The notes under the pieces: model-generated
The model's input: only the letters and a program-made list of their open reading frames with translations
Database searches by the model: none
Told to the model about the DNA's origin: nothing
NCBI GenBank assembly: GCA_965223155.1
Contig: CBDCVR010000013.1
Location: 896,001 to 960,000 of the forward strand
Direction of reading: 5' to 3'
From: Candidatus Multivoradales bacterium
Lineage (GTDB): Bacteria > Acidobacteriota > Thermoanaerobaculia > Multivoradales > JAHEKO01
Length of the DNA stretch: 64,000 bases
Made by a program: the position numbers and the translations under genes
Shown here: positions 1-64,000 of the stretch, piece after piece
How the letters are laid out: every line of letters begins with the position of its first letter
Numbering within the stretch: position 1 is the stretch's first letter

Positions 1-146
1 GAGACTCGGGCGGCCCGATCTTCTACCAGGATACGAACATCATCGGGGCGGTGGTCTCGTTCGGCATCACGCCCTGCATCGGCGTCGATTTCCAATTTCG
101 GGTCGACACCGAAACGGCACAGGACTTCATCGCCGACAACCTGTAG
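1..146 (+). CDS. Trypsin-like (S1) serine protease, C-terminal fragment (runs off window start)
   Basis: Manual translation from nt 3: (G)DSGGPIFYQDTNIIGAVVSFGITPCIGVDFQFRVDTETAQDFIADNL*. Contains the GDSGGP catalytic Ser motif; TAG at 144-146. Not in the ORF track. Confidence 0.8.
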   Translation, partial: DSGGPIFYQDTNIIGAVVSFGITPCIGVDFQFRVDTETAQDFIADNL

Positions 147-243
147 GCGCTACGAAACATCGGTTCGAGTGGGGCGCTCCCCGAGCGCCCCACTCGAACG
201 ACATCCGCCCGACACCACAGCCTCGGTCGTTTCCGTCCGTGGG

Positions 244-1542
244 CTACTCGGCTTCCCGGAAGATCAGGCCCCGCGAGAAGGCGGCCACGGCCTCGGCCCC
301 TTGGAGCACTCTAGGAGCGATGTCTTCAACAGGCACCGAACGAACGGTCCGGGAGCGTTCGACCGCCGCCAGCGCCTCGGCACCGTCGTAATCACAGACC
401 GAGAGCCGCAACGTAAGGCTGTCCTCAGATGCCCCGAACGCGGCTCCTGGCAGCGCCAGGACATCGAAATCCTCAAGCAAGGCTCGGGCGAGATCGCGCG
501 AGGTTCGGATGCCGCGCCTGGAGAGCGACCGGCGGACTGGCGCGAAATCGGGCCAAAGATAGAACGCTCCCTGGGGAACAGCGCATCGCACGCAGTCACC
601 GGCGACCCGTCCGGCGGCTTCACGGGCCACGGCTCCATGAATCCGCGTGCACGACTCGATGAAACGCTCGATCTCGGGATCCCCGGAGAGCGCCACAAGA
701 GCCGCCTGCTGAACGGGAGCGGCCACCGCCGACCAGGTTTCGCTGGCAATGGCCCGGACCGCGTCGAAGAGGCCGGTGGCCGCTTTCGGCACGAATCCGA
801 ACCCCATCCGCCAGCCACCGAGCGAGAGATGCTTGGAGAGACCGGTCGTGATCGCGGTGCCCTCGGGCAACGCGTTCGCAATGCTTGGCCCGATGCCGTC
901 GAATTCGACCAAACCGTAGATGCGATCGCTGATCACGAAGATCCCCTCCTCCCGGCAGGCTCGAGCGAGGGCGTCGTGATTGTCCGGGGGCAGCGACAGT
1001 CCGGTCGGATTGTTCGGCGAATTGAGAATCAGCTTCGTGGGATTGAGTCCACTCTGGCGGGCCGCTCGGATCGCCGACCGGAACCGATCCGGATCGACGC
1101 GGTATCCGTCGTTCGACAGCTCCACTTCGACCGGAATGACCCGGTCGCCCAACATCGCAGCCTGCGGCTGGTAACTGACCCACGACGGTACCGGCAAGAC
1201 GAGATCCCCTTCGATGGCGGCCTGGAGAGCGTAGAGAACGAGCTTGCTCCCCGGCGCCACGAGGACCTCGTAGGCTTCGGGGTCGAAGCCCAACTTCGCC
1301 GCGAAGTACCGGCAAGCCGTCTCGCGCAGAGCCTCGGTGCCGGCAACCGGCTCATAGCCGTTGGCGCCGGCCGCCATCGCGAGCGCCTCGGCAAGCTTCG
1401 GGTGTACCGGGAAGGGAGCCTGCCCAAAGCCCATGTGGAGGACGGTATGGCCGTCCCGGCGCCGGTCGGCGGCGACTTGATTCGCACCGAGCGTCGGCGA
1501 GACCGGCAAGCCGGCGATTGCGTGCCGTATTCGAATGGTCAC
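244..1542 (-). CDS. PLP-dependent aminotransferase class I/II (aspartate aminotransferase-like)
   Basis: Motifs NSPNNPTG, SDRIY, GLSKHLSLGGWRMG (PLP lysine), PQGAFYLW, LPGAAFG. Start placed at GTG 1542 (VTIRIRHAI...), uncertain. Confidence 0.9.
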   Translation of the reverse strand: MTIRIRHAIAGLPVSPTLGANQVAADRRRDGHTVLHMGFGQAPFPVHPKLAEALAMAAGANGYEPVAGTEALRETACRYFAAKLGFDPEAYEVLVAPGSKLVLYALQAAIEGDLVLPVPSWVSYQPQAAMLGDRVIPVEVELSNDGYRVDPDRFRSAIRAARQSGLNPTKLILNSPNNPTGLSLPPDNHDALARACREEGIFVISDRIYGLVEFDGIGPSIANALPEGTAITTGLSKHLSLGGWRMGFGFVPKAATGLFDAVRAIASETWSAVAAPVQQAALVALSGDPEIERFIESCTRIHGAVAREAAGRVAGDCVRCAVPQGAFYLWPDFAPVRRSLSRRGIRTSRDLARALLEDFDVLALPGAAFGASEDSLTLRLSVCDYDGAEALAAVERSRTVRSVPVEDIAPRVLQGAEAVAAFSRGLIFREAE

Positions 1543-1613
1543 GGCGAGGGTCCTGGAACGACCGCTATGATACCGCTCCCTGCACCCAGCTTCGTGAACC
1601 AATGGAGATCGCA

Positions 1614-2786
1614 ATGCGGAATAGAGGCCTTCTTGTCTGGACCCTGCTGGCAACCTCCGGAATCCTCTCCGCGGCGCCTCCTGTGGAATCCACCACTCGT
1701 CCCAGAGCTCGAGAAGCGGGAGTCGTCGTTGGCGTATTCCCGACCGGCCCGCTCAATGCCATCACCGATGTCGCCGGAGTCGAGGTCGGTCACGCAACCG
1801 TGATCCGGGGCGACGACGTTCGTACCGGCGTCACCGCCATCATTCCCGCACCCGGCAATCTCTACACCCACCCGGTGCCGGCATGGATTCACGTGGGTAA
1901 CGGCTACGGGAAGCTCATCGGCGAAACCCAGGTTCGCGAATTCGGTGAGATCGAAACGCCGATTCTCCTTACCTGCACGCTCTGTGTCTGGCGCGCCGCC
2001 GACGCCCTCAAAGAGTGGATGTACGAACAGCCCGGCATGGGAGAGCACACCCTCAACCCGGTCGTGGGCGAGACCAACGACTCCATCGTCAACAACATGT
2101 GGGCCAATCCGATCGGCCGGGAGGAAGTCTACGAGGCACTCGAGCAAGCCGGCGGCGGTGCCGTCGCCGAGGGGAGCGTAGGCGCCGGCACCGGAACCCA
2201 GGCCTTCTTTTGGAAGGGCGGTATCGGGACCAGCTCTCGCGTGCTGCCGGAGTCGCTCGGCGGGTACACGATCGGCGTCCTCGTGCAGACCAACTTCGGG
2301 GGCACGCTAAGCGTGAACGGGGCGCCCGTCGGCAAGGAGCTGGATGCCTACGCCTACAGAAGCGAACTCACGTCGGAGGCGAAGAGCGACGACCGCGAAG
2401 ATGGGTCCATCATGATGGTGGTCGCCACCGACGCACCGCTCAGCGCGCGCAGCCTCGACCGGCTGGCTCAGCGGGCCATGCTCGGGCTCGGCCGAACCGG
2501 ATCCTTCGCCCACAACGGATCCGGAGACTACGTCATCGCATTTTCGACGGACCCGCGAGTGCGCCGGCCACGCTCGAGTCCAAGACCCGTGACCGTCCCG
2601 ACAGTCGTCAACGAATCGATGTCGCCGCTCTTCGCCGCGACGGTCGAGGCGACCGAAGAGGCCATCTACAACGCCATCTTCAAAGCCACCACCGTGTCCA
2701 GCTCCCGCGGCTCGCTGGAGGCGATCCCGCTGGCGCGATTGCTCGAGATCTTGAACAGCTACAACGTCCTCGAGAGCGATCAGTAG
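1614..2786 (+). CDS. Secreted P1/DmpA family (peptidase S58) aminopeptidase
   Basis: Signal peptide followed by GPLNAITDVAGVEVGH, PVVGETND, EGSVGAGTG, KGGIGTSSR, VQTNFGG, DG|SI autocleavage motif and GSGDYVIAFST. GGAGA upstream of ATG 1614. Confidence 0.93.
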   Translation: MRNRGLLVWTLLATSGILSAAPPVESTTRPRAREAGVVVGVFPTGPLNAITDVAGVEVGHATVIRGDDVRTGVTAIIPAPGNLYTHPVPAWIHVGNGYGKLIGETQVREFGEIETPILLTCTLCVWRAADALKEWMYEQPGMGEHTLNPVVGETNDSIVNNMWANPIGREEVYEALEQAGGGAVAEGSVGAGTGTQAFFWKGGIGTSSRVLPESLGGYTIGVLVQTNFGGTLSVNGAPVGKELDAYAYRSELTSEAKSDDREDGSIMMVVATDAPLSARSLDRLAQRAMLGLGRTGSFAHNGSGDYVIAFSTDPRVRRPRSSPRPVTVPTVVNESMSPLFAATVEATEEAIYNAIFKATTVSSSRGSLEAIPLARLLEILNSYNVLESDQ

Positions 2787-2893
2787 AAACCGTAGCCGTG
2801 CCCTCCCGGCGAAGTACCACGCACGCCTCCCCTCGTCTCGCACGGCAGTCCGAAGGAGCGTCCCCGGCGACACCTGACTGGTACACTTCCTCC

Positions 2894-3073
2894 ATGAAAG
2901 GCGTCGTTTCTCCGCAGCCCGAGACGTCCGGCTCACGAGGCCAGGTGAAGACCGACACCACCGAGATCGACCTTTCCCTGATTCGCTGGACGCTCTCCAT
3001 GTCGCCTGTCGAGCGCCTTCGCTACGCAGTCCGATCGGGCAAGACGATCGCTAGACTCCGACGTGCCCGCTGA
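2894..3073 (+). CDS. Small (59 aa) protein, putative antitoxin/partner of the downstream nucleotidyltransferase
   Basis: MKGVVSPQ...IDLSLIRWTLSMSPVERLRYAVRSGKTIARLRRAR. Its stop overlaps the start of the next gene; the L(S/T)xxERL motif is typical of small proteins upstream of such NTases. Confidence 0.6.
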   Translation: MKGVVSPQPETSGSRGQVKTDTTEIDLSLIRWTLSMSPVERLRYAVRSGKTIARLRRAR

Positions 3074-3560
3074 ACAAGCCGACCTCGAAGGCCTGCTCCT
3101 CGCTCTGACCAACGCCAGGGTCGAATTCATCGTCATCGGCGGCACCGCGGCGGTCCTGCACGGCTGTCCTACGACAACGCTTGACCTCGACATCGTCCCT
3201 CGGCTGGATCCGGAAAACTTGGACTCCTTGCAAGCAGTCCTCTCACAACTTCGAGCCACAGTCCGCGACCCAGGCCAACGGCAGCTTTTTCCCGACCGCG
3301 CTCATCTGGAAGCAGGCGGGCAACTGCATCTGAGCACCAGTCTAGGCCCCTTGGACATCATTGGCAGACTCAACGATGGATCTCGGTACGAAGACCTCGA
3401 ACCTCACACTCTGGTCGTTGAAGACGGAGGTCTCTACGTACGGATCGTCGACCTCGAGACACTCATCGAGCTCAAGAAGAGCACCGGCCGTACCCGCGAC
3501 AAGCTCCTCGTACCCATCCTGCTCGCTCTGCTCGATACCCGGGAGGCCGGCGAAAAGTAG
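3063..3560 (+). CDS. Minimal nucleotidyltransferase-fold protein (DUF6036/AbiEii-like superfamily)
   Basis: FIVIGGTAAVLHG..TTLDLDIV (hG[G/S]...DxD), a later LDI motif and the C-terminal LIELKKSTGRTRD (K..GR.KD) motif. Confidence 0.85.
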   Translation: MPAEQADLEGLLLALTNARVEFIVIGGTAAVLHGCPTTTLDLDIVPRLDPENLDSLQAVLSQLRATVRDPGQRQLFPDRAHLEAGGQLHLSTSLGPLDIIGRLNDGSRYEDLEPHTLVVEDGGLYVRIVDLETLIELKKSTGRTRDKLLVPILLALLDTREAGEK

Positions 3561-3618
3561 AAGAACGCATTGACTTCGGAACCGACGCATCCATTACCTC
3601 AGACCGAGAGCCACGATC

Positions 3619-5067
3619 ATGACCGAATATGACTTCCGCCAGTTCTACATCAACGGCGCCTGGGTCGAGCCGGCCGAGCCCAACGACTTCGCCGTCATCA
3701 ACCCCGCGACCGAAGAGCCTGTCGGCACCATCTCTCTAGGCGGCGAGCAAGACGTCGATCGAGCCGTGGCCGCGGCGCGGCAGGCGTTTCCCGAGTTCAG
3801 CTCCACGACCCGTACCCAGCGGATCGAGCTCATGGAGGCCATCCTCGCCGTCTACGCCACCCGCCACGACGAGATCGCGCGGGCGATCACCGAGGAGATG
3901 GGCGCGCCCTTCGCGATGTCCAAACGATCCCAAGCGGCGATGACCGTCAAGCACTTCACGACGACCCTCGATGCCCTGCGGACGTTCGAGTTCGAAGAGC
4001 ACCACGGCACGACCTCCGTCGTCCGCGAGCCCATCGGCGTCTGCGGCCTCATCACGCCCTGGAATTGGCCGATGAACCAGATCGCCTGCAAGGTGGCGCC
4101 GGCGCTAGCAGCCGGTTGCACCATCGTCCTCAAGCCTTCGGAGCTGTCGGCTCTGTCGGCCTGCCTCTTCGCCGAGGTCCTGGACGCGGCCGGCGTGCCG
4201 GCGGGCGTCTTCAACCTTGTCAACGGCGACGGCCCCACCGTGGGCGCCGCCATCGCCGCCCACGCGGAGGTGGATCTGGTCTCCTTCACCGGCTCGACGC
4301 GGGCCGGGATCCAGGTCGCTCTCAACGCGGCGCCGACGGTCAAGCGGGTGGCCCAGGAACTGGGCGGCAAGTCCGCCAACATCCTGCTCGACGACGCCGA
4401 CTTCGAGAAGGCCGTGGCCTCGGGCGTCAACCACTGCATGGGCAACTCCGGTCAATCCTGCAACGCCCCGACCCGGATGCTGGTCCCGGTCGAACGGCAG
4501 GCCGAGGCCGCAGAGATCGCCGCCCGCGCCGCCCGAAAGATCAAGGTGGGCGACCCTCATGCCGAAGACACCGTCATTGGCCCGGTGGCCAGCCGCGGTC
4601 AGTGGGAGCGCATTCAGGCACTTCTCGAAGCGGGTATCGCCGAAGGCGCCGAGCTCGTCACCGGCGGTCCTGGCCGCCCCGACGGGCTCGACAAGGGCTT
4701 CTACGTGCGGCCCACGGTCTTTGCCGGCGTCACCAACGACATGGTGATCGCGCGCGAAGAGATCTTCGGCCCGGTGCTCTCGATCCTGCCCTACGACGGC
4801 GAAGAGCAAGCCATTCGCATCGCCAACGACAGTCCCTACGGTCTTTCCGGATACGTTCACTCGGCCGACCACGAGCGGGCCCGCCGCGTTGCCCGGCGCA
4901 TCCGGACCGGCATGGTCCACGTCAACGGCGCACCCAACGACTACACCGCCCCGTTCGGCGGCTACAAACAGTCGGGTAACGGCAGAGAGTGGGGCGCCCA
5001 CGGCCTCGAAGAATTCCTCGAGACCAAAGCCATCATCGGCGACCGGCCGAAAGCGGCGAGCGGCTAG
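3619..5067 (+). CDS. Aldehyde dehydrogenase family protein
   Basis: ITPWNWP, KPSE, SFTGST, ELGGKS, GQSCNAP (catalytic Cys), EEIFGPV, PFGGYKQSG. Confidence 0.97.
   Translation: MTEYDFRQFYINGAWVEPAEPNDFAVINPATEEPVGTISLGGEQDVDRAVAAARQAFPEFSSTTRTQRIELMEAILAVYATRHDEIARAITEEMGAPFAMSKRSQAAMTVKHFTTTLDALRTFEFEEHHGTTSVVREPIGVCGLITPWNWPMNQIACKVAPALAAGCTIVLKPSELSALSACLFAEVLDAAGVPAGVFNLVNGDGPTVGAAIAAHAEVDLVSFTGSTRAGIQVALNAAPTVKRVAQELGGKSANILLDDADFEKAVASGVNHCMGNSGQSCNAPTRMLVPVERQAEAAEIAARAARKIKVGDPHAEDTVIGPVASRGQWERIQALLEAGIAEGAELVTGGPGRPDGLDKGFYVRPTVFAGVTNDMVIAREEIFGPVLSILPYDGEEQAIRIANDSPYGLSGYVHSADHERARRVARRIRTGMVHVNGAPNDYTAPFGGYKQSGNGREWGAHGLEEFLETKAIIGDRPKAASG
5031..5066 (+). repeat. 36-bp direct repeat, copy 1 (3' end of the ALDH gene)
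   Basis: CATCATCGGCGACCGGCCGAAAGCGGCGAGCGGCTA; 35/36 identical to 6227-6262. Confidence 0.92.
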
Positions 5068-5162
5068 AGCACGGCATAGCTAGTCGAGACGAGAACGTCG
5101 TCGGGACAATCTGCTGTGAAGATCGAGAAATTCTCCACCCACTACCGGGTGATCCCCTCGTC

Positions 5163-6212
5163 ATGAGCGTTCAGTATCTGTCTCAGCCCAAGCCGGACCG
5201 CACCTTCACTCTGGAGGAGCTCCGCCACCTCACCGGAGCCCTCGACGGGACCGTTCCGGGAGGTTTCAACGATACCTTCCCTAGCCACGCCATGACCACG
5301 ATCTCCGGCGACGGGCACGACACGCTGCCCTCCCTGGCACTGCCATCCAGCCTGGAAATCGACTCCATCTCAATCGCCAGCGGAAGGATACGCGACTTGG
5401 CTCCGGGGGACCTGGCCCGCCGTCTCTTGGAAACCGTACCCGGGCATTGGGACCCGCGGTTCTTCCCCTTGATTGCGGCAGACTGCACTTTGGATTCAGC
5501 GCGGCTCGACCCTGACCATCCCCAGGCGCTGATGGTGCGCCCAGGAGCTGCAACCCCTAACACAACGCTTCACTTCCTCTACGCTTCTTCCCCCGCCACG
5601 ACCGAGCGCGGCCGATGGTACGACGTTGTGTCCCAAAGAATGGACTTGCCCTGGCGCGTCGTGTGGGGCGAGGGCGGCAGTTTCACTATCAAAGCCACGA
5701 GCGAGCTCGAAATCCGAGTTCACCCTGACGTCGAGCCCACAATGGTGACATGGCCCATTCCCGATCTCGAGCTTCGGGAAATACCGCTATTTTTCCACCG
5801 GTTTCTCGAAGCCATTCCATCCGCGCAGGTCTTCGAAACTCAGTGGGCCGTATACCGCCTGGGCAACTTTCCGGGCGTACTTAGTATCTACTACGATCTG
5901 CTCGCGCTGCAATGGCCGATCGGGTCGGAGGGATCCCGCCTCTACCTGAGCGGTAACCTCGGACGATTCGAGGATCTCGACGAGTTTCGCGCCCTGCCCT
6001 CCGGCATTGCAGCCGAGACCTGGATCGGCAGCTGCACCAGTTTCCTCGACCCCGAGAGCTTCGAGGTCGAACCGGGCCACTTCGGCTACTGCCGCCTTCT
6101 CGTTCTGACCGACGGCGATGGGCACCGCCTGCGGGTCGAGGGCCAGCATGAAGAGGGTGCCGAGCACTTGTACGCTGCCTTGGGGCTCGACTGGGAAGGA
6201 CGATACAGCTAG
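5163..6212 (+). CDS. Hypothetical protein (349 aa), orphan cargo between the direct repeats
   Basis: Long open frame with globular, W/F-rich composition from ATG 5163; no motif recognised. Confidence 0.75.
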   Translation: MSVQYLSQPKPDRTFTLEELRHLTGALDGTVPGGFNDTFPSHAMTTISGDGHDTLPSLALPSSLEIDSISIASGRIRDLAPGDLARRLLETVPGHWDPRFFPLIAADCTLDSARLDPDHPQALMVRPGAATPNTTLHFLYASSPATTERGRWYDVVSQRMDLPWRVVWGEGGSFTIKATSELEIRVHPDVEPTMVTWPIPDLELREIPLFFHRFLEAIPSAQVFETQWAVYRLGNFPGVLSIYYDLLALQWPIGSEGSRLYLSGNLGRFEDLDEFRALPSGIAAETWIGSCTSFLDPESFEVEPGHFGYCRLLVLTDGDGHRLRVEGQHEEGAEHLYAALGLDWEGRYS

Positions 6213-6226
6213 ATGGTCCCAAACCG

Positions 6227-6262
6227 CATCATCGGCGACCGGCCGAAGGCGGCGAGCGGCTA
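6227..6262 (+). repeat. 36-bp direct repeat, copy 2 (displaced ALDH 3' end, ending in TAA)
   Basis: CATCATCGGCGACCGGCCGAAGGCGGCGAGCGGCTA(A); the one mismatch is synonymous (AAA/AAG) and the stop is TAA versus TAG. Confidence 0.92.
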
Positions 6263-6389
6263 AGCGGGCAACGAATCAGGAAACCTACCCGTCATCAGGC
6301 CTTGAGCCTTCGAATCCAAGAGCTCTCACGGCACGGCCTCCCCGAACGACATGGCAACCGACAGCCAAGGCTGGTAGCTTCCGGAAGTC

Positions 6390-7514
6390 ATGACGAACGC
6401 CTTCACGTTTTCCGACACGCCCTATCCGATACGCGACGATCTCGTCGCCGCGTATCGCAACTTCTGGCGCCAGTTGGCGGATCCCGGCACCTGGTGGACC
6501 GGCGAGGAACGGGTGGCGATCGCCGAGGCAGTGCGCTCGGCCAGCCACTGTGCGTTCTGCGCCGAACGAAAGACTGCCTTGTCTCCGTATGGACTCGCTG
6601 GCGAGCACGACGCCGCCCCCGACTCGCCTTTGGACGCGACTACTATCGATGCCGTGCACCGAGTCGTCACCGACCAGACGCGCATTACGAAGTCCTGGAT
6701 CCAAGACAACGCGGCGAATGGCCTGTCGGAGGGAAAGTACGTCGAGCTGGTTGGCGTAGCTGTCTGCGTTCTCGGCATCGATGAGTTTTGCCGTTCGCTC
6801 GGATTGCCGCTCGAGCCCTTGCCAGCGGCGATCGACGGCCAACCAACCGAATACGTGCCGGACGGTCTGGAAAGCGAGACAGCCATGGTGTCGGTGATCG
6901 GCGCCGACAAGCTCGGACCGGCGGAAAGTGACCTGTGGCCGCCAAACGGAACGGCCAATGTCATTCGCGCGCTCAGCCAGGTGCCCGACGCGGTCAGGCA
7001 GTGGGTTGCCCTGAGTGAGGCCCAGTATCTGGCGGCCGGCGATGTGGGCAACCCCGCCGCCGACACGAATCGCGCGCTCAACCGCATGCAGATGGAACTC
7101 GTCGCGGGGCGCGTGTCTTCGTCGAATGAGTGCTTCTACTGAACCGCCTCGCACGCAACGCTGCTCCGTGCGAGCGCGCAGATCCATGACACCGTTGCGG
7201 ACCTGCAGCAGGTTCACGGCGGAGCCAGTGAGACCAGCGAGATCGAACTCTCGAACGAGTTGACCTCGTTCGCGACGGCGGTTGTCGGCCAAGACGAAGC
7301 GGCCTTGGCCGAAAGCCGCGAGCGACTACTCGCCGCTTCGAACGCCCAAGTGCTGGTCGATGCCGCAGCCGTTGCCGCGAATTTTCAACGTCTGGTGCGG
7401 ATCGCCGACACGATCGGCATCCCGCTTGACGAGGACTTCGCGCGGATGGCCGAACCTGCGGTCGCCGGCCTCGAGCTGCGCCGCTTCAGGACCGCGGAAC
7501 ATACGCCTGGATAA
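6390..7514 (+). CDS. AhpD/CMD-like alkylhydroperoxidase-related selenoprotein (374 aa; Sec at TGA 7140-7142)
   Basis: ORFs 6390-7142 and 7260-7514 are in the same frame with only TGA 7140 between them. Read-through gives ELVAGRVSSSNECFYUTASHATLL, the AhpD E...CxxC-x3-H motif with U as the second residue. A second CxxC (HCAFC) lies near the N-terminus. Hairpin directly after the TGA; ends at TAA 7512-7514. Confidence 0.88.
7148..7174 (+). promoter_or_regulatory. Putative bacterial SECIS hairpin
   Basis: CTCGCACG-caacgctgctc-CGTGCGAG: perfect 8-bp stem starting 5 nt after the in-frame UGA; identical in the second gene copy. Confidence 0.75.
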
Positions 7515-7661
7515 GGGGCCTCGGACTCTGGTCTCGGCGGCAGCTTGAAGGCGGCGAGTCCCTAGTGAGACGGCGGTCGCCGCAACGACCTCCTCCCCAC
7601 GGTTCGATTCAGCGATCCGCCAAGTACCGATTCGCCACCCTCGCGTGCGCTCGCGACGGAC

Positions 7662-8576
7662 TCAAGGAGCGTCTGGAAGAGAAGCAAGAAACTCCTCGAG
7701 AGCCTGATTGAACCGCTCCGGCTCATCCACGAAGGCCGCGTGGCCGGAATCCTCGACCACCGCCCCGCGACCTTGCGGCCAGCGCTCGCTGACTCCTTCG
7801 GCAATTGCCCTTGCCCACTCTTGCGACGAAGCCAGATACAAGAACGGTAGTTCCATCTCATCCAAGACCGGGCGCCAGTCGCGTTCCTCGATCAGCATCA
7901 GGTTGGCGAGAAGGGTCACCGCGGTGTTGGTGGGTATCTGCATCACCGCCTCGACCAAGTCCTCGAGGTACTCCTCCGAGGGCTCGCTCGCGTGGAGGGC
8001 GCGAACCCACTTCTCCGTCCACTTGAGCCGATCCGACTGCATACTCTTCATCCAACCGCTCCAGAAGGGCGTAGCTGGATGCGGCTCCTCGAGGGGGGCG
8101 TCAAATCCAAGACTCATGTCCACCAGGACCAGGGCACGGAACGAATCGACTCCGAACTCGCGCACATGGGTCAGCGTTTCCAAGACCCCTAGCGACCACG
8201 CGACGACCACCGCCTGCTCCTCCCCCAAGTGCTCGATCAGTTCGCCGATATCTTGGCCTCTGCGGACCAGATGGTGTCCGTCGGTTACCTTTTCGGACCG
8301 CCCCTGGGATCGCGGATCCAGAGCCACGGCGCGATGGGTTTGCGCGAAATGACGCAACTGCGCCATCCACACCTCCGCCGGCATCAAGTAGCCGGGGACG
8401 AACACGATCGTCGGTCCCGAACCCGCCTCCAGGTAGTGCAGTCTGGCGGCATCGCTGGTCAAGAAGTAGCGAGAGTGAATCTCCTCTTGCGCCTGCGCCT
8501 TGGCCTGCGCCGGCGGTGCGACAGCCACGCTCACAGCGATCAGCAATGTGCCGAGCCCGGCTCCATGCAGTTTCAT
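7662..8576 (-). CDS. Secreted alpha/beta hydrolase (non-heme chloroperoxidase-like)
   Basis: Signal peptide; FVPGY, DPRSQGRS, AWSLG nucleophile elbow, SGHAAF catalytic His. Confidence 0.9.
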   Translation of the reverse strand: MKLHGAGLGTLLIAVSVAVAPPAQAKAQAQEEIHSRYFLTSDAARLHYLEAGSGPTIVFVPGYLMPAEVWMAQLRHFAQTHRAVALDPRSQGRSEKVTDGHHLVRRGQDIGELIEHLGEEQAVVVAWSLGVLETLTHVREFGVDSFRALVLVDMSLGFDAPLEEPHPATPFWSGWMKSMQSDRLKWTEKWVRALHASEPSEEYLEDLVEAVMQIPTNTAVTLLANLMLIEERDWRPVLDEMELPFLYLASSQEWARAIAEGVSERWPQGRGAVVEDSGHAAFVDEPERFNQALEEFLASLPDAP

Positions 8577-8652
8577 CGCGCTGGTCCTCCTTGGGGGCAG
8601 TGTAGCGCGAGGGTGGAGATTGATCCCGGCGCCTCGGTCCTAGCTTCGCCTC

Positions 8653-9282
8653 CTAGACGACCTCGGGCCAGAAGTACTTGACTCCAGATACCGGCAAGAT
8701 CGGTTCGCGAGCGAGCGTCATGAGGTCGGTCTTCCAGACACCCGAGAAGCCCTGCCACGCGGCGATGGCGGAGAGCGCCGCGTCCCACTCGTGCTCGTTG
8801 GCGGCAGTCACCGAGACTTCGAACTCGGCCTCCAACCAATCTGTCATCGCGCGCCGGCTCCCCCAGTCGTATTTCGTGCCCGCGAGGGCGAAATACACGA
8901 CCTTGGGATGAGTCTCCGTCACCTCCAAGTCCGGCCAGTGACGGCGCAAGGCCAGGACCACGGCCGGCCCCTGAATCGCCATGGATCCGAACAGGCTGTT
9001 GGGACTCGATACGGAGTTTCTGACCTCAGGGTACCGCTCGCGCAGCGCCAGATCCGCTCCCCGCCAGCCCGACGGGCCGAGCTCCCAACTCAGAATCGTA
9101 TCGACCCCGATGGCTCGCGGCGGACTCGCGCAGCGCTCACGAAACCAGCCGATCGCCGCCCGGCCGTCACTCGCCGTGCCGACTTCCAACCTGCGCGTCG
9201 AGGAACCAACCGTCAGCGCCGCAACGCCATGCTTGCCATTGCCGCCCGGGTCGTAGCCGAGAAAGACTAGAGCCAGCAGCAT
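8653..9282 (-). CDS. DUF429-family predicted nuclease (RNase H-like fold)
   Basis: FLGYDPGG, IGVDTIL, R.AD..LR, ETHPK, HEWDAALSA motif set. Start set at ATG 9282. Confidence 0.8.
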   Translation of the reverse strand: MLLALVFLGYDPGGNGKHGVAALTVGSSTRRLEVGTASDGRAAIGWFRERCASPPRAIGVDTILSWELGPSGWRGADLALRERYPEVRNSVSSPNSLFGSMAIQGPAVVLALRRHWPDLEVTETHPKVVYFALAGTKYDWGSRRAMTDWLEAEFEVSVTAANEHEWDAALSAIAAWQGFSGVWKTDLMTLAREPILPVSGVKYFWPEVV

Positions 9283-9319
9283 CTGCGCGAAACGCGGCTG
9301 GCCCGTCCCGTCACAGAAC

Positions 9320-10003
9320 TCAACAGCCCAGCGCCATCTCGATGGTGACCGTCTGGACAGGAAGCCAAGCGCCCGATTCCCAACGCACCAGGCGCACCCG
9401 ATAGACATTCACCAAAACGGCAGCGGGATAGTCGTCGGGAGCCGTTGCCGCCGCGGCGTGATCGGCCCAGTCGTCTCCGGCAACCTCCCGCACTCGCTCC
9501 ACCAGCTCGGCCATATCGACCTCCGGGAAACGGCGCGCTTGCTCTGGGCTCAGCGCAGGCAACACGAATCGTCCCTCGTCTTGCTCGAGCGTCCGCCACT
9601 CGGACGTGAAGTGCTTCCAATCCGTGAGGTCGATGTGCGGGCCCTCACCGAGTATCGAGACAGTCGTCTCATACTGCCACTCCAGTCGAAACTCGCCGAG
9701 ACAGTCCTCTTCGTCCGCGATGAGGATCTCCCATCCTGCAACGTCCGCCATCCCGACGGAGACGTACGCTTCGGCATCGGGCGGAATCATGAACGCCTCT
9801 TCGGGATTGTCGATGTAGCCGGTGCTCAACGATTCCGGATCCGGCTCGAGCTTCAGACTCGGTTGGCACTCAGAAGTCGCCATTCCGGCACTTGCGGTGC
9901 CCATCACGAGCAAGGCAAGAACGGTGCTCGCCAGACGTGGCAGTCGCGAATCGCGCCCACAGCCCTCCTTGGTTGCTACCTCCGAGCGGTTTACTCCATA
10001 CAT
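9320..10003 (-). CDS. Hypothetical exported acidic protein
   Basis: Hydrophobic signal-like segment followed by an acidic domain (QYETTVSILGEGPHIDLTDWKHFTSEW), C-terminal GC. Start uncertain (10003 or 10036). Confidence 0.7.
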   Translation of the reverse strand: MYGVNRSEVATKEGCGRDSRLPRLASTVLALLVMGTASAGMATSECQPSLKLEPDPESLSTGYIDNPEEAFMIPPDAEAYVSVGMADVAGWEILIADEEDCLGEFRLEWQYETTVSILGEGPHIDLTDWKHFTSEWRTLEQDEGRFVLPALSPEQARRFPEVDMAELVERVREVAGDDWADHAAAATAPDDYPAAVLVNVYRVRLVRWESGAWLPVQTVTIEMALGC

Positions 10004-10211
10004 CGCTGACCTCCGTCCCATTTCGAGCCGGCTCAACTTGCATCGCAGGCGCCCTCACTCAGGAGCGAGCTGGTGCAAGACGCAAACCAAGATGTCGCTA
10101 TCTCCGCGGACGAGAGCGAGACGGAACACCGGCTGGGGGGACGCAGCAGCCGGCCAGGGTTTCGCGAAGCAACGATCCTGCGAGGGATAAGTATCCTGCC
10201 ACCGAATCCAT

Positions 10212-10229
10212 ACGTTTCCGCGGAAACGT
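10212..10229. repeat. 18-bp perfect palindrome ACGTTTCCGCGGAAACGT, copy just downstream of the HNH gene
   Basis: Identical copy inside the gene at 10773-10790, where it encodes (N)VSAET. Confidence 0.85.
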
Positions 10230-10233
10230 TTCC

Positions 10234-11634
10234 TTACGCCGAGTTGACCGCTCCTTCCGAACCCTCGGGCTCCCGCCGCAGTGCCCGATAGGCCTGAACC
10301 GCCCAGGCGAGATCGATCGACCTGCCGTTCCAGGTCGGAAAGCCCGTCATCGCATCGACCTCGATCCCGCGCTCGGCGTTCTGAGACCGGATTGCTTCGC
10401 CGGGCCGCGCCGGCAACGGTGGCGGGGCCGGCGCTTCTTCGATCCGAAGTCCATTTGGCGTAAAGAAATCGACTGAACCGCTGCGGTGCAAGAGCACCTT
10501 GAAGCCCTCTTCGTGGACGGCTCGATGGTGGCGGCGGCAGAGGAGAACCAGGTTGTCGAGGCGTGTGGCGCCGCCGTCGGCCCAATGTTTGACATGGTGG
10601 GCGTCGCAAATCCTGACGCCACAACCAGGGAAGCGACAGCCTCGGTCCCGAAAACGTAGAGCTCGGCGGACAGCGGGAGGCACGGTGCGCGTTTTCCGCC
10701 CGACGTCGAGGGTCGAACCGTCACGAGCGTGGCGCATGTCCCCCTTCGAAGCATCGCAGGCGAGACGGCGGGACGTTTCCGCGGAAACGTTCGTGCCGCC
10801 CTCGACAACCGCGTGGCCGGAGTCCGAGCGATCCGCCAAGGCCTCGGCGTCAACGTGCACGACCACCTGGTGGTGGTCACCGCCGGTCGTCGCGTCGGCG
10901 CCGCCCAGCCCGCGACCGAGCGCGGCTTCGGCAACCAGGCCAAAGGCGTCGGCACGCCGCCTCTCGGCACCGCGCTCGCCTTCCTCGACCGTCGCGGCGT
11001 CCTCAGCCTCTGAGTCCGAGCGATAGAGCTTGTCCTCGGCGGCTTCGAGCGCCTTCAAGAACATCGCCCCGGCTTCCGGTTCGAGCCGAGCGCGGACCAC
11101 CCGCATGCCGTCTTCGTCGGTGTAGGCGCGCACGTACCGCTGGCTCCGCCGACGCTTGGAGACTTCCGCCTCCTCCAGCCGGTCCATGCGGCGCCAGGCA
11201 CGAATCAGTCGTTCGACGTGCGAGGCCGTACCCGCTCGGGCAAAGGTTAAGAGCTCCGCCTCATTCTCGGTGGTGGCAACACGCGTCAGGGCGCGCACCT
11301 TCGAGTACGAGATCTCGCCGCGCTCCATCGCCGCACCGATCTTCGGGAGATTCCCGAGGGCCCGCGCCACCCGGACCTTTTCGCGAGCCGCACCCAGGTC
11401 CAGGCCCGTACGCCATGAGAGCCAGTGCGCACAGGAACGAGCACCCTTGGCGTGCCAACCCTCGCGCCGGTCGAACTCCCGAATCAGAGTGAGTACGCGA
11501 TACGTGGCGGCCTGAATCTGAGCCGAGAGCTCGGCGATCCGATCCCCTATCTGGTCGAGATCGCCCGCGGCCTCGAACGGTTCGTCTGCGGAACTGGCGG
11601 TGACTCGTTGCGGTGCGGAAGCGGCGAAGTTCAT
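10234..11634 (-). CDS. DUF222 (13E12 repeat family) HNH endonuclease
   Basis: SCAHWLSWRTGL, GEISYSKVRA, RRADA, RRLACD, DVGRKTR, RDRGCRFPGC, DAHHVKHWADGGATRLDNLVLLCRRHH. Confidence 0.95.
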   Translation of the reverse strand: MNFAASAPQRVTASSADEPFEAAGDLDQIGDRIAELSAQIQAATYRVLTLIREFDRREGWHAKGARSCAHWLSWRTGLDLGAAREKVRVARALGNLPKIGAAMERGEISYSKVRALTRVATTENEAELLTFARAGTASHVERLIRAWRRMDRLEEAEVSKRRRSQRYVRAYTDEDGMRVVRARLEPEAGAMFLKALEAAEDKLYRSDSEAEDAATVEEGERGAERRRADAFGLVAEAALGRGLGGADATTGGDHHQVVVHVDAEALADRSDSGHAVVEGGTNVSAETSRRLACDASKGDMRHARDGSTLDVGRKTRTVPPAVRRALRFRDRGCRFPGCGVRICDAHHVKHWADGGATRLDNLVLLCRRHHRAVHEEGFKVLLHRSGSVDFFTPNGLRIEEAPAPPPLPARPGEAIRSQNAERGIEVDAMTGFPTWNGRSIDLAWAVQAYRALRREPEGSEGAVNSA

Positions 11635-11640
11635 TGACTG

Positions 11641-11669
11641 AATTTACGCTTTATTTGCGCCATTGTCAA
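11641..11669 (-). promoter_or_regulatory. sigma70-type promoter for the HNH gene, probably giving a leaderless mRNA
   Basis: Minus strand reads TTGACA-17 nt (atggcgcaaataaagcg)-TAAATT-cagtca-ATG; no room for a Shine-Dalgarno sequence. Confidence 0.75.
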
Positions 11670-11760
11670 GGCAAGCCTGCCTCCCAGATCAAGCCTGCGT
11701 CGAGCAGAAAATCCAAGCAGCTATTGGCGTCTACGAAAACGGTGGTACCCGGGACCCCCA

Positions 11761-12429
11761 GCTAGCCACTGTGCGTTCTGCGCCGAACGAAAGACTGCCT
11801 TGTCTCCGTATGGCCTGGCCGGCGAGCACGACGCCTCCCCCGACTCGCCTCTGGAGGCGACTGCCATCGATGCCGTGCACCGAGTCGTCACCGACCAGAC
11901 GCGCATTACGAAGTCCTGGATCCAGGAGAACTCGGAGAGTGGCCTTGCGGAGGGGAAGTACGTCGAGCTGGTCGGCGTGGCCGTCTGCGTCTTCGGTATC
12001 GACGAGTTTTGCCGTTCGCTCGGATTGCCGCTCGAGCCCTTGCCCGCGGCGATCGACGGCCAACCAACCGAATACGTGCCGGCCGGTCTGGAAAGCGAGA
12101 CAGCCATAGTGTCGGTGATCGGCGCCGACAAGCTCGGACCGGCGGAAAGCGACCTATGGCCGCCAAACGAAACGGCCAATGTCATTCGCGCGCTCAGCCT
12201 GGTGCCCGACGCGGTCAGGGAATGGGTTGCCCTGAGTGAGGCGCAGTATCTGGCGGCCCACGATGTGGGCAACCCCGCCGCCGACACGAATCGCGCGCTC
12301 AACCGCATGCAGATGGAACTTGTCGCGGGGCGCGTGTCTTCGTCGAATGAGTGCTTCTACTGAACCGCCTCGCACGCAACGCTGCTCCGTGCGAGCGCGC
12401 AAATCCACGACACCGTCGCCGACCTCCAG
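11761..12429 (+). pseudogene. Diverged internal fragment (second copy) of the AhpD-like selenoprotein gene, truncated at both ends
   Basis: Colinear with 6540-7208 (offset 5221). Starts at ASHCAFC with no proper start, keeps TGA 12361-12363 and the hairpin at 12369-12395; homology stops after DLQ. Confidence 0.88.
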
Positions 12430-12594
12430 TACCCCGAGACAGATCACTCCTGTTTCGGCGTAGCAGTGTCGCTGGAGTTAGATCAGAGCTCTACCAAGAA
12501 ACTAAGATTCTTGTCAGAAACGCCCCTGTTCCGGAAATTAGATAGGTAGAGCTACCCAAACTTCCTTGGAGTAGATGAGGCAAGAGGAGCGAGA

Positions 12595-13407
12595 ATGCGA
12601 GTGACAAGAAATCTAAAGAAGAGTACTGCGAGTATCGCTGCACTGTGTGCAGTTCTATCCCCCGCAGCCGCCACCGCGCAGTCCACAGGACCCCGCACTC
12701 AGTTTGGCGCCGAAAGTTTCCACGAGAACCACAGTGCCACGGCGACATCCTTGACGACTTCGCGCGGCTTCTCCGTGGTCGTCGTCGAAGCACACGAGCA
12801 CGTTGGCGAAAAGCTATTCAACGACGCCATTCGAGTGAGCGTCAGCAGCCCCTGGGGAGAGCACTTCGAGGCCTACTTCGTAGATCACAGGAGCTTCAAG
12901 AGAATCCGAATCGTCGGAGTGGGAGAGTACAAGTTCTACCCCGGTCCAGAGGCGGGCCCTCTCACAACACCCATGGACTTCGTCTCGATCGAGACAGCTC
13001 AAGGTGTTCGAGGAGAGCACGTCGGCAACCGTGTAGAACGAGTGACCCATGGCCTGGAAACGATCGACAACATCGACCTGTACCAGGACATGGCGCTCGA
13101 GATCCACAAGAGCTTCTCGCCAGAATTCCTTGAGGGTCTTAGAGAGCTCAGCCGTCCCAGCCTCGTGCCGGCAGGCTGCAGTCTCGAGATACTGGAATGT
13201 TCTCTCGCGGTGATAGGGTGGATTGGAAGCGTAGCCGCTTTCGGACCGGCCTGTGTATATGGACTGACTCTGGGGTGTATCGCCGCGATCCTTGTCCATG
13301 AAGCTGCCAACGGCAGCGTCATCATCGCTTGCGGCAAAGCCGGCGCCTGCCTACAGGCAGAACAAGAGGAGGCTCAGCATCCCCGGACCAATCCGGACTG
13401 CGGATAG
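12595..13407 (+). CDS. Secreted precursor with a C-terminal hydrophobic 6-Cys domain (halocin C8/bacteriocin-like)
   Basis: GAGGAG RBS; Sec signal (...SPAAATA|Q); C-terminal region GCSLEILECSLAVIGWIGSVAAFGPACVYGLTLGCIAAILVHEAANGSVIIACGKAGACLQ; lower GC than the flanks. The CDS is solid, the function is inferred. Confidence 0.6.
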   Translation: MRVTRNLKKSTASIAALCAVLSPAAATAQSTGPRTQFGAESFHENHSATATSLTTSRGFSVVVVEAHEHVGEKLFNDAIRVSVSSPWGEHFEAYFVDHRSFKRIRIVGVGEYKFYPGPEAGPLTTPMDFVSIETAQGVRGEHVGNRVERVTHGLETIDNIDLYQDMALEIHKSFSPEFLEGLRELSRPSLVPAGCSLEILECSLAVIGWIGSVAAFGPACVYGLTLGCIAAILVHEAANGSVIIACGKAGACLQAEQEEAQHPRTNPDCG

Positions 13408-13431
13408 AGTCAATCCTCTGAGGAGCGCGTC

Positions 13432-13734
13432 GTGGATTCAACACCTTGGCTCATCGCTCAACTCGTCATTGGCAACGTACTCTTGCTGATCATGCTCGGG
13501 TCCATGCGCGTCGGAGATCTCGAGAGGCAGGGAAAGAGGCTTCCCGCAATCGGGATGTTCGTCGCGTGTCTTTCCCTCTTTCTGTTGGCCGGAATCGCAC
13601 TCGCCCGGAACCTGGGTACGTGGTCCGAAACGCAAGTGGTCTTGAGCGCACTAGGCTTCGGCGCCCTATCGGCACTTACGATTCTGGCTGGCGTGCGGGT
13701 GTGGCGGTTTCCTTCTTCTCGGCACGGCGCATGA
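13432..13734 (+). CDS. Small 3-TM membrane protein, putative immunity partner
   Basis: GAGGAG RBS before GTG; three hydrophobic segments in 100 aa; starts 24 nt after the precursor gene. Confidence 0.65.
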   Translation: MDSTPWLIAQLVIGNVLLLIMLGSMRVGDLERQGKRLPAIGMFVACLSLFLLAGIALARNLGTWSETQVVLSALGFGALSALTILAGVRVWRFPSSRHGA

Positions 13735-13736
13735 CC

Positions 13737-13776
13737 GAATAGCCGAACCGTCGAAAAGGCGACGAAAGGCTATTCG
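13737..13776. terminator. Hairpin immediately after the two-gene unit (possible terminator or processing site)
   Basis: CGAATAGCC...GGCTATTCG outer stem with inner CGTCG/CGACG; no U-tract. Confidence 0.4.
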
Positions 13777-13921
13777 AGGCCGACGTCAAGCGAGGCGTCC
13801 GGTGTAGGTAGCGGCTGCTTGCACGAAGTGCCAGGCACGTCCAAATGAGGGACCGTTGGCGAGAGACCGTCGCGGCCGGCAGGATTGCGAGGAATAGGTA
13901 TCCTTCTATGAGTCGGTCGGT

Positions 13922-14160
13922 TGGCGTCAAGAGTTTCGTTTCTTCTTTTTGTAGTTTTCCTTAGGTTTGGATCGAGGCTTGGGACGAGCTTCTATTCGCA
14001 CTCTGTAGGGTTCTTCTTTGAACCGGTGCATGGTGAGTTTTGCGTCCGTTTAGGAATCGATGCTCCCATCTGTCACACGGTGTCGGGGCCACCAAGGATA
14101 CTTTCGGAGTCATCGAACCTCTCAATCCGTCCTTGCTTGTTGGTCGTCTAGTTATCTCTT
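13922..14160 (-). ncRNA. Putative seekRNA/bridge RNA of the IS1111-type element
   Basis: Two stem/internal-loop modules. The one at 14061-14112 carries GUAUCCUU and GUGACAGA, matching the two strands of the reconstructed target GTATCCTTCTGTCAC. RNA ends are approximate. Confidence 0.78.
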
Positions 14161-15174
14161 CTACGCTGCCTTGGGAAAGGCTCGGAAGCTCTCACCTGTC
14201 ACCCACAGCCTGTGGAGCAACACCGCGATCTTCCTAGCTAGCGCGACCACGGCCTTGCCCTTACCCAGCCTCTCGACCAGGCCCTCAGCCCATCTCTTGA
14301 GTGACGACTCTTTGCGACAGTTCAACGCCGCATGAGCTGCCTGCACCAAGAGTCTGCGCATCTCCGAGTCGCCCTCGCGAGTGATCCGGCCCCTGACCTC
14401 ATGCCCTCCTGAGCTGCGAAGCGACGGTCTCAAGCCCAGACACGCTCCGACGTCGCGGCTTTTCTCGAACCGATCCGGACGATCCATCCAGCCGACGAAC
14501 GCAAGGCTCACCAGAGGCCCCACACCAGGAACCGTCTGCAGCCGACGGACCAGCTCGTTTGATCTCGACTCGGAGATGAGGTCGTCTTCGAGATGGTGGA
14601 TCCGATCGGTCAGCTCGCCGATTGTCGTTACCAGAGGTTCGAGCGCTCCCAACAGGCCGGCTTCGACCGACATCGACGCGTACCGAGCCACGAAGCTCTT
14701 CGCCGGACATGAGGGCACTCGGTAGCCCTGTGCCCGCAGCGTTCCGCGTACGGAGTTGATCAGCGAGGTCCTGGTCTTCACCAGACTCGTTCGGACCCGA
14801 AGACGCGTCCGAAGCTCTTGGGCCTCACCTGTGCGCTGGTAGACTGGTCGAAGCAAACCCAGATCCAACCGGCTCAAACGAGCCAGGATCTCGGCGTCGA
14901 TTCCGTCCGTCTTCAGGGTCGATTCCGCGATCAGACGTACCCGGCGTGGATTGACCACCATCACCTCATGGCCGAGCTCAGACAGCAGTCGATAGACCCA
15001 GGGTGTGACCGGACCGCTCTCGAGCGTCACCTGCGAGCGTTCCCGATTGGCGAAGAACCTTCGCAGGCCCGTCTCGGTCGTCGGAACCCGCCGGCGAACC
15101 GTCACCTCACCGTCTTCTGATACGCCACACACCTCGCTGTACTTCGAGTGAACATCGATGCCAAGATACTCCAT
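14161..15174 (-). CDS. IS110-family DEDD transposase/recombinase
   Basis: YLGIDVH, TLESG, KTDGIDA (DEDD RuvC-like domain); TVPGVG, GLRP..RSSGG (Ser), GRITREG, VALARK; GAAAGGAG RBS. Confidence 0.97.
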   Translation of the reverse strand: MEYLGIDVHSKYSEVCGVSEDGEVTVRRRVPTTETGLRRFFANRERSQVTLESGPVTPWVYRLLSELGHEVMVVNPRRVRLIAESTLKTDGIDAEILARLSRLDLGLLRPVYQRTGEAQELRTRLRVRTSLVKTRTSLINSVRGTLRAQGYRVPSCPAKSFVARYASMSVEAGLLGALEPLVTTIGELTDRIHHLEDDLISESRSNELVRRLQTVPGVGPLVSLAFVGWMDRPDRFEKSRDVGACLGLRPSLRSSGGHEVRGRITREGDSEMRRLLVQAAHAALNCRKESSLKRWAEGLVERLGKGKAVVALARKIAVLLHRLWVTGESFRAFPKAA

Positions 15175-15520
15175 GGTCGGTCTCCTTTCTCGGCTCTGAT
15201 GCCGATTCTTGGTTATCTCCAACTGGCACAGTGTCCCAGCTGGAGACCGACCGACTCATCTCATCTGTCACCGCTTCGACCGTTTCGACAGCTCGGAGCT
15301 TCGCGGCACCGTCAATCCACCACCGGCCAGCCGGGTCGGCCCGTTCAGGCCAGTGTTCTGCTCCACGAGCCTACGGCCCCTCCCTTCTAAGGCTTCCACC
15401 CTGAATCTGCCGCTGAACTGTCGGGACAACGGGGTCTGCTTCTAAAATCCCGCTACCATGCCGACCATCGCCGTAACTCCTGGCATCTCGATTCGCCGCT
15501 CCCCGTAGGTCGAGGAGAAA

Positions 15521-16045
15521 CTACACGAACCGCAGTCGCACATTAAACTCCTCCCAGAGTCTCCGAACGATCTCCTCTTCACAACTACCGGACCTTACGT
15601 CTGCCACGACACGGCCCTTGCTCTCGTCCTGAAAAAGCAGCAATACGAACTCAAAATCGCCGCTCAATGTATGGACGATTGACTGCCCAATCCCTTGCTT
15701 GATTGTCGAACCATAAGGGCTCTTCTTGTACTCGACCGCAACACGATAAGGGTGCGTGAGGATGAAGTCCGGGTAGTTGCGAGAACCAAATACCGGCCGC
15801 CGCTCCCGCCCGTAGACTCCCTCTTGCCCCTCCCAGTAGAAGGATGCATGAGCTTTGGCAATTGAATCCTTGTAACCAAGCTCCGAGAAGTACATCTCTA
15901 GGTATCGCACGATCAGAGGCCGGATCTCCGTCTGCACAGCGGACTCGGACTTCTTCGCGGTTTTCCTTCTGAACTGCGGATGCTTGACAATCGCAGTCAC
16001 GAGACCGTCGAGGAATTCGGTGGCTTTCTTGGTCTTCTTTCTCAC
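15521..16045 (-). CDS. Putative PD-(D/E)xK restriction-endonuclease-fold protein
   Basis: SESAVQ...NYPDFIL...VAVEYKK...KQGIGQ; low GC; starts 3 nt after the fbaB stop. Confidence 0.65.
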   Translation of the reverse strand: MRKKTKKATEFLDGLVTAIVKHPQFRRKTAKKSESAVQTEIRPLIVRYLEMYFSELGYKDSIAKAHASFYWEGQEGVYGRERRPVFGSRNYPDFILTHPYRVAVEYKKSPYGSTIKQGIGQSIVHTLSGDFEFVLLLFQDESKGRVVADVRSGSCEEEIVRRLWEEFNVRLRFV

Positions 16046-16048
16046 CCC

Positions 16049-17128
<1,080 letters not shown>

Positions 17129-17261
17129 CACGAGACTCCTTCTGGTTTCTTTCTGCTCTGGCAGTCTTCTTGGACTGGTTTCTGGTGGTTTCGCGGGAGA
17201 TCCAGGATATCTCACCCGGGGTCTCCTCCTCGCGACAGAAAGGCCCGTTGCCGATCCCCAA

Positions 17262-19256
17262 CTAGCCCGGGTCTGCCGCTACGCGGCGCATCAGGACACC
17301 CTGTCCGAAGGTACCGACGTAGAGCTTGCCGCTCGCGGACAGCGACAAGCCTTGAAGGACCGTACCGTCGTTGATTCCGGTACTGAAGGGCTTCCAACGC
17401 CTGCCGCCATTCGTCGATCGGAAGACACCCATGGTTGTCGCAAGGTAGAACCGATCGCGATGGAAGGCGTCGCCCACGACTGCGGAGGGCCGCGCGCGCG
17501 GCGGCAGGCCTCGTGCGCTCCGCCGCCAACTCGCACCGCCATCCGTGCTTCGATAGAGGCAGCGCGCCCCGGTACCGCAAACGGCGACAAGGGTATTCTG
17601 CCGCCGCCGATCGATGGCAAGGTCGAGGATTCTTCGTACCTGGAGGCCGGTTCGCTGCCACGTGACTCCACGATCGTCGCTACGGGCAAGACCGTCCCGC
17701 CCACCGGCGTACACGACCCCTGATCCCGAGACCGCTCGCACGACCCCGACGAACCCCTCCAGCTCGACGTCGGAACTCGACAGCGCCTCCCAGGTCGTCC
17801 CCCGGTCCTCGCTGATGAAGAGACCTTGCCCCGTCATCGCAGAGTACACGCGGGAAGAATCGTCCGGGTCGAACTCGATGGCGAGCATCTCGCCATCACC
17901 TTCTCCGACAACCGACGAGCCCGCCAGCGTCTCGCCACCGTCCCGGGACATCGAAATCTCGTTGCGAAACCCGACAAGAACGTAGGCGGGGTCCTGAGGA
18001 TCGATGGCTATCGAGAACGCATCGTCCAGCGCGCTGCGGCGCCAGCGGCGACCGGCCTCATCCAGAAAGAAGAGTGGGGCGCCGCATTGAGCGGCGGCGA
18101 AGGTCCTCCAGGGTCCTCTTGGAGGCGCTCCGGGAGGCGCCGACACCAGCAGAGACACGGCGGCCGCCCCAACACCGTGGTCCCGCAATCGCCACCGCCG
18201 GCCAGCGTTCACGCCTCGAAAGAGGCTGCTCCGCGTGCCCGCCCAGAGATCCCTGGGCCTTCGAAGGCTCCGCAGGAGCAGCAACACCTGCTCGCCACGC
18301 AGTCCCGCTTCCACCCATGTGCGGCCTCCGTCGTTGCTCACGGCAATGCCGGGCCCTCCGTCGCTTCGCACCAGCCCCGCGGTCAGTCGATCGGGCCTGC
18401 GCGGGTCTGTTGCCAGGGCCGTAAAGACCGCGTTCGAGGGAGCGACCGACACAGCCTGCCAGTCGAGGCCACCAGGGGTGCGAAACAGGCGATCTTGCCA
18501 GGTCGCAAAGACCTCCGCGCCGGCCGAGCCAAAGGTGAAGTTGGACAACCGCTCCGGCGGCGAATTCGCAGGGCCGCTCCAGGTTCGACCGCCGTTTCTC
18601 GTCCGAAACACGCCCCGAGACGTGGAAGCGTAGACAACCGACGGCCTCTCTGGATCGACTCCAAAGTCGTTGACGTCCGCTGCCGGCGTGATCTGCTGCC
18701 ATGAGGCGCCGTCGTCACGGGAAACAAACAATCCGCCTCCCCCGGCCGGCCGGGCAGCGAGCGCATATACGGGAAAAGGAGCGGCCTGTGCGATTCGGAG
18801 ATCTCGCACTTCAAGGCTCGGCAGCCCTGCGTTTCGTCGCGTCCAGGTGTCCCCGAAGTCGTCGCTTTGAAGAACCCCGTGGAGACGATTGGCGGCAACG
18901 ATCCGCGCCGGCCTTCCTGGATGGATGGCTGCCGCCGAGAACGCGCCATCAAAGAGTCCGCTGGCGATCTCGGCCCAATTTCGGCCCCGGTCCCCGCTGG
19001 CGAAGAGCCTGCCCGTCCGACCCGAACCGACAACGGCTACGAGGAAGCCAGTCCCTACCCGTCCTTCGGCAAGGGATCGGGTCTGGTCGCAGGCCGGGCC
19101 TCCGGAGCTCTCCCAGACGTTGGTGGCAGCCATCCCTGGCGAGCTCGGTCCCGACCCCGAGACACCCAGGGCCAGGGTCAGGGACAGCGCCACGGGGAGG
19201 CTGCTCCGGCGGCGGCGAGTTCCGGACGCGGCCGTCGACCTCCTGCCTGATACCAT
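17262..19256 (-). CDS. Secreted BNR/Asp-box repeat beta-propeller (VPS10/glycosyl hydrolase-like)
   Basis: Repeated S-x-D-x-G-x-[ST]-W motifs ([40 protein letters not shown]). Start uncertain. Confidence 0.85.
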
Positions 19257-19409
19257 CTGCGACCCGGGGCGTCCTACTCCTCCCGCGACCACTCGACTCA
19301 AACCGGACACCCGGCGATCATACTGAAGTCTTCGTCTCAGTCGGATCCACCCGGCAAAGACAACACACCGGCTCCGACGCGGCGCGACCGGCCTCCGGTC
19401 GCGCCGTCA

Positions 19410-20303
19410 CTAGCCTCTCAGGAACTCGCGAAGCCGCTCCCAGACAACGTCCCGCCCCAGGAGATCGTTATGGCCGGCGCCGACGACTTCGAGGTATTCG
19501 GCCAGATTGGAGCCCCAGCCCGGGTCTGAGTCTGAACCTGAACGGCTACCGAGCTCTCGAACGCTCGCCGCCAGGTCCCGTCCCAGCTCGGCCGGAATGA
19601 TGCGGTCGTCGGTGCCGTGGACGACGAGCACCGGAAGCGGATTCGCCGTCAGCGCCGAAGCCAGCGCGGACCGGGTGTCGTAGGTCTCGCGCAGAAGCAT
19701 GCCTACCATCCAGGCCGGGTAGTGGCGGGACGCGATCTCATGGAGGGTCGTCCAGGGGCTCAGGAGAGCCAGCCCGGCAAAGCCATCTCCGCCGGAAGCA
19801 TCCGGATCGGCAGAGCCGGGCGCGGCCGCTGACGCGCTAGCGACCTGCGCCGCGACCGCGGCGCCGAGCGACCAGCCGACAAGGTAGACGCGGCTGTCGG
19901 GATGCCGGCGGGCGAGCTCAGCGGCGGCGGCCGCTCCGGCGGCTATGTTGGCCTCCTCGGACGGGCTCCCGCCGCTTCGGCCGTAGCCGGGATAGTCGAC
20001 CACCAGGGCGTGGACGCCGAGTGCGTGGAGACGATCGAGGGTCCCCGCCTGGCGCAGGGTCTCGAGGTTCTCGCCGTTGCCGTGGAAGAAGACGACCGCC
20101 GGCGCGGACGGTTCGGCAGCCGTGTGAGCCCAGGCCACGCTCCCAGCCTCCGAGCCGTCGCCCAGCACGACTTCCTCGAAGCCCGGAGGAGGCGGCCCCA
20201 CCGCGATCGGCGGCGCCGGGTACAGAAGCGACTTCATCGAGCAGGCCGGCAGCAGGAGCAGTCCCGCCATCCAGACGAGGCAGGACGGTAGGCGGGCGCC
20301 CAC
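19410..20303 (-). CDS. Alpha/beta hydrolase lipoprotein (BEM46/ABHD13-like)
   Basis: Lipobox LPAC; FFHGNGE, DYPGYGRS, GWSLG, HGTDD, GAGHND. Confidence 0.9.
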   Translation of the reverse strand: MGARLPSCLVWMAGLLLLPACSMKSLLYPAPPIAVGPPPPGFEEVVLGDGSEAGSVAWAHTAAEPSAPAVVFFHGNGENLETLRQAGTLDRLHALGVHALVVDYPGYGRSGGSPSEEANIAAGAAAAAELARRHPDSRVYLVGWSLGAAVAAQVASASAAAPGSADPDASGGDGFAGLALLSPWTTLHEIASRHYPAWMVGMLLRETYDTRSALASALTANPLPVLVVHGTDDRIIPAELGRDLAASVRELGSRSGSDSDPGWGSNLAEYLEVVGAGHNDLLGRDVVWERLREFLRG

Positions 20304-20310
20304 GAGCCGA

Positions 20311-20934
20311 TCAAGCCGGCACCGGCAGCTCGAGGCCGCAGCGCTCCAAGAGGTTCTGGATGATCCGGGCGGTCAGGCCCCAGACCTGGTGCCGGCCGAC
20401 GTGGTAGATGCGAATCGACCGGTCCACGTCGTTGACGGTGACCACCCGGTCCTCGACCACCCTGGCGTCGGCGAAGGCGGTCAGGGGAATCGAGAAGACT
20501 TCGGCGATCTCGGCCTCGTTGATGCGGGTCTCGAACGGAAAGGGCACGGCTCCGACGCAGGGCCGAATGGTGTAGCCGCTGAAGGTCTCCAGATCGTCGA
20601 GCTGGCCGATCCGCGCCACTCGCCGGCCGTCCAGACCGACCTCTTCATTGGATTCACGGAGCGCTGCGTCCCAGGCGGCCTCGCCCAGCTCGCAGCCGCC
20701 GCCCGGAAACGCCACCTGCCCGCTGTGCTGGGGCAGCTCGTCCGAGCGCCTGGTCAAGAACAGCCAGAGCTCGCCCGCTTCGACGTACAGAGGCACCAGC
20801 ACGGCGGCGCGGCGGCTGGCGCCCGCCTGCTTCCGAACCGGCTCCGGCTCGGCCAAGCGGGCACGCAGCTCGGTGATCCAGCTCGGGCCAGCGGCGGAGA
20901 CCTCGGTCGGCTCGCTCGTTTCGGTCGCGGACAT
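20311..20934 (-). CDS. Nudix hydrolase, CoA pyrophosphatase family
   Basis: AAVLVPL, LTRRS..L.QHSGQVAFPGG, ALRESNEEVGL Nudix box, VWGLTARI. Confidence 0.93.
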   Translation of the reverse strand: MSATETSEPTEVSAAGPSWITELRARLAEPEPVRKQAGASRRAAVLVPLYVEAGELWLFLTRRSDELPQHSGQVAFPGGGCELGEAAWDAALRESNEEVGLDGRRVARIGQLDDLETFSGYTIRPCVGAVPFPFETRINEAEIAEVFSIPLTAFADARVVEDRVVTVNDVDRSIRIYHVGRHQVWGLTARIIQNLLERCGLELPVPA

Positions 20935-21147
20935 CGGGCAAGTTTCGCCGATCTCGGCGCGGCGGGGCAACTCCCGGCCAGCATGCGGTCTCGAACCGCG
21001 TCCGGCAAGTCCCGTCCCGCTGCATCGCTTCCCTACTCCTTCGGAGCGGACTCCCTCCGCTCCATGCGCGCAGCCGTCTCCTCTATGACAGTCTTTGACT
21101 GCGAGGTCGCGTGCAGGCGACGGTCGCAACCACCTACCGCTACCGTC

Positions 21148-21804
21148 ATGGGACTCGTCACCGACCGCCTCGCCGGCTCCGAGCCCGTCCTGGACAAGGG
21201 TGACGTCACCGTCCTCGACGCCGTCTTACGATCCTGGCGGGATCCCGAGCATCCCGATCGGGACGCGATCGGCGCCGAGATGGCCGAGCTGCTGTCATCT
21301 GAAGACAACCGCCTGCGAGCGGCGGCCTGTGTCTTCTTCCGCACCTTCGGCGAGGCACCCGACGCCGGCCGGCTCTTCGAGGCGATCACGAACACGCCCG
21401 AGGCCTTCGACGGCGTCGAGAATCCTTGGACCCAGGAGGCCGCCGATCTGCGCGGCCTCGTGGCGGCCGCGCTCGCCGCCCGGCTCCCGGCCGCGGGTGA
21501 GGCCGTCCGGCGTTGGGTCCAGGCCGAAGCTCTGGCTCCCGGGCGCGGTAGCACCAAGGTTCTGGCCGGGCTGACTCGCGCCGAGCCGGATTGGGTGCAC
21601 GAGCACGCCGGCGAGATCGCCACCGCGAATCCGAAGACCCTGCCACTCCTCGTGACCCTGCTGCAGCGCGCCGGGCGGCTCGACGCCGAAGTCGTGCAGC
21701 GGCTGGCCGAGATCGATTCGTCCGAGGTCCTCGCCGCGCTCGAGCGCTTCCCGGGCGACGGACCCGAGCGGGCGCTCCTGGCCGAGCTTCGGAGCGGGGC
21801 TTAG
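21148..21804 (+). CDS. Hypothetical alpha-helical (HEAT-like) protein
   Basis: The C-terminal part of ORF 20389-21804 from ATG 21148 has coding-like codon use and fills the gap between neighbouring genes. Confidence 0.7.
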   Translation: MGLVTDRLAGSEPVLDKGDVTVLDAVLRSWRDPEHPDRDAIGAEMAELLSSEDNRLRAAACVFFRTFGEAPDAGRLFEAITNTPEAFDGVENPWTQEAADLRGLVAAALAARLPAAGEAVRRWVQAEALAPGRGSTKVLAGLTRAEPDWVHEHAGEIATANPKTLPLLVTLLQRAGRLDAEVVQRLAEIDSSEVLAALERFPGDGPERALLAELRSGA

Positions 21805-23654
21805 GAGCCCGGGCTCTCGGGTACGACCGCCGGCACGACCGAAAAGGCAACGCCGGCCTCGCCGGCCTGATCCACCGCCAGACGCATCCGGAACATCCGG
21901 TAGGAGCGCTCGCCGGTCCAGAGACGGTGCCGGGCAAGGCCCTGCTTTTCGGGCTCGAAGCGGTAGGTGGTGCCGCCATCGGGCCGGAAGATGAGGTTCT
22001 GGAGGGTCGCTCCTCCGACTTCGACCGCGTCCTCCGAGCCCGCGCGGCCGGCCGCTCCCGCCCTCATCTCGACGTCGAAATACGCAAGCTCGCCGGCGGT
22101 CGCGATCAGAAGTTCGCCGGACGCCCGCCGTCCTGGCGAGCCGGCCGGGCGCAGCACGAAGTGCGAGCGCCGGCCGCCGGAGTCGAGGTTGGCGCTTACC
22201 GCCCGCACGATCGAATCGTTGGTCACCACCTCGGCCGCGGTCGGCAGGTAGCGCTGGGTGCTCTCGACCGGCAGGCGGGCCGCCACCGGTCCGACGATCG
22301 CGTTCTGGCGCAGATCCCCGGCGTGGCTGAGCGGGTGGGCCCAGAGCGGCAGCGTCAAGACGCCGCCGAGGATCGCCGCGGCGGCGGCGATTGCCGGCCG
22401 CGCCGGCATCCGGACTCCAGCCGCTAGGACCGGCAGGGCCGGCAGCAGACGCCGGCAACCCAGGGCCTCGGCCCCTCCCAAGAGATCGAAGGGCTCGAGC
22501 AGCACGATGGCGGCGAGACTCACCGCCGCGCCGGCCGTGACGACCCGGTCGACGCCCCCAGAGGTGGCGACGAGAATCCAGAGCGGCAAGGCCAGGAGGA
22601 GCACGCCACCGGTGCGCCCGACGAGGGCATAGACGAGGTTCCAACCGACGAGGCTCGGCTCCAGAGCCAAGCGGTCCGAAACGGCGACGCCGCTAGCCGT
22701 CGCCGCGCGCTCGGCCCAGGTTCGGGCTTGGCCGACTTTGTCGGTCGCCAAGACACCGACGCTCGGGTCGTCGGCGAAAACGTTGCCGTCCGGCACCGCC
22801 AGCCGGTCGGTCAGGAAGAGCCCGCCGAGGACCAAAATCGCCCCCAGGGCCAGGGCGGCGAGCCGGGTCGGCGTCGCCAGGCCGCGGCCGGCGAAGGCCA
22901 CGGCCAGGGCCACCGGCGCGAGATAGGGCTCCTGCGCCACGGCCGCGCCGAGCAGAATCCCGGCCAGGAGCCAGGCCGGAGCCGGTAGCGCCGCGGATCC
23001 CAGATCCACGAAGATCTCGGGTAGAGGGCCGCTGGGAAGCGCCCCCCAACGCAGGATCACGTAGGCGGCGAGCAGGGCGGCCGCCACCAGGAGCTCGGGC
23101 CAGGCCGACCGGGCATAGGCGGCGAGCGGCGTTCCGGCGAGGACGGCGACGGCCCAGAGGGGCGCCGAGGATGGGTTCTCGGCTCGGAGCCAATAGGCCA
23201 GAAGCCAACCCAGGAACACCAGAAGAGCGGCGTTTAACAACAACATCCCTCGCTCCGGGGCCACCAGGGCCAAGGGCGCGGCCGCCAGGGCGAACGGGAG
23301 GGGCCGGTAGTAGCGAAGCTCGGGCTCGGCGGTTTCGGAGCCAGCGCTTCCGCCCGAGGCCAGGCGAACCTGGAGATCTTCGGGCCAGCCTTCGTCCGCG
23401 GCCGCCGCCTTCTCCAAGAAGCGCTCGCGGTCCTCTTGGGTGTAGGCAAGATCGCCGTCCCGCGCGAGGCTTTCGGCCTGAAGGTACGCGGTCGCCTCTT
23501 GGTCTCCGCGAGGCGTCGGATCCACGACCAGCGAGGCGCCGACGGCGGCTACTAGGAGCGCCGCCAGGAGCAGCCAGCCAAGGGCCTGGCTCAGGACCTG
23601 GTTCGGAGCCTGGCTCGCAGATGGGCCCGCTAGCTTCTTGACGAGTTCTTGCAC
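21801..23654 (-). CDS. Polytopic membrane protein, GT-C glycosyltransferase-like
   Basis: GDQEATAYLQAESLARDGDL loop after TM1, about 11 TMs, WPE motif, GCRRLLP; adjacent to a GT4 gene. Confidence 0.7.
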   Translation of the reverse strand: MQELVKKLAGPSASQAPNQVLSQALGWLLLAALLVAAVGASLVVDPTPRGDQEATAYLQAESLARDGDLAYTQEDRERFLEKAAAADEGWPEDLQVRLASGGSAGSETAEPELRYYRPLPFALAAAPLALVAPERGMLLLNAALLVFLGWLLAYWLRAENPSSAPLWAVAVLAGTPLAAYARSAWPELLVAAALLAAYVILRWGALPSGPLPEIFVDLGSAALPAPAWLLAGILLGAAVAQEPYLAPVALAVAFAGRGLATPTRLAALALGAILVLGGLFLTDRLAVPDGNVFADDPSVGVLATDKVGQARTWAERAATASGVAVSDRLALEPSLVGWNLVYALVGRTGGVLLLALPLWILVATSGGVDRVVTAGAAVSLAAIVLLEPFDLLGGAEALGCRRLLPALPVLAAGVRMPARPAIAAAAAILGGVLTLPLWAHPLSHAGDLRQNAIVGPVAARLPVESTQRYLPTAAEVVTNDSIVRAVSANLDSGGRRSHFVLRPAGSPGRRASGELLIATAGELAYFDVEMRAGAAGRAGSEDAVEVGGATLQNLIFRPDGGTTYRFEPEKQGLARHRLWTGERSYRMFRMRLAVDQAGEAGVAFSVVPAVVPESPGS

Positions 23655-23682
23655 GGTGACGACGGGCGGCTTGCCGGCTCGA

Positions 23683-25287
23683 TCAGTCGTACTCGCCGAC
23701 CCAGGACGGGCCGCCCAGGCCGGCCAGCCCCGAGATGAACTCGACGTGCGGCTCGATCACCAGGAACCGGCTCTGTCGAGGACGGCGCAAGGCGAAGCGG
23801 AAGGTGTAGGCGTCTCCGGTGTCCAGACGCCGCGGCAGCTCTTCTTGCAGATCCACGAGCGCGTCACCGCCTCGCTCGCTTCGCCACTCGACCCCCAGGA
23901 GCACGCCACCGGGCTTGTCCTTCGTCGCCAGCCAGCGCGCCCGACCGGTGTTGGTCAGCGTGACCTCGAGCTCGCGCCGCGCGCCCTCGGGCCAATCGGC
24001 GTCGGCGCCCGAGACCGCGATCTCGCCGGGGAGCTCACACCAGAGAAGCGAGGTGGGCGGCGCCACCTTGGCTTCGCGCTCGGGCGGCGGCTCGAGCCCA
24101 GCCAGCTCAGAGGCCGCGGCCACCACGGCCTCGGCCGCCCGGCGCGGGTCGTGGGTCTCGGCGACGTAGGCCCTTGCCCGCTCCCCCATCTGGGCAAGCC
24201 GCTCAGGCTCGGCCAGGATCTCGCCGGCGGTCGCCGCCAGGGCCTCGGCTTCGCCCTCCCCCAGTGGCACGTGAACCACGATGTCCGGCGACAGCTCCCG
24301 GAACTGGGCGTAGTCGGAGACGATCGTGGGCCGGCCGAGGGCCAGCACCCGAAGCAGCGAGGCCGAGGTCTCGCCCGCGGTCGGATACCGGAGGTTGATA
24401 CAGAGGTCGCAGGCCGCGATCGCGGTGCCGAACTCGGCATAGGGCAGAAAGCCGGTGACGTGAACGCGGTCGGCGACTCCGAGGTCCGAGGCCCTCTCTT
24501 CCAGGCCCATCCCCGCCGAGACTTCTCCGGCGATCACCAGATGGGCGTCTTCGAGGCCGGGCTGGGCCAGCGCCTCGATCGCCACCGCCGTACGCTTGAT
24601 CGGCGTCTGGAATCCGAAGGAACCCAGGAGCGGCCGGTCTCCGGGCAGACCGTGACGCTCGCGGAACGCGGCGGCGGCGTCCGCGCCCTCCGGCTCGGGC
24701 AGGGGAACGCCCATGGGCACGACCCGGACGGCGACGTCCGGGTTCTCTTCGAGCACCTGATCGGCAGCCCAGCGGCTATGGACCAACACTCCCCGCTGGG
24801 AGCGCACCAGGGTGCGGTGCGCCGGCAGCTCGAACATGGCGGCGCTCGAAAGCTCACCCCAGGCCCTGGCCTTGGCGGTCAGCCGGCCGATCCAGCCGTG
24901 ATCGGCTTCCAGCCGTTCGGCATAGGCGTCGAAGTCGCCGTGCGCCAGCGTGGCCTCGATCAGGAGGTGGTGGAGGACGACGTCATGGAGCGTCACCACG
25001 CCCGGAATCTCGAGGGCCAGGCACAGAACCTCCTCGTGGTGCGGGTTGTTGCCCATCTGGAAGAGCGGCAGCCGGCCGTCTTCCCCGAGCCGATCCGCCT
25101 CGACCGGGGCGTAGGTCGCCACCATCTCGTCCGAGACCTCCTGGCCGGGAAGCCTCACCACCCGGACGTCGGCCAGGTCGGCCAGCGCAGCTAGTAGGTC
25201 GCGGCTGTAGTCGGCGATGCCCGAGCGCACCGGCGGCAGCGGTGAGACGTAATCGAGCGAAAGCGAGCGGTCGGCGGAGTCGGACAT
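23683..25287 (-). CDS. Glycosyltransferase family 4 with C-terminal extension
   Basis: SPLPPVRSGIADYS, QMGNNPHH, LHDVVLHH, NLRYPTAGETSA. Confidence 0.92.
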   Translation of the reverse strand: MSDSADRSLSLDYVSPLPPVRSGIADYSRDLLAALADLADVRVVRLPGQEVSDEMVATYAPVEADRLGEDGRLPLFQMGNNPHHEEVLCLALEIPGVVTLHDVVLHHLLIEATLAHGDFDAYAERLEADHGWIGRLTAKARAWGELSSAAMFELPAHRTLVRSQRGVLVHSRWAADQVLEENPDVAVRVVPMGVPLPEPEGADAAAAFRERHGLPGDRPLLGSFGFQTPIKRTAVAIEALAQPGLEDAHLVIAGEVSAGMGLEERASDLGVADRVHVTGFLPYAEFGTAIAACDLCINLRYPTAGETSASLLRVLALGRPTIVSDYAQFRELSPDIVVHVPLGEGEAEALAATAGEILAEPERLAQMGERARAYVAETHDPRRAAEAVVAAASELAGLEPPPEREAKVAPPTSLLWCELPGEIAVSGADADWPEGARRELEVTLTNTGRARWLATKDKPGGVLLGVEWRSERGGDALVDLQEELPRRLDTGDAYTFRFALRRPRQSRFLVIEPHVEFISGLAGLGGPSWVGEYD

Positions 25288-25294
25288 GTCTCGG

Positions 25295-26417
25295 CTAGGA
25301 GCCCGTCGCGGAGCTGGCGGCGCTCGAATCGATTTGGCTTTCCAGCAGGGCTTCGATGAATGGGTCGATGCCCCCGTCCAGAACTTTCTGCGTGTCCCCC
25401 ACTTCAGCCTTGGTGCGGTGGTCCTTGACCATGCGATACGGGTGCAGGACGTAGCTTCGAATCTGGCTGCCCCAGGCGATATCCAACTTCTCGCCCTCAC
25501 GCTCGGCCTGCTCTTCGCGCCGCTTCTGCATCTCCAGGTCGTACAGCCGGGCTTTCAGGATCTTCATCGCGGTCGCCCGGTTCTTGATCTGGCTGCGCTC
25601 GTTCTGGCAGGCCACGACGATGTTGGTCGGCATGTGGGTGATGCGCACGGCGGACTCGGTCTTGTTGACGTGCTGGCCGCCGGCGCCCGAGGCTCGGTAG
25701 GTGTCGATGCGGAGGTCCTTGTCCTCGATGTCGATCTCGACGTCGTCGTCCACCTCGGGATAGACGTAGACCGAGGCGAAGGACGTGTGCCGGCGGTTCT
25801 GGGAGTCGAACGGGCTGATCCGTACCAGCCGGTGCACGCCGCTCTCGCCCTTCAAGTAGCCGTAGGCGTAGTCGCCGCGCACCGCCACGGTGGCGCTCTT
25901 GATCCCGGCCTCTTCGCCGTCCAGGCGCTCCAGAAGCTGGATCTCGTAGCCGTGCTCCTCGCCCCAGCGCAGGTACATGCGCAGCAGCATCTCGGCCCAG
26001 TCCTGGGACTCGGTGCCGCCGGCGCCGGGATGAATCGCCACCAGTGCCGCCTTCTCGTCGTCCGGCCCGGAGAGCTTCAGCAGCAGCTCCAGCTCCTGGA
26101 TCTCGGTGTCGATACGCGCCAGGAAGGCCTCGGCCTCGGCGTCCATCTCGCCCTCGGCCAAGAGCTCGCGCCAGGTGGCCAGCTCTTCGCCGTCAGTGCG
26201 AAGCTTGTCCAGGGTCTCGATCCGCCGCTCCAGACCGCGGCGGCGCCTCAGAGTCGTTGCGCTTTGCTTGGGGTCGTCCCAGAAGCCGGGCGCTTCCATC
26301 TCGCGATCGATGGCAGCGATCTCGTGCTCGAGGCCGGTATCCTCAAAGATACCCCCTGAGCAGCTCGAGGCGGCTTGCCAGCTGCTCCATGTGTTGCTGC
26401 GTTTCGATCGGAATCAT
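25295..26417 (-). CDS. prfB: Peptide chain release factor 2 with programmed +1 frameshift
   Basis: Frame 0 MIPIETQQHMEQLASRLELLRGYL ends at AGGGGG-TAT-CTT-TGA (26357-26343); the +1 frame continues EDTGLEHE... and contains the SPF and GGQ motifs. ATG overlaps the lnt stop (ATGA). Confidence 0.97.
26343..26357 (-). promoter_or_regulatory. prfB frameshift cassette (internal SD + CTT TGA)
   Basis: AGGGGG TAT CTT TGA G on the minus strand. Confidence 0.95.
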
Positions 26418-28012
26418 GACGCGTCCCGGCTGTTCTCTCGGGCCTCCTCCTGACGACTGGACCGGATCGAAGCCCGACGCAATATAGCAAAGGCCACCAC
26501 CAGCCAGGCCACGACCGGAACCGCCCACGGAGCCCTAGAATAAGGGCTCAGGCGCTCGCGGCCGACGACCGATTCGGTGATCGTGCCGAGCTCCCCGACG
26601 CCCAGTTGGCGCCGCACCGAGCCGTCCGCGTCAATGACTACCGAAACGCCCGTGATCGCGGCCCGGAGAAGCACTCGCCGGTTCTCGGCGGCCCGGAAGC
26701 GGGCCGCCCGCAGATGCTGCCAGGGAGCCCAGGTGTCCCCGTACCAGGCGTCGTTGGTGACCGTGGCCAGAAGTGTCGCGCCCCTCTGGACCTTGCCGGC
26801 CACGCTCGACGGGAAGATGACTTCGAAGCAGATCGACACTCCGATCGCCTCCTCGCCCCAGGCCACGTTGCCGGCGGCCTCGCCCTTCGAAAAATCCCCG
26901 GCCGCCCGAGCCAAACGCTGTAGGAACGGTAGCGCGCCGTCGAAGGGGACGTACTCGCCGAAGGGCACCAGGTGCTGCTTGTCGTAGCGTCCGACGGTCC
27001 CGAGCTCGTCGCCCGGTTCGACCAGCAGAGCGGCGTTGAAGTGCTCGCCGGCCCGGTCTCCCCGACCCTCGAAGGGCGAGTTCAAGAGTACCGAACAACC
27101 GCCCTCGCCCAGGCGGGCGAGATCGGCGCGCAGGTGCGGGTGCCGCTCGTAGGCGTAGGGCCAGACCGCGCTCTCGGGCCAGAGCAGAAGCGTGTCCGGC
27201 CGGCAGGCGGGCGAAGATTGCTCAAAGATCTTGGCGTAGTTGCGCTGGACCGTCGCCGGATCGTAGGCCGTGGCGTTGGGAATATTCGGCTGGAGCACGG
27301 CGACCGCAACCGGCTGGCGGGCCGCGCTGCCGCCACCGCTCCGAGCGTGGCGAGTGCCGGCAGTCTCGAGATGATGGTCCCGCGCCGCCACCGAAGCCAG
27401 CGCCGCGATCGCGAGCGCCGTCCAGACCGGCAGCCGCCAGCTTCGGCCCCTGAGGCCGTGGGCGATGGCGACATTGCCGGCCACTAGCAGGGCCGAGACA
27501 CCATGGACGCCCAGCCAGGAGCTTGCCGCCAGCATTCCGGGAACGTCCAGCGCGGCGTAGCCGGCCAGATTCCACGGAAAGCCGGTAAAGACCCAGCCGC
27601 GAAGTAGCTCGGTCACGACCCACAGAGCCGGCAAGACGGCGAGTGCCCGAGCCGTTGCTCTGCGTCCACCCAGCAGCCAAGCGCCCAGGCCGGCGAAAAG
27701 CGCCGGGTACACGGCAAGGTACCCGGCAAGGAGCACGAGCGCAATCCAGGCCAGCGCCGGCGACAGGCCGCCGTAGGTGTCAACGGTCGCCGGGATCCAG
27801 GCCATCGAGGTCGCCCAAAAGGAGAGTCCGAAGAGCCAGCCGGACAGCACCGGCCGGCGACCTTCCAGGAGCAGGATGAGGGGCACCAACGCCAGCCAGG
27901 GAACGACCACCAGCGGCTCGGGCGCGAAGCAAAGCGCCCACAGAGCGCCCGCGGCCAGGGCGACCGCGGCACGGCACGCCGCCGAGAACCAGGAGGAACG
28001 TCGCTTGGTCAT
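26414..28012 (-). CDS. lnt: Apolipoprotein N-acyltransferase
   Basis: TGFPW, QPNI, WPESA, YDKQHLVPFGEYVP, ICFEVIF, TNDAWYG, RAAENRR. Confidence 0.96.
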   Translation of the reverse strand: MTKRRSSWFSAACRAAVALAAGALWALCFAPEPLVVVPWLALVPLILLLEGRRPVLSGWLFGLSFWATSMAWIPATVDTYGGLSPALAWIALVLLAGYLAVYPALFAGLGAWLLGGRRATARALAVLPALWVVTELLRGWVFTGFPWNLAGYAALDVPGMLAASSWLGVHGVSALLVAGNVAIAHGLRGRSWRLPVWTALAIAALASVAARDHHLETAGTRHARSGGGSAARQPVAVAVLQPNIPNATAYDPATVQRNYAKIFEQSSPACRPDTLLLWPESAVWPYAYERHPHLRADLARLGEGGCSVLLNSPFEGRGDRAGEHFNAALLVEPGDELGTVGRYDKQHLVPFGEYVPFDGALPFLQRLARAAGDFSKGEAAGNVAWGEEAIGVSICFEVIFPSSVAGKVQRGATLLATVTNDAWYGDTWAPWQHLRAARFRAAENRRVLLRAAITGVSVVIDADGSVRRQLGVGELGTITESVVGRERLSPYSRAPWAVPVVAWLVVAFAILRRASIRSSRQEEARENSRDAS

Positions 28013-28095
28013 GACGGGAGCGGTCCGGGCCGAACCCGATCGCCGGCCAGCACCGGCCTCAGGCCCCGCGGCGGGTTCCCGGTGAGCAGGTCAGG

Positions 28096-28950
28096 CTAGC
28101 TGGCTCCGTGCGTGATCCAGGTATCCAGCTTGAAAGCCCTGCGCACGCGATCCGCGACCTCCTGGGCCTGGTCCGGATCCAAATAGGGCCCGATCCGAAC
28201 CCGGTGGAGCGTTCGCCCTTCGACGTCAACCGGCGACAGGACCGCCGGATAGCCGCCGTCGCGCAGCCTCTGCACCACCCGCCGGGCCTGCGCCTCGTCG
28301 GTCGAAGAAAAGACCTGGATCACCAGCTCGTTCGTGGCGCTGGCGGGCGCGCTCGCTTCCGAGATGCGCACGGAGCCGGTCGCGCCCGTTCCGCCTGTCC
28401 CGGCAACAGAGCTTGGCGCCGGTTCGTCAGCGGCATCGATCACGCGATCCGCGACCCGCTCGGGCGTCAGATCCTCCAGGAAGGTCGAAGGCGGCGCCGA
28501 GCGGTCGCTGCCGCCGTCTTCGATGATGACCGGAACCTCTTCGGAGCCGGCGGCCTGGTCCTGTGCCCCGGAGTCGCGGGGACGGCGGCGGCGGCGCGGC
28601 CGGTCTCGCTGCTCCGAGCCCGCGACCGCGTCTTGCTCGGACGGGGTGACGGCGGCACCACCAGCAGGGTCCTCTGAGCCAGCCGAGCCCGTCGAGCTCG
28701 TCGAGCCCGTCGAGCCAGCACTCCGGTCGCGGTTGAAAAAGTCCAGCTCGCCAATGGCTTCGTCGCCGACCTCGGGGGCGGCGGCGATGACCTGGGTCGA
28801 GGATGCGCTCATCGAACCGTCGTCGCGGCCCAGCCAGACGCCGCCCAGGAACGCCCCCACGATGCACAGCAGCAGGACGACGAAGATCGTCATCACCTGC
28901 CGGTTGGTCAGCGCGATCTCGTAGTAGCTTTGTCCGGTTCCCTGGCTCAA
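28096..28950 (-). CDS. SPOR-domain cell division protein (FtsN/DedD-like)
   Basis: N-terminal TM, disordered linker, C-terminal IQVFSS...HRVRIGPY SPOR domain. Confidence 0.88.
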   Translation of the reverse strand: MSQGTGQSYYEIALTNRQVMTIFVVLLLCIVGAFLGGVWLGRDDGSMSASSTQVIAAAPEVGDEAIGELDFFNRDRSAGSTGSTSSTGSAGSEDPAGGAAVTPSEQDAVAGSEQRDRPRRRRRPRDSGAQDQAAGSEEVPVIIEDGGSDRSAPPSTFLEDLTPERVADRVIDAADEPAPSSVAGTGGTGATGSVRISEASAPASATNELVIQVFSSTDEAQARRVVQRLRDGGYPAVLSPVDVEGRTLHRVRIGPYLDPDQAQEVADRVRRAFKLDTWITHGAS

Positions 28951-29018
28951 GGGCTAAAGTGCCTCCAAGAAAGAAAGTTTAGCCCGCTTCGCGGCCGCTG
29001 TCAGGTCCCCGGAACGAC

Positions 29019-29768
29019 CTACTTCCCGCGATCCAGAAACGCCTTGAACAGGTCGATCGGAATCGGGAACAGAACCGTCGAGTTCTTCTCCGAGGCAATC
29101 TCGGTCAGCGTCTGAAGATAGCGAAGCTGGAGGGTCGTCGGGTTGGTGCTGATGGTGTCGGCGGCGGCGGCCAGCTGCTGGGAGGCCTGGAGCTCGCCGT
29201 CGGCGTGAATGATCTTGGCTCGCTTCTCACGCTCCGCTTCGGCCTGCCGGGCCATGGCCCGCTGCATCTCTTGCGGCAGATCGACGTGCTTGACCTCGAC
29301 CGCGGAAACCTTGATACCCCAGGGGTCGGTCTGCGAGTCGATGATCGACTGCAGTTCTTCGTTGAGCTTCTCCCGCTCGGAGAGAAGCTCGTCGAGCTCG
29401 GCCTGGCCCAGCACCGAACGCAAAGTGGTCTGGGCGATCTGGCTGGTGGCGACGAGGTAGTTCTCCACCTCGACCACCGCCTTGGCCGGATCCACGACCC
29501 GGAAGTAGACCACCGCGTTGACCTTGACCGAGACGTTGTCGCGGGTGATGACGTCTTGTGACGGCACGTCGTGGACGATGGTCCTCAGGGAGACCTTCAC
29601 CATCTTCTCGATCGGGTAGAAGACGAAGACGAGACCCGGCCCCTTGGGTTTCGACGACAGACGGCCGAGCCAGAAGGTCACCGCCCGCTCGTACTCGTTC
29701 AAGATGTTGACCCAGCGGGAGAATAGAAATATCGCGATTGCGACCAAGGCGATCAATCCGTAGCTCAT
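29019..29768 (-). CDS. Stomatin/slipin (SPFH) family protein
   Basis: [56 protein letters not shown]. Confidence 0.96.
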
Positions 29769-31180
29769 AGCAACTCCTCTTGCTCCGATAATTCCGGTTC
29801 GGGCATGGCCCCGGCAGCGGGCCGTACCCGCAGGGTCATGCCGTCGACGTCCTCGACCACGATCTCGGCGCCGTCGGCGACGGGCACTTCGGCCACCGCC
29901 GTCCACAGCTCGCCGTGAACGAATACCCTGCCCTTGGCGCCGTGGGGACCGACTTCACTTCGCGCCACGCCCCGCTTGTTGACCAGGCCTTCGGAGCCCG
30001 TGGTCACCTGGGACCGGTGAGCCCGAATCGCCATCGACATCAGCGACCCAACCACCAGCGCCGAGAACAAGACCACCGCGGCGATGACGTCGAGCCCCAC
30101 CCGCACCGCCGGATCCACCGACTTGAAAAGCATCAACGAGCCCAGGGCCAACGCCACCAGGCCGGCCACGGTCAGAAGCCCGTAGCTGGTGACCTTGACC
30201 TCGGCGATGAAAAAGATCATCGCCAGCAGAATCAAGGCGATGCCGGCGTAGTTGACCGGCAGCACCGACATCGCGAAGAAGGCCAGGATCAGGCAGATGG
30301 CGCCAATCACCCCGGGCAGTACCGCGCCGGGGTTGGAGAGCTCGAAGTACAGTCCCAGGCCGCCGAGGGTCATCAGGATGTAGGCGATGTTGGGATGCGC
30401 CAGGGCCGACAGCAGCCGCTGGAATCCCGACATCTCGTGCCGTTCGATGAGAGCCCCCGCGGTTGCTAGCGTTCCGGCGGCGTCGGCCCGACCGATCTCG
30501 CGACCGTCGATCGCCTGAAGCAGCGACGACAGGTCGTCCGCCATCAGGTCGATCAAGCCGTTCTCGAGCGCCTCTTCGGCGGTGAACGAACGGCTCTCGA
30601 CCACCGCCGCCTCGGCCAGCTCTTCGTTGCGGCCGTTGCTGGCCGCGAGCGACCGGATCGTCGCAGCCGCGTCCTGCTCGACCTTGTCCGCCATGACGCC
30701 TTCGATCTCCTCACCCGAACCGGCCACCGGATGGGCGGCGCCGGTGTTGGTGCCAGGCGCCATGGCGGCGACGTCGGCCGCCATCACCAGGAAGAAACCG
30801 GCCGAGGCCGCCTGCGCGCCCGACGGCGAGACGTAGACCACCACCGGCACTTCCGAGCCGAGCATGGCGGTGAAGATCTCGCGGGTCGAGGTCAGAAGAC
30901 CGCCCGGAGTCGAGAGCTCCAGTACCAGCGCCCGGGCGTCCATTCGCTCGGCCGCGTCGATGGACTCCTGGACGAACTCGGCCGCGGGCGGATGGATGAT
31001 GGAATTCACCCGGATGGCGAGGACGGGCCCGGTCGCCTCGCGCGACTCCGGAAGCTCGCCCTCGGCCCGGGCGATCAGGGACACCAGCGGCGTTCCCAGG
31101 ATCACCGCCAGTGCGGTGGCCGCAAGCCGGCGCCGGTTCCCAGCCGCCCGAAGGCGGGATCTGCAACGCGGCACACCCAT
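29765..31180 (-). CDS. NfeD-family membrane-bound ClpP-class serine protease
   Basis: [25 protein letters not shown] block, C-terminal OB fold (VHGELWTA). Start at ATG 31180, uncertain. Confidence 0.95.
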
Positions 31181-31221
31181 CGGGCTCAGTATATCGATCG
31201 TATCGGGCGCCCAGCAGTCCG

Positions 31222-32169
31222 TTAGGGGTCGGCGCCGTTTTCGATCCATTCGACGATGCCCGCGATCTCGGCGCCAGTCAGAAAGGGCCCACCCAAAGGC
31301 ATCCGGCCGCCCACCGGAGTGCCGCCCCGGAGCTTCCGCACGAGATAGCTGCGCTCGGGGTCCCTGGGCCGCACCCGCAAGAGCGGCGCTTGCCGCGCCG
31401 GCGCCTCGACCAGGTTGGCGTAGGCCTCGCCCGCGATCAGGACCAGGCCCTCCTCGGCGGTGGCCGGATCGTGGCAACCGCTGACGCCACAACGGGGAGC
31501 GAGGATCCGCGCCTCGATCTCGGGAAATGTCGTTGGCGCATCGCCGGCGGCGCAGCTCGCGAACGCCCGAAACTCGGTCTTGCGGCGAGCCATGTCGAGA
31601 CAGACGGTCAGCCCGGTCCCGGCCGGAAGAGCGGCGCCCAGGGGTTCGACGCTGACGGTCACCAGCGAACCCGCCGCCAGGCTCCGCGCGAAGAGCTTGG
31701 CGCCCCGAAAGGCGTCGTCCGGCGTCCGGGTCAAGGCCAGGCGGAACCGCTTGCGGACGCGTCCGGTTTCGGACGAGAGCACGGTCGCCCGGACGACTAC
31801 TTGCCGGGGCAGAGCGGCCTGCTGCTGCCCGGCACGCGCCGGCCGCTCCAACCGGCCCGAGAGCTGGACGAACCGGCCGGCCAGCTCGACCTTGGCCGGA
31901 ACCAGCCAGCTCGCGACCACCCGCTCGGCGCCCTCGTCGAGGGACGCCGGCAGGCGCACCGCGATCTCGACCGGCCGCCGGGCCGCGGGATCCGGAATCA
32001 AGACGCAACCGCCTAGGAATCCGAGGGCCAAGAGCGACGACGCGACGCGAGTCGCCCCCCAGAGCGCCGCCGCCCGAAGGGCGAACGCTCGGGAGGCCGC
32101 TCGGGCGGCTCGGGGGGTTCGGGGGGCGCGGAGCAGCGCCGTGCGGACCGGGCCGGACGGTCTCGACAT
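31222..32169 (-). CDS. Lipoprotein with C-terminal cytochrome c-like domain (CX4CH)
   Basis: Lipobox LGGC; RCGVSGCH...PRDPERSYLVRKL...RMPLGG...WIENGA. Confidence 0.7.
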   Translation of the reverse strand: MSRPSGPVRTALLRAPRTPRAARAASRAFALRAAALWGATRVASSLLALGFLGGCVLIPDPAARRPVEIAVRLPASLDEGAERVVASWLVPAKVELAGRFVQLSGRLERPARAGQQQAALPRQVVVRATVLSSETGRVRKRFRLALTRTPDDAFRGAKLFARSLAAGSLVTVSVEPLGAALPAGTGLTVCLDMARRKTEFRAFASCAAGDAPTTFPEIEARILAPRCGVSGCHDPATAEEGLVLIAGEAYANLVEAPARQAPLLRVRPRDPERSYLVRKLRGGTPVGGRMPLGGPFLTGAEIAGIVEWIENGADP

Positions 32170-32194
32170 GGGACCACCCTACCCTAGCCGCCGG

Positions 32195-34582
32195 CTAGCC
32201 CGGCGTTGCTTCCGCCTCGGAGAGCGGTAGCCGAACGGACGCGGGCTCCAGGCAGCGGCGATCGTCGCAGGCCTGGAAGTCCACGGTCAGGGCGGGCTCG
32301 GTACCGGTCGTTCGAAGCCGGCCGGCGAACCGCACCCGGCCCTCCAGAATCCGGATCGCCTCCGAAGGTCCGACCTGAAGGGTACGAGGCTCCGGCAGCT
32401 CGTCGATCCGGACCTCCACGTCCACACCGTCGAGCCGCAGCGGGAGCACCCACTCCGGCGCCTCGCCCGCCGGATCGGGCGCGTAGACGTGCCAGCCCGG
32501 TTGGATCGCAAGCTCGAGTGCGAAGCTCGATTCGCCGCTCGCGCCGCGCCTCGACTCCTGGTCGATTTCGGCGGTTTCGGCGGCAGCGAGGGTCAGCTCG
32601 AAGGCGACCGCTTGGTCGGATACTGGGCCCGATCCGGGGCCTGATCCCTCGGCCGATTCCGAGCTCGATTCGGGGGCCGCCGCCTCCGGGTGCTCCAGGC
32701 TTGCCGGCTTCGAGCCATCGGCTCCGTCTGCGACCCCGGCGGCCGCGGCTCGCCGGGCGGCGAGTGCCATCATGCGGGCGGGCTCGGCCAGCCGCTCCAG
32801 CAGGGGGCCGAAGGCGCGGAGCGCCCGCTCGGCGGCCTCGCGCCAACTGCGCTCGCCGGTCCGCTCGGCGAGCTCCAGGAGATTCAGGACCGCGACGGCG
32901 TTGGCCGAGGGCATGGCGCCGTCAAAGAGATCCTTGGAGCGCACCAGGAGATCTTCCGAGGCGGCGGCAGCGAAGAATCCACCGGCTGGATCGCCCAGGC
33001 GATCCTCCTGCTCGGCGGTGAGCCGCGCCGCTTCCTCGAGCCAGCGGCCGGAAGCACCGGCGGCGGCCGCCCGGTCAAGGGCCAGGAGACCCCGCACCAG
33101 GTAGGCGTAGTCCGACAAGAAACCAGGAACCTCGCCGCGCCCTTCGCGCCAGCTATGCAGGAGGGTTCCGTCGCGTGTCCGAAGCGCCGCCAGCACGAAC
33201 TCGGCCGCGCGCTCGGCCTGGTCCACCAGGGCCGGCTCCCCGAGCACCCTGCCGGCCTCGGCCAGGCCCGAGATCGCGGTGCCGTTCCAGTCGGCCAGAA
33301 TCTTGTCGTCGGTGAGTGGCCGGGGGCGCTCGGCGCGCAGCGCGAGCAGGCGCTCGGCCAGAGGCCGGATCTGCCCTTCGAGCTCGGCAACGGTGAGCTT
33401 GCGCCGCTCGGCCTGGGCTTCGAGCGACACCGGCAGATGGAGGACGTAGTAGCTTCCTTCGAAGAAGGCCTGCCGGTCGAAGCCGTAGATCGGCGCCAGG
33501 AAGCCGTAGTCTTCCTGGCCCAAGGCGTCGAGCAACTGGTCCCGCGTCCACACGTAGTAGGCGCCTTCGTGCCCGTCGGTCTCGGCGTCGAGAGCACTCC
33601 AGAAGGCGCCCTCGGGCGCGGTCAGCTCCCGCTCCAGAAAGCCGGCCACGCCGCGCAGCGTGGCCGCGGCCTGGGCGGCGGCACCGGCGTCAGCCGCGCC
33701 CGCGGCGCCCAAACGTTTCGCCTGCCGGGCGTAGGTCTCGAGCAGCCAGCCGTTGTCGTACAGCATCTTCTCGAAGTGCGGGACGTTCCACTCGCGGTCG
33801 GTGGCGTAGCGGTGGAAACCTCCGCCCAGGCGATCGTAGATGCCGCCCCGGGCCATGCGGTCGAGCGTGGTCGCAAGCATCGTCGCCGCACGTTCCGACT
33901 CGGAGGCGAACTCGTCGAGCAAGAGCAGGCCCGACGGCGCCGGAAACTTGGGCGCCGAGCCGAAACCGCCCCACTCGGGATCAAAGGAGCGCTCGAGGCC
34001 GGCCAGAGAGCGCTCGGCGGCGTCGGTGCCGGGCAGAGCCGCGGCCGGCTCCGGCCGGTCCTCCAGATGATGCCGGATGGTGGCGACCACCGAGGCCGCT
34101 TGCTCGCCCACGTCCGTCCGCCGGGTGGTCCACGCGTCGGCCATCGAATGCAGGACCGTGCGAAACGACGGCATGCCCGGCCGATCCACGGGCGGGAAGT
34201 AGGTGCCGGCAAAAAAGGGCTCGAGGGCCGGCGTCAGGAAGACCGAGTTGGGCCAACCGCCGTGCCGGGTCAGGATCTGGGTGGCGCTCATGTAGATCTC
34301 GTCCAGATCCGGCCGCTCTTCGCGGTCCAGCTTGACATTGACAAAATGCCGGTTCATGAGCTCGGCGGTGTCGTCGTCTGAGAACGACTCGCGCTCCATG
34401 ACATGGCACCAGTAGCAGGTGGAGTAGCCCACCGACAGGAAGATCGGGCAGTCGCGTTCGCGCGCCGCCGCCAGGGCTTCGGCGCCCCAGGGGTACCAAT
34501 CCACGGGATTGTGGGCGTGGAGCCGCAGGTACGGGCTGCTCGCAAGGGCCAAGCGGTTGGCGGGCCGGGAGTCGTCGCTCAA
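32195..34582 (-). CDS. Thioredoxin-domain DUF255 (YyaL/SPATA20) protein with C-terminal DsbD-N-like domain
   Basis: NRLA..SSPYL..HAHNPVDWYPWG, CYWCHVMERESF, PHFEKMLYD, DDKIL; tail PGWHVYA...QACDDRRCL. Start set at TTG 34582. Confidence 0.95.
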   Translation of the reverse strand: MSDDSRPANRLALASSPYLRLHAHNPVDWYPWGAEALAAARERDCPIFLSVGYSTCYWCHVMERESFSDDDTAELMNRHFVNVKLDREERPDLDEIYMSATQILTRHGGWPNSVFLTPALEPFFAGTYFPPVDRPGMPSFRTVLHSMADAWTTRRTDVGEQAASVVATIRHHLEDRPEPAAALPGTDAAERSLAGLERSFDPEWGGFGSAPKFPAPSGLLLLDEFASESERAATMLATTLDRMARGGIYDRLGGGFHRYATDREWNVPHFEKMLYDNGWLLETYARQAKRLGAAGAADAGAAAQAAATLRGVAGFLERELTAPEGAFWSALDAETDGHEGAYYVWTRDQLLDALGQEDYGFLAPIYGFDRQAFFEGSYYVLHLPVSLEAQAERRKLTVAELEGQIRPLAERLLALRAERPRPLTDDKILADWNGTAISGLAEAGRVLGEPALVDQAERAAEFVLAALRTRDGTLLHSWREGRGEVPGFLSDYAYLVRGLLALDRAAAAGASGRWLEEAARLTAEQEDRLGDPAGGFFAAAASEDLLVRSKDLFDGAMPSANAVAVLNLLELAERTGERSWREAAERALRAFGPLLERLAEPARMMALAARRAAAAGVADGADGSKPASLEHPEAAAPESSSESAEGSGPGSGPVSDQAVAFELTLAAAETAEIDQESRRGASGESSFALELAIQPGWHVYAPDPAGEAPEWVLPLRLDGVDVEVRIDELPEPRTLQVGPSEAIRILEGRVRFAGRLRTTGTEPALTVDFQACDDRRCLEPASVRLPLSEAEATPG

Positions 34583-34749
34583 GGGTGCCGGGTCTCGCGG
34601 CCCGGGGATCCGAACGGGCCGGGCGCAGTGTAACAATGCGGCCCGCGACTCGAGATCCCGGCCGGCGGCGAAGGATTTCCGCCTCTCGGCCATCCAAGAG
34701 ATCGACGGTGGCGAGCCAACCTTCCCCGAACCCGCCTGCACGAACCAGG

Positions 34750-36474
34750 ATGACACCCGATTCCCCGAACCGCACCGGCTGGCCCCGCGCCCTCGGTCTC
34801 TACGCCCTCGTCGCTGGCGCGGTCTCGTTCTGGCGGCTGGGCGCGGTCGGTGTGCTGCGCATGGAGGGCATGCTGGTCGACGCCGCCCGCCGGATGCTGG
34901 CCGAAGGCGACTGGCTCGTGCCGCGCGTCTACGGCGAGATCTACACCTACAAGCCGCCGCTGGCCTACTGGCTCTCGAGCCTGCCGCTCCGGCTCGACTC
35001 CCAACCCGACGAATGGCTCCTGCGACTGCCCTTCGCCGCCTGCGGCTTTCTTCTCGGGCTGGGGATCCTGCTGCTGGTCGGCCGCCAAACCAGCCCGCGC
35101 GTGGGCCTGCTGGCGGCCCTCGCGTGCGTGACCTGCTCGATCTTCGTCCAGCAGGCCCGGATGGCCGAGTTCGACATTCCGCTCGCCGCGGGCGCCGGGC
35201 TGGCGATTACCGCGGCGGCGGTGAATCTGGCTCGGGAGCGGCCCCACCCCGGCCTTTGGCTCCTGGCCTACGCGGCTCTGGCCTGGGGGTTCCTCGCCAA
35301 GGGCGTTCCGGCCCTGATGGTCTTCGGCCCGGGCCTCCTGATCGCCGCCGTGCTCACCCGGCGAGGACGCCGGCTCATCGCGCCCGGACACCTGGCGGCG
35401 GCGCTGGCGTTCCTGGTCCTGGCCGGCGGCTACCTGACCATGGCCTACCGCGCGGCCGGCCCGCGAGTCTTCAGCCAGCCGCTCCAGGAAGCCAAGATCC
35501 GAGGTTTGAGCTGGGGCACGGGCGCGAGCGACAGCGCGCTCGCCCAGGCCGACTATCTGGACCTGACCGAGGAGCCCTCGGACGCCGTCGCCCGTCCCTA
35601 CGGCTCGCTGGCCCGCACCCTGGCCAAGCCGATCCTGGTCGCCGTCGCGCTCCTGCCCTGGAGCCTGCTCTGGCCGCTTGCCTTCAGCCGCCGCACGCGC
35701 ACCGCCCCGCCCACGACCGCCGGCCGGCTCTCGCTTGCCGCTCGCGGGTTTCTGATCGGCGGCATCCTCGCCTTCATGGCCACTCCGACCCATGCCATGC
35801 GCTACTACCTGCCCCTGGCCGCGCCGGCGGGCATCGTTTGCGGCGTGGCCTCGGTCGAGCTCCACCAACTGGGAGCCCGCCTGGTGCGCTGGTCGCGGCT
35901 GGCGGCGACCCTGCTGGCGCTGGCGGTCTCGAGCGCCACGGCGGCGCTCGCCTTCGTCCTGCCGGAGCCACCGATGACGCTCGCCACCCGCGCGGCTCTC
36001 GCCGCCGCCGGGGTCCTTGGAGTCGTGATCACGCTGCGGCTCCGAGACCGGTCCGCGACGACGGCTCTGCCGGCCCTCCTCGTGCTTACCGGACTCGCTC
36101 TCCTCGCCGCCGAGGGTCTCGGCCTCCAGCCCGCACGGGCTCAGAAGCGGGTGCTCGAGAGCCAGGGCCGGGAGCTCGCCCGCAGGCTCGGCACCGACCG
36201 TCCTCTGTGGATTCTGGGACCGGCCGATCTGGCGGGCAAGAGCTCCTCGCTCTACTACTACTTCGGCGGCGAGGTGCGCGCCTTTCATCGACGCGGAGCC
36301 CTGCCTCCCGACGGCGCCGCGTGCGTCCTGCCATCCGACCGGCTGGATGACGTCCACTGGCCGCCGGAGGTAAGGTTCCACGAGACCGGCCGGATCCCCG
36401 GACCGCGGCGCGACGTCGTCGTGGGACGTTGCGAGCGCGCCGATGCGGCGGCGACCGACACCGGCCGGAGTTAG
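34750..36474 (+). CDS. ArnT/PMT-family (GT-C) membrane glycosyltransferase
   Basis: ARRML.EGDWLVP, YKPPLAYW, RLP, LAKG, RYYLP; multiple TMs. Confidence 0.9.
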   Translation: MTPDSPNRTGWPRALGLYALVAGAVSFWRLGAVGVLRMEGMLVDAARRMLAEGDWLVPRVYGEIYTYKPPLAYWLSSLPLRLDSQPDEWLLRLPFAACGFLLGLGILLLVGRQTSPRVGLLAALACVTCSIFVQQARMAEFDIPLAAGAGLAITAAAVNLARERPHPGLWLLAYAALAWGFLAKGVPALMVFGPGLLIAAVLTRRGRRLIAPGHLAAALAFLVLAGGYLTMAYRAAGPRVFSQPLQEAKIRGLSWGTGASDSALAQADYLDLTEEPSDAVARPYGSLARTLAKPILVAVALLPWSLLWPLAFSRRTRTAPPTTAGRLSLAARGFLIGGILAFMATPTHAMRYYLPLAAPAGIVCGVASVELHQLGARLVRWSRLAATLLALAVSSATAALAFVLPEPPMTLATRAALAAAGVLGVVITLRLRDRSATTALPALLVLTGLALLAAEGLGLQPARAQKRVLESQGRELARRLGTDRPLWILGPADLAGKSSSLYYYFGGEVRAFHRRGALPPDGAACVLPSDRLDDVHWPPEVRFHETGRIPGPRRDVVVGRCERADAAATDTGRS

Positions 36475-36483
36475 ACTCACCGC

Positions 36484-37392
36484 GTGCGAATCGTCTCGCT
36501 CGTCCCGAACGCCACCGAGATCGTCTTCGCCCTGGGCGCCGGCGACCTGCTCGTAGGAGTCAGCCACGAGTGCGACTTCCCGCCCGAGGCCGCCAACCGG
36601 CCGATCCTGACCGGCAGCGTGCTGGCGCCGGATCTCGCTCCGGCCGAGATCGATGCCGCCGTCGGCGCGCAGCTCGCGGGCGGCGGCAGTCTTTACACCA
36701 TCGACGAGACCCGTCTCCGGGAGCTGGCGCCGGACCTCGTCCTGACGCAGAGCCTGTGTCCGGTCTGCGCGGTCTCGCCGGAGCAGGTTGCCGGAGCCGT
36801 GGCCCGGCTCGAGCGCTGTCCGGAGGTGCTCTCACTCGATCCCAAGACCCTTGCCGAGGTCCTGGACGACATTCGCAGGGTCGGCGCGGCCCTCGATCGC
36901 GGGGACCGGGCCGCAGCGCTGATCGCGAAGCTCGAGCTCCGGATCGACCGGATTGCAACGCTTGGTTCTCGCGCTTTCGACGGATCCAAGCCCAGCGTGT
37001 GCGCGCTCGAATGGCTGGACCCGCCCTTCGTCGCGGGCCACTGGGTGCCCGAGCAGATCGCCCTGGCGGGCGGCGTGGACGCCTTCGCGGTCCCGGGGGA
37101 TCCCTCGCGCAAGGTCACCTGGGAGGCCATAGCAGACGCCGATCCCGACGTCCTCGTCGCCATGCCGTGCGGCTTCGACCGGGCCGGCGCCGAAGCCGAG
37201 GTCGAAGCCTTCGCCTCCGGGCCGGCGGCAGCCACCTGGAAGACGCTCCGCGCCGTCCGGCAGGGCCGGGTGTACGCGGTCGATGCCAACGGCTGCTTCA
37301 GCCGACCGGGACCGCGCCTCCTCGACGGAACCGAGTTCCTGGCCGGCGTCCTGCGCGGCCGGCCGGCACCTCTTGATGGGGCCGCGGTCTGA
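36484..37392 (+). CDS. BtuF-like cobalamin/iron-siderophore binding-fold protein (no signal peptide)
   Basis: MRIVSLVPNATEIV.ALG..LVGVSHECDFP, TQSLCPVCAV, LEWLDP, GHWVPE, SRPGPRL. Confidence 0.88.
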   Translation: MRIVSLVPNATEIVFALGAGDLLVGVSHECDFPPEAANRPILTGSVLAPDLAPAEIDAAVGAQLAGGGSLYTIDETRLRELAPDLVLTQSLCPVCAVSPEQVAGAVARLERCPEVLSLDPKTLAEVLDDIRRVGAALDRGDRAAALIAKLELRIDRIATLGSRAFDGSKPSVCALEWLDPPFVAGHWVPEQIALAGGVDAFAVPGDPSRKVTWEAIADADPDVLVAMPCGFDRAGAEAEVEAFASGPAAATWKTLRAVRQGRVYAVDANGCFSRPGPRLLDGTEFLAGVLRGRPAPLDGAAV

Positions 37393-37436
37393 GCGCCAAG
37401 AGCCAGCCCGGCTTCGGCTTCCGCCTGGCGCGGCGC

Positions 37437-38216
37437 GTGCTGACCCCCTGGAGCCGTCGGCGGGTGCTGGGCGCCGATCGCGCCCGCCTGGAGACGTTTC
37501 TAGACGACCTGCCGGCGGAGACGGCGAAGTCCCTCTTCGCGATCCCCGTCGTGCCGGGCAGCCCCGCCCTCGAGCCCCGGACGTACGAGCTCTTGACCGA
37601 CCGCTGCCGGCTCCTGCTGGTCGCCAACGGTCTCGACCGGAGCGCTTCCCGGGAGCTGGCCCGGCGCTACGACCGAGCCCGCGTCTTCCGGACCGGAGCC
37701 TTGCCGGGCTTTCCGGCCAAGCACGGCACTCTGCTCACTCTGCTGCTCAGCGCCATCCCCGAAGACTTCGGAGTTCTGGACGACGATTGCTACGTCCGGG
37801 ACGGCGCGCTTCTCGAGGTGCCCCAATTCGGTGAACGCGAGTTCCTCGCGGTTCCGGATCACGTCCATTTCTTCACCGTCCACGAGCCGACCGGACGGCG
37901 GTATCCCAGAACCCACTTCCTCATCTTCCAGCGCGCCCGGATCCTGGAGCTCATGAACCGGTACGCGATCGACGCCCAGAAGGTCGTCCATCCACCTCGC
38001 GCCTTGGCACCGCTTCTGGCGAAGCTGGAACTCGGACCTAGCCGCTACCCGAGGACGTATCTACGCTATTTCGACACCATGCTGCTGCTGATCTCGGTGG
38101 CCTTGGCCAGCGGGCTCGAGGTGCGCTGGCTCCGAGCGGCCCCGGACGCGGTTCTCCACCGGCGCCACCTCGAAGCCGAGATGGCTCGGGCCGGCACGGC
38201 CACCGGCAGCGGCTAG
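37437..38216 (+). CDS. Hypothetical protein, possibly glycosyltransferase-A-like
   Basis: LLVANG, KHG, FGVLDDDCYV (DxD), FDT. The start may lie upstream, near 37389. Confidence 0.55.
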   Translation: MLTPWSRRRVLGADRARLETFLDDLPAETAKSLFAIPVVPGSPALEPRTYELLTDRCRLLLVANGLDRSASRELARRYDRARVFRTGALPGFPAKHGTLLTLLLSAIPEDFGVLDDDCYVRDGALLEVPQFGEREFLAVPDHVHFFTVHEPTGRRYPRTHFLIFQRARILELMNRYAIDAQKVVHPPRALAPLLAKLELGPSRYPRTYLRYFDTMLLLISVALASGLEVRWLRAAPDAVLHRRHLEAEMARAGTATGSG

Positions 38217-38266
38217 CCAGGCTCGGGATCGCGTCGAAAGCCTAGAAACCGCCGGTCAGGCGCCGA

Positions 38267-38977
38267 TCAAGCGTCAAACGAGCTCTCGGCCAGCTCGTCG
38301 TCGGCTTCGGTCTCGTCTCGGCGGCTCAAGAAGAGCACGGTCACGCCGGTGAGATTCCAGAAGCCGATCGTGTACCAGTTGGGCCAGATCATCACCGCCA
38401 GAAAGGACAGGATGCCGACGCCGAACAGCGCGCCCATCACGCCCCGGACCTGCATCTCCGGCAGATGCCAGCGCGACACCATGAGCATGGCGAAGATCAG
38501 CACCACTGTGGCTGCCGCGGGCACCGGAATCTGGTCGCGCATCAGCACCAAGGCCATGAGATACCCGGCCGCTACCGGCGTCGGTACGCCGGTGGTGCGG
38601 TCGGCCTTGACGTGCTCGTCCGAAGTCAAGTTGAACCGGGCCAGCCGGTAGACTCCGGCCAGAACATAGGCCACGGCAATACCGACGCCAAATCCCTCGA
38701 GCGGGCGCAGGATCGCCTGATGGGCCAGGAAGGCGGGCGCGGCACAGAAGCTGAGACTGTCGGAGAGCGAGTCCATTTCCTGACCGAACTTCGAGGTCAC
38801 GCCCAGCATCCGGGCAAGCCGTCCGTCGGCCAGGTCGAGGAGGATGGCGACGAAAAGCAGCGACACGGCCAGGCGGAACTTGCCGTCCGCGGCCGCAAGC
38901 ATCGCCAGGAAGCCGACGACGATATTCGCCGCGGTGACCGCGTTGGGTACGAAGAGAAGACGGCGGCGCCCTTCCAT
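38267..38977 (-). CDS. pssA: CDP-alcohol phosphatidyltransferase (phosphatidylserine synthase-like)
   Basis: PNAVTAAN, DLADGRLARMLGVTSKFGQEMDSLSD, RLARFN, GVPTP. Confidence 0.9.
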   Translation of the reverse strand: MEGRRRLLFVPNAVTAANIVVGFLAMLAAADGKFRLAVSLLFVAILLDLADGRLARMLGVTSKFGQEMDSLSDSLSFCAAPAFLAHQAILRPLEGFGVGIAVAYVLAGVYRLARFNLTSDEHVKADRTTGVPTPVAAGYLMALVLMRDQIPVPAAATVVLIFAMLMVSRWHLPEMQVRGVMGALFGVGILSFLAVMIWPNWYTIGFWNLTGVTVLFLSRRDETEADDELAESSFDA

Positions 38978-39159
38978 AGCTTGCATTGTAGCTTACGGAA
39001 AGTTCGGGGCCGGGTTTCCCGGCCGCTTTCCGACCCCGGAATCACCTGCCGAGCCAGCCGGCGCTGTGCTAGATTCGCCGCCGCCCGGCCGCCGCCGCCC
39101 GACCCAGAGGGACACCCTCTCAGGCAGGCGTCCAACCGGGTCCACCGCGGGAGCTTCCG

Positions 39160-40143
39160 ATGGAGATTTTCGACACCATCCTCGACACCCTGGGCAACAC
39201 GCCCCTGGTGCGCCTGGGGCGCTTCCATTCGGGTCCGGCGACCCTGGCGGCCAAGATCGAGTCGTTCAACCCCGGCTCGAGCGTCAAGGACCGCATCGGC
39301 ATCGCCATGATCGAGGCTGCCGAAAAGGCGGGAGAGCTCCAGCCCGGCCAGACCATCGTGGAGCCCACCTCGGGCAACACCGGGCTCGGCTTGGCCATCG
39401 CCGCCATCCTGCGCGGCTACAAGATGGTGTGTACCGCCGCCGACAAGATCCCGGCCGAGAAGGTCGCGCTGCTCAAGGCATACGGCGTCGAGGTCCTCAC
39501 CTGCCCCACCAACGTGGCGGCCGACGATCCCCGCTCGTACTACAAGACCGCCGAGCGGATTCGCGACGACGAAGGGGCCTTCCTGCCCTATCAGTACTAC
39601 AACCAGGCCAATCCCTGGGCGCACTACCACTCCACCGGTCCCGAGATCTGGCGGCAGACGGACGGCAAGATCACGCACTGGGTGGCCGGCGTCGGCACCG
39701 GCGGCACGATCAGCGGCACCGCCCGTTTTCTCAAGGAGCAGAACCCCGAGATCCGGGTCATCGGCGTCGATCCCATCGGTTCGGTCTACCAGTACTTCAA
39801 GACCCACGGTGAGCTGCCTCCCGAGGAAGACATCCATCAGTACCTCATCGACGGCATCGGCGAAGACCTGATGCCCGAGAGCGTCTGGATGGACACCATC
39901 GACGAGGTCGTCAAGGTGGACGACAAGTCGGCCTACGGCGCGGTCTTCGAGCTTGCTCAGACGGAAGCGATCTTCACCGGCTCGTCGGGTGCCGCCGCCG
40001 CCGTGGGAGCCCGCCGGGTGGCTCGCGAGCTGGGCGACGACGCCGTGGTCGTGACCCTGTTTCCAGACTCCGGCGAGCGCTATCTCTCGAAGCTCAACGA
40101 AGACTGGATGCGCGAACAGGGGCTACTGGACTCGGAAGAGTGA
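39160..40143 (+). CDS. PLP-dependent cysteine synthase / cystathionine beta-synthase family (no CBS domains)
   Basis: GNTPLV, NPGSSVKDRIG, EPTSGNTG, STGPEIWRQT, GVGTGGT, DGIGED, PDSGERYLSK. Confidence 0.95.
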   Translation: MEIFDTILDTLGNTPLVRLGRFHSGPATLAAKIESFNPGSSVKDRIGIAMIEAAEKAGELQPGQTIVEPTSGNTGLGLAIAAILRGYKMVCTAADKIPAEKVALLKAYGVEVLTCPTNVAADDPRSYYKTAERIRDDEGAFLPYQYYNQANPWAHYHSTGPEIWRQTDGKITHWVAGVGTGGTISGTARFLKEQNPEIRVIGVDPIGSVYQYFKTHGELPPEEDIHQYLIDGIGEDLMPESVWMDTIDEVVKVDDKSAYGAVFELAQTEAIFTGSSGAAAAVGARRVARELGDDAVVVTLFPDSGERYLSKLNEDWMREQGLLDSEE

Positions 40144-40177
40144 GCGCCGGGGAGCGCCGCCTCGAGTCGAGACTTCG

Positions 40178-42112
40178 ATGCTTCGATCCGGCCGCGCCCC
40201 AAGCCATCGTTTCGCCTGGGTACTCGCGGTCGCTGCCGGTCCCGCTCTCGCCGGGGGCCAGGTCCCTTCGGTGCCCGCCGGATACGTTCCCGACGCCGCG
40301 TGTCGAGCGTGCCACCGGGAGGTCTACGACGCGTACCAGCACGTCGGCATGGCCAAGTCCTTCTCCCGGCCCCGAACCGACCGCCTGATCGAGGACTTCT
40401 CCACCGGCTATTACCACAAGCCGTCCGAACGCCACTACCGGGTGGAACAACGGGACGACGAGCTCTACTTCATCCGCTTCCAGCTCGATCCGAACGGCGG
40501 CGAGATCAACCGTGTCGAGCTCCGCATCGACTGGATCCTGGGCTCCGGACACACCAGCCGGACCTACCTTTACCAGACCGACTCGGGCGAGCTCTACCAG
40601 CTACCGATCGCCTGGTATTCGCAGACTTCCCGCTGGGCGATGGCTCCGGGCTTCGAGGCGGCGGATCACCTGGGGCTCACCCGCCGCGTTCGCCGCGAAT
40701 GCATGTTCTGCCACAACGCCTACCCTGGACCCGTGGACGATGCCGACGGCGCCGCGGCCGGCGGCTACTGGTCGGGCAACCGCTATCCGACCAACCTGCC
40801 GGAGGGGACGGGATGTCAACGCTGTCACGGTCCTGGAGCCGACCACATCCGGCTCGGTGTTGCGGGCGTCGAAGCCTGGGAGATCCGCTCGGCGATCGTC
40901 AACCCGGCCCGGCTCGACCCGAAGCTGGCGGCCGACGTCTGCTACTCCTGCCACCTCCAGCCCTCGGTGGCCCTCGTCGGGATCCGGAGATTCAACCGGC
41001 CGGTCTACTCGTTCCGGCCCGGCGAGCCCCTGCACGACTATCTGGTCTCGGTGGACGTCGAAGAGCGCGATCGCGACAAGGCCGACCGGTTCGAGATCAA
41101 TCACCATCCCTACCGCCTCGGGCAGAGCGCCTGCTTCCTGCGGAGCGAGGGGCGCTTGGGCTGCACCACCTGCCACGATCCTCACCGCAAGGTGGCGCCG
41201 GCCGAGCGCATCGCCCACTACCGGGCCGCGTGCCAATCCTGCCACGAACCAGATGCCTGCGGGCTCGACCACGGTGCTGGCGGGCCGGAGGCGGCCGCTG
41301 CCGCCACGAGCCCGGACGACTGCACCGCCTGCCACATGCCCCGGCGGCGCACCCAGGACGTGATCGAGGTGGTGATGACCGACCACAAGATCCGCCGCCG
41401 GCCGGGCGGGCCGGAGCTGGTCGCGCCTATCGCCAAGCGCGAACCGGCCCTGGTCGGAGTGACTCTGCTGCATCCCAAGACCGCCCCGTCCGGAGCCCGG
41501 GGCGAGGTCTATCGGGCAGCGGCCACCGCCCGGGTCGCGCCGACCCGAGACGCCATCGAGCACCTGCGCCGCGAGCTGCCGAAGGCCGGAATCCAGAGCT
41601 CGATTCCCCATCTCGACCTCGCCGCGGCTCTGCTCAAGAGCCAGCGCTGGGCGGACGTTCCGGACGCGCTGGCGCCGGTGCTGTCGACCGAAGCCGACCA
41701 TCCGCTCGCACTCGAGTGGCTGGGCACGGCCCGGGTCCGAACCGGGGCCGTCGAGGAAGGAATCCAACTGCTGCGGCGGGCGCTGGCGGGGAATGCCGAG
41801 CGGCCCGAGACGCACTTCAACCTCGCCCTCTTCCTGTTGCAGCAAGAGCGCACGGCGGACGCGGAGGCTGAGCTCGAGCGGGCTCTCGAGTTGCGCCCCA
41901 ACCTCGCCGCCGCCTGGTATTACCTGGGACACATTCGCCACGGGCGGGGCGAGCTCGAAACCGCCGTCGACGCCTTCAAACAGGCCCTGGCGATCGACCC
42001 CAGCTTCGGGCGCGCCTACACCGGCATTGTGCGCTCGCTGACCGCGGCCGGCAGGTCCGGCGAGGCGGATCGGTACCTGGCCCACGGCCGGGCGGTGGCT
42101 AGGAGCCCATAG
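40178..42112 (+). CDS. Exported heptaheme c-type cytochrome with C-terminal TPR repeats
   Basis: Seven CxxCH motifs (CRACH, CMFCH, CQRCH, CYSCH, CTTCH, CQSCH, CTACH), TDHKI, TPR-like tail. Confidence 0.92.
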   Translation: MLRSGRAPSHRFAWVLAVAAGPALAGGQVPSVPAGYVPDAACRACHREVYDAYQHVGMAKSFSRPRTDRLIEDFSTGYYHKPSERHYRVEQRDDELYFIRFQLDPNGGEINRVELRIDWILGSGHTSRTYLYQTDSGELYQLPIAWYSQTSRWAMAPGFEAADHLGLTRRVRRECMFCHNAYPGPVDDADGAAAGGYWSGNRYPTNLPEGTGCQRCHGPGADHIRLGVAGVEAWEIRSAIVNPARLDPKLAADVCYSCHLQPSVALVGIRRFNRPVYSFRPGEPLHDYLVSVDVEERDRDKADRFEINHHPYRLGQSACFLRSEGRLGCTTCHDPHRKVAPAERIAHYRAACQSCHEPDACGLDHGAGGPEAAAAATSPDDCTACHMPRRRTQDVIEVVMTDHKIRRRPGGPELVAPIAKREPALVGVTLLHPKTAPSGARGEVYRAAATARVAPTRDAIEHLRRELPKAGIQSSIPHLDLAAALLKSQRWADVPDALAPVLSTEADHPLALEWLGTARVRTGAVEEGIQLLRRALAGNAERPETHFNLALFLLQQERTADAEAELERALELRPNLAAAWYYLGHIRHGRGELETAVDAFKQALAIDPSFGRAYTGIVRSLTAAGRSGEADRYLAHGRAVARSP

Positions 42113-42178
42113 TAGAGACCGGAGTTTGGTCACCGGCGGGGCCAACGGTTCCGGCTAGGAGCCTGGAAGAGTCCCTGG

Positions 42179-43123
42179 CTAGGCTCGCGTCGAGTTCCTC
42201 GGCGTGGCCGGCGCCGCCTCCAACACCCGAGCCGTGTGCCGGGCCCGCTCGATCCAGAAGGCACGGATACGAGACGGCCCGACACCAGCCACGAGCCGGT
42301 CGGCACTTCGCCGGGCCTCAGCCGCCAGCCAGTGGACGGTATCGGCCGGCGCTTGTCCCAGGAGGGCCCGCAGAGCGTAGCGGCGCTCGGCTTGCCGTGC
42401 CACGACGCCGAGGGCTCGAGCGCAGCGTTCGAGGTCCGAGCGCACCACCAGGAAGCCCGACCGGACCGGGGCCAGCAAGGCGTCGAGAAGATCGTCGAGA
42501 CTCTCCGCATCCTCGGGCAACGGCCTGTTGGCCCGCAGAGGAAGCGGCAGCTCGCCTCCGGCCGGCAGGGTCGCGAGCTCCGCTTCCAAGGCTCGCCCCA
42601 GCAGCCGACCCCAGTCTTCGTAGACGGGGGTGGCAAGCTCGTCCAGCTTGTCCAGGAAAGGCGGCAGCCAGCTCGCCAGGTGCTCCCAGAGGAGGGCTTG
42701 GCGCGCGCTCCGAATCTTCGCTCTGAGCCCCTCCCGAGGCCGTCCGTCGCCGGCGCCGTCCCGGTCCTCTCGATCGTCCCAGTTCTCGCGATCCTCGCGA
42801 TCGGGCCGGTCGGACTCGGCCTCGGCATCCAGCAGGGCGGCGTACTGGCCCAGCAGTACCGGCAAGTGATCGGGCTCGGGGACCGGCGTCTGACCGAGGG
42901 CGCGCCAGAAGCCGGCGACGCGATCCCGGGCCTCGCCGCCCAGCATCCCTTCTTCGCCCAGGTACACCGAGGCGTAGGGATAGAGCTGGAGTACGAAGAG
43001 CTCCGTGTAGCGCGCGGCGGACGGTTGCTCCAGGCCGAGCGCCTGGCAAACCGCGGCGTGCTCCGGAACCGGAGGCTCGGCCAGCACCGCCAAGGCGCGC
43101 AGCAGCTCGGCGCGGGCCGCCAT
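42179..43123 (-). CDS. TorD/DmsD-family redox enzyme maturation chaperone
   Basis: YTELF..QLYPYASVYL, PEPDHL, EHLASW; last gene of the molybdoenzyme operon. Confidence 0.9.
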   Translation of the reverse strand: MAARAELLRALAVLAEPPVPEHAAVCQALGLEQPSAARYTELFVLQLYPYASVYLGEEGMLGGEARDRVAGFWRALGQTPVPEPDHLPVLLGQYAALLDAEAESDRPDREDRENWDDREDRDGAGDGRPREGLRAKIRSARQALLWEHLASWLPPFLDKLDELATPVYEDWGRLLGRALEAELATLPAGGELPLPLRANRPLPEDAESLDDLLDALLAPVRSGFLVVRSDLERCARALGVVARQAERRYALRALLGQAPADTVHWLAAEARRSADRLVAGVGPSRIRAFWIERARHTARVLEAAPATPRNSTRA

Positions 43124-43170
43124 GCCGCGCGAGTCCAAGCCGGCGCCGTGGCCCAAGCTCAAAACAGGCC

Positions 43171-46137
43171 TCAGGGCAGGCGGAAGGCTTCCTTGACCGG
43201 CTTCACGGGACGCATGAGCCAGTGCGGCCGCCGGGTGCCGTCGGGCGAGTGGTCGGCGGCGGAGCGAGTCTTCGCGAGCCAGTCCTTGTAGACCTCGTGC
43301 GCTTTGTCGATGTCCGCCCAGATGTCGCCGTATGCGTCGTCGGGACCGGCCGGCCGCACGCGCACCGCCTGGTGCCAGCAGTGCGCGCCCGAGATGGGAT
43401 CGGGATGCACGGGAAAGGTCAGATTCTGGTGCACGCCGACGTCGCTCCACCAGATCCGGGAGGTGTCGGGATCGCTCGATGCGTAAGGCCGCGCGCCTCG
43501 CCGGCGCCGGATGCTCCAACCGTCCTCGCCGGAGTCCGAGCCCGCCGGCCGGTCGAGCGCCACGGTGGCCATCAGCTGGCCCTGGCCCTCGGCGGCGTGC
43601 TCCTGGAGCTTCCAGCGGCCCATGTGATGCGAGCAGGCCACCACGCCCGGCTTGATTCCTTCCGTGACCCACGCCTTGACCACGAAGTAGCCGATCTGGG
43701 TCTCGACCCGGACCAGATCGCCGGTCTCGACTCCGAGGGGCTCCGCCTGGGAGGGATGAATCCAGAGCGGGTTGGTGTGGGCGATCTCGTCCAGCCACTT
43801 GGCGTTGGCGCTCCGGGTGTGGATCTGCACAGGCAGGCGAAAGGTCGAGATCAGGGTCGACTGCCCCGGCTCCAGGACCGCCGGATGGACGTGACTCCGG
43901 ATGTAGGTGGGAACCGCGTATTCCTCCCAGCCCCACCGCGCCAGGGTCGAGGAGTAGAACTCCAGCCGTCCGGAGGGCGTCGGAAAACCGCGCAAGATCC
44001 GCTCTCCGACCCGTACCCCCACCGGCCGCCGGCCATCGGCGTCGGGCCCGGGCGCACCGGTGGGAGCCAGGTTCACCGGCGGCGGCGCGGCGGCCCGGGT
44101 ATAGACGCGGCCGAACTCGTCCTCGGCCGGATCCTCGAGCTGGTCGTCCGCGACGACCTCCTCGTAGAGCGGGCCGACGTCGGCCGCCACTTCGAACGCA
44201 CCGTAGCGGCGCATGTACTCGAGCGGCTCGAGTCCCTCGGCGGCGGCGGCCTCGGGCAGGCCCGGAACCGAGTTCTCGAAGATGTAGCCGTAGTACTCGT
44301 CGACCGTGAGCCGGTGCCCCGGTCTCCGCTGCGACTCGACAAAGGACCGAATCCCCAACTCGCCGTCGGGATCGATCCGCCAGGAGAGCTCGAGCCAGAA
44401 CTCGTTCTCCTCCCAGACCTCGCCCGGGTTGACCGCCCGGGTGTCGTCCACCGGCTCGCCCAGGCGCTCGCGCGCCGCCCGCAGCACCGGCTGCCGGAAG
44501 CCGATCCACTGGCCGTCGTGGGTCTCGTACGAGTGCAGGTCGTGGCGCTCCGAGGAGTGCCCCATGGGCAAGACGTAGTCCGCGAAGTAGGCGGTCTCGT
44601 TCCAGGTCGGGGTCAGGGCCACGTGCAGCCCGACCCGCTCCGGATCGGTCAGCATCTCGATCCAGGAAAACCCGTCCGGGTTGGTCCAGACCGGGTTGTA
44701 GACCCGGGAGAAATAGACGTCCAGCCGGCCGCGGCCCTCCTTGACGAGGTGCGGCAAGAGAAACGACACCTCGTTCATGATGAGGGGATATTCCACCGGC
44801 CAGGTCAGCTCGTTCCAGTGCTCGGGGTGGCGTGGCAGACGGATCGGCCGCGGCACGAACTTGTTCCAGGCGTTGGGATAGGTCCCGCCGGGGGTCGCGA
44901 CCGCGCCCAGAAGAGCGTTCAGGAAGAACAGGGTGCGCGACACCTGCCAGCCGCCCTCGTTGCCGGCGGCGGCACTGCGCCAGTTATGGGTCGAGAGGCG
45001 GGTGCCCGCGCCCGCGACGGTCACAGCGACCCGCCGGATCGTGTCGGCATCGACTCCGGTCTCGGCCGCCGCAAACTCGAAGGTAAAGGCCTCGTACTCG
45101 GCTTTCAGCATGCGCTCGAAGTTGGCGAACGTCGGGTCGAGGCCGGGATGGGCAGCCGCCAGGTACTCCCGCCAGTTGAACCAACGCTCGACAAAGCTCT
45201 TGTCGTAGAGGTCGTTCTGGATCAGGTGGTTGGCGATCGCCAGCAGCAGTGCGGCCTCCGAGCCGGGCTGGGTCGCCAGCCAGAAGTCGGCGTGGGTCGC
45301 GGTGTTCGACAACCGGGTGTCAACCACGATCAGCTTGGCGCCGCGTTGCTTGGCCTCGATGACACGCTGGGCGTGCGGGTTGAAGTAGTGCCCGGTCTCG
45401 AGGTGCGCGCTGACCAAGAGAATCACTTCGGCGCGGGCGTGGTCGGGACTGGGCCGATCGATGCCGGTCCAGAACTGGTAGCCCGCCCGGGCGCCGGAAG
45501 AACAGATGTTGGTGTGCGAGTTGTGGCCATCCACGCCCCAGGCCGCCAGCAGACGTTCGGCAAAGCCGTCCTCGCCGGGCCGGCCGACGTGGTACATGAC
45601 CTCGCCCTGGCGCTCTTCCCGGATGGCCGTCGCGATCCTGGCGGCGATGTCTTCGAGGGCCTCGTCCCAGGAGACCTGCGTCCAGCGTCCCTGCCCCCGC
45701 TCGCCCGCGCGCTTCAGGGGCTGGAGGATGCGGTCGGGGTCGGTGATCTGGTTGTGCGTCGCCGGACCCTTGGCGCAATTCCTGCCACGCGAGCCTGGAT
45801 GCTCCGGGTTGCCCTCGAACTTCCGCACCTCCAGGGAATCCCGGTCCACATAGGCCAGGAGCCCGCAGGCGGACTCACAGTTGAAACAGGTGGTGGGCAC
45901 CAGCATGTAGTGCTTCTCCACCCGCCGGGGCCAGGACTTTGCGTCCAGCTCGACCCAGTCGTCCCAACGTTCCTTGGGAGGAAACGAAGCCAGATGCACG
46001 CGGCTGGCCCCCGGATAGAAGGTCTCGCCTCGGGCCTCGGTGTCTCGCCGGGCGGCGCTCACCCTGCGGCCGAGGGCCTCGAGGCCGGCGTCGGGCCGGG
46101 CTCCGGCGGTATCGGCGCGCCCGTCGTTGCCACTCAT
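43171..46137 (-). CDS. Molybdopterin (DMSO reductase family) oxidoreductase catalytic subunit, no Tat signal
   Basis: TTCFNCESACG...NCAKG [4Fe-4S], SWDEAL, NSHTNICSS, ETAYFADYVLP, FPTPSGRLEF, HTRS. ATG overlaps the upstream stop. Confidence 0.95.
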   Translation of the reverse strand: MSGNDGRADTAGARPDAGLEALGRRVSAARRDTEARGETFYPGASRVHLASFPPKERWDDWVELDAKSWPRRVEKHYMLVPTTCFNCESACGLLAYVDRDSLEVRKFEGNPEHPGSRGRNCAKGPATHNQITDPDRILQPLKRAGERGQGRWTQVSWDEALEDIAARIATAIREERQGEVMYHVGRPGEDGFAERLLAAWGVDGHNSHTNICSSGARAGYQFWTGIDRPSPDHARAEVILLVSAHLETGHYFNPHAQRVIEAKQRGAKLIVVDTRLSNTATHADFWLATQPGSEAALLLAIANHLIQNDLYDKSFVERWFNWREYLAAAHPGLDPTFANFERMLKAEYEAFTFEFAAAETGVDADTIRRVAVTVAGAGTRLSTHNWRSAAAGNEGGWQVSRTLFFLNALLGAVATPGGTYPNAWNKFVPRPIRLPRHPEHWNELTWPVEYPLIMNEVSFLLPHLVKEGRGRLDVYFSRVYNPVWTNPDGFSWIEMLTDPERVGLHVALTPTWNETAYFADYVLPMGHSSERHDLHSYETHDGQWIGFRQPVLRAARERLGEPVDDTRAVNPGEVWEENEFWLELSWRIDPDGELGIRSFVESQRRPGHRLTVDEYYGYIFENSVPGLPEAAAAEGLEPLEYMRRYGAFEVAADVGPLYEEVVADDQLEDPAEDEFGRVYTRAAAPPPVNLAPTGAPGPDADGRRPVGVRVGERILRGFPTPSGRLEFYSSTLARWGWEEYAVPTYIRSHVHPAVLEPGQSTLISTFRLPVQIHTRSANAKWLDEIAHTNPLWIHPSQAEPLGVETGDLVRVETQIGYFVVKAWVTEGIKPGVVACSHHMGRWKLQEHAAEGQGQLMATVALDRPAGSDSGEDGWSIRRRRGARPYASSDPDTSRIWWSDVGVHQNLTFPVHPDPISGAHCWHQAVRVRPAGPDDAYGDIWADIDKAHEVYKDWLAKTRSAADHSPDGTRRPHWLMRPVKPVKEAFRLP

Positions 46138-47774
46138 GCCAGAGGCACCGCCTGGCCCGCTTGCACGTAGGCGTGCTCGTAGGCGAGAAGTCCGGCGAGC
46201 GCCGCCAAGGCGGCCAGCGACAGCAAGCCCGCCGAGCCGGCCGGGGGCAGCGTGCCCAGCACGCCCAGCATGCTGGGCCAGGGGGCCGCCGCGGCCAGCG
46301 CGACCAGGACGAGACTCGCCCGGAACCAGGCCCTGAAGCGGCCCGAGGTCATCTCCCAGGACGCCAGCCGGGCGTGGGCGGTCGCGTGCGGCAGAGTCAC
46401 CTCGCCCAAGACCAGGAGCAAATGAACCGCCGCACCGATGCCCACGATGCGGGTCAGACCCAGAACCGCGCTCGGCTCGACGACAAAGGCCAGCGGCAGC
46501 AGCGCGGCCCCGCCGGCTAGCAGCGACTGCACCAGCAGATGGGGCGGCAGAAGCGGGCTCTGCCAGAGGTCGCGCGCCTTGGACTGGGCGAAGAGGTAGG
46601 CGGTGTAGACCGCGGTGAGCACGGCCAGCGGCACGCCCACGACCGCGATCCATCCCTGCGGGCCGGCACGGCCGGCGAGACCAGCCAGCAAATGGAGACC
46701 AAGAACCACGGAGTAGCCGGCAATCGCGAACGCTCCCCGTACCAGCCAACTCCGCCAGTGGGGACGGGTGAAGATGAGATAGAAGCGCGCGGGCTTGTCC
46801 AGATCCCAGATCAGGAGGAGCCCGGTAAGCGCCAGAAACACCGCGCCCACGATCGGCGCCGCCCAGACCCAGAGCGCGCTGTGAGCCGGGATGGCGCCGC
46901 TCGCCACGAGCAGGAGCGCCGCCAGATAGGCGCCGGCGGCAACGCCCTTGGTCAAGGTGTAGAGACTGACCCGCCAATCCCAGGGGGCCTTGTGCGGAAC
47001 GTCGTAGGCCAGGACCGCGGCCGCGGACGAGTTGCCCGCCAGGCCGCGGCCGTCAGGGCTCCCTGGCGCATCGGCCGGAGAACCCGACACCACCCGGCCG
47101 GCTCCGGTCGTCTGCTCGCTCCACAGGAACATCTCGCCGGCCGGCCGTTCGGCCGCCAGCGGATCCAGGGTCGCCTGGTGCGCGCCCCGGTAGAACAGCT
47201 TGGGATGGGTCTCCTTCTCCGGCCGGCGCACGCTGACCGGCTCGCGATAGACGGTCTGCGCCACCCGGGAGTCGCGGTCGTTCAGGTCCCCGACCGCGAT
47301 CGCCTCGGTCGGACAGACGACCACGCACGCCGGCTCCAGGCCGACGTCGATCCGGTGCGCGCAGAAGTTGCACTTCTCGGCAGTGTGATCCTCGGGATTG
47401 ATGAAGATGGCGTCGTAGGGACAGGCGGCGATGCAGGCCTTGCAGCCAATGCAGACGTCCTTGTCGAAGTCCACGATGCCGTCGGGCCGGGCGTACATGG
47501 CCGTCGTCGGACAGGCATGGGTACAGGGAGCGTCCGCGCACTGGTTGCAACGCGTGACCTGAAACGACCGCCGCACTTGCGGAAAGAGGCCCACGTCCAC
47601 GTACTTGACGTAGGTCCGGTGGACGCCGAGCGGAACCTCGTTTTCCGACTTGCAGGCGGTCGAGCACGCGTGGCAGCCGATGCAGCTCTCGTGATCGACG
47701 ACCTTGGCCCAGCGGGCGGCGGCCGCTCCTCCGCTCTCGTCCGACACGGCCGCACGATCGAGCGTCGACGCCAC
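46134..47774 (-). CDS. Fused 4x[4Fe-4S] ferredoxin (PsrB/NrfC-like) and NrfD/PsrC membrane anchor
   Basis: CIGCHACSTAC, CNQC..PC..ACP, CIGCKACIAACP, KCNFC..PAC..CP; followed by an NrfD TM domain (DLDKPARF, SWLVRG, YTAYLF). Confidence 0.93.
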   Translation of the reverse strand: MASTLDRAAVSDESGGAAAARWAKVVDHESCIGCHACSTACKSENEVPLGVHRTYVKYVDVGLFPQVRRSFQVTRCNQCADAPCTHACPTTAMYARPDGIVDFDKDVCIGCKACIAACPYDAIFINPEDHTAEKCNFCAHRIDVGLEPACVVVCPTEAIAVGDLNDRDSRVAQTVYREPVSVRRPEKETHPKLFYRGAHQATLDPLAAERPAGEMFLWSEQTTGAGRVVSGSPADAPGSPDGRGLAGNSSAAAVLAYDVPHKAPWDWRVSLYTLTKGVAAGAYLAALLLVASGAIPAHSALWVWAAPIVGAVFLALTGLLLIWDLDKPARFYLIFTRPHWRSWLVRGAFAIAGYSVVLGLHLLAGLAGRAGPQGWIAVVGVPLAVLTAVYTAYLFAQSKARDLWQSPLLPPHLLVQSLLAGGAALLPLAFVVEPSAVLGLTRIVGIGAAVHLLLVLGEVTLPHATAHARLASWEMTSGRFRAWFRASLVLVALAAAAPWPSMLGVLGTLPPAGSAGLLSLAALAALAGLLAYEHAYVQAGQAVPLA

Positions 47775-47794
47775 CGGCTAGCCCGATCTTCCGC

Positions 47795-48211
47795 TCAATG
47801 GGGCAGCCGGGAGCGCAGCGCTCCATACGTCCAGGTGCCCAGCATGGCCGCTGCCAGCACCGCCAGCATCACCCAGATTCCGTGGCCGAGAAGAGCGAAG
47901 ATGGGGCCCGGACAGGCGCCGATCAGCCCCCAGCCCAGGCCGAAGCAGCATCCGCCGATCCAGTACCGATGGCCTTTGTCCAACACCTTGGCGGGAATGT
48001 GGATGGGTTCGCCGCCCAACGCCCTGAGCTCCAACCGCCGCACGACCTGGATGCCGAGCAAAGCCACGGCGACTCCGGTTCCCAGAACCCCGTACATGTG
48101 AAAGCTCTCGAACCGAAACATCTCTTGAATGCGAAACCAGGAAATGATCTGGGACTGGGTGGCGACCACCCCGAAGTAGATCCCGGCCAGGAAGTACGGA
48201 ACGAGCCTCAC
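47795..48211 (-). CDS. YeeE/YedE-family sulfur-compound transporter half (DUF6691/PmpA-like)
   Basis: SWFRIQEMFRFESFHMYG, FGLGWGLIGACPGP. Confidence 0.92.
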   Translation of the reverse strand: MRLVPYFLAGIYFGVVATQSQIISWFRIQEMFRFESFHMYGVLGTGVAVALLGIQVVRRLELRALGGEPIHIPAKVLDKGHRYWIGGCCFGLGWGLIGACPGPIFALLGHGIWVMLAVLAAAMLGTWTYGALRSRLPH

Positions 48212-48780
48212 CCCAGCATCCTCAGAAGAATCGGCAGGATCAAGCGACTCGAGACCAGGCCGCCGGCGAAAAACCCCAGCACCGCCAGGAGCGAGCCCAC
48301 CTGGAGGTTGGCGAGTCCCGAGATGGCATGGCCCGAGGTACAGCCGCCCGCGTAGCGCGCGCCGAAGCCGACGAGGAAGGCCCCGCCAACGACGATGAGA
48401 AAGCCCGGCAGGGTCGCCAGAGCGGGCCAGGTAAAGAGCTCGGCCGGCACCGGTCCGGACAGATCGCTGAGGCCGTGCTCGGTGACGAAGCTAGCCGTCG
48501 CCGGGGCGATCTCTACCTGGTGCGATCCTCCCAGCCAGGTGGCCGCCAGCCAGCCGCCGGCAATGATGCCCGCGGCGAAGACCAGGTTCCACAGGCCCGT
48601 GCCCAGCCAGTCATACCGGAAGAACTCCTGGCGGGTCGGTAGCAGCGCCGCGCACAAGTGGCGCATATTGCTGGAGATGCCGAACATCTTGCCGCCCACG
48701 AGCAGCAGCAGCGGCACCGTCAACCCGACGAGGGGGCCGGCGACATACCAGGGCCAGGGCTGCGCGAGAGTCTCCAACAC
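48208..48780 (-). CDS. YeeE/YedE-family sulfur-compound transporter half (PmpB-like)
   Basis: [33 protein letters not shown]. Confidence 0.93.
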
Positions 48781-48864
48781 GTCCGTACCAGGGTGCCCGA
48801 AAGGTATCCGGTCTCCCGATCGACTGCAAGAGCCAGCGACCTCACCAACCCTCGTGCCTCGGGA

Positions 48865-49392
48865 TCAGCCATAGGTCCTTCCTCGATGCCGGATCCAGCC
48901 GTCCTGATGCCGGCCCTGGGGATCGTGGTGGGTCCAGTGAATCACGCCCCCGCGCTGGTTCCACTCGTACTCTCCCCGCACCTCGACTGAATCGCCGCGG
49001 CGCAAGGGCACCCGGTCGGCCAAGTCGATGTTGTGGGCAACGAGCACGGTGTGCCCACCGGCCAGCTCGAGGATAAAACGCTGATGGCGCGATCCCTTGA
49101 GGTCGTCGGCGAGCACACGGCTCACCTTCCCCGGCACGGTGACCAGGACATCGGACCGCCGCTCGGCAAAGGCTCGCTCGATGAGGCTCTCGGAGCTCGA
49201 ACCCCGACCGTCGGCGGATGGAACCGGGGCCGGAACCGAGGACGGCTCAGTCCCCCGCTCGACCGGAGCCGGAGACCCCGAGGAGCCCAGCCAACCGCCG
49301 ACTCGCTGGAGCACTTGCACGCCGAAGAAGACCGCGAGCACCAGAGCCATGGCCAGCACCCGGCGGGAAACGAACGGAGCGGGCAATCTCAT
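48865..49392 (-). CDS. DUF3465 domain protein
   Basis: [45 protein letters not shown]. Confidence 0.9.
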
Positions 49393-49431
49393 CGCGTCTT
49401 CATCCTTCGAGGCCTCCGGCGGGGCGCTTGG

Positions 49432-50688
49432 TCAGACACCCAGGTGCCGGCGCACCTCGCGGTCCCGGCCGACCTTCCAGATCTTGGAATCCAGATAGTA
49501 GTGCTGCATCGCGAAACCCAGAATCAGCGCCGCCAGAACTCTCTGCCCCAGAGCCAGCTTGGCCGGATCCCGGATGCCCGCCATCATGCCGAAGGAGTTG
49601 AACAGGGCCTCGTCCAGGCCCGCGCCGGCGGCTGCTTCGAACCAGCCCACCAGCGGTCCCTTGTAAAGCAAGAACCCGAAGAGAAAGCCGATGGCGGCGT
49701 AGACGGCGAAGTTCCGAAACAGCGCCTTGGCCCACCGAAACTCGCGGCCCCGCTCGGGGTACTTGTTGCGCGCGTAGGAATAGACGATCGCGTGGTACTG
49801 GATGTTGTGGCCGACGGTCACGATCGGCACGACGAACACCGCCAGCAGCGGGTGGCTGAAGACCGCCAGGTGCAACGGAACCAGCGGCAGCATGTAGAGG
49901 AGCTTCGAGCCGTTGAGCGTCGCCCCCGACCACCATAGGCGGGCCTGGTGGACGAGGTAGCCCACCAGAACGGCCAGGAAGGCGGCCCAAAGCAGGGGAT
50001 AGGCGACCGAACCCAAGCTCCAATCTCCCCAGATCGGACTCCGCATGCCCAGGTCGGGGTTGCCCGGTACGCCCGCGTAGAACGGGCTGGTCACGAACAT
50101 CGCCAGCGGCAGGTAGAGGATGGCGTTGAAGAACCAGGTGTCCCAGCGGTCCGGCACCCCCGAGAGCTCGCCGGCCCGCCGCTGGTAGAGACGGAAAAAG
50201 CCCCAGTGCTGTCGCACTACGTGGTGATAGGCCCAGAGTCGGAAGAGGACGAAAAAGACCACCGCTCCGGCACCCAGTCCGGCGGCCGGCAGCGGCCGGC
50301 CGGCGCGCGCGGCCACAACCCCTACCGCGTACGGCGCCAGGATCAGGAGCGGTCCGGCCAGGAAGAAGCCAAAGGAACGCAGGATCTCGGTCCGGCGAAC
50401 CCGCCATTCGTCCGGATCGAACAGGGTCCGGGCCAGGGTGGCCCAGACGTGCGGCGCATCCAGAATCAGCGCCCAGGACACGACCACCAGAAGCTCCAGG
50501 TTGAGCGGAATCGTCCAGGCACCAACCGAAAAAGAGCCGAAGGAGTCCTCGAGCGGACTCTCGAAGCGGGCGGCGGCGAACAGAATCACGGCAACGTACG
50601 TCCAGCCGGCCGCCACCGACCCAATGTAGAAGAGCAGGTCGCGGGCCGGGGACAGAATCCAGACAAACCGGAGACGCTGAGTCGTCAC
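49432..50688 (-). CDS. Uncharacterised polytopic membrane protein with multiple His boxes
   Basis: About 10 TMs; PHVWAT, YHHVVRQHWG, HNIQYH, QHYYLDSKIWK. Confidence 0.8.
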   Translation of the reverse strand: MTTQRLRFVWILSPARDLLFYIGSVAAGWTYVAVILFAAARFESPLEDSFGSFSVGAWTIPLNLELLVVVSWALILDAPHVWATLARTLFDPDEWRVRRTEILRSFGFFLAGPLLILAPYAVGVVAARAGRPLPAAGLGAGAVVFFVLFRLWAYHHVVRQHWGFFRLYQRRAGELSGVPDRWDTWFFNAILYLPLAMFVTSPFYAGVPGNPDLGMRSPIWGDWSLGSVAYPLLWAAFLAVLVGYLVHQARLWWSGATLNGSKLLYMLPLVPLHLAVFSHPLLAVFVVPIVTVGHNIQYHAIVYSYARNKYPERGREFRWAKALFRNFAVYAAIGFLFGFLLYKGPLVGWFEAAAGAGLDEALFNSFGMMAGIRDPAKLALGQRVLAALILGFAMQHYYLDSKIWKVGRDREVRRHLGV

Positions 50689-50840
50689 GCGGCCAGGATA
50701 GCAACCGGCGCGCGGGCACGAAACGCGGTCTCTCGAGCCGACCCGTCCTCGGTCCGAACGCTTTCGGGATACACTCGCCGGTGCCTCAAACTCCAGTCGT
50801 TTGGTCAGCCCGAGAGCACGTCTCGGGGAAAGGAGAAGTG

Positions 50841-51242
50841 ATGAACTGGACCAGGATCGCCATCGCCGGCCTCGTCGGTGGAATCGTCGCCAACATCGCG
50901 GACTTCATCATGCACGGCATGATCATGTCGGACACCTACGTTCGGCTCTCGGACGTGTTCAGTCAGGAACAAGCGAACCCGCTCTGGTTCCTGGTCATCT
51001 CGGTCGTGACGGCCTTCTTCATGGCCAAACTCTTCGCCAAGACCCGCGGCTCCTGGGCGGCCGGATGGAAGGGCGGCGCCGCCTTCGGTTGCGCCATCGG
51101 CCTCATCGCCTTCTGGGCCAGCTTCTACAACCCGCTGGTGATCGACGGCTTCCCCTACTACCTGGCCTGGTGCTGGGGCGCGATGAACCTGATCACGCTC
51201 ACCCTCATGGGAGCGGCGATCGGGGCCGTCTACAAGAGCTAG
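50841..51242 (+). CDS. Small 4-TM membrane protein
   Basis: AAGGAG RBS; four hydrophobic helices. Confidence 0.8.
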   Translation: MNWTRIAIAGLVGGIVANIADFIMHGMIMSDTYVRLSDVFSQEQANPLWFLVISVVTAFFMAKLFAKTRGSWAAGWKGGAAFGCAIGLIAFWASFYNPLVIDGFPYYLAWCWGAMNLITLTLMGAAIGAVYKS

Positions 51243-51259
51243 CCCGCTACCACGGGCGG

Positions 51260-52303
51260 CTAAGCGTCCGAAGCCGTCGCCGGTTTGGCGACCGCGGCTC
51301 GCGCGAAGCGGCGCACGACGTCGCCGGCGGATTCGATGCGCTCGACCCCGGCGACGCTCTTGCCGGCTTGCCAGTAGTCGCGGCTGCCTCCCTTGTCGAG
51401 GGACGCGCGCTTGAGCTGCCATAGCGACTTGAGAGCGTAGATCGTCCGCATCCAGTGCTTGCGTTTGCGGCCGCGTAGCATCCAGCGGGCGAACGGACCC
51501 GCCTTGAGCCCCATGCGCTCGATGTACGGAGTCTTGATCACCGACACCGGCACCCCGGTGATGCGCTCGCTCAAGACGATGTCGTCGGCTTCGGCCGCCA
51601 CGATCGCCTCCTTGTAGGGCCGGGCCGACTTGCACTCCTCGGTGGCGATGAAGCGGGTCCCCATCTGGACCCCGGAGTAGCCGATGGCCAGGGCCTCGAC
51701 GAACCGTTCCTCGCTACCGACGCCGCCGGCGCAGACCAGCGGCACTCCGAAATCGGCCAGCTCCTCGAAGAGTTCCTCCGGCGAGCGGTCGCCGGCGTGG
51801 CCGCCGGCGCGGTTGTTGACCGCGATCAAGCCATCCACGCCTCCCGCCAGGCCCTTCTCCGCCCACTTGCGCTCGGTCACGTCGTGGTAGACAACGGCAC
51901 CGGCCGCATGGGCTTTGTCCACGACCCACTTGGGATTGCCCAGAGAGGTGATGAAGAAGCGCACGCCTTCTTCCAGCGCCTCGTCCACCCAGCGGTGCAT
52001 CGTGTCCAGGTACCGCTTCGAGGACTTCTCGATCAGGGCGTTCATGCCGATCGGGCGGCCGCCCGAGAGCTCCCGCATCAGCCGGATCCCTGCTCGGTAC
52101 TCGTGCCCATGCACGTAGGTCAGCGAGATCGGCTGGTAGACGCCCAGACCGCCGGCCTTCGATACCGCCGCCACGAGCTCGGGATTGGAACACGGATACA
52201 TGGGGCCGCAGATGAGCGGGATCTCCACTCCGGCGTGCCGGGTAAGCGCGGTCTCGAGCGGACCGGAATCGGCCGACGCCGGCTTGACGCTCGTCTCAGG
52301 CAT
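51260..52303 (-). CDS. Nitronate monooxygenase (2-nitropropane dioxygenase) family flavoprotein
   Basis: PLICGPM, AGGLG, AGGHAG, AGG.G, VQMGTRFIATEEC. Confidence 0.92.
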   Translation of the reverse strand: MPETSVKPASADSGPLETALTRHAGVEIPLICGPMYPCSNPELVAAVSKAGGLGVYQPISLTYVHGHEYRAGIRLMRELSGGRPIGMNALIEKSSKRYLDTMHRWVDEALEEGVRFFITSLGNPKWVVDKAHAAGAVVYHDVTERKWAEKGLAGGVDGLIAVNNRAGGHAGDRSPEELFEELADFGVPLVCAGGVGSEERFVEALAIGYSGVQMGTRFIATEECKSARPYKEAIVAAEADDIVLSERITGVPVSVIKTPYIERMGLKAGPFARWMLRGRKRKHWMRTIYALKSLWQLKRASLDKGGSRDYWQAGKSVAGVERIESAGDVVRRFARAAVAKPATASDA

Positions 52304-52805
52304 CCCGGCCCTCGGGGGCACCGTTCGCCGGCGGGCTCAGGAGCCAGGTCGCGCGCACCCGCGCCACCTCGTCGCCCGACCCGTCCCGGATCACCGCCTC
52401 TACCTGATGCTCGCGCGGCTCGGTCACCCGGCCCACGTCGCTCGAGCACTCTGCTGTCAAGAGGCCGCGAGCCTTCTTGGTGTACGTCGTCGAAAGCTCG
52501 GTGACGATGCCCCGGACGCCTTTGGGCAGCGCGGTCAGGGTCGCCAGCCCGCTTGTCACTTCCCCGAAATTGGCGAGCGCCACCGCGTGTACCGAACGCA
52601 GGTGGTTGCGGATCTTGCCCCGGTCGCGCAGCTCGGCCCGCACGAAGCCGGGCTCGAGCTCGACGATGCGCGCGCCAATGGTTCCGGTGTAGGGAGCGGT
52701 CCGGCCAACCAAGTAGCTGAACCAGCGCTTGCCCCCGGGCAAACCGTTGAGGCGCCGCCAAAGACCCAGGAGACGCCCGCCTGGAGATGCGTTGTCGTCC
52801 GACAT
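52296..52805 (-). CDS. Hotdog-fold thioesterase (DUF4442/PaaI-like)
   Basis: APYTGTI, RNHLRSVHAVALANFGE, YTKKARG. Confidence 0.9.
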   Translation of the reverse strand: MSDDNASPGGRLLGLWRRLNGLPGGKRWFSYLVGRTAPYTGTIGARIVELEPGFVRAELRDRGKIRNHLRSVHAVALANFGEVTSGLATLTALPKGVRGIVTELSTTYTKKARGLLTAECSSDVGRVTEPREHQVEAVIRDGSGDEVARVRATWLLSPPANGAPEGRDA

Positions 52806-52966
52806 CGGCGCATCGTACGCCAACGTCCGAGTTTCCCGAAGCGTCGCAGTCGGACCGCGCCCGGCCCATCTGGCCCATTCGGCCATGGGTCGGTCTCGAA
52901 CTTGCGCTATCCTGGCACCGACGAGCGAGCGAGAACGGGTCGCCGGTGACCGGCAAGGAGGCGTCC

Positions 52967-54502
52967 ATGAGACCCCTAGGAGATTCGACCCCGAGCTTTG
53001 CAGGAGGGCTTCGCCTTGCCGCCGGAGCCGATTGGCCGCGGCGGATGGCCGCCGCAAGACCGCTGCCCAAGCGGCTGGTGCGGCGGCGGCGTGAGTCGAT
53101 CCGGCGAGCGGCGCGGGCGGTTCAAAAGGCCGTCAAGCCGGCGTCCAACCGGGCCACACCCGAACAGAAGCTGGTGCAACGAGCGACCATGGGCATGACT
53201 CCGGTCGAGATGGCCGAAGTAGCCGAGCTCGGGTACAAGGGTTTCCTGGAGCGGCAGCTCCGTCCCGACGCGATCGACGACGGCGGATTCGAGGACGCAC
53301 TCAACAGCGAGTTCCGGAGTCTCGAGATGACTCCGTTCGAGCTCAACCAGAGCTATGGCGACGATCCCGTTCAGCCGATCATCGAGCTCATCGTCGCCAC
53401 CGTCCTGCGGCTGGCGTACAGCCCGCGTCAGCTCTTCGAACGAACGGTAATGTTCTGGTCGGACCATTTTTCGATCGACGTCCTGGCCGGGCATGGGTAC
53501 GTGTTGAAGCCCGCGGATCACCGGGAGGTCGCCCGCGCCCACGCCTTCGGCAAGTTTCGCGACTTGGTGTCGGCCAGCGCCCACAGTCCCAACATGCTGG
53601 AATACTTGACCAACGACACCAACGTCCGCGGCCACCCGAACGAGAACTACGCCCGTGAGCTGATGGAGCTGCACACCATGGGCGTGAACGGCGGCTATTC
53701 CCAAGAGGACGTTCGCGAAGTGGCGCGCTGCTTCACCGGCTGGACTCTGTACAACGTCTACGACGAGAACCGCAACATGGGCAAGTTCCGGTTCGACCCC
53801 TTCCAGCACGACGAGAAGCGCAAGCGCGTCCTGGGCCGGGCCATCCCCGGCGGGCAGGGCGAGGAGGACGGCGAGGAGGTCCTTGATCTCCTGGTCGCCC
53901 ACCGCAGCACGGCCCGCTTCCTCGCCACCAAGCTGCTGCGCTTCTTTCACGGCTACGAGCCGCGCCGCCAGCACGTCAACCGGGTGGCCGCCAAGTTCAC
54001 CCGCACCCGCGGCAACCTGCGCGCCACCTTGCGGACGGTTCTGTCGAAGAAGCTCATGCGCAAAGCGACCCCCAAGATCAAGCGTCCGCAACATCTCGCG
54101 GTCTCGGCCCTGCGCGGTCTCGGAGCCGAGGTGGTGAGTCCGCGCTTCTTGTTCGAGCAGCTCGAGCTGGCGGGGCACTTGCCCTACGCCTGGACGCCGC
54201 CGGACGGGTATCCGGACAGCGCCGAGTACTGGTCCGGCTACGTTCTACCGCGCTGGAACTTCGCCTCCAGCCTTCCCTTCCCGGACACCTCGGATGTGCG
54301 ACTGGCGGCGGAGTTTCAAGATACTTCGAAGAGTCCGCGGCAGCTCGTCAAGCTACTGGACGAGCGCCTGATGGGCGGGGGCATGTCGAAGCAAACCCGG
54401 ATCGGACTCGAGGAGTTCCTGAGTGCCGGACCGCTGACGACGAAGCGGCTGCGCGAAGCCGTCGGCATCGCGGTGGCCTCCCCCGAGTTTCAGGTCTACT
54501 GA
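52967..54502 (+). CDS. DUF1800 family protein
   Basis: RQLFER..FWSDHF, PNENYARELMELHTMG, DVREVARCFTGW, PDGYPD, SPEFQ; AAGGAGG RBS before ATG 52967. Confidence 0.93.
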   Translation: MRPLGDSTPSFAGGLRLAAGADWPRRMAAARPLPKRLVRRRRESIRRAARAVQKAVKPASNRATPEQKLVQRATMGMTPVEMAEVAELGYKGFLERQLRPDAIDDGGFEDALNSEFRSLEMTPFELNQSYGDDPVQPIIELIVATVLRLAYSPRQLFERTVMFWSDHFSIDVLAGHGYVLKPADHREVARAHAFGKFRDLVSASAHSPNMLEYLTNDTNVRGHPNENYARELMELHTMGVNGGYSQEDVREVARCFTGWTLYNVYDENRNMGKFRFDPFQHDEKRKRVLGRAIPGGQGEEDGEEVLDLLVAHRSTARFLATKLLRFFHGYEPRRQHVNRVAAKFTRTRGNLRATLRTVLSKKLMRKATPKIKRPQHLAVSALRGLGAEVVSPRFLFEQLELAGHLPYAWTPPDGYPDSAEYWSGYVLPRWNFASSLPFPDTSDVRLAAEFQDTSKSPRQLVKLLDERLMGGGMSKQTRIGLEEFLSAGPLTTKRLREAVGIAVASPEFQVY

Positions 54503-54526
54503 CGAACGGCACCCTGGAGGACCGCC

Positions 54527-55819
54527 ATGACCGATACCAAATGCAAGGGTTGCGAGGAATACACCCGTCTCTCCCGGCGTCGCTTTGTCGGCTTGTCGGC
54601 CGGTGTCGTGGCCGCGGCCGCGACACCGTCCTGGCTGCCTCGAGTCGCCTACGCCCAAAGCGAGAACTCGGCGCGCGACGTGATGGTGATGATCTTCCTG
54701 CGCGGCGGCGTGGATTCCCTCTCCATGGTGGTGCCGCACACCGAGAACGCCTACTACGACCTGCGTCCGACCCTGGCGGTACCGCGTCCGGACTCGTCGG
54801 CCAACCGGCGCGCGGTGGATCTGGACGGGACCTTCGGCTTCTCCGAGCCCATGACGCCGCTCCGGTCGGCCTTCAACAGCGGCGAGCTCTTGATCGTTCA
54901 CGCTTGCGGCCTGCCCGGTTCGAACCGGTCGCACTTCGACGCCATGCACTTCATGGAGGTGGGCGAAGCCTCTCCGCCACCGTCCCGGTTCACCGGCTGG
55001 CTGGGGCGGCACCTGATGACCACGGCACCGAGCCTCAAGAACGGCGTGCTGCGCGCCGTCGGCATCGGCTACGGGCTCCAGCGCACCCTGGTGGGCGCGC
55101 CCAAGGCGCTACCCATCTTCGATCTCGCCGAGTTCGGCTTCACCGGTGGCGGCGCGACCAAGAAAGAGCGCATCGCGGTCCTGGAAGAGATCTATGCCTA
55201 CGCTTCCGAGCCGCTGGCGACCTCAGCCGGCGACACCTTTCGCACCGTCGACACCTTGAAGCGCATCCGCTTCGAGAGCTACAAGCCCAAGGGCGGCGCC
55301 CGCTACCCCGACAGCTCGTTCGGGTACGCCCTACGGTCGACCGCTGCCCTGATCAAGGCGAACATCGGGGTCGAGGCGGTGGCCATCGATCTCGACGGCT
55401 GGGACACCCACGACACCCAAGGCAACCTCAACGGCTGGATGATGTATCTGATGCAGGACCTGGCCGAAGGGCTCGCCGCCTTCCGCAAGGACATCAAGGC
55501 GTCGAACCGCAAGGATGTCGTCACCGTCGCCGTCTCCGAGTTCGGCCGTAACGTCTTCGAGAACGGCAGCCGCGGCACCGACCACGGCTACGGCGGGCTG
55601 ATGCTTGCCATGGGCGACTCGATCAACGGTGGTCAGGTACTGACCAAGTGGCCGGGACTCAACAAGAACCAGCTCTACGAAGACCAGGATCTCAAGATCA
55701 CGATCGACTACCGGGACATCCTGGCCGAGATCCTGTCCCGGCGCATGGGCAACTCGAACGTGCGCGCCGTCTTCAACGATTCGAGCTTCACGCCGCAGAC
55801 CCACGGCGCAGTCCTCTAG
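54527..55819 (+). CDS. DUF1501 family protein with Tat signal
   Basis: SRRRFVG twin-Arg motif; FLRGG.D, RSHFDA, GWDTH, SEFGR..ENG..GTDHG, DYRD. Confidence 0.93.
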   Translation: MTDTKCKGCEEYTRLSRRRFVGLSAGVVAAAATPSWLPRVAYAQSENSARDVMVMIFLRGGVDSLSMVVPHTENAYYDLRPTLAVPRPDSSANRRAVDLDGTFGFSEPMTPLRSAFNSGELLIVHACGLPGSNRSHFDAMHFMEVGEASPPPSRFTGWLGRHLMTTAPSLKNGVLRAVGIGYGLQRTLVGAPKALPIFDLAEFGFTGGGATKKERIAVLEEIYAYASEPLATSAGDTFRTVDTLKRIRFESYKPKGGARYPDSSFGYALRSTAALIKANIGVEAVAIDLDGWDTHDTQGNLNGWMMYLMQDLAEGLAAFRKDIKASNRKDVVTVAVSEFGRNVFENGSRGTDHGYGGLMLAMGDSINGGQVLTKWPGLNKNQLYEDQDLKITIDYRDILAEILSRRMGNSNVRAVFNDSSFTPQTHGAVL

Positions 55820-55837
55820 GGACTCGGCCGCGGCCGA

Positions 55838-56248
55838 CTAGTTCGCCGGCAGCGTCGAGATCGAAATCAAGAAGCCGTCGGGGTCCTGGATCGCGAAATC
55901 CCGCGCCCCCCAGGGTTGATTCGTCGGCTCGGCGGCGAGCTCGCCACCGGCGGCTTTGATCCTCTCGGCAAGTTCGTCCACGTCCTGCCCGGTGGTGCAG
56001 TAGAGGCGCATGCCGACACCCTTGACGCGGTCGCGACCCTTCTTGAAATCGTCCTGGCCGAGGAGGATGTCGACCGCTCCGGCGCGCAGGCTCGCGCCTA
56101 CGACCTGGCCATCCATCTCGTGCTCCTCGACCACGATGAAGCCCAGCACGTCCCGGTACCAGGCCACGCTCTTGGCCAAATCGTTGACCGTCATCGCGGG
56201 CATCGCTTGTTTCAAACGTAGAGTCTCGGGCTGCTCTCGCTCTTGCAT
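55838..56248 (-). CDS. VOC/glyoxalase family protein
   Basis: TVNDLAKSVAWYRDVLGF, QPWGARDF..QDPDG; AAGGAG RBS. Confidence 0.9.
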   Translation of the reverse strand: MQEREQPETLRLKQAMPAMTVNDLAKSVAWYRDVLGFIVVEEHEMDGQVVGASLRAGAVDILLGQDDFKKGRDRVKGVGMRLYCTTGQDVDELAERIKAAGGELAAEPTNQPWGARDFAIQDPDGFLISISTLPAN

Positions 56249-56323
56249 GCTGTGTCTCCTTGGCGTGGCGCCGGGCGGCCAGACGTCGCGATCGCCGCCC
56301 GCGTCGGCCAACAATACACCGGT

Positions 56324-56352
56324 TTGACAGGCCCACGACCCAAGCTTAGGCT
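56324..56352 (+). promoter_or_regulatory. Putative sigma70 promoter
   Basis: TTGACA-17 nt-TAGGCT, 24 nt before ATG 56377. Confidence 0.5.
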
Positions 56353-56376
56353 CGCCGCAAGAACGGAGGGACCCCG

Positions 56377-57081
56377 ATGAACCACTTGACTCGAACCGGC
56401 GCCACCGGGATCGCGGCGCTGTTGCTCACTGTGATCGCCTGTACGCCGCGCTCCACCCACCAAGCCGTGGTCGCTCAACTCGAGACCTGCGCCACGGATC
56501 TGGATTCGGCGCGGATCGAGGCCACCGAGTGGAAGAACCGGTTCGATACCTGGGAGAGCCAGCTCAGCCAGCGTCTCGCCGCCCAGGAAACGGCCACCGC
56601 CACCAGCATGGACACCATCCAGATGAAGTTCCAGGAGCTGCGGGCAGCCGTTCCTCAAACCATCCAGACCGAGATCGGAGGCCACATCAACGAGCTCGAG
56701 CGCCTCCTGGTCACCGGAATCAGCGACCTGACCGAGGGCAACCAAGCACTCCAGGGCCAGCTCGACGAGACCCGGACGCTCTTGGAAGACGCCCGGCGGG
56801 ACGTGCGCGAGGGCAACGAGATGGCCCGCGCCGGAATCGAAGAACGCCGTCAGCTGCGCAGCCAGATCTCGGATCTGACCGGCGAGTACGCCGCGCTGGT
56901 CGAGCGCATCCACGAGTTCGACCGTACCCGGCTCCAGTGCAAGAAGTGCCCGGAGTACCTGGACTTGAGAAGCAAGAAGGCGGCCGACATCGCCGGTTTC
57001 CACGACGACGTCGTGGAGACCCTTTACAAGCTCCAGGCCGAGTTGGTGGGCCGGGAGCCCACCGAGGAAGCCGGCAGGTAG
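56377..57081 (+). CDS. Coiled-coil lipoprotein, hypothetical
   Basis: GGAGG RBS; lipobox VIAC; heptad-rich; CKKC near the C-terminus. Confidence 0.8.
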   Translation: MNHLTRTGATGIAALLLTVIACTPRSTHQAVVAQLETCATDLDSARIEATEWKNRFDTWESQLSQRLAAQETATATSMDTIQMKFQELRAAVPQTIQTEIGGHINELERLLVTGISDLTEGNQALQGQLDETRTLLEDARRDVREGNEMARAGIEERRQLRSQISDLTGEYAALVERIHEFDRTRLQCKKCPEYLDLRSKKAADIAGFHDDVVETLYKLQAELVGREPTEEAGR

Positions 57082-57108
57082 TCGGCAGCGCCCGCATCCA
57101 CGCGATTC

Positions 57109-58278
57109 TTGGACCCGATCACCCATACTCTCGCCGGCGCCGCGCTACGGCAGGCGGGCGTGGGCAGGGATGCCCGCATGGGCGCGGCCGCCGTTCTGAT
57201 CGGCGCCAATCTTCCCGACGTCGACATCGTCGGACTTCTCGGAGGGCCGAGCTTCGCCCTGGACTTCCGCCGCAGTTTGACCCACGGCATCCTGGCGATG
57301 GTCCTGCTGCCTGGACTCCTGGTCGGCGCGCTCGTCCTCTGGGACCGGTGGGACCGGTCTCGCGCCGAGCGCAGGGCCGCGAGCCCGCCAGCGCGGGCGA
57401 GCGCCCTCATCCTGCCCAGTTTCCTGGCGGTCTGGTCCCATCCACTCCTCGACTGGCTCAACACCTCCGGAGTCCGGCTGCTGGCTCCCTTTTCGGACCG
57501 ATGGTTCTACGGCGACGCGCTCTTCATCATCGACGCCTGGGTCTGGCTAGGCCTGGGAGCCGTAGTCGCCCTCGCATGGCCGACCAGCCGGCGCGCCCGC
57601 GTTGCCGGCTTGCTGCTCGCCGCGGCAATGGCCCTGGTCGTCCTCGCGCCACCGATTCCGTCCGAGACCGTCGCCCGAGCCTCCGGCCTGCGCCTCCTCT
57701 GGGCGCTGGTCTTGGCCGCACTCGCCGCGTGGCTCGGACTTCGATCGCGGCGAGCCGAGCTCCCCGGTCCGGGCCGGTTTTCCGCGCGGCTCGTTCTCAT
57801 CGGCTTCGCGGTCTACGTCGCGTTCGCCATCGTCGCGTCCAAGCTGGCCGTGGGAGCGGCGCAACAATCGCTGGCCGCCAACGGAGAAACGCCAGCCGGA
57901 GACGTGATGGCCTCGCCGGTACCTCTCGATCCCAGCCTGCGCCGGGTCCTGGCGACCACCGAAAACGGGTATCGAGTCGGCCTCTGGCGAATGCGCCTCC
58001 AACCGGATCGGACGCGGACCGCAATCTCCTGGCAGCCGGAGCTCGTCCCCTTCCCGGCCGACGAACCCGCAGTCCGCCGAGCTCGCACCTCGGAGGGCTC
58101 GCGGGGTTGGTCGCGGTGGGTCCGCTTTCCAGTGGCGCGCCGCCAGGTCCTCGAGGGCCGGGAGATGATCCACCTCGGGGACTTGCGCTACCTCGACTTC
58201 GTCGGACTCCGGGAGATGGAGCGGAGCTACGGCTCGGTTCTGGTTCCGGCCGAGCCGGTCAAGCCGGCCGATCCCTAA
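57109..58278 (+). CDS. Inner-membrane metal-dependent hydrolase (YfhP/DUF457-like)
   Basis: MDPITHTLAGA, NLPDVD, RSLTHG, SHPLLDWLNTSG..L.PFS, FIID. Confidence 0.9.
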   Translation: MDPITHTLAGAALRQAGVGRDARMGAAAVLIGANLPDVDIVGLLGGPSFALDFRRSLTHGILAMVLLPGLLVGALVLWDRWDRSRAERRAASPPARASALILPSFLAVWSHPLLDWLNTSGVRLLAPFSDRWFYGDALFIIDAWVWLGLGAVVALAWPTSRRARVAGLLLAAAMALVVLAPPIPSETVARASGLRLLWALVLAALAAWLGLRSRRAELPGPGRFSARLVLIGFAVYVAFAIVASKLAVGAAQQSLAANGETPAGDVMASPVPLDPSLRRVLATTENGYRVGLWRMRLQPDRTRTAISWQPELVPFPADEPAVRRARTSEGSRGWSRWVRFPVARRQVLEGREMIHLGDLRYLDFVGLREMERSYGSVLVPAEPVKPADP

Positions 58279-58315
58279 CGGACTCTTACCGCAGCCGGTC
58301 CGGCGAAACGGCTCC

Positions 58316-58345
58316 AAAAAAAGAGGGGGCCCAAGGCCCCCTCTT
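58316..58345 (-). terminator. Rho-independent terminator of the S8 protease gene
   Basis: Minus strand AAGAGGGGGCC-ttg-GGCCCCCTCTT followed by TTTTT. Confidence 0.88.
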
Positions 58346-58367
58346 GGTGCGAATCGAGGAACCGACT

Positions 58368-60014
58368 TTATTTGCAGGTCTTGCTGCCGGGCTTGCCCTT
58401 GCAAGCTCCCGAACAGCACTCGCTGTCGCTGGAGCAGGAAGCTCCCTTGGGCAGCAAGGTGCAGCCACCGCCCGTGGAGCCACAGTCGAGAGCGGCCACG
58501 GCATCGGCCGCCTGCACCAGTCCGAAGCCGTACGCGTTGTCCCGACCGGGATCGCCCAGATCGAGCGCGGTCGTGGTCATCGCATCGCGAATCTCCTGAT
58601 TCGTGCAGGTGGCGTCCTGGCTCCAGACCAGAGCCGCCACACCGGCGACATGAGGCGTCGCCATCGACGTCCCGTCGTAGAACGAGTAGTTGCCGGTGGT
58701 GGTCGTGACCGTCGCCGACTGGCCGGTCATCGTTTCGAGGACCGCACCGTCGGTGCCGGACACGCCTACCGCCGGGATCGAAACCGCGGTTCCGCCGAGG
58801 GTGCCGCTGAAGAGCGCGGCGGCGTTGTTGAAGATGACGGTGCCGACACCGCCCTGGGATTCACACTCCACCACCTTGTCGGCAAAGGAGATGTCCCCCC
58901 GGGAGATGAGGCAAACGCTGCCGGAAGCGCCCGCGCAATCGCCCGGGCTGCCCAGGCCGTCCACGGCGTTGCAGCGGTAGAGCGCGGCCGTGGCGCTGGC
59001 ATCGGGCGAGCCTTCCATCCCGGTCGCCTCGTACCCGGAGCCGCCGACGGTGAGGCTCTCCTCGGTGCCGCCGCCCATGGCTACGGTCGAGCGCACGGCG
59101 ACGCCCGGACCCGAGAGCTCGACCTGACTCGTCTGCTGCGAGAAATCCGCAACCACGTAGGCCGAATCGACGGCAGCGACTGAAACGACTGAATCGTAGG
59201 ACGCCGGGTACGAGTGGCGAGTGTTGCCGTCGTTGCCGGCGGCCGCGATCGACAGCACGCCGTCGTTGTAGGCGCTGTTGAAAGCGCGCTGCTCGGTACG
59301 GTTCTTGAGCGAACCGCCGAGGCTCATGTTGACGATGGTGGCCCCGGCCGCCGTGCAGGCGTCGAGGGCGGCAACCAGATCGGACGAGTAACCCCAGCTA
59401 CAGCCCGAGGGCGAGCTGGCGTCATCCACGAACACCTTGACGATGTGCAAACCGACCGTGCCGCTGGGCGCGACACCCACCACGCCGACGCCGTTGGTCA
59501 GCGCGGCGATGGTCCCGGCAACGTGTGTGCCGTGATGGCAGATCGAAGTCGGGGCCAGCGGATCGCCAGAGCCGGGGTCCGGGCTGGCCTCGCCGGCGCT
59601 CAGCACCCGCAAGTCCTCATGCCCATTGGAGTAGCCGGAGTCGATGACGCAAACCGTCTGGTTACCGGCGGCGGCATCCGAAACCTGGTCCGCCTGAACA
59701 GCGGGAATGCCCCACGGAGTCGTCTGAGCCATCGGATAGCGAACGGCGTCCACCTCGATGTACTCGATGTTGGGATTCTTGCGCAGGCCGTTGAGGGACC
59801 GAGCCGGAATCCGAGCGGCGACCGCGCCCTGATTGGGCAGGTCCCGGAGCACCTGAGCGCCCGCGGCATGCAGGGCCGAACGACCCTTGCCGGCATCCAA
59901 GAATGAAACGATGTAGCGATCGGCGTCGGGCTGCGCGGCCAGGACCGGCAGCGCACCCACGCCAACCACCACGGCGAGAACCAACACGCACGCCCACTTC
60001 AGTGTCTTCTGCAA
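58368..60014 (-). CDS. Secreted S8 subtilisin-like protease with I9 propeptide, PA domain and Cys-rich tail
   Basis: VIDSG, HGTHVAG, AAGN, GTSMATPHVAG; PA insert (LISRGDISFADKV); AGGAGG RBS before TTG 60014. Confidence 0.96.
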   Translation of the reverse strand: MQKTLKWACVLVLAVVVGVGALPVLAAQPDADRYIVSFLDAGKGRSALHAAGAQVLRDLPNQGAVAARIPARSLNGLRKNPNIEYIEVDAVRYPMAQTTPWGIPAVQADQVSDAAAGNQTVCVIDSGYSNGHEDLRVLSAGEASPDPGSGDPLAPTSICHHGTHVAGTIAALTNGVGVVGVAPSGTVGLHIVKVFVDDASSPSGCSWGYSSDLVAALDACTAAGATIVNMSLGGSLKNRTEQRAFNSAYNDGVLSIAAAGNDGNTRHSYPASYDSVVSVAAVDSAYVVADFSQQTSQVELSGPGVAVRSTVAMGGGTEESLTVGGSGYEATGMEGSPDASATAALYRCNAVDGLGSPGDCAGASGSVCLISRGDISFADKVVECESQGGVGTVIFNNAAALFSGTLGGTAVSIPAVGVSGTDGAVLETMTGQSATVTTTTGNYSFYDGTSMATPHVAGVAALVWSQDATCTNQEIRDAMTTTALDLGDPGRDNAYGFGLVQAADAVAALDCGSTGGGCTLLPKGASCSSDSECCSGACKGKPGSKTCK

Positions 60015-60266
60015 TTGATTCCTCCTGTTGTCGTCGTGGCGAACCCCGCCCCCGGACACCTAGGCGGTGCCGGCCCGAGGCTCACAAGGATTGGAAGAGA
60101 AACATAAACCGGGCGGATCGGACCACAGCAGCCGAATATTGTCAACTTTCGATGGTTTCGGGGCCCCAGAACGGCAAGATTTCGACAGCCACCGGCGTTG
60201 CCGCGTTCGTACGATCTCTTAGCATGCCGGCTCACCCGTGCCGCAATCCCGAAAGGAGCCACAGCC

Positions 60267-60779
60267 ATGGTCCCAACCCGATGCCTCGGTCTGATCGCAG
60301 TCCTCGCCATCACCGGAGCCGCTGCCGCGCAAACGCCTCCGCCCGCCTGCTCGGATGAGAAATCTCACGACTTCGACTTCTGGATCGGAGAGTGGGACGT
60401 CTACTCGGGCGACCAGCTCGCGGGCACCAATTCGATCCGACCTATCCTGGACGGCTGCGTGCTTCAAGAGACCTGGGCCGGAGCCACTGGGGCCGCGGGA
60501 TCCAGTTTCAACTTCTACAACCCAGCGACCAAACAATGGCAGCAGTTCTGGGTCTGGCGTAACGGCACGACCCTCGAGGTCGCCGGCGGCCACGCCGACG
60601 GCAAGATGCACTTGACGGGAACCTCGAAGGACCCTCAGGGCAACGACGTCCAGCACCGGATCACCTGGTACGACAACGAGAACGGCACCGTACGCCAGCA
60701 CTGGGAAGCGTCCCGGGACGGCGGCAAGACCTGGACGACCGCTTTCGACGGTCTCTACAAGCGGCGCACCGACTCGTAG
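60267..60779 (+). CDS. Secreted beta-barrel protein (DUF1579-like)
   Basis: Signal peptide; FDFWIGEWDV, WQQFWV, VRQHWEASRDGGKTW..FDGLY; AAAGGAG RBS. Confidence 0.8.
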   Translation: MVPTRCLGLIAVLAITGAAAAQTPPPACSDEKSHDFDFWIGEWDVYSGDQLAGTNSIRPILDGCVLQETWAGATGAAGSSFNFYNPATKQWQQFWVWRNGTTLEVAGGHADGKMHLTGTSKDPQGNDVQHRITWYDNENGTVRQHWEASRDGGKTWTTAFDGLYKRRTDS

Positions 60780-60830
60780 CAGTCGGAACGGCAGCGCACC
60801 TCCCCACCGCGAGAGCGCCGACCCAAGACG

Positions 60831-61730
60831 CTATCCTCCCTCGAGCCCGAGCCGCCGGTACCAGTCCGCGGTACCCCGTCCGATCTCGTGCGGATACTCC
60901 TCGGGCGTGAAGTGCCGGCCCTTGCCCAGGAAGACCGTCTCGAGGTTGGGCAAGCGCCCGGACAGATCCTCGGCGACGGCAGGCGGAATAATGAACGCCG
61001 GCTCGACGTAGAACAGGAGCTTGGGCAGCTCGCCTGTCTGCAGCCACTCGTAGTAGGCGGTGACGGCGTCGTGCACCTCCGGCGGCTCGCCATCGAACGG
61101 AATCTGCGTAGGCCACACCCGCATCGCCTCCCGGTGCTCCGGATCCAGGTAGGGCTCCCGGTAGTGCGCCATCTCGGCGTCGAGGAACGGCCGCGCCGTC
61201 CCCGCGGGCAGGAGCTCTTCGACGAAGGCGTTCCTGGCCATCACCATGCGGCGGCCCTTGGCCGGATGGCGCAGGCGGCGGAAGACGAGGCGCAGCGGAA
61301 ACGGTAGGTCCCGTAGGCGGGCCGGCCGGACGATGGCCTCCATGAAAACCAGGCCCTTGATCCTCTCCGGATGGCGCCGGGCCCAGTGGAAGCCAAGGGC
61401 ACTGCCCCAGTCGTGCAGCACGAGCGTGACGCGATCGAGCTCGAGCCGGTCCAAGAGCTCGTCCAAGTACAGCGCGTGCTCGGCAAAGGTGTAGCCGATG
61501 TCCGGTTTGTCCGAGCGCCCCATGCCGATGAGGTCGGGCGCCACACACCTGCCCAGACCGGACAGATGCGGAACGACGTTGCGCCATAGGTAGGACCAAG
61601 TGGGGTTGCCATGGAGCAGGACAAACGGGTCGCCCCGCCCTTCGTCCAGAAAATGCATCCGCGAACCGCGAACTCGAAGCCAGTTGGCTTCGAACGGGTA
61701 ATCGGTCGAGAGCGATGCTTGGTCCGGCAT
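60831..61730 (-). CDS. Haloalkane dehalogenase
   Basis: LHGNPTWSYLWRN, PDLIGMGRSDKP, HDWGSALG, FMEA, GRHFTPEE. Confidence 0.93.
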   Translation of the reverse strand: MPDQASLSTDYPFEANWLRVRGSRMHFLDEGRGDPFVLLHGNPTWSYLWRNVVPHLSGLGRCVAPDLIGMGRSDKPDIGYTFAEHALYLDELLDRLELDRVTLVLHDWGSALGFHWARRHPERIKGLVFMEAIVRPARLRDLPFPLRLVFRRLRHPAKGRRMVMARNAFVEELLPAGTARPFLDAEMAHYREPYLDPEHREAMRVWPTQIPFDGEPPEVHDAVTAYYEWLQTGELPKLLFYVEPAFIIPPAVAEDLSGRLPNLETVFLGKGRHFTPEEYPHEIGRGTADWYRRLGLEGG

Positions 61731-61837
61731 ACGCCAAGCCTAACGGATGGTCGCACGAGGCACGCGCTCCTGGCCAAGACCCTCAACGCACCGGAGCACG
61801 GTCTCCGCATTCGGTCGGGCCATCCGTGGTCTGACAG

Positions 61838-61916
61838 TCAGGCTTCCTTGACTTTTCTTCCATTTTCCTAGACTTTCTGCTAGGTTATCTTATCGATTTA
61901 TCTAGTTTCCTTGACT
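61838..61916 (+). promoter_or_regulatory. AT-rich promoter/operator region with phased TTCCT(T/A)GACT repeats
   Basis: TTCCTTGACT at 61844, TTCCTAGACT at 61865, a degenerate copy at 61886, TTCCTTGACT at 61907 (21-bp period). Confidence 0.55.
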
Positions 61917-61965
61917 TCAAGGAACGAGCCCATCGCTCGCCCTGTCTCCATACGAGGTACCAACC

Positions 61966-62553
61966 ATGAGCTCCACCGTCACCTACGCGATGAAACTCTG
62001 GCAGTCCTGCGCCAGCCCGACCGCCGGCTGGCTCCTGGTGGGCCTGCCCTTCGCCCTCTTGGCCCTCGGCGCCGGGCAGGACGTCGCCGGGGCAATGACC
62101 CGGCTGCTGGCGGTCCTACTAGTCGCCGGATTGCTCTGGGCTCGAGGGCTCGGACCGGCCGGCCTCTGGGCCGATCGGGTCTTCACCGCTCTGTGGCTCC
62201 TCGGCTGGGCCGGCGCCTTGGGATCGATCACCACGGCGCGCGGCTGGCCCGAGTCTCCGTCCGGCTCGCTGAGCTTTGTGGTGGCGCTCTTCGTCGGCGC
62301 CGGGTGGCTGAGCTGGGCGGTTCACCAACGCCTTGAGGCTCCCCGGGATGCCGAATTCGATACCGACGCTCCCGCCATGCCCGCGCCGCCTGTCGCGGTG
62401 GTCGCCACCTGGACGCTTGCGGTCCTGGCCTTTGCTCTTCTCTATCGCGAAGGCCTCGTCGGCTGGGCGGACTCGGTCGTGGTGGGCTCCGCGCTCGCCC
62501 TCTTCACGGCATTTCAGCGATTCGAAGCGCCGACCGCTGAAGAGGCCGGCTAG
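61966..62553 (+). CDS. Hypothetical 6-TM membrane protein
   Basis: GAGG RBS; six hydrophobic segments; co-oriented with the XRE regulator. Confidence 0.75.
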   Translation: MSSTVTYAMKLWQSCASPTAGWLLVGLPFALLALGAGQDVAGAMTRLLAVLLVAGLLWARGLGPAGLWADRVFTALWLLGWAGALGSITTARGWPESPSGSLSFVVALFVGAGWLSWAVHQRLEAPRDAEFDTDAPAMPAPPVAVVATWTLAVLAFALLYREGLVGWADSVVVGSALALFTAFQRFEAPTAEEAG

Positions 62554-62610
62554 CACCAGCGGCGCGACGGCCGGGAAGCGGCCGCAGCGATTCCGAGCGA
62601 TGCCGCAGCC

Positions 62611-62841
62611 ATGAAGAACCGGCTCAAGGTCCTGCGCGCCGAGCGGGACTGGTCGCAAGCCGATCTGGCCGAGCGCCTGGGCGTCTCCCGGCAGTCGGTC
62701 AACGCGGTCGAGCGCGGCAAGCACGCCCCCAGCCTGCCGCTTGCCTTCCGGATCGCCCACGTCTTCGGCCACCGGATTGACGAGATCTTCTTTCCGGAAC
62801 CGGCGCCGGTCCATGGCTCGGACGCCCAGCCGAGGGACTGA
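62611..62841 (+). CDS. XRE-family HTH transcriptional regulator
   Basis: MKNRLKVLRAERDWSQADLAERLGVSRQSVNAVERGK..PSLPLAFRIA. Confidence 0.95.
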   Translation: MKNRLKVLRAERDWSQADLAERLGVSRQSVNAVERGKHAPSLPLAFRIAHVFGHRIDEIFFPEPAPVHGSDAQPRD

Positions 62842-62896
62842 GCGGGCCGCGAACTTGGGTGTCCCGCATCGATCCGGATAGTCTCGAGCCGGTCTC

Positions 62897-63682
62897 ATGC
62901 AGTACAAGATCGGCATCGTCCTTTCCGGCGGCGGCACTCGCGGCGTCGCCCATATCGGAGTCTTGCAGGCGCTCCGGGAGCACGGCATCGAGCCGGAGTG
63001 CATCGCCGGAACCAGCGCCGGCGCCCTGGTCGGCGCGCTCTACGCCGCCGGCTACTCGGCCGAGGAGATGCTGGAGTTCTTCGCTCGCAAGCGGCCCTTC
63101 GCGGTCTCCAAGTTCTCTCTCGCCAAGCCCGGCCTCGTGGACACCCACAAGGTCTGGGACGACTTCCACGAATACTTCCCCGACGACCGATTCGAGGCGC
63201 TCCAGCGCAAGCTCTTCGTCACCGCCACCGACATCGTCAACGCCCGCCAGGAGATCGTCACCTCCGGACCTTTGGTGGCCGCTCTCCTGGCCTCCTCGGC
63301 GATCCCGATGGTCTTTACCCCGATCCAGATCGAAGGGCGCTGGTTCGCCGACGGCGGCATCATCAACAACTTCCCGATCGAGCCCCTCAAGGTCCTGTGC
63401 GACGCCATCCTCGGCGTCTACGCCTCGCCGCTACGCACCGCCGACAGGATTGACTTGAAGAGCGCATGGGCGGTCTCGCAGCGGGCCTTCGAGGTCGCCA
63501 TGTACCACGGTTCGAAAGGCAAGTTCCGCGAGTGCGACATGCTTCTCTGTCCCGAGGAGCTGGGCGCCTACGGTGCCTTCGACACCAAGCGCATGGACGA
63601 GATCTACGAGATCGGATACCGCTCGGCGATCCGGCGCATGGACGCGATCCAGCGTCGCCTGGAGGCCAAGCTTTGCCTCTAG
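62897..63682 (+). CDS. Patatin-like phospholipase
   Basis: LSGGGTRG, GTSAG, ASSAIP, DGG. Confidence 0.95.
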   Translation: MQYKIGIVLSGGGTRGVAHIGVLQALREHGIEPECIAGTSAGALVGALYAAGYSAEEMLEFFARKRPFAVSKFSLAKPGLVDTHKVWDDFHEYFPDDRFEALQRKLFVTATDIVNARQEIVTSGPLVAALLASSAIPMVFTPIQIEGRWFADGGIINNFPIEPLKVLCDAILGVYASPLRTADRIDLKSAWAVSQRAFEVAMYHGSKGKFRECDMLLCPEELGAYGAFDTKRMDEIYEIGYRSAIRRMDAIQRRLEAKLCL

Positions 63683-63737
63683 CCAGGATCCCGGCAAGCC
63701 GGTCCGGCTTCCAGGCCGGCTCGACGTCGGTGCAGCG

Positions 63738-64000
63738 CTAGCCGGCGCGACGCGATTCGCTTCGCGCCGAGCGCAGGGCCGCGATCGAGAAGCTGAGCGG
63801 AATCAGCACCAGGGTCAGGGCGTAGAAGCGGACCCCCGGCAGGTTGGCCTGAGCCTGGGGGGCCAGGGCGCCGATCAGATTCGAGACCGTCACCGGCAGC
63901 AGGCCCAGCAGCGTGCCGCCCAGCATCAGGTTGAGCCCGTGCTGCCGGCGCTCGTCGAAGCTCGACTTGCGAAAGCGCCGAATCATGGCCACCAAGGCCC
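63738..64000 (-). CDS. Membrane protein, C-terminal fragment (runs off window end)
   Basis: Hydrophobic helices (LNLMLGGTLLGLLPVTV; LTLVLIPLSFSIAAL); stop at 63738. Confidence 0.6.
   Translation of the reverse strand, partial: ALVAMIRRFRKSSFDERRQHGLNLMLGGTLLGLLPVTVSNLIGALAPQAQANLPGVRFYALTLVLIPLSFSIAALRSARSESRRAG

Follow-up and report, generated by a model that had tools for sequence, protein, structure and literature searches.

On the forward strand of the window, as we call the whole 64,000-nt stretch of DNA that was analysed, an ORF at positions 6390-7142 terminates with ...SSSNECFY followed by TGA (7140-7142), and the same frame then stays open up to a TAA at 7512-7514. Reading through the TGA gives NECFY-U-TASHATLL, with the NECFY-TGA-TASH motif at 7125-7154, and absorbs the table-11 ORF at 7260-7514 into a coding sequence of 374 amino acids (6390-7514, beginning at ATG 6390) with selenocysteine (Sec) predicted at residue 251. 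Frame and translation agree with the first-pass annotation, which had proposed this read-through, and the coding sequence is further supported by its match to the NCBIfam family NF041238 and by an AF2 model. On this evidence what look like two ORFs form one gene, which encodes a predicted Sec-containing, AhpD-related redox protein. An antisense ORF at 6285-7292 (335 aa), without an NCBIfam match, was dismissed as a G+C shadow. Scans of 6100-7750 returned 0 promoter-like sites and one terminator-like site, which lies on the minus strand within the gene and is not above the shuffle level.

Pfam and NCBIfam scans of the surroundings identified an aldehyde dehydrogenase at 3619-5067 and, on the reverse strand, an alpha/beta hydrolase at 7662-8576; they assigned no family to the ORFs at 4989-6212, 8653-9408 and 12595-13407, the second of which has a sub-threshold match to DUF429 (19.7 bits against a cut-off of 23). 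No peroxiredoxin was found by these scans among the selected ORFs between 1518 and 13407. Searching 18 related loci by tblastn with six neighbouring proteins of the window gave nothing at E <= 1e-5, and when ORFs of 120 aa or longer were clustered all against all, common neighbours appeared only in the closely related loci L026, L028 and L029; neither approach produced a conserved candidate for an operon partner.

The read-through protein matches NF041238 ('AhpD_rel_CFYUT, alkylhydroperoxidase-related (seleno)protein') with 425.1 bits against a cut-off of 175 (E 2.3e-127), residues 14-367 corresponding to model positions 1-356 of 357. Both halves align collinearly (model 1-238 and 240-356), and the part downstream of the UGA alone scores 104.8 bits. 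Membership calls for the curated cut-off over the full model and for CFYUT with its U encoded by TGA, or Cys at that place in members without Sec, and the full-model score and the TGA-encoded motif are both found here. Judged from its sequence, the gene at 6390-7514 is thus a member of a known selenoprotein family and nothing new in kind: it shares with the family the full-length equivalog match, the CFYUT motif with UGA, a length of ~360-410 aa and the CxxU redox motif, and has no substantial difference from it. The table of a 2026 review (PMC13188914) identifies NF041238 as the CxxU family that Zhang, Fomenko & Gladyshev described in 2005 (PMC1088965) from the Sargasso Sea selenoproteome under the name 'hypothetical protein 1'. 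The first-pass annotation had called the selenoprotein hidden, which does not hold in the sense of unknown, as the family is already curated at NCBI under a name taken from its CFYUT motif; because it has been known since 2005, the call of a Sec gene is right but ordinary. We found no published demonstration of Se incorporation or of enzymatic activity for NF041238. The cut-off is exceeded in only 2 of the 41 genomes searched, a tally in which the unpublished genome G005 is counted among the negatives, and close relatives of the host mostly lack the family.

Several observations suggest that the UGA is read as Sec. In every one of the 16 related loci whose sequence extends to the site, TGA occupies the identical alignment column, as it does in 4 further family copies; by their record labels the 16 loci belong to the Gamma- and Alphaproteobacteria, Myxococcota, Acidimicrobiia and Chthoniobacterales. 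The protein is conserved on both sides of this column: downstream of the UGA, 114-149 codons are open and conserved in the related loci, and H255, L259, L291, A297, D340, G343 and P345 are invariant in 17/17 sequences. The UGA had been placed on the second catalytic Cys; it does fall on the second Cys of an E-x11-C-x-x-C-x3-H signature, and it aligns with Cys in the solved AhpD-type proteins 6k40 and 3c1l, forming a Sec/Cys pair. On sequence grounds, chance falls far short of explaining the in-frame TGA. Elsewhere TGA is an ordinary stop, closing 23 of the 50 open frames in the window that are 350 codons or longer, as well as the alpha/beta-hydrolase ORF. It was also foreseen that standard annotation would split the gene, and this is what the databases hold: 116 of the 120 best relatives cover just 66-67% of the query and are therefore cut at the UGA by gene callers. 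The best 150 cluster representatives include 96 that stop after C-x-[YFW] and 24 that continue past the site with a C, some of the latter being doubtful as Cys forms because the search tool prints U as C, so that they could be annotated Sec forms.

The decoding machinery that this reading calls for, and for which the first-pass annotation had suggested a search, is present in the same genome. The genes selA (455 bits), selB (325 bits) and selD (253 bits) all score above their cut-offs, selD encoding a 782-aa fusion with a pyridine nucleotide-disulphide oxidoreductase domain, and a tRNA-Sec gene (selC) was detected at 73 bits, with the anticodon TCA by ARAGORN.

The RNAalifold consensus for the sequence following the UGA falls at 7159-7178, where CGC, a bulged U and GCUC pair with GAGC-GCG around the loop CGUGC. 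The core pairs between alignment columns 34-44, 35-43 and 36-42 are kept in 17/17 sequences and 33-45 in 16/17, and the region includes four successive codons whose third position is identical in 16-17 of 17 sequences. The core is invariant and therefore has no compensatory changes to offer; support comes from this silent-site conservation and from modest covariation in the lower stem: the covariation score of the bulged model is 0.150, whereas shuffles average 0.079 and 0/500 come up to the observed value. The 4 further family copies have a hairpin at the same position, and so do 7 small AhpD-like genes with a TGA in relatives. The bSECIS model, as given in the legend to Fig. 2 of the 2026 review (PMC13188914), sets the loop at 3-9 nt, with a G as its first or second nucleotide, and its distance from the UGA at 16-37 nt, and the consensus energy limit is an MFE <= -7.5 kcal/mol. 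The hairpin at 7159-7178 lies within all four limits: the 5-nt loop, whose second and third nucleotides are G and U, is 24 nt away from the UGA, and the local fold has -8.8 kcal/mol. The upper stem has at least 4 bp. Across the homologues, loop, G and spacing agree with the model in 17/17 hairpins and the energy limit is reached in 11/17. It therefore shares loop size, loop G then U, upper stem, spacing and energy with the bSECISearch consensus, whereas its primary sequence differs from that of the E. coli fdhF SECIS. An Rfam scan of 6300-7700 (E <= 10) returned no SECIS family, its four weak matches (14-19 bits) lying far below gathering.

A different hairpin had been put forward as SECIS-like and perhaps a lineage-specific SECIS: a perfect 8-bp inverted repeat, CTCGCACG (7148-7155) and CGTGCGAG (7167-7174) around the loop CAACGCTGCTC, that begins 5 nt past the TGA. 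This repeat is present as described, is mutually exclusive with 7159-7178, and belongs to the MFE fold of the mRNA here (-17.8 kcal/mol, against -12.6 kcal/mol with the conserved core forced). Of its pairs, the inner four (columns 22-25 with 37-40) survive in 12, 16, 17 and 13 of 17 sequences, but the outer ones in just 13, 4, 10 and 6 (the last three being columns 19-43, 20-42 and 21-41), and 66.9% of cells pair overall. In the four homologues with the loop variant (C)AGUU the inner pairs are lost, and 3 of these homologues have an additional A-U pair in the small hairpin. Folding across homologues, which had been proposed as a check, thus retains the small hairpin and not the 8-bp one. With a loop of 11 nt that lacks a G at positions 1 and 2 and is separated from the UGA by only 13 nt, 7148-7174 also falls outside the bSECIS limits on loop size, loop G and spacing. 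The sequence of its 5' arm follows from the S-H-A codons, and the 3' arm coincides with the loop and 3' arm of 7159-7178. Nor is the stability of the 8-bp fold exceptional for G+C-rich sequence: the 64 nt at 7137-7200 fold at -20 kcal/mol, compared with -17.7 +/- 2.7 for 200 shuffles (z = -0.83), 38 of which fold as well or better. A functional role for 7148-7174 as a SECIS is decidedly unlikely, and since the overlapping conserved hairpin fits the published consensus, a lineage-specific element is needless; the conserved SECIS of the gene is probably the small hairpin at 7159-7178.

The decoding of the UGA itself could be read in two other ways. If it were a true stop, the locus would hold a nonsense pseudogene or two genes for proteins of 250 and 84 aa, and table-11 ORF callers do yield exactly two ORFs; a 250-aa product is also a likely by-product whenever Sec insertion fails. 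This reading is very improbable, however, given that the column holds TGA and never TAA or TAG in 16/16 loci from five phyla, so that none of these loci ends at CFY with another stop, and that the frame beyond it is open and conserved, with H255 invariant. Furthermore, a single curated HMM, NF041238, spans the junction, the AF2 model packs the helices downstream of the UGA into the C-terminal domain (pLDDT blocks 89-98, residues 251-350), and the genome has the Sec machinery. Insertion of Trp, Cys or Gly at the UGA, by near-cognate decoding or an altered code and without selenium, is less credible still. In some systems a shortage of selenium can lead to Cys at Sec codons, and we found no specific support for such decoding here; against it, TGA is a normal stop in the window, and a SECIS-type hairpin together with a full selABCD set serves Sec decoding and would be superfluous for a changed code. 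We return to Sec insertion at residue 251, and consider it highly probable that 6390-7514 (+) is a single NF041238 selenoprotein gene whose UGA is decoded as Sec, with its SECIS at 7159-7178 and two AhpD-fold domains in its product.

The catalytic signature of the C-terminal AhpD-like domain, E236...C248-F-Y-U251-T-A-S-H255 (7095-7154), is invariant at E236, C248, U251 (shown as C) and H255 in 17/17 sequences, and at these columns 6k40 and 3c1l have their own Cys pair and His. The N-terminal domain has a C54-A-F-C57 motif of its own (6549-6560) at the start of a helix, which in the domain model begins at residue 55. The first-pass annotation had described an enzyme with two redox centres; this stands for the CxxU centre, but the N-terminal CxxC is found in 14/17 aligned homologues and is missing in L033, L034 and L036, and two centres are therefore a feature of most members and not a family rule.

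The AF2 model of the whole protein has a pLDDT of 89.8 and a pTM of 0.91. Its best PDB match is Sestrin2 (5t0n; Z 17.1, rmsd 3.5, 243 aligned, model 1-345), followed by the D. radiodurans AhpD 6k40 (Z 14.9, rmsd 2.6, 175 aligned, model 163-356). The N-domain was placed by fold search only: with the domain alone, 8 chains among 48,161 reach Z >= 5 and all have AhpD, CMD or Sestrin folds, the best being 2pfx (Z 9.3, rmsd 3.0, 117 aligned) and the first after the 8 having Z 4.5. By sequence, a Pfam search with 17 members gave three unrelated families with one member each (E 0.11-0.32) and nothing meaningful, and PDB profile matches were marginal (a chaperonin at E about 0.01, 2oyo at E 0.25). An internal duplication was not significant in hhalign of the N-domain against the C-domain profile (probability 4.3%, E 0.0096), which aligned equivalent last helices only. 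The models thus predict two fused AhpD-like domains in a Sestrin2-like architecture.

Compared with single-domain AhpD proteins (TIGR01926/COG2128; 6k40, 3c1l, 2pfx, 2oyo, 2prr) and the 'AhpD-like 1' CxxU selenoproteins of marine metagenomes, the C-terminal half (~163-356) has the same fold (Z 13.9-14.9) and an identical E...CxxC/U...H centre, with recognisable homology at profile E 3e-13 to 6e-8, and the SECIS position is the same in the Sec forms of relatives. In contrast to these proteins, it is preceded here by an extra N-terminal AhpD-like domain of ~140 aa and a linker of ~50 aa. The score to TIGR01926 (peroxidase-related, the 'AhpD-like 1' type) is below its cut-off (35 against 81.8 bits), as is that to Pfam PF02627 (CMD; 20.7 bits against a gathering threshold of 23, residues 227-261 only), although the resemblance in fold is clear. 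M. tuberculosis AhpD (1gu9/1knc), an alkylhydroperoxidase that reduces AhpC, is of the same fold class (Z 9.1, 138 aligned) with a marginal sequence match (E 0.0083), and its catalytic Glu...Cys-x-x-Cys-x3-His arrangement is found here as E236, C248, U251 and H255. Its Glu-x11-Cys-x2-Cys-x3-His spacing is the same as here. It differs in that the present protein has Sec in place of the second Cys and two domains, and in that no ahpC adjoins the gene among the ORFs scanned between 1518 and 13407. The overall two-domain layout is shared with Sestrin2 at a sequence identity of 9-10%. Sestrins, as defined in a review (PMC11429811), have an electronegative hinge with a DDYDY motif in the C-domain; that motif does not occur in the translation, whose active centre, predicted to use Sec, belongs to the C-terminal domain. 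The same review describes bacterial proteins with two fused AhpD domains, such as E. coli YciW, to which the alignments are weak, collinear and not significant (BLASTP E 0.071, hhalign probability 0.7%).

By homology, the UGA at 7140-7142 would be decoded by SelB and Sec-tRNA(Sec), SelB being recruited by a hairpin 16 nt past the UGA that is laid out as 3 bp, a bulged U, 4 bp and the apical loop. The C-terminal domain would hold an AhpD-type centre, E236...C248-x-x-U251-x3-H255. By analogy with AhpD chemistry, the U251 selenolate may make the nucleophilic attack on the substrate, be it a peroxide, sulfenic acid or disulfide, and C248 would resolve U251 into a selenenylsulfide that is then recycled by a reductant. 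The N-terminal domain, apparently a diverged copy of the AhpD fold with its own CxxC in most members, may be a second or relay centre. A further reading, rather unlikely in our estimate, is that the fused AhpD pseudo-dimer, Sestrin-like in build, works as a two-centre redox relay complete in itself, the N-domain CxxC recycling the C248/U251 selenenylsulfide, and that Sec has a single ancient origin. Were it true, this would be a Se-dependent enzyme needing no AhpD-type partner, with a substrate other than AhpC, and the near-invariant SECIS core GCUC-NGUNN-GAGC found across five phyla and in small AhpD-like selenoproteins would mark a single ancient origin of Sec in the superfamily.

For annotation, the value lies in recording one 374-aa selenoprotein instead of two ORFs, in a family that is still often cut at the UGA, as the best relatives and cluster representatives above illustrate. 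Beyond the published accounts that we found, the family SECIS is mapped by silent-site conservation, the N-terminal CxxC appears dispensable in some lineages, and the predicted fold of 'hypothetical protein 1' has two AhpD domains fused together. These three additions leave the picture of bacterial selenoproteins unchanged.

A truncated paralogous fragment of 669 bp lies downstream on the same strand (11761-12429). It corresponds to 6540-7208 (codons 51-273), with which it aligns gap-free over 669 nt at 93.7% identity, and both gene ends are missing. The fragment scores 230.8 bits to NF041238 (model positions 38-238), and it retains the TGA and the SECIS.

When the frame opening at ATG 6390 on the plus strand is followed, with GGAAG situated 4 nt before this start codon, it reads ...GRVSSSNECFY up to an in-frame TGA (7140-7142) and continues as TASHATLLRAS... 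without a stop until TAA 7512-7514, wholly enclosing the 84-aa table-11 ORF at 7260-7514, just as the first-pass annotation had described. The 374-aa product (P0001) matches NCBIfam family NF041238 (AhpD_rel_CFYUT, an equivalog model named after its CFYUT motif, cut-off 175 bits) with 425 bits and an E-value of 2.3e-127 over model positions 1-356 of 357, positions 1-238 being matched by the part before the TGA and 240-356 by the part after it. Pfam recognizes only CMD, at the motif and below threshold (20.7 vs 23 bits). A 2026 review (PMC13188914) equates NF041238 with 'hypothetical protein 1' of the 2005 Sargasso Sea paper, where the family comprises four sequences that share a conserved CXXU motif and have a predicted SECIS element (PMC1088965). 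The gene at 6390-7514 is a member of this already known selenoprotein family, which dates from the 2005 publication and has a curated NCBI model, and the earlier proposal of one AhpD-like selenocysteine (Sec) gene was correct.

The in-frame TGA could in principle be a true stop, in a pseudogene or a split gene, or belong to an altered genetic code. A scan for related loci, limited to one genome per species, returned 17 loci, one of which (L037) ends before the UGA site; against a true stop, all 16 that reach it have TGA in the corresponding alignment column, between ...N-x-C-[FYLV]-[YF] and [TL]-x-x-H. These loci, labelled Woeseiaceae, Pseudomonadales, Hyphomicrobiaceae, Rhizobiales, Reyranella, Parasphingorhabdus, Myxococcota, Acidimicrobiia and Chthoniobacterales, stay open for 114-149 more codons (one runs off its contig), and H255, L259, L291, A297, D340, G343 and P345 are invariant in the homologue alignment after the UGA. 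Of the 120 best relatives in a large protein collection, 116 span just 66-67% of the query, meaning that gene prediction truncated them at the UGA. Among the best 150 cluster representatives (50% identity), 96 end in C-x-[YFW] and 24 are full-length with C at the Sec position, a few of which may be annotated Sec because U is printed as C in these representatives; the others are fragments or degenerate forms. Solved AhpD-type proteins also have Cys at this column (6k40, ...NRCVYCAVSH...; 3c1l, ...NHCYYCLTAH...). Only one of the 120 best word-search matches is full-length, P0042, which NCBI calls 'alkylhydroperoxidase-related (seleno)protein'; it has V printed at the Sec position (CFYVT), either a real Val or a storage artefact of U.

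An altered code is opposed by the ordinary use of TGA as a stop elsewhere, where 23 of the window's 50 long open frames end in it, and by the Sec machinery of the genome (4.0 Mb, 15 contigs, 98.7% complete). The genome contains selA (455 bits), selB (325 bits) and selD (253 bits), each exceeding its cut-off, along with a tRNA-Sec (73 bits; anticodon TCA according to ARAGORN). Taken together, the conserved TGA, the open frame downstream, the Sec machinery and the normal TGA stops make the pseudogene, split-gene and altered-code readings very unlikely. The SelD is a 782-aa fusion (minus strand, 1390-3738 of L001, on contig C15 of the same genome) in which an N-terminal pyridine nucleotide-disulphide oxidoreductase domain (Pyr_redox_2) precedes selenophosphate synthetase, the latter opening with a CGGC motif; such an Ndh-SelD fusion type is mentioned in the GOS paper (PMC2398784).

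An alignment of 69 nt around the UGA from 17 sequences yielded an RNAalifold consensus consisting of a small hairpin at columns 32-46 (window 7162-7176), in which a five-base loop joins (U)GCUC to GAGC(G). Its three inner pairs are present in 17/17 sequences and the next two in 16/17 each; this core is invariant and hence offers no compensatory changes in its favour. What decides for the predicted element is silent-site conservation. Only 7 of 345 aligned codon columns have an identical third position in at least 90% of sequences, namely the sole Trp codon, the TGA, one Asp codon and the four consecutive codons 258-261: Leu259 is CTC in every sequence, codon 260 has T in third position in 16 of 17, and codon 261 always ends in G though it encodes six different amino acids. 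If a U bulge is allowed, the stem grows to span 7159-7178 (CGC-U-GCUC CGUGC GAGC-GCG), with lower-stem pairs that alternate between GC, CG and AU; the covariation score of 0.150 (shuffle mean 0.079, reached by 0/500 shuffles, slid controls all lower) is modest evidence, coming from 17 related sequences only. The bSECIS model, as stated in a figure legend (PMC13188914, Fig. 2), asks for a loop of 3-9 nt with G as its first or second base and, as a rule, G/U next, 16-37 nt from UGA to loop, and an MFE of at most -7.5. The window hairpin passes with loop CGUGC, a spacing of 24 nt and -8.8 kcal/mol; across the 17 sequences, loop, G and spacing pass in all and the energy limit in 11. The same hairpin occurs in four more family copies: the tandem second copies of L021 and L022, the same-order locus L039 and a gene fragment in the window.

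The first-pass annotation had instead assigned the SECIS to an 8-bp inverted repeat, CTCGCACG (7148-7155) and CGTGCGAG (7167-7174), which is indeed present and begins 5 nt past the TGA. Its folding energy is ordinary for 67% G+C DNA: the 64 nt around it reach -20 kcal/mol vs -17.7 +/- 2.7 for shuffles (z = -0.83; 38/200 as good). The repeat nonetheless forms the most stable fold in this mRNA, at -17.8 vs -12.6 kcal/mol with the conserved core forced, and the two are mutually exclusive, because the 3' arm of the repeat forms the loop and 3' arm of the conserved hairpin. Only 66.9% of its pairing cells are paired across the 17 sequences (outer pairs in 13, 4, 10 and 6), and its 11-nt loop beginning CA and 13-nt spacing lie outside the bSECIS model. 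The assignment should therefore be corrected to the conserved hairpin at 7159-7178, the predicted SECIS.

An AlphaFold2 model built from the 17-sequence alignment is all-helical and confident (pLDDT 89.8, pTM 0.91). Its best match among solved structures is human Sestrin2 (Z 17.1, rmsd 3.5, 243 aligned, model residues 1-345), followed by single-domain AhpD-type proteins that cover residues ~163-356 only (6k40, Z 14.9; 2oyo, 14.6; 2prr, 14.4); M. tuberculosis AhpD reaches Z 9.1 against the whole model. The N-terminal 158 residues folded alone (pLDDT 90.8) gave 8 matches with Z of at least 5 among 48,161 representative chains, all of them AhpD/CMD/Sestrin folds (top match 2pfx, Z 9.3, rmsd 3.0, 117 aligned; next Z 4.5). 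Such values are common among helical proteins, so the argument rests on the fact that the top matches all belong to these fold families; sequence searches with this domain matched nothing, and comparison of N- and C-domain profiles found no significant likeness. By its predicted structure, the CFYU protein is a fused pair of AhpD-like domains. A review of Sestrin ancestry describes this architecture in bacterial proteins such as YciW (PMC11429811), which shares the architecture type but has no significant sequence similarity to the CFYU protein.

The C-domain centre, E236-x11-C248-x2-U251-x3-H255, is invariant, while C54-x-x-C57 lies where the equivalent N-domain helix begins. P0001 does carry both motifs of the two redox centres proposed earlier, but these do not generalize: the N-terminal CxxC occurs in 14/17 homologues, being absent from both Acidimicrobiia loci and the Chthoniobacterales locus, and thus cannot be essential to the family. 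Sec would be inserted at residue 251 in a SelB-dependent manner, and U251 may then attack and C248 resolve in a thiol/selenol oxidoreductase cycle, modelled on AhpD chemistry. No conserved neighbour gene hinting at a substrate or reductant was found at the locus.

Among 41 genomes (the window's own and 40 relatives, unpublished G005 being counted as negative), NF041238 exceeds its cut-off in two, the window's own and same-order G031, a patchy occurrence that may reflect horizontal spread. Nearly all 41 have an AhpD-like gene of small size (~190 aa) whose frame contains a TGA, at 192020-192577 (minus strand) of contig C14 in the window's genome and at L040-L047 in relatives; seven of those in relatives have an equivalent hairpin, GACCUC-CGGGNN-GAGGUC, with the same spacing from the UGA as in the large family. 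Two Pseudomonadota MAG loci hold tandem full CFYU copies, each with its own TGA and hairpin (L021, 201-1391 and 1682-~2880; L022, 2992-4182 and 4473-~5672).

Within the window, an internal piece of the selenoprotein gene, 669 bp long (11761-12429, plus strand), is duplicated 5.2 kb downstream, adjoining a DUF222/HNH gene (10234-11634, minus strand). It corresponds to 6540-7208 (codons 51-273) at 93.7% identity without gaps, and includes the TGA and SECIS while lacking both gene ends. The 39 differing codons (24 synonymous, 15 not) and the 28 of 42 changes at third positions indicate that it diverged as a working gene and was truncated later; there are no differences within 7101-7180, the stretch of the UGA and hairpin. 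Just upstream of the selenoprotein gene, the final ~44 nt of an aldehyde dehydrogenase gene (stop 5065-5067) are repeated, and the resulting pair (5024-5070 and 6219-6265, ~92% identity), which brackets a family-less ORF at 4989-6212, resembles the trace left by an insertion or rearrangement of ~1.2 kb.

Follow-up and report, generated by a model that had tools for sequence, protein, structure and literature searches.

Can the RNA guides of an IS1111-type insertion sequence be read directly against the site into which the element has inserted? The question is raised by positions 13905–15266 (minus strand) of the window, the whole 64,000-nucleotide stretch of DNA analysed here, which had been proposed to hold an intact, probably active, RNA-guided recombinase with a predictable target. 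With a probability of about 0.9, we find that this locus is one copy of a 1362-bp IS1111-type element of the IS110 family, RNA-guided, with the anatomy and targeting set out below.

Anatomy of the element and its recombinase

Comparison of empty and occupied alleles, together with 14 full copies in the genome, places the insert at 13905–15266 (−), 1362 bp including one copy of a CT core; the placement is ambiguous by 2 bp, 13903–15264 being equally valid. To its left stand the target half GTATC and the core CT (13898–13904, +), present in 14 of 15 insertions (GCATC in the other) and identical to the left part of 17 empty sites, and to its right a second CT copy (15265–15266) and the right target half GTCAC(C) (together 15265–15272, +), found in all 15 insertions and in the empty sites. 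The sub-terminal inverted repeats are perfect, as originally read, with 14 of 14 positions complementary: the transposase-distal repeat (13908–13921), kept in relatives, has TCT (3 nt) outside it, and the transposase-proximal repeat (15246–15259) has CTCAT (5 nt) plus the core. Repeats of 14 bp, set in from the ends by 3 nt on one side and by 5 nt plus the core on the other, fit the sub-terminal repeats of 7–17 bp, with short terminal extensions, given for IS1111 elements in the available text of PMC11208160. The TCT noted earlier at both junctions is indeed there (13905–13907 and 15264–15266); it is not a target duplication, because comparison of empty and occupied alleles gives a 1362-nt insert between GTATCCT and GTCACC. 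The left TCT is the IS end, and the right one is 1 nt of the IS followed by the CT core.

The longer of the two non-coding regions lies downstream of the gene, as in other IS1111 elements (256 nt, 13905–14160, versus 92 nt upstream, 15175–15266), and the element is site-specific, without a long target duplication and with a short core in donor and target (the 2-bp CT junction ambiguity), as is typical of the IS110 family. A −35-like hexamer, TTGACG (13925–13930, −), lies 22 nt before the end of the IS end plus core, and TTGAC is equally spaced in close and distant relatives; it is a candidate half of a circle-junction or outward promoter. A scan of 13700–15500 for sigma-70 promoters and terminators found no complete sigma-70-type promoter in the integrated copy, and one hairpin.

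The recombinase gene (14161–15174, −, stop codon counted) encodes 337 amino acids from an ATG at 15174. Relatives share its start, MEYLGIDV; a Shine-Dalgarno motif (AAAGGAG) stands 7 nt upstream, and a hairpin in the 5′-UTR beside the ribosome-binding site (15190–15205, −), found by a hairpin scan, is conserved in relatives. The protein has the domain plan of the IS110 family, an N-terminal RuvC-like DEDD domain (Pfam PF01548, DEDD_Tnp_IS110; 87.6 bits, cut-off 29, E 9e-25) and a C-terminal Transposase_20 domain (PF02371; 75.4 bits, cut-off 21.3, E 5e-21), and scores 241 bits against a cut-off of 140 with NCBIfam NF033542, 'IS110 family RNA-guided transposase'. Residues D7, E52, D90, D93 and S255 (in GLRPSLRSSG) align to the catalytic residues of the solved IS621 (8wt6) and ISCro4 (9t56) chains, the residues being named in the available text of PMC11208158. 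Its length and GLRPSLRSSG motif agree with the 330–350 aa and GL-P----S(t)G of IS1111 transposases (PMC11187229). The proposal that the element is intact is thus upheld by the 337-aa reading frame, both Pfam domains, NF033542, and the DEDD and SG-motif serine residues. Pairwise tblastn put amino-acid identity at ~31%, with 82% of the length covered, for an annotated ISEc11-family transposase and at 27–28% for IS4321/IS5075 genes in plasmid records; the best identity to the recombinase in the plasmid collection was ≤37%.

Insertion sites, empty alleles and the target

The host genome (4.0 Mb) carries 14 full copies of the IS and one copy interrupted by another IS, all 15 at the same site. Flanks read ...G(T/C)ATCCT / IS / GTCACC... 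in 15 of 15 insertions, with outer flanks that differ, and the one copy with a GCATCCT flank is identical to the others across its 1362 bp. Twelve of the 14 full copies are identical over 1362 bp, one has a single substitution and one a 1-nt insertion. In 17 further, IS-free sites GTATCCT and GTCACC abut directly (exact GTATCCTGTCAC(C)), against a chance expectation, by arithmetic, of ~0.5 for the exact 12-mer in 8 Mb (two strands). Two of these 17 are empty alleles of occupied loci with the same 25–30-nt flanks: the empty site C14:574419 shares its flanks with the occupied C11 copy, whose allele has exactly 1362 nt (TCTATGAG...CTCATCT) between GTATCCT and GTCACC. The alleles differ in size by 1362 nt, or by 2742 nt where an IS256-like element is nested inside. 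The element has spread recently to at least 15 sites in its target repeat, and the presence of 12 identical copies among the 14 full ones, along with occupied and empty alleles of the same loci in the assembly, bears out the earlier view that it is probably active.

The form of the target differs from the original prediction, according to which removal of the element would restore GTATCCT-TCT-GTCAC, a target of ~15 bp; the real empty target is GTATC-CT-GTCAC(C), with no extra TCT, and the guides cover the 12 bp GTATC-CT-GTCAC. The 15-mer GTATCCTTCTGTCAC (GTATCCT-TCT-GTCAC) has no match in the 4.0-Mb genome at ≤2 mismatches. At ≤3 mismatches it has 34, versus 16 for a reversed control pattern; all of those listed have exactly 3 mismatches, and they are occupied left junctions or scattered sites. 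A search of 40 relatives returned two single 1-mismatch matches.

The target belongs to a dispersed repeat and is often found where a MITE/REP-like unit of ~75 bp has its inverted ends. The IS site falls in the terminal inverted repeat of this repeated unit, in one orientation, and solitary sites with differing outer flanks are used as well. The repeat also keeps positions that the guides do not cover, namely a C after GTCAC and the GAAATA.. / ..ATTTC arms. Logan contigs from four runs (2 samples, 1 study), compared with 13600–15600, have loose ends that branch at 13891–13897 and 15267–15277, where the flanks of the copies diverge; they include no joints, circle junction or full-span contig and, rare circles being invisible to contigs, are uninformative on excision.

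A candidate guide RNA and its two loops

Downstream of the gene lies a conserved 153-nt non-coding region (13981–14133, −), a block maintained in 6 distinct relatives save at the guide positions and a candidate long seek/bridge RNA with both loops. Across six aligned relatives, 98.9% of cells of the proposed structure pair, with compensatory changes at 4 pairs, against 33–43% in slid controls; the fold energies are no better than those of shuffles (z −1.09 and −0.59). Rfam 15 returned no family match in 13000–16500 at E up to 1; in the hot spot L088 (12 kb) its matches were limited to a tRNA and two at chance level. No orphan copy of the RNA occurs outside IS copies in the genome, 17 of 17 matches lying in the 15 copies of this element (A) and the 2 of a sister element (B).

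The candidate target-binding arm (14057–14116, −) comprises a closing stem, an internal loop and a distal hairpin, identified from folds and from compensatory pairs at alignment columns 19/98 and 43/75. The sequence reads as had been proposed, with a minus strand of UGACUCC-gaaa-GUAUCCUU-GGUG-gccccga-CACC-gu-GUGACAGA-ug-GGAGCA (14112–14061), and ViennaRNA gives the proposed internal loop, closed by UCGAUGACUCC/GGGAGCAUCGA. The 5′ strand guide, GUAUCCU+U (14094–14101, −), equals the plus strand at 13898–13905, where 5 nt of flank are followed by the CT core and a single nt of the IS end, and covaries with the flank in relatives. The 3′ strand guide, GUGAC-AG-AUG (14067–14076, −), is the reverse complement of 15262–15271, in which the CT core separates 3 nt of the IS end from 5 nt of the flank. 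Each strand had been credited with an 8/8 match to its flank; the identities hold, GUAUCCUU being 13898–13905 and GUGACAGA the reverse complement of 15264–15271, but the eighth base of each belongs to the IS, and a guide covers 7 nt of target before it enters the IS end, for 1 nt (5′ strand) or 3 nt (3′ strand). Both 8-mers, in this order and within 40 nt, would be expected ~5e-7 times by chance at the base composition of the 239-nt non-coding region. The loop strands match opposite strands of the two flanks and overlap at the core, in the order expected of a seekRNA (PMC11187229).

A protein search of 400 other genomes of the phylum found 6 with a match at E ≤1e-70, all at 42–44% identity, and no close relative; one of the six (L060, genome G189) was left out of the comparisons. 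A scan of genome contigs yielded 2 loci, 1 of them useful, the closest named record being an Acidobacteria MAG, and a scan of metagenome contigs yielded 16, of which L072, L073, L074 and L076 were used in full; from L071, where the contig stops within the RNA, only the left junction and the guides were taken; L075, L084 and loci at ≤38% identity were left out.

The close comparison covers seven further insertions of related elements, from the sister IS in the same genome to relatives in other genomes and metagenomes: in all seven the ends are unchanged, the loop strands differ, and the flanks differ to match. Sister B, whose transposase has 86% amino-acid identity and whose ends are identical, has guides AAAAGGGUU / GUGCC-AG and flanks of AAAAGGGTT / GAAAGGCTT on one side and TCTGGAAC / TCTGGCAC on the other (window +), that is, GTTCCAG / GTGCCAG in element orientation; its two copies are identical inside and differ at flank positions, and empty B-type sites (GGTTCC-AC-CCTTTT) are present in the genome. 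In L052, L072, L073, L074 and L076 (78–86% identity) the guides match the elements' own flanks, any mismatches being G:U or single, and the 3′ strand guide changes with its flank among GTGAC, GTGCC and GTTCC. Over 6 distinct elements, cognate guides and flanks match at 92 of 96 positions, the unique maximum of 720 permutations (mean 69.2), in a sample of elements that share ancestry and are not 6 fully independent events. Five distant relatives (~43% identity) have the same architecture; in four of them the target-loop strands match their own flanks on both sides, and in L055 only the 3′ strand does so well, the 5′ guide fitting its single flank poorly. Flanks thus covary with guides in sister B and five relatives at 78–86% identity, and more loosely in the five at ~43%, which, together with the 15 of 15 insertions at one site, supports the original prediction that the element is RNA-guided. 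No insertion of this IS was found with its loop unchanged at an unrelated site.

A second arm (13982–14047, −) is a candidate for the donor-binding loop. It is built of a stem GGACG/CGUCC, an inner stem GCAC/GUGC and a hairpin, and is invariant in close relatives with identical IS ends; its hairpin has compensatory changes, and in the ~43%-identity relatives its outer stem, read by eye, has another sequence and still pairs. In element orientation, the IS closes at its transposase-distal end with CATAGA-AG, core included, and the 3′ strand of the loop, AUAGAAG (13989–13995, −), agrees at 7 of 7 positions with the final 5 nt of this end and the core, in the same register as GUGAC-AG in the first loop. 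The corresponding match to the element's own end is 7/7 in four of six elements and 6/7 in two. AUGGAAG replaces AUAGAAG in L059, whose end reads CATGGA-AG, L058 has one G for an expected A, and one position also differs in L056. We assign the 5′ strand of this loop weakly to CUCACCAU (14030–14037, −), which complements the core and the initial 5 nt of the transposase-proximal end in part (5/7); in 6 of 6 elements the match is partial and discontiguous. The RNAalifold consensus prefers another closing helix (columns 2–7 with 171–176); the six aligned relatives, all close, show no variation in the two stems defining the second loop and hence cannot separate this helix from the second-loop stem. 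Because its 3′ strand matches the right end of the IS plus the core, the second loop most likely holds the donor, presumably the circle junction.

These observations bear on other readings of the locus. If GTATCCT and GTCACC belonged to a longer element, the loop taken here as target-binding would be donor-binding and would read the element's own ends; the same 7 + 6 nt do stand outside the inverted repeats in 15 of 15 copies, no site of the form first predicted exists in the genome, and misplaced ends are a known problem in the IS1111 family (PMC11187229). The existence of empty alleles refutes this: besides the 17 IS-free sites in which the two flanks abut, two empty alleles share 25–30 nt of flank with occupied loci and differ from them by exactly 1362 nt (2742 with the nested IS256-like element), the GCATCCT copy is internally identical over 1362 bp, and the B copies, identical inside, are unlike at flank positions. 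We accord the longer element practically no chance. Very improbable, too, is recognition of the target repeat, a MITE/REP-like hairpin, by the protein itself, with the RNA/flank matches a by-product of ancestry shared between the non-coding region and the repeat. Conservation of the repeat outside the guides, at the C after GTCAC and in the GAAATA.. / ..ATTTC arms, would suit such recognition, yet proteins 78–86% identical, with identical ends, occupy three unrelated classes of site, each with matching loop strands; the matches fall partly on one DNA strand and partly on the other and share the core, like those of the experimentally reprogrammed ISEc11 (PMC11187229) and IS621 (available text of PMC11208160), and solitary sites with differing outer flanks also hold insertions.

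Weighing on the second arm is the precedent of ISEc11, in which an 82-nt short RNA alone supported transposition (PMC11187229). By analogy, only one loop would be functional here, as in a short seekRNA, the second domain serving as a scaffold, processing signal or stabiliser while the protein reads the ends through the sub-terminal repeats; the invariance of the second-loop stems among the six aligned relatives, the partial match of the 5′ strand to the IS end, and a 7-nt match of the 3′ strand for which covariation is seen at a single position, in related elements (L059, L056), all agree with this. We consider it unlikely, given that AUAGAAG matches 7/7 in the register of the target guide and becomes AUGGAAG where the end changes, that chance would supply, by arithmetic, ~0.004 exact 7-mers ending at the core per 65-nt domain, and that Durrant et al. 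report, in the available text, donor-complementary nucleotides in predicted IS1111 bridge RNAs (PMC11208160). Tentatively, and at somewhat less than even odds for the whole, we suggest instead that in this clade the ~150-nt RNA would be not a seekRNA that reads the target only but a genuine bridge RNA with two loops. Its second loop would read the 10-bp spacer that the circle junction creates between the two sub-terminal repeats, and its target guides would carry junction-spanning nucleotides, 1 on one strand and 3 on the other. The same joint reading would include natural targets with a core unlike that of the donor, GT versus CT (B, L072 and L074 types), and junction cores that look as expected for top-strand cleavage 3′ of the core.

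Proposed mechanism and relation to known systems

In the mechanism that we propose, the DEDD/Ser recombinase (337 aa) would bind and act with an expressed and processed non-coding RNA of ~150 nt, encoded downstream of its gene and bearing two internal loops. On one side of the insertion point, the 5′ strand of the target loop (GUAUC-CU) would pair with one of the two DNA strands of the half-site; on the other side, the 3′ strand (GUGAC-AG) would pair with the opposite DNA strand of the half-site there. Because both guide strands include the 2-bp core (CT, window +), the programmed target would be the 12-bp GTATC-CT-GTCAC. Past the core, the guides would extend by 1 nt and 3 nt into the IS end joined there after recombination. 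The element would probably excise as a circle, be expressed from a promoter at the junction, and recombine core to core with its target.

The RNA-guided IS1111-type reading is strongly supported, and the closest parallels are ISEc11, ISPa11 and ISKpn4 (Siddiquee et al. 2024, PMC11187229). With these the element shares sub-terminal inverted repeats with short terminal extensions, a ~340-aa transposase with DEDD residues and the GL-P----SG motif, a gene that is followed by a long non-coding region, and two RNA segments that match opposite target strands and overlap at the insertion point, the top-strand match lying 5′ of the bottom-strand match. A natural change of target from one close relative to another, as here, is described for ISEc11 and ISXne4, and the use of a repeat as target, again as here, for ISPa11 in REP sequences (PMC11187229). 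The element differs from these in host lineage and in target, and its RNA is a predicted one. Predictions reported in the available text of PMC11208160 place a bridge RNA at the right end in 93% of IS1111s.

IS621, as described in the available text of Durrant et al. 2024 (PMC11208160) and Hiraizumi et al. 2024 (PMC11208158), likewise has a CT core in target, donor and both guide strands, an internal loop with a distal hairpin, and a REP-like target; its second loop matches the donor, as the candidate donor-binding loop here does in part; the guide extensions seen here resemble its handshake guides, in which the nucleotides after the core match non-cognate DNA after exchange. The catalytic residues are conserved, in a protein only distantly similar (phmmer E 6e-10). 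By contrast, and within what those texts describe, the RNA of IS621 lies upstream of the gene whereas ours lies downstream, with the order of strand matches reversed relative to the gene; its sub-terminal repeats are 2–3 bp rather than 14 bp; and the donor match here is a contiguous 7 nt on the 3′ strand of the second loop, the other strand matching poorly.

The system is thus of a kind already known, for which 'candidate new orthologue', as the original prediction had it, is a claim of the right size: the element is a well-documented new example of a mechanism established for ISEc11 and IS621, and no new mechanism. It carries a lesson for annotation, in that taking a repeated junction triplet as a duplication can shift the target by 3 bp. 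What it provides is a clean natural data set—one genome with occupied and empty alleles, an exact 2-bp core, a very recent burst of copies and a guide-swapped sister element—together with five more metagenomic or MAG relatives that give three target classes for nearly the same protein with identical ends. The system allows tests of whether the 'long' RNAs of IS1111 elements hold a real donor loop and of how far mismatched cores are tolerated, and, as a compact system, could open the testing of an IS1111-type recombinase whose lineage is far removed from the enterobacterial examples. If the tentative reading given above, unlike cores included, holds, the clade would form a compact line of recombinases whose core requirement is relaxed, with six ready-made natural guide sets.

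Site-specific insertion and recent spread

The insertion sequence (IS) in the window, element A (13905-15266, minus strand), lies in a genome of 4.0 Mb and 15 contigs that holds 14 full-length copies of it and one further copy split by another IS. Over their 1362 bp, twelve of these 14 full-length copies do not differ from the one in the window; of the other two, one has a single substitution and one an insertion of 1 nt within the non-coding region. We looked for insertions at unrelated sites with an unchanged loop, as would contradict guided targeting, and found that all copies share GTATCCT and GTCACC flanks (GCATCCT once), with variable outer sequence.

The uninterrupted sequence GTATCCTGTCAC occurs 17 times in the same genome without the IS, and two of these sites are empty alleles of occupied loci, as seen by comparison with small contigs that represent alternative haplotypes: C7 aligns with C14:355657-366092 at 98.9% identity, and C11 matches C14:570779-577038. 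In the occupied C11 allele, GTATCCT and GTCACC are separated by exactly 1362 additional nt (TCTATGAG...CTCATCT), and in the C7 allele by 2742 (1362 + 1372 + 8), in both cases with identical flanks. Together with the empty sites, these alleles establish that the inserted DNA is window 13905-15266, that junction ambiguity is limited to the dinucleotide CT, and that the target is GTATC-CT-GTCAC(C). The original prediction had correctly read the perfect 14-bp inverted repeats (13908-13921 and 15246-15259) and the TCT at 13905-13907 and 15264-15266, but its restored site, GTATCCT-TCT-GTCAC, has no match in the 4.0-Mb genome at one mismatch or fewer, and all listed matches at up to three mismatches carry exactly three; the empty alleles rule out TCT as a target duplication. 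Insertion of A is specific in both site and orientation and uses a 12-bp target of which 2 bp form the core; the element has spread very recently, and its insertions are polymorphic in this genome.

The small contigs C2, C7 and C11 are alternative haplotypes of stretches in the three large contigs (C15:950-982 kb, C14:355-366 kb and C14:570-577 kb, respectively), with ~94-99.8% identity and differing IS content; the C15 stretch is itself repeated in multiple copies. The interrupted copy of A contains an IS256-like element of 1372 bp (C7:11411-12782, locus L087) that encodes a Mutator-family transposase of 435 aa (Pfam PF00872) and is accompanied by an 8-bp duplication; identical copies lie at C14:571680-573051, C13:299686-301056 and C15:374671-376045.

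A dispersed repeat carries the target of A, which frequently lies in each of the two inverted ends of a MITE/REP-like unit of ~75 bp. One such unit (C13:301089-301169; L088:4590-4670) has ~20-bp imperfect inverted ends, GGTGACAGGATACnTATTTC ... GAAATAnGTATCCTGTCACC, and others lie at C13:303681-303740, C14:561693-561740, C15:702806-702885 and C15:971281-971334; Rfam yielded no match for the unit. Each end carries an IS target, with one end occupied in three of seven pairs and both in none. This arrangement recalls ISPa11 and IS621, which insert in REPs, as well as IS4321/IS5075, which insert in transposon ends. A hot spot at C13:296500-308500 (locus L088) adjoins a tRNA gene (L088:981-1054). 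Within it lie the sister IS B, a solo IS end of 42 nt (L019), the IS256-like element described above, two copies of A, several of the target repeats and an ORF encoding a beta-lactamase-fold domain (PF00144).

Guide strands and their targets

The sole long ORF (14161-15222, minus strand) probably starts at the ATG at 15174, where all relatives begin and upstream of which lies an AAAGGAG motif. Its 337-aa product matches Pfam DEDD_Tnp_IS110 and Transposase_20 and NCBIfam NF033542 ('IS110 family RNA-guided transposase'), and when it is aligned to the IS621 and ISCro4 recombinases of known structure, the catalytic Asp/Glu/Asp/Asp and the SG-motif Ser line up (residue roles as given in PMC11208158). 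A conserved 5'-UTR hairpin (15190-15205, minus strand; CGGC-loop-GCCG, with a loop that varies among relatives) lies directly upstream of the Shine-Dalgarno sequence and may regulate translation or act as a block to read-through transcripts.

Downstream of the gene, minus-strand 14061-14112 folds, as had been proposed, into an internal loop that has a distal hairpin and is closed by the stem UCGAUGACUCC/GGGAGCAUCGA. Window 13898-13905 recurs without a mismatch as GUAUCCUU in the 5' strand of the loop, and the 3' strand carries 15264-15271 in reverse complement, as GUGACAGA; some 5e-7 occurrences of both 8-mers, in this order and within 40 nt, are expected by chance (base composition, 239-nt non-coding region). 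The letters of these predicted 8/8 flank matches stand, but the eighth base belongs to the IS end. Given the target GTATC-CT-GTCAC(C), each guide comprises 5 nt of flank, the 2-nt core and a run into the adjoining IS end: U (its first nucleotide) on one side and AUG (its last three) on the other. The nucleotides beyond the core fit the post-exchange junctions, not the empty target, a property shared by the IS621 handshake guides as described in PMC11208158.

Sister element B, present in two copies in the same genome (82% DNA and 86% protein identity to A), has the same ends as A and the loop strands AAAAGGGUU and GUGCC-AG, and its distal stem shows a compensatory change from GGUG/CACC to GGAG/CUCC. 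On one side, B is flanked by AAAAGGGTT / GAAAGGCTT; on the other, the flanks are TCTGGAAC / TCTGGCAC in window plus orientation, or GTTCCAG / GTGCCAG as read along the element. Another repeat family of this genome contains unoccupied sites of the B type, GGTTCC-AC-CCTTTT. Relatives at 78-86% amino-acid identity, from an Acidobacteria MAG (L052) and five metagenome contigs (L071-L074 and L076), have the same ends, an invariant second domain and three classes of loop strands, which in every element fit its own flanks except for single mismatches or G:U pairs. Across six distinct elements, cognate guides and flanks match at 92 of 96 positions, the unique best of 720 assignments (mean 69.2), the elements being kin and so not six fully independent events. 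Five distant elements (~43% identity; two multi-copy elements among them, four genomes in all) have the same architecture, and both target strands fit the element's own flanks in four; the fifth, L055, fits well on the 3' strand only. As read from these sequences, guides and targets change together among the relatives.

In L052, the guide GUAACC faces the flank GTAGCC. About 60 nt downstream of its IS lies an apparently empty site, GTAGCCTGTCACC (L052:3700-3790, JADFQD010000008.1), an indication that the target in that genome, too, is carried by a repeat.

A candidate donor loop and the proposed exchange

Outside the guide positions, the relatives share a conserved block of 153 nt (13981-14133, minus strand), a predicted RNA with no matching family in Rfam. 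We propose that it folds into two arms, each consisting of an internal loop and a hairpin. Evaluated on six relatives, this structure pairs in 98.9% of cells, versus 33-43% with the partners slid, and shows compensatory changes at four pairs. Both stems defining the second loop are invariant in the six, and RNAalifold favours another closing helix; in distant relatives the adjoining stem varies yet, by eye, pairs (GGACG/CGUCC, CGCC/GGCG, CACC/GGUG, CCAC/GUGG and GGACC/GGUCC). In the second loop, the 3' strand reads AUAGAAG, which is the sequence of the core preceded by the final 5 nt of the transposase-distal end and stands in the register of GUGAC-AG in the first loop; this match is 7/7 in four of six elements and 6/7 in two, and in the related element L059 the strand is AUGGAAG and the end CATGGA-AG. 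Since the 5' strand matches the other IS end only partially (5/7 in A), we call the second loop a candidate donor-binding loop. Predicted IS1111 bridge RNAs contain donor-complementary nucleotides, according to Durrant et al. (PMC11208160); Siddiquee et al. (PMC11187229) found that an 82-nt RNA carrying only the target loop is sufficient for ISEc11.

By analogy with the family (PMC11187229, PMC11208160 and PMC11208158), A would excise as a circle, the RNA would be made with the transposase mRNA from a junction-assembled promoter, and the recombinase-RNA complex would pair both target strands and then recombine core to core. TTGAC is conserved in all relatives 22 nt before the end of the right end plus core; the integrated copy of A has no full sigma-70 match. 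Logan contigs, which cannot show rare circles, contain no joints over the element. Donor and target cores are not the same in B, L072 and L074: in element orientation, the transposase-proximal junction has the donor core AG and the transposase-distal one the target core AC. Such mixed junctions would fit top-strand cleavage 3' of the core. The B-type mismatch is seen at the L016, L072 and L074 junctions (empty sites at C14:185511, 185569 and 187777), and the B-type 5' guide strand has GU, not CU, at the core position.

Structural fit to the IS1111 subgroup

Protein families, the downstream loop and guide/target covariation all agree with the predicted IS1111-type RNA-guided element. A has the sub-terminal repeats, the transposase length and motif, and the strand-match order of the IS1111 subgroup, as well as its longer non-coding region downstream of the gene (256 nt, versus 92 nt upstream), features that place it there structurally. 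Its transposase shares 27-31% pairwise identity with annotated ISEc11-, IS4321- and IS5075-family genes, and at most 37% with any in a plasmid collection. Bridge RNAs are predicted in 93% of IS1111s (PMC11208160); since such systems are already known, and predicted in large numbers, A is an added member of the kind rather than a new kind.
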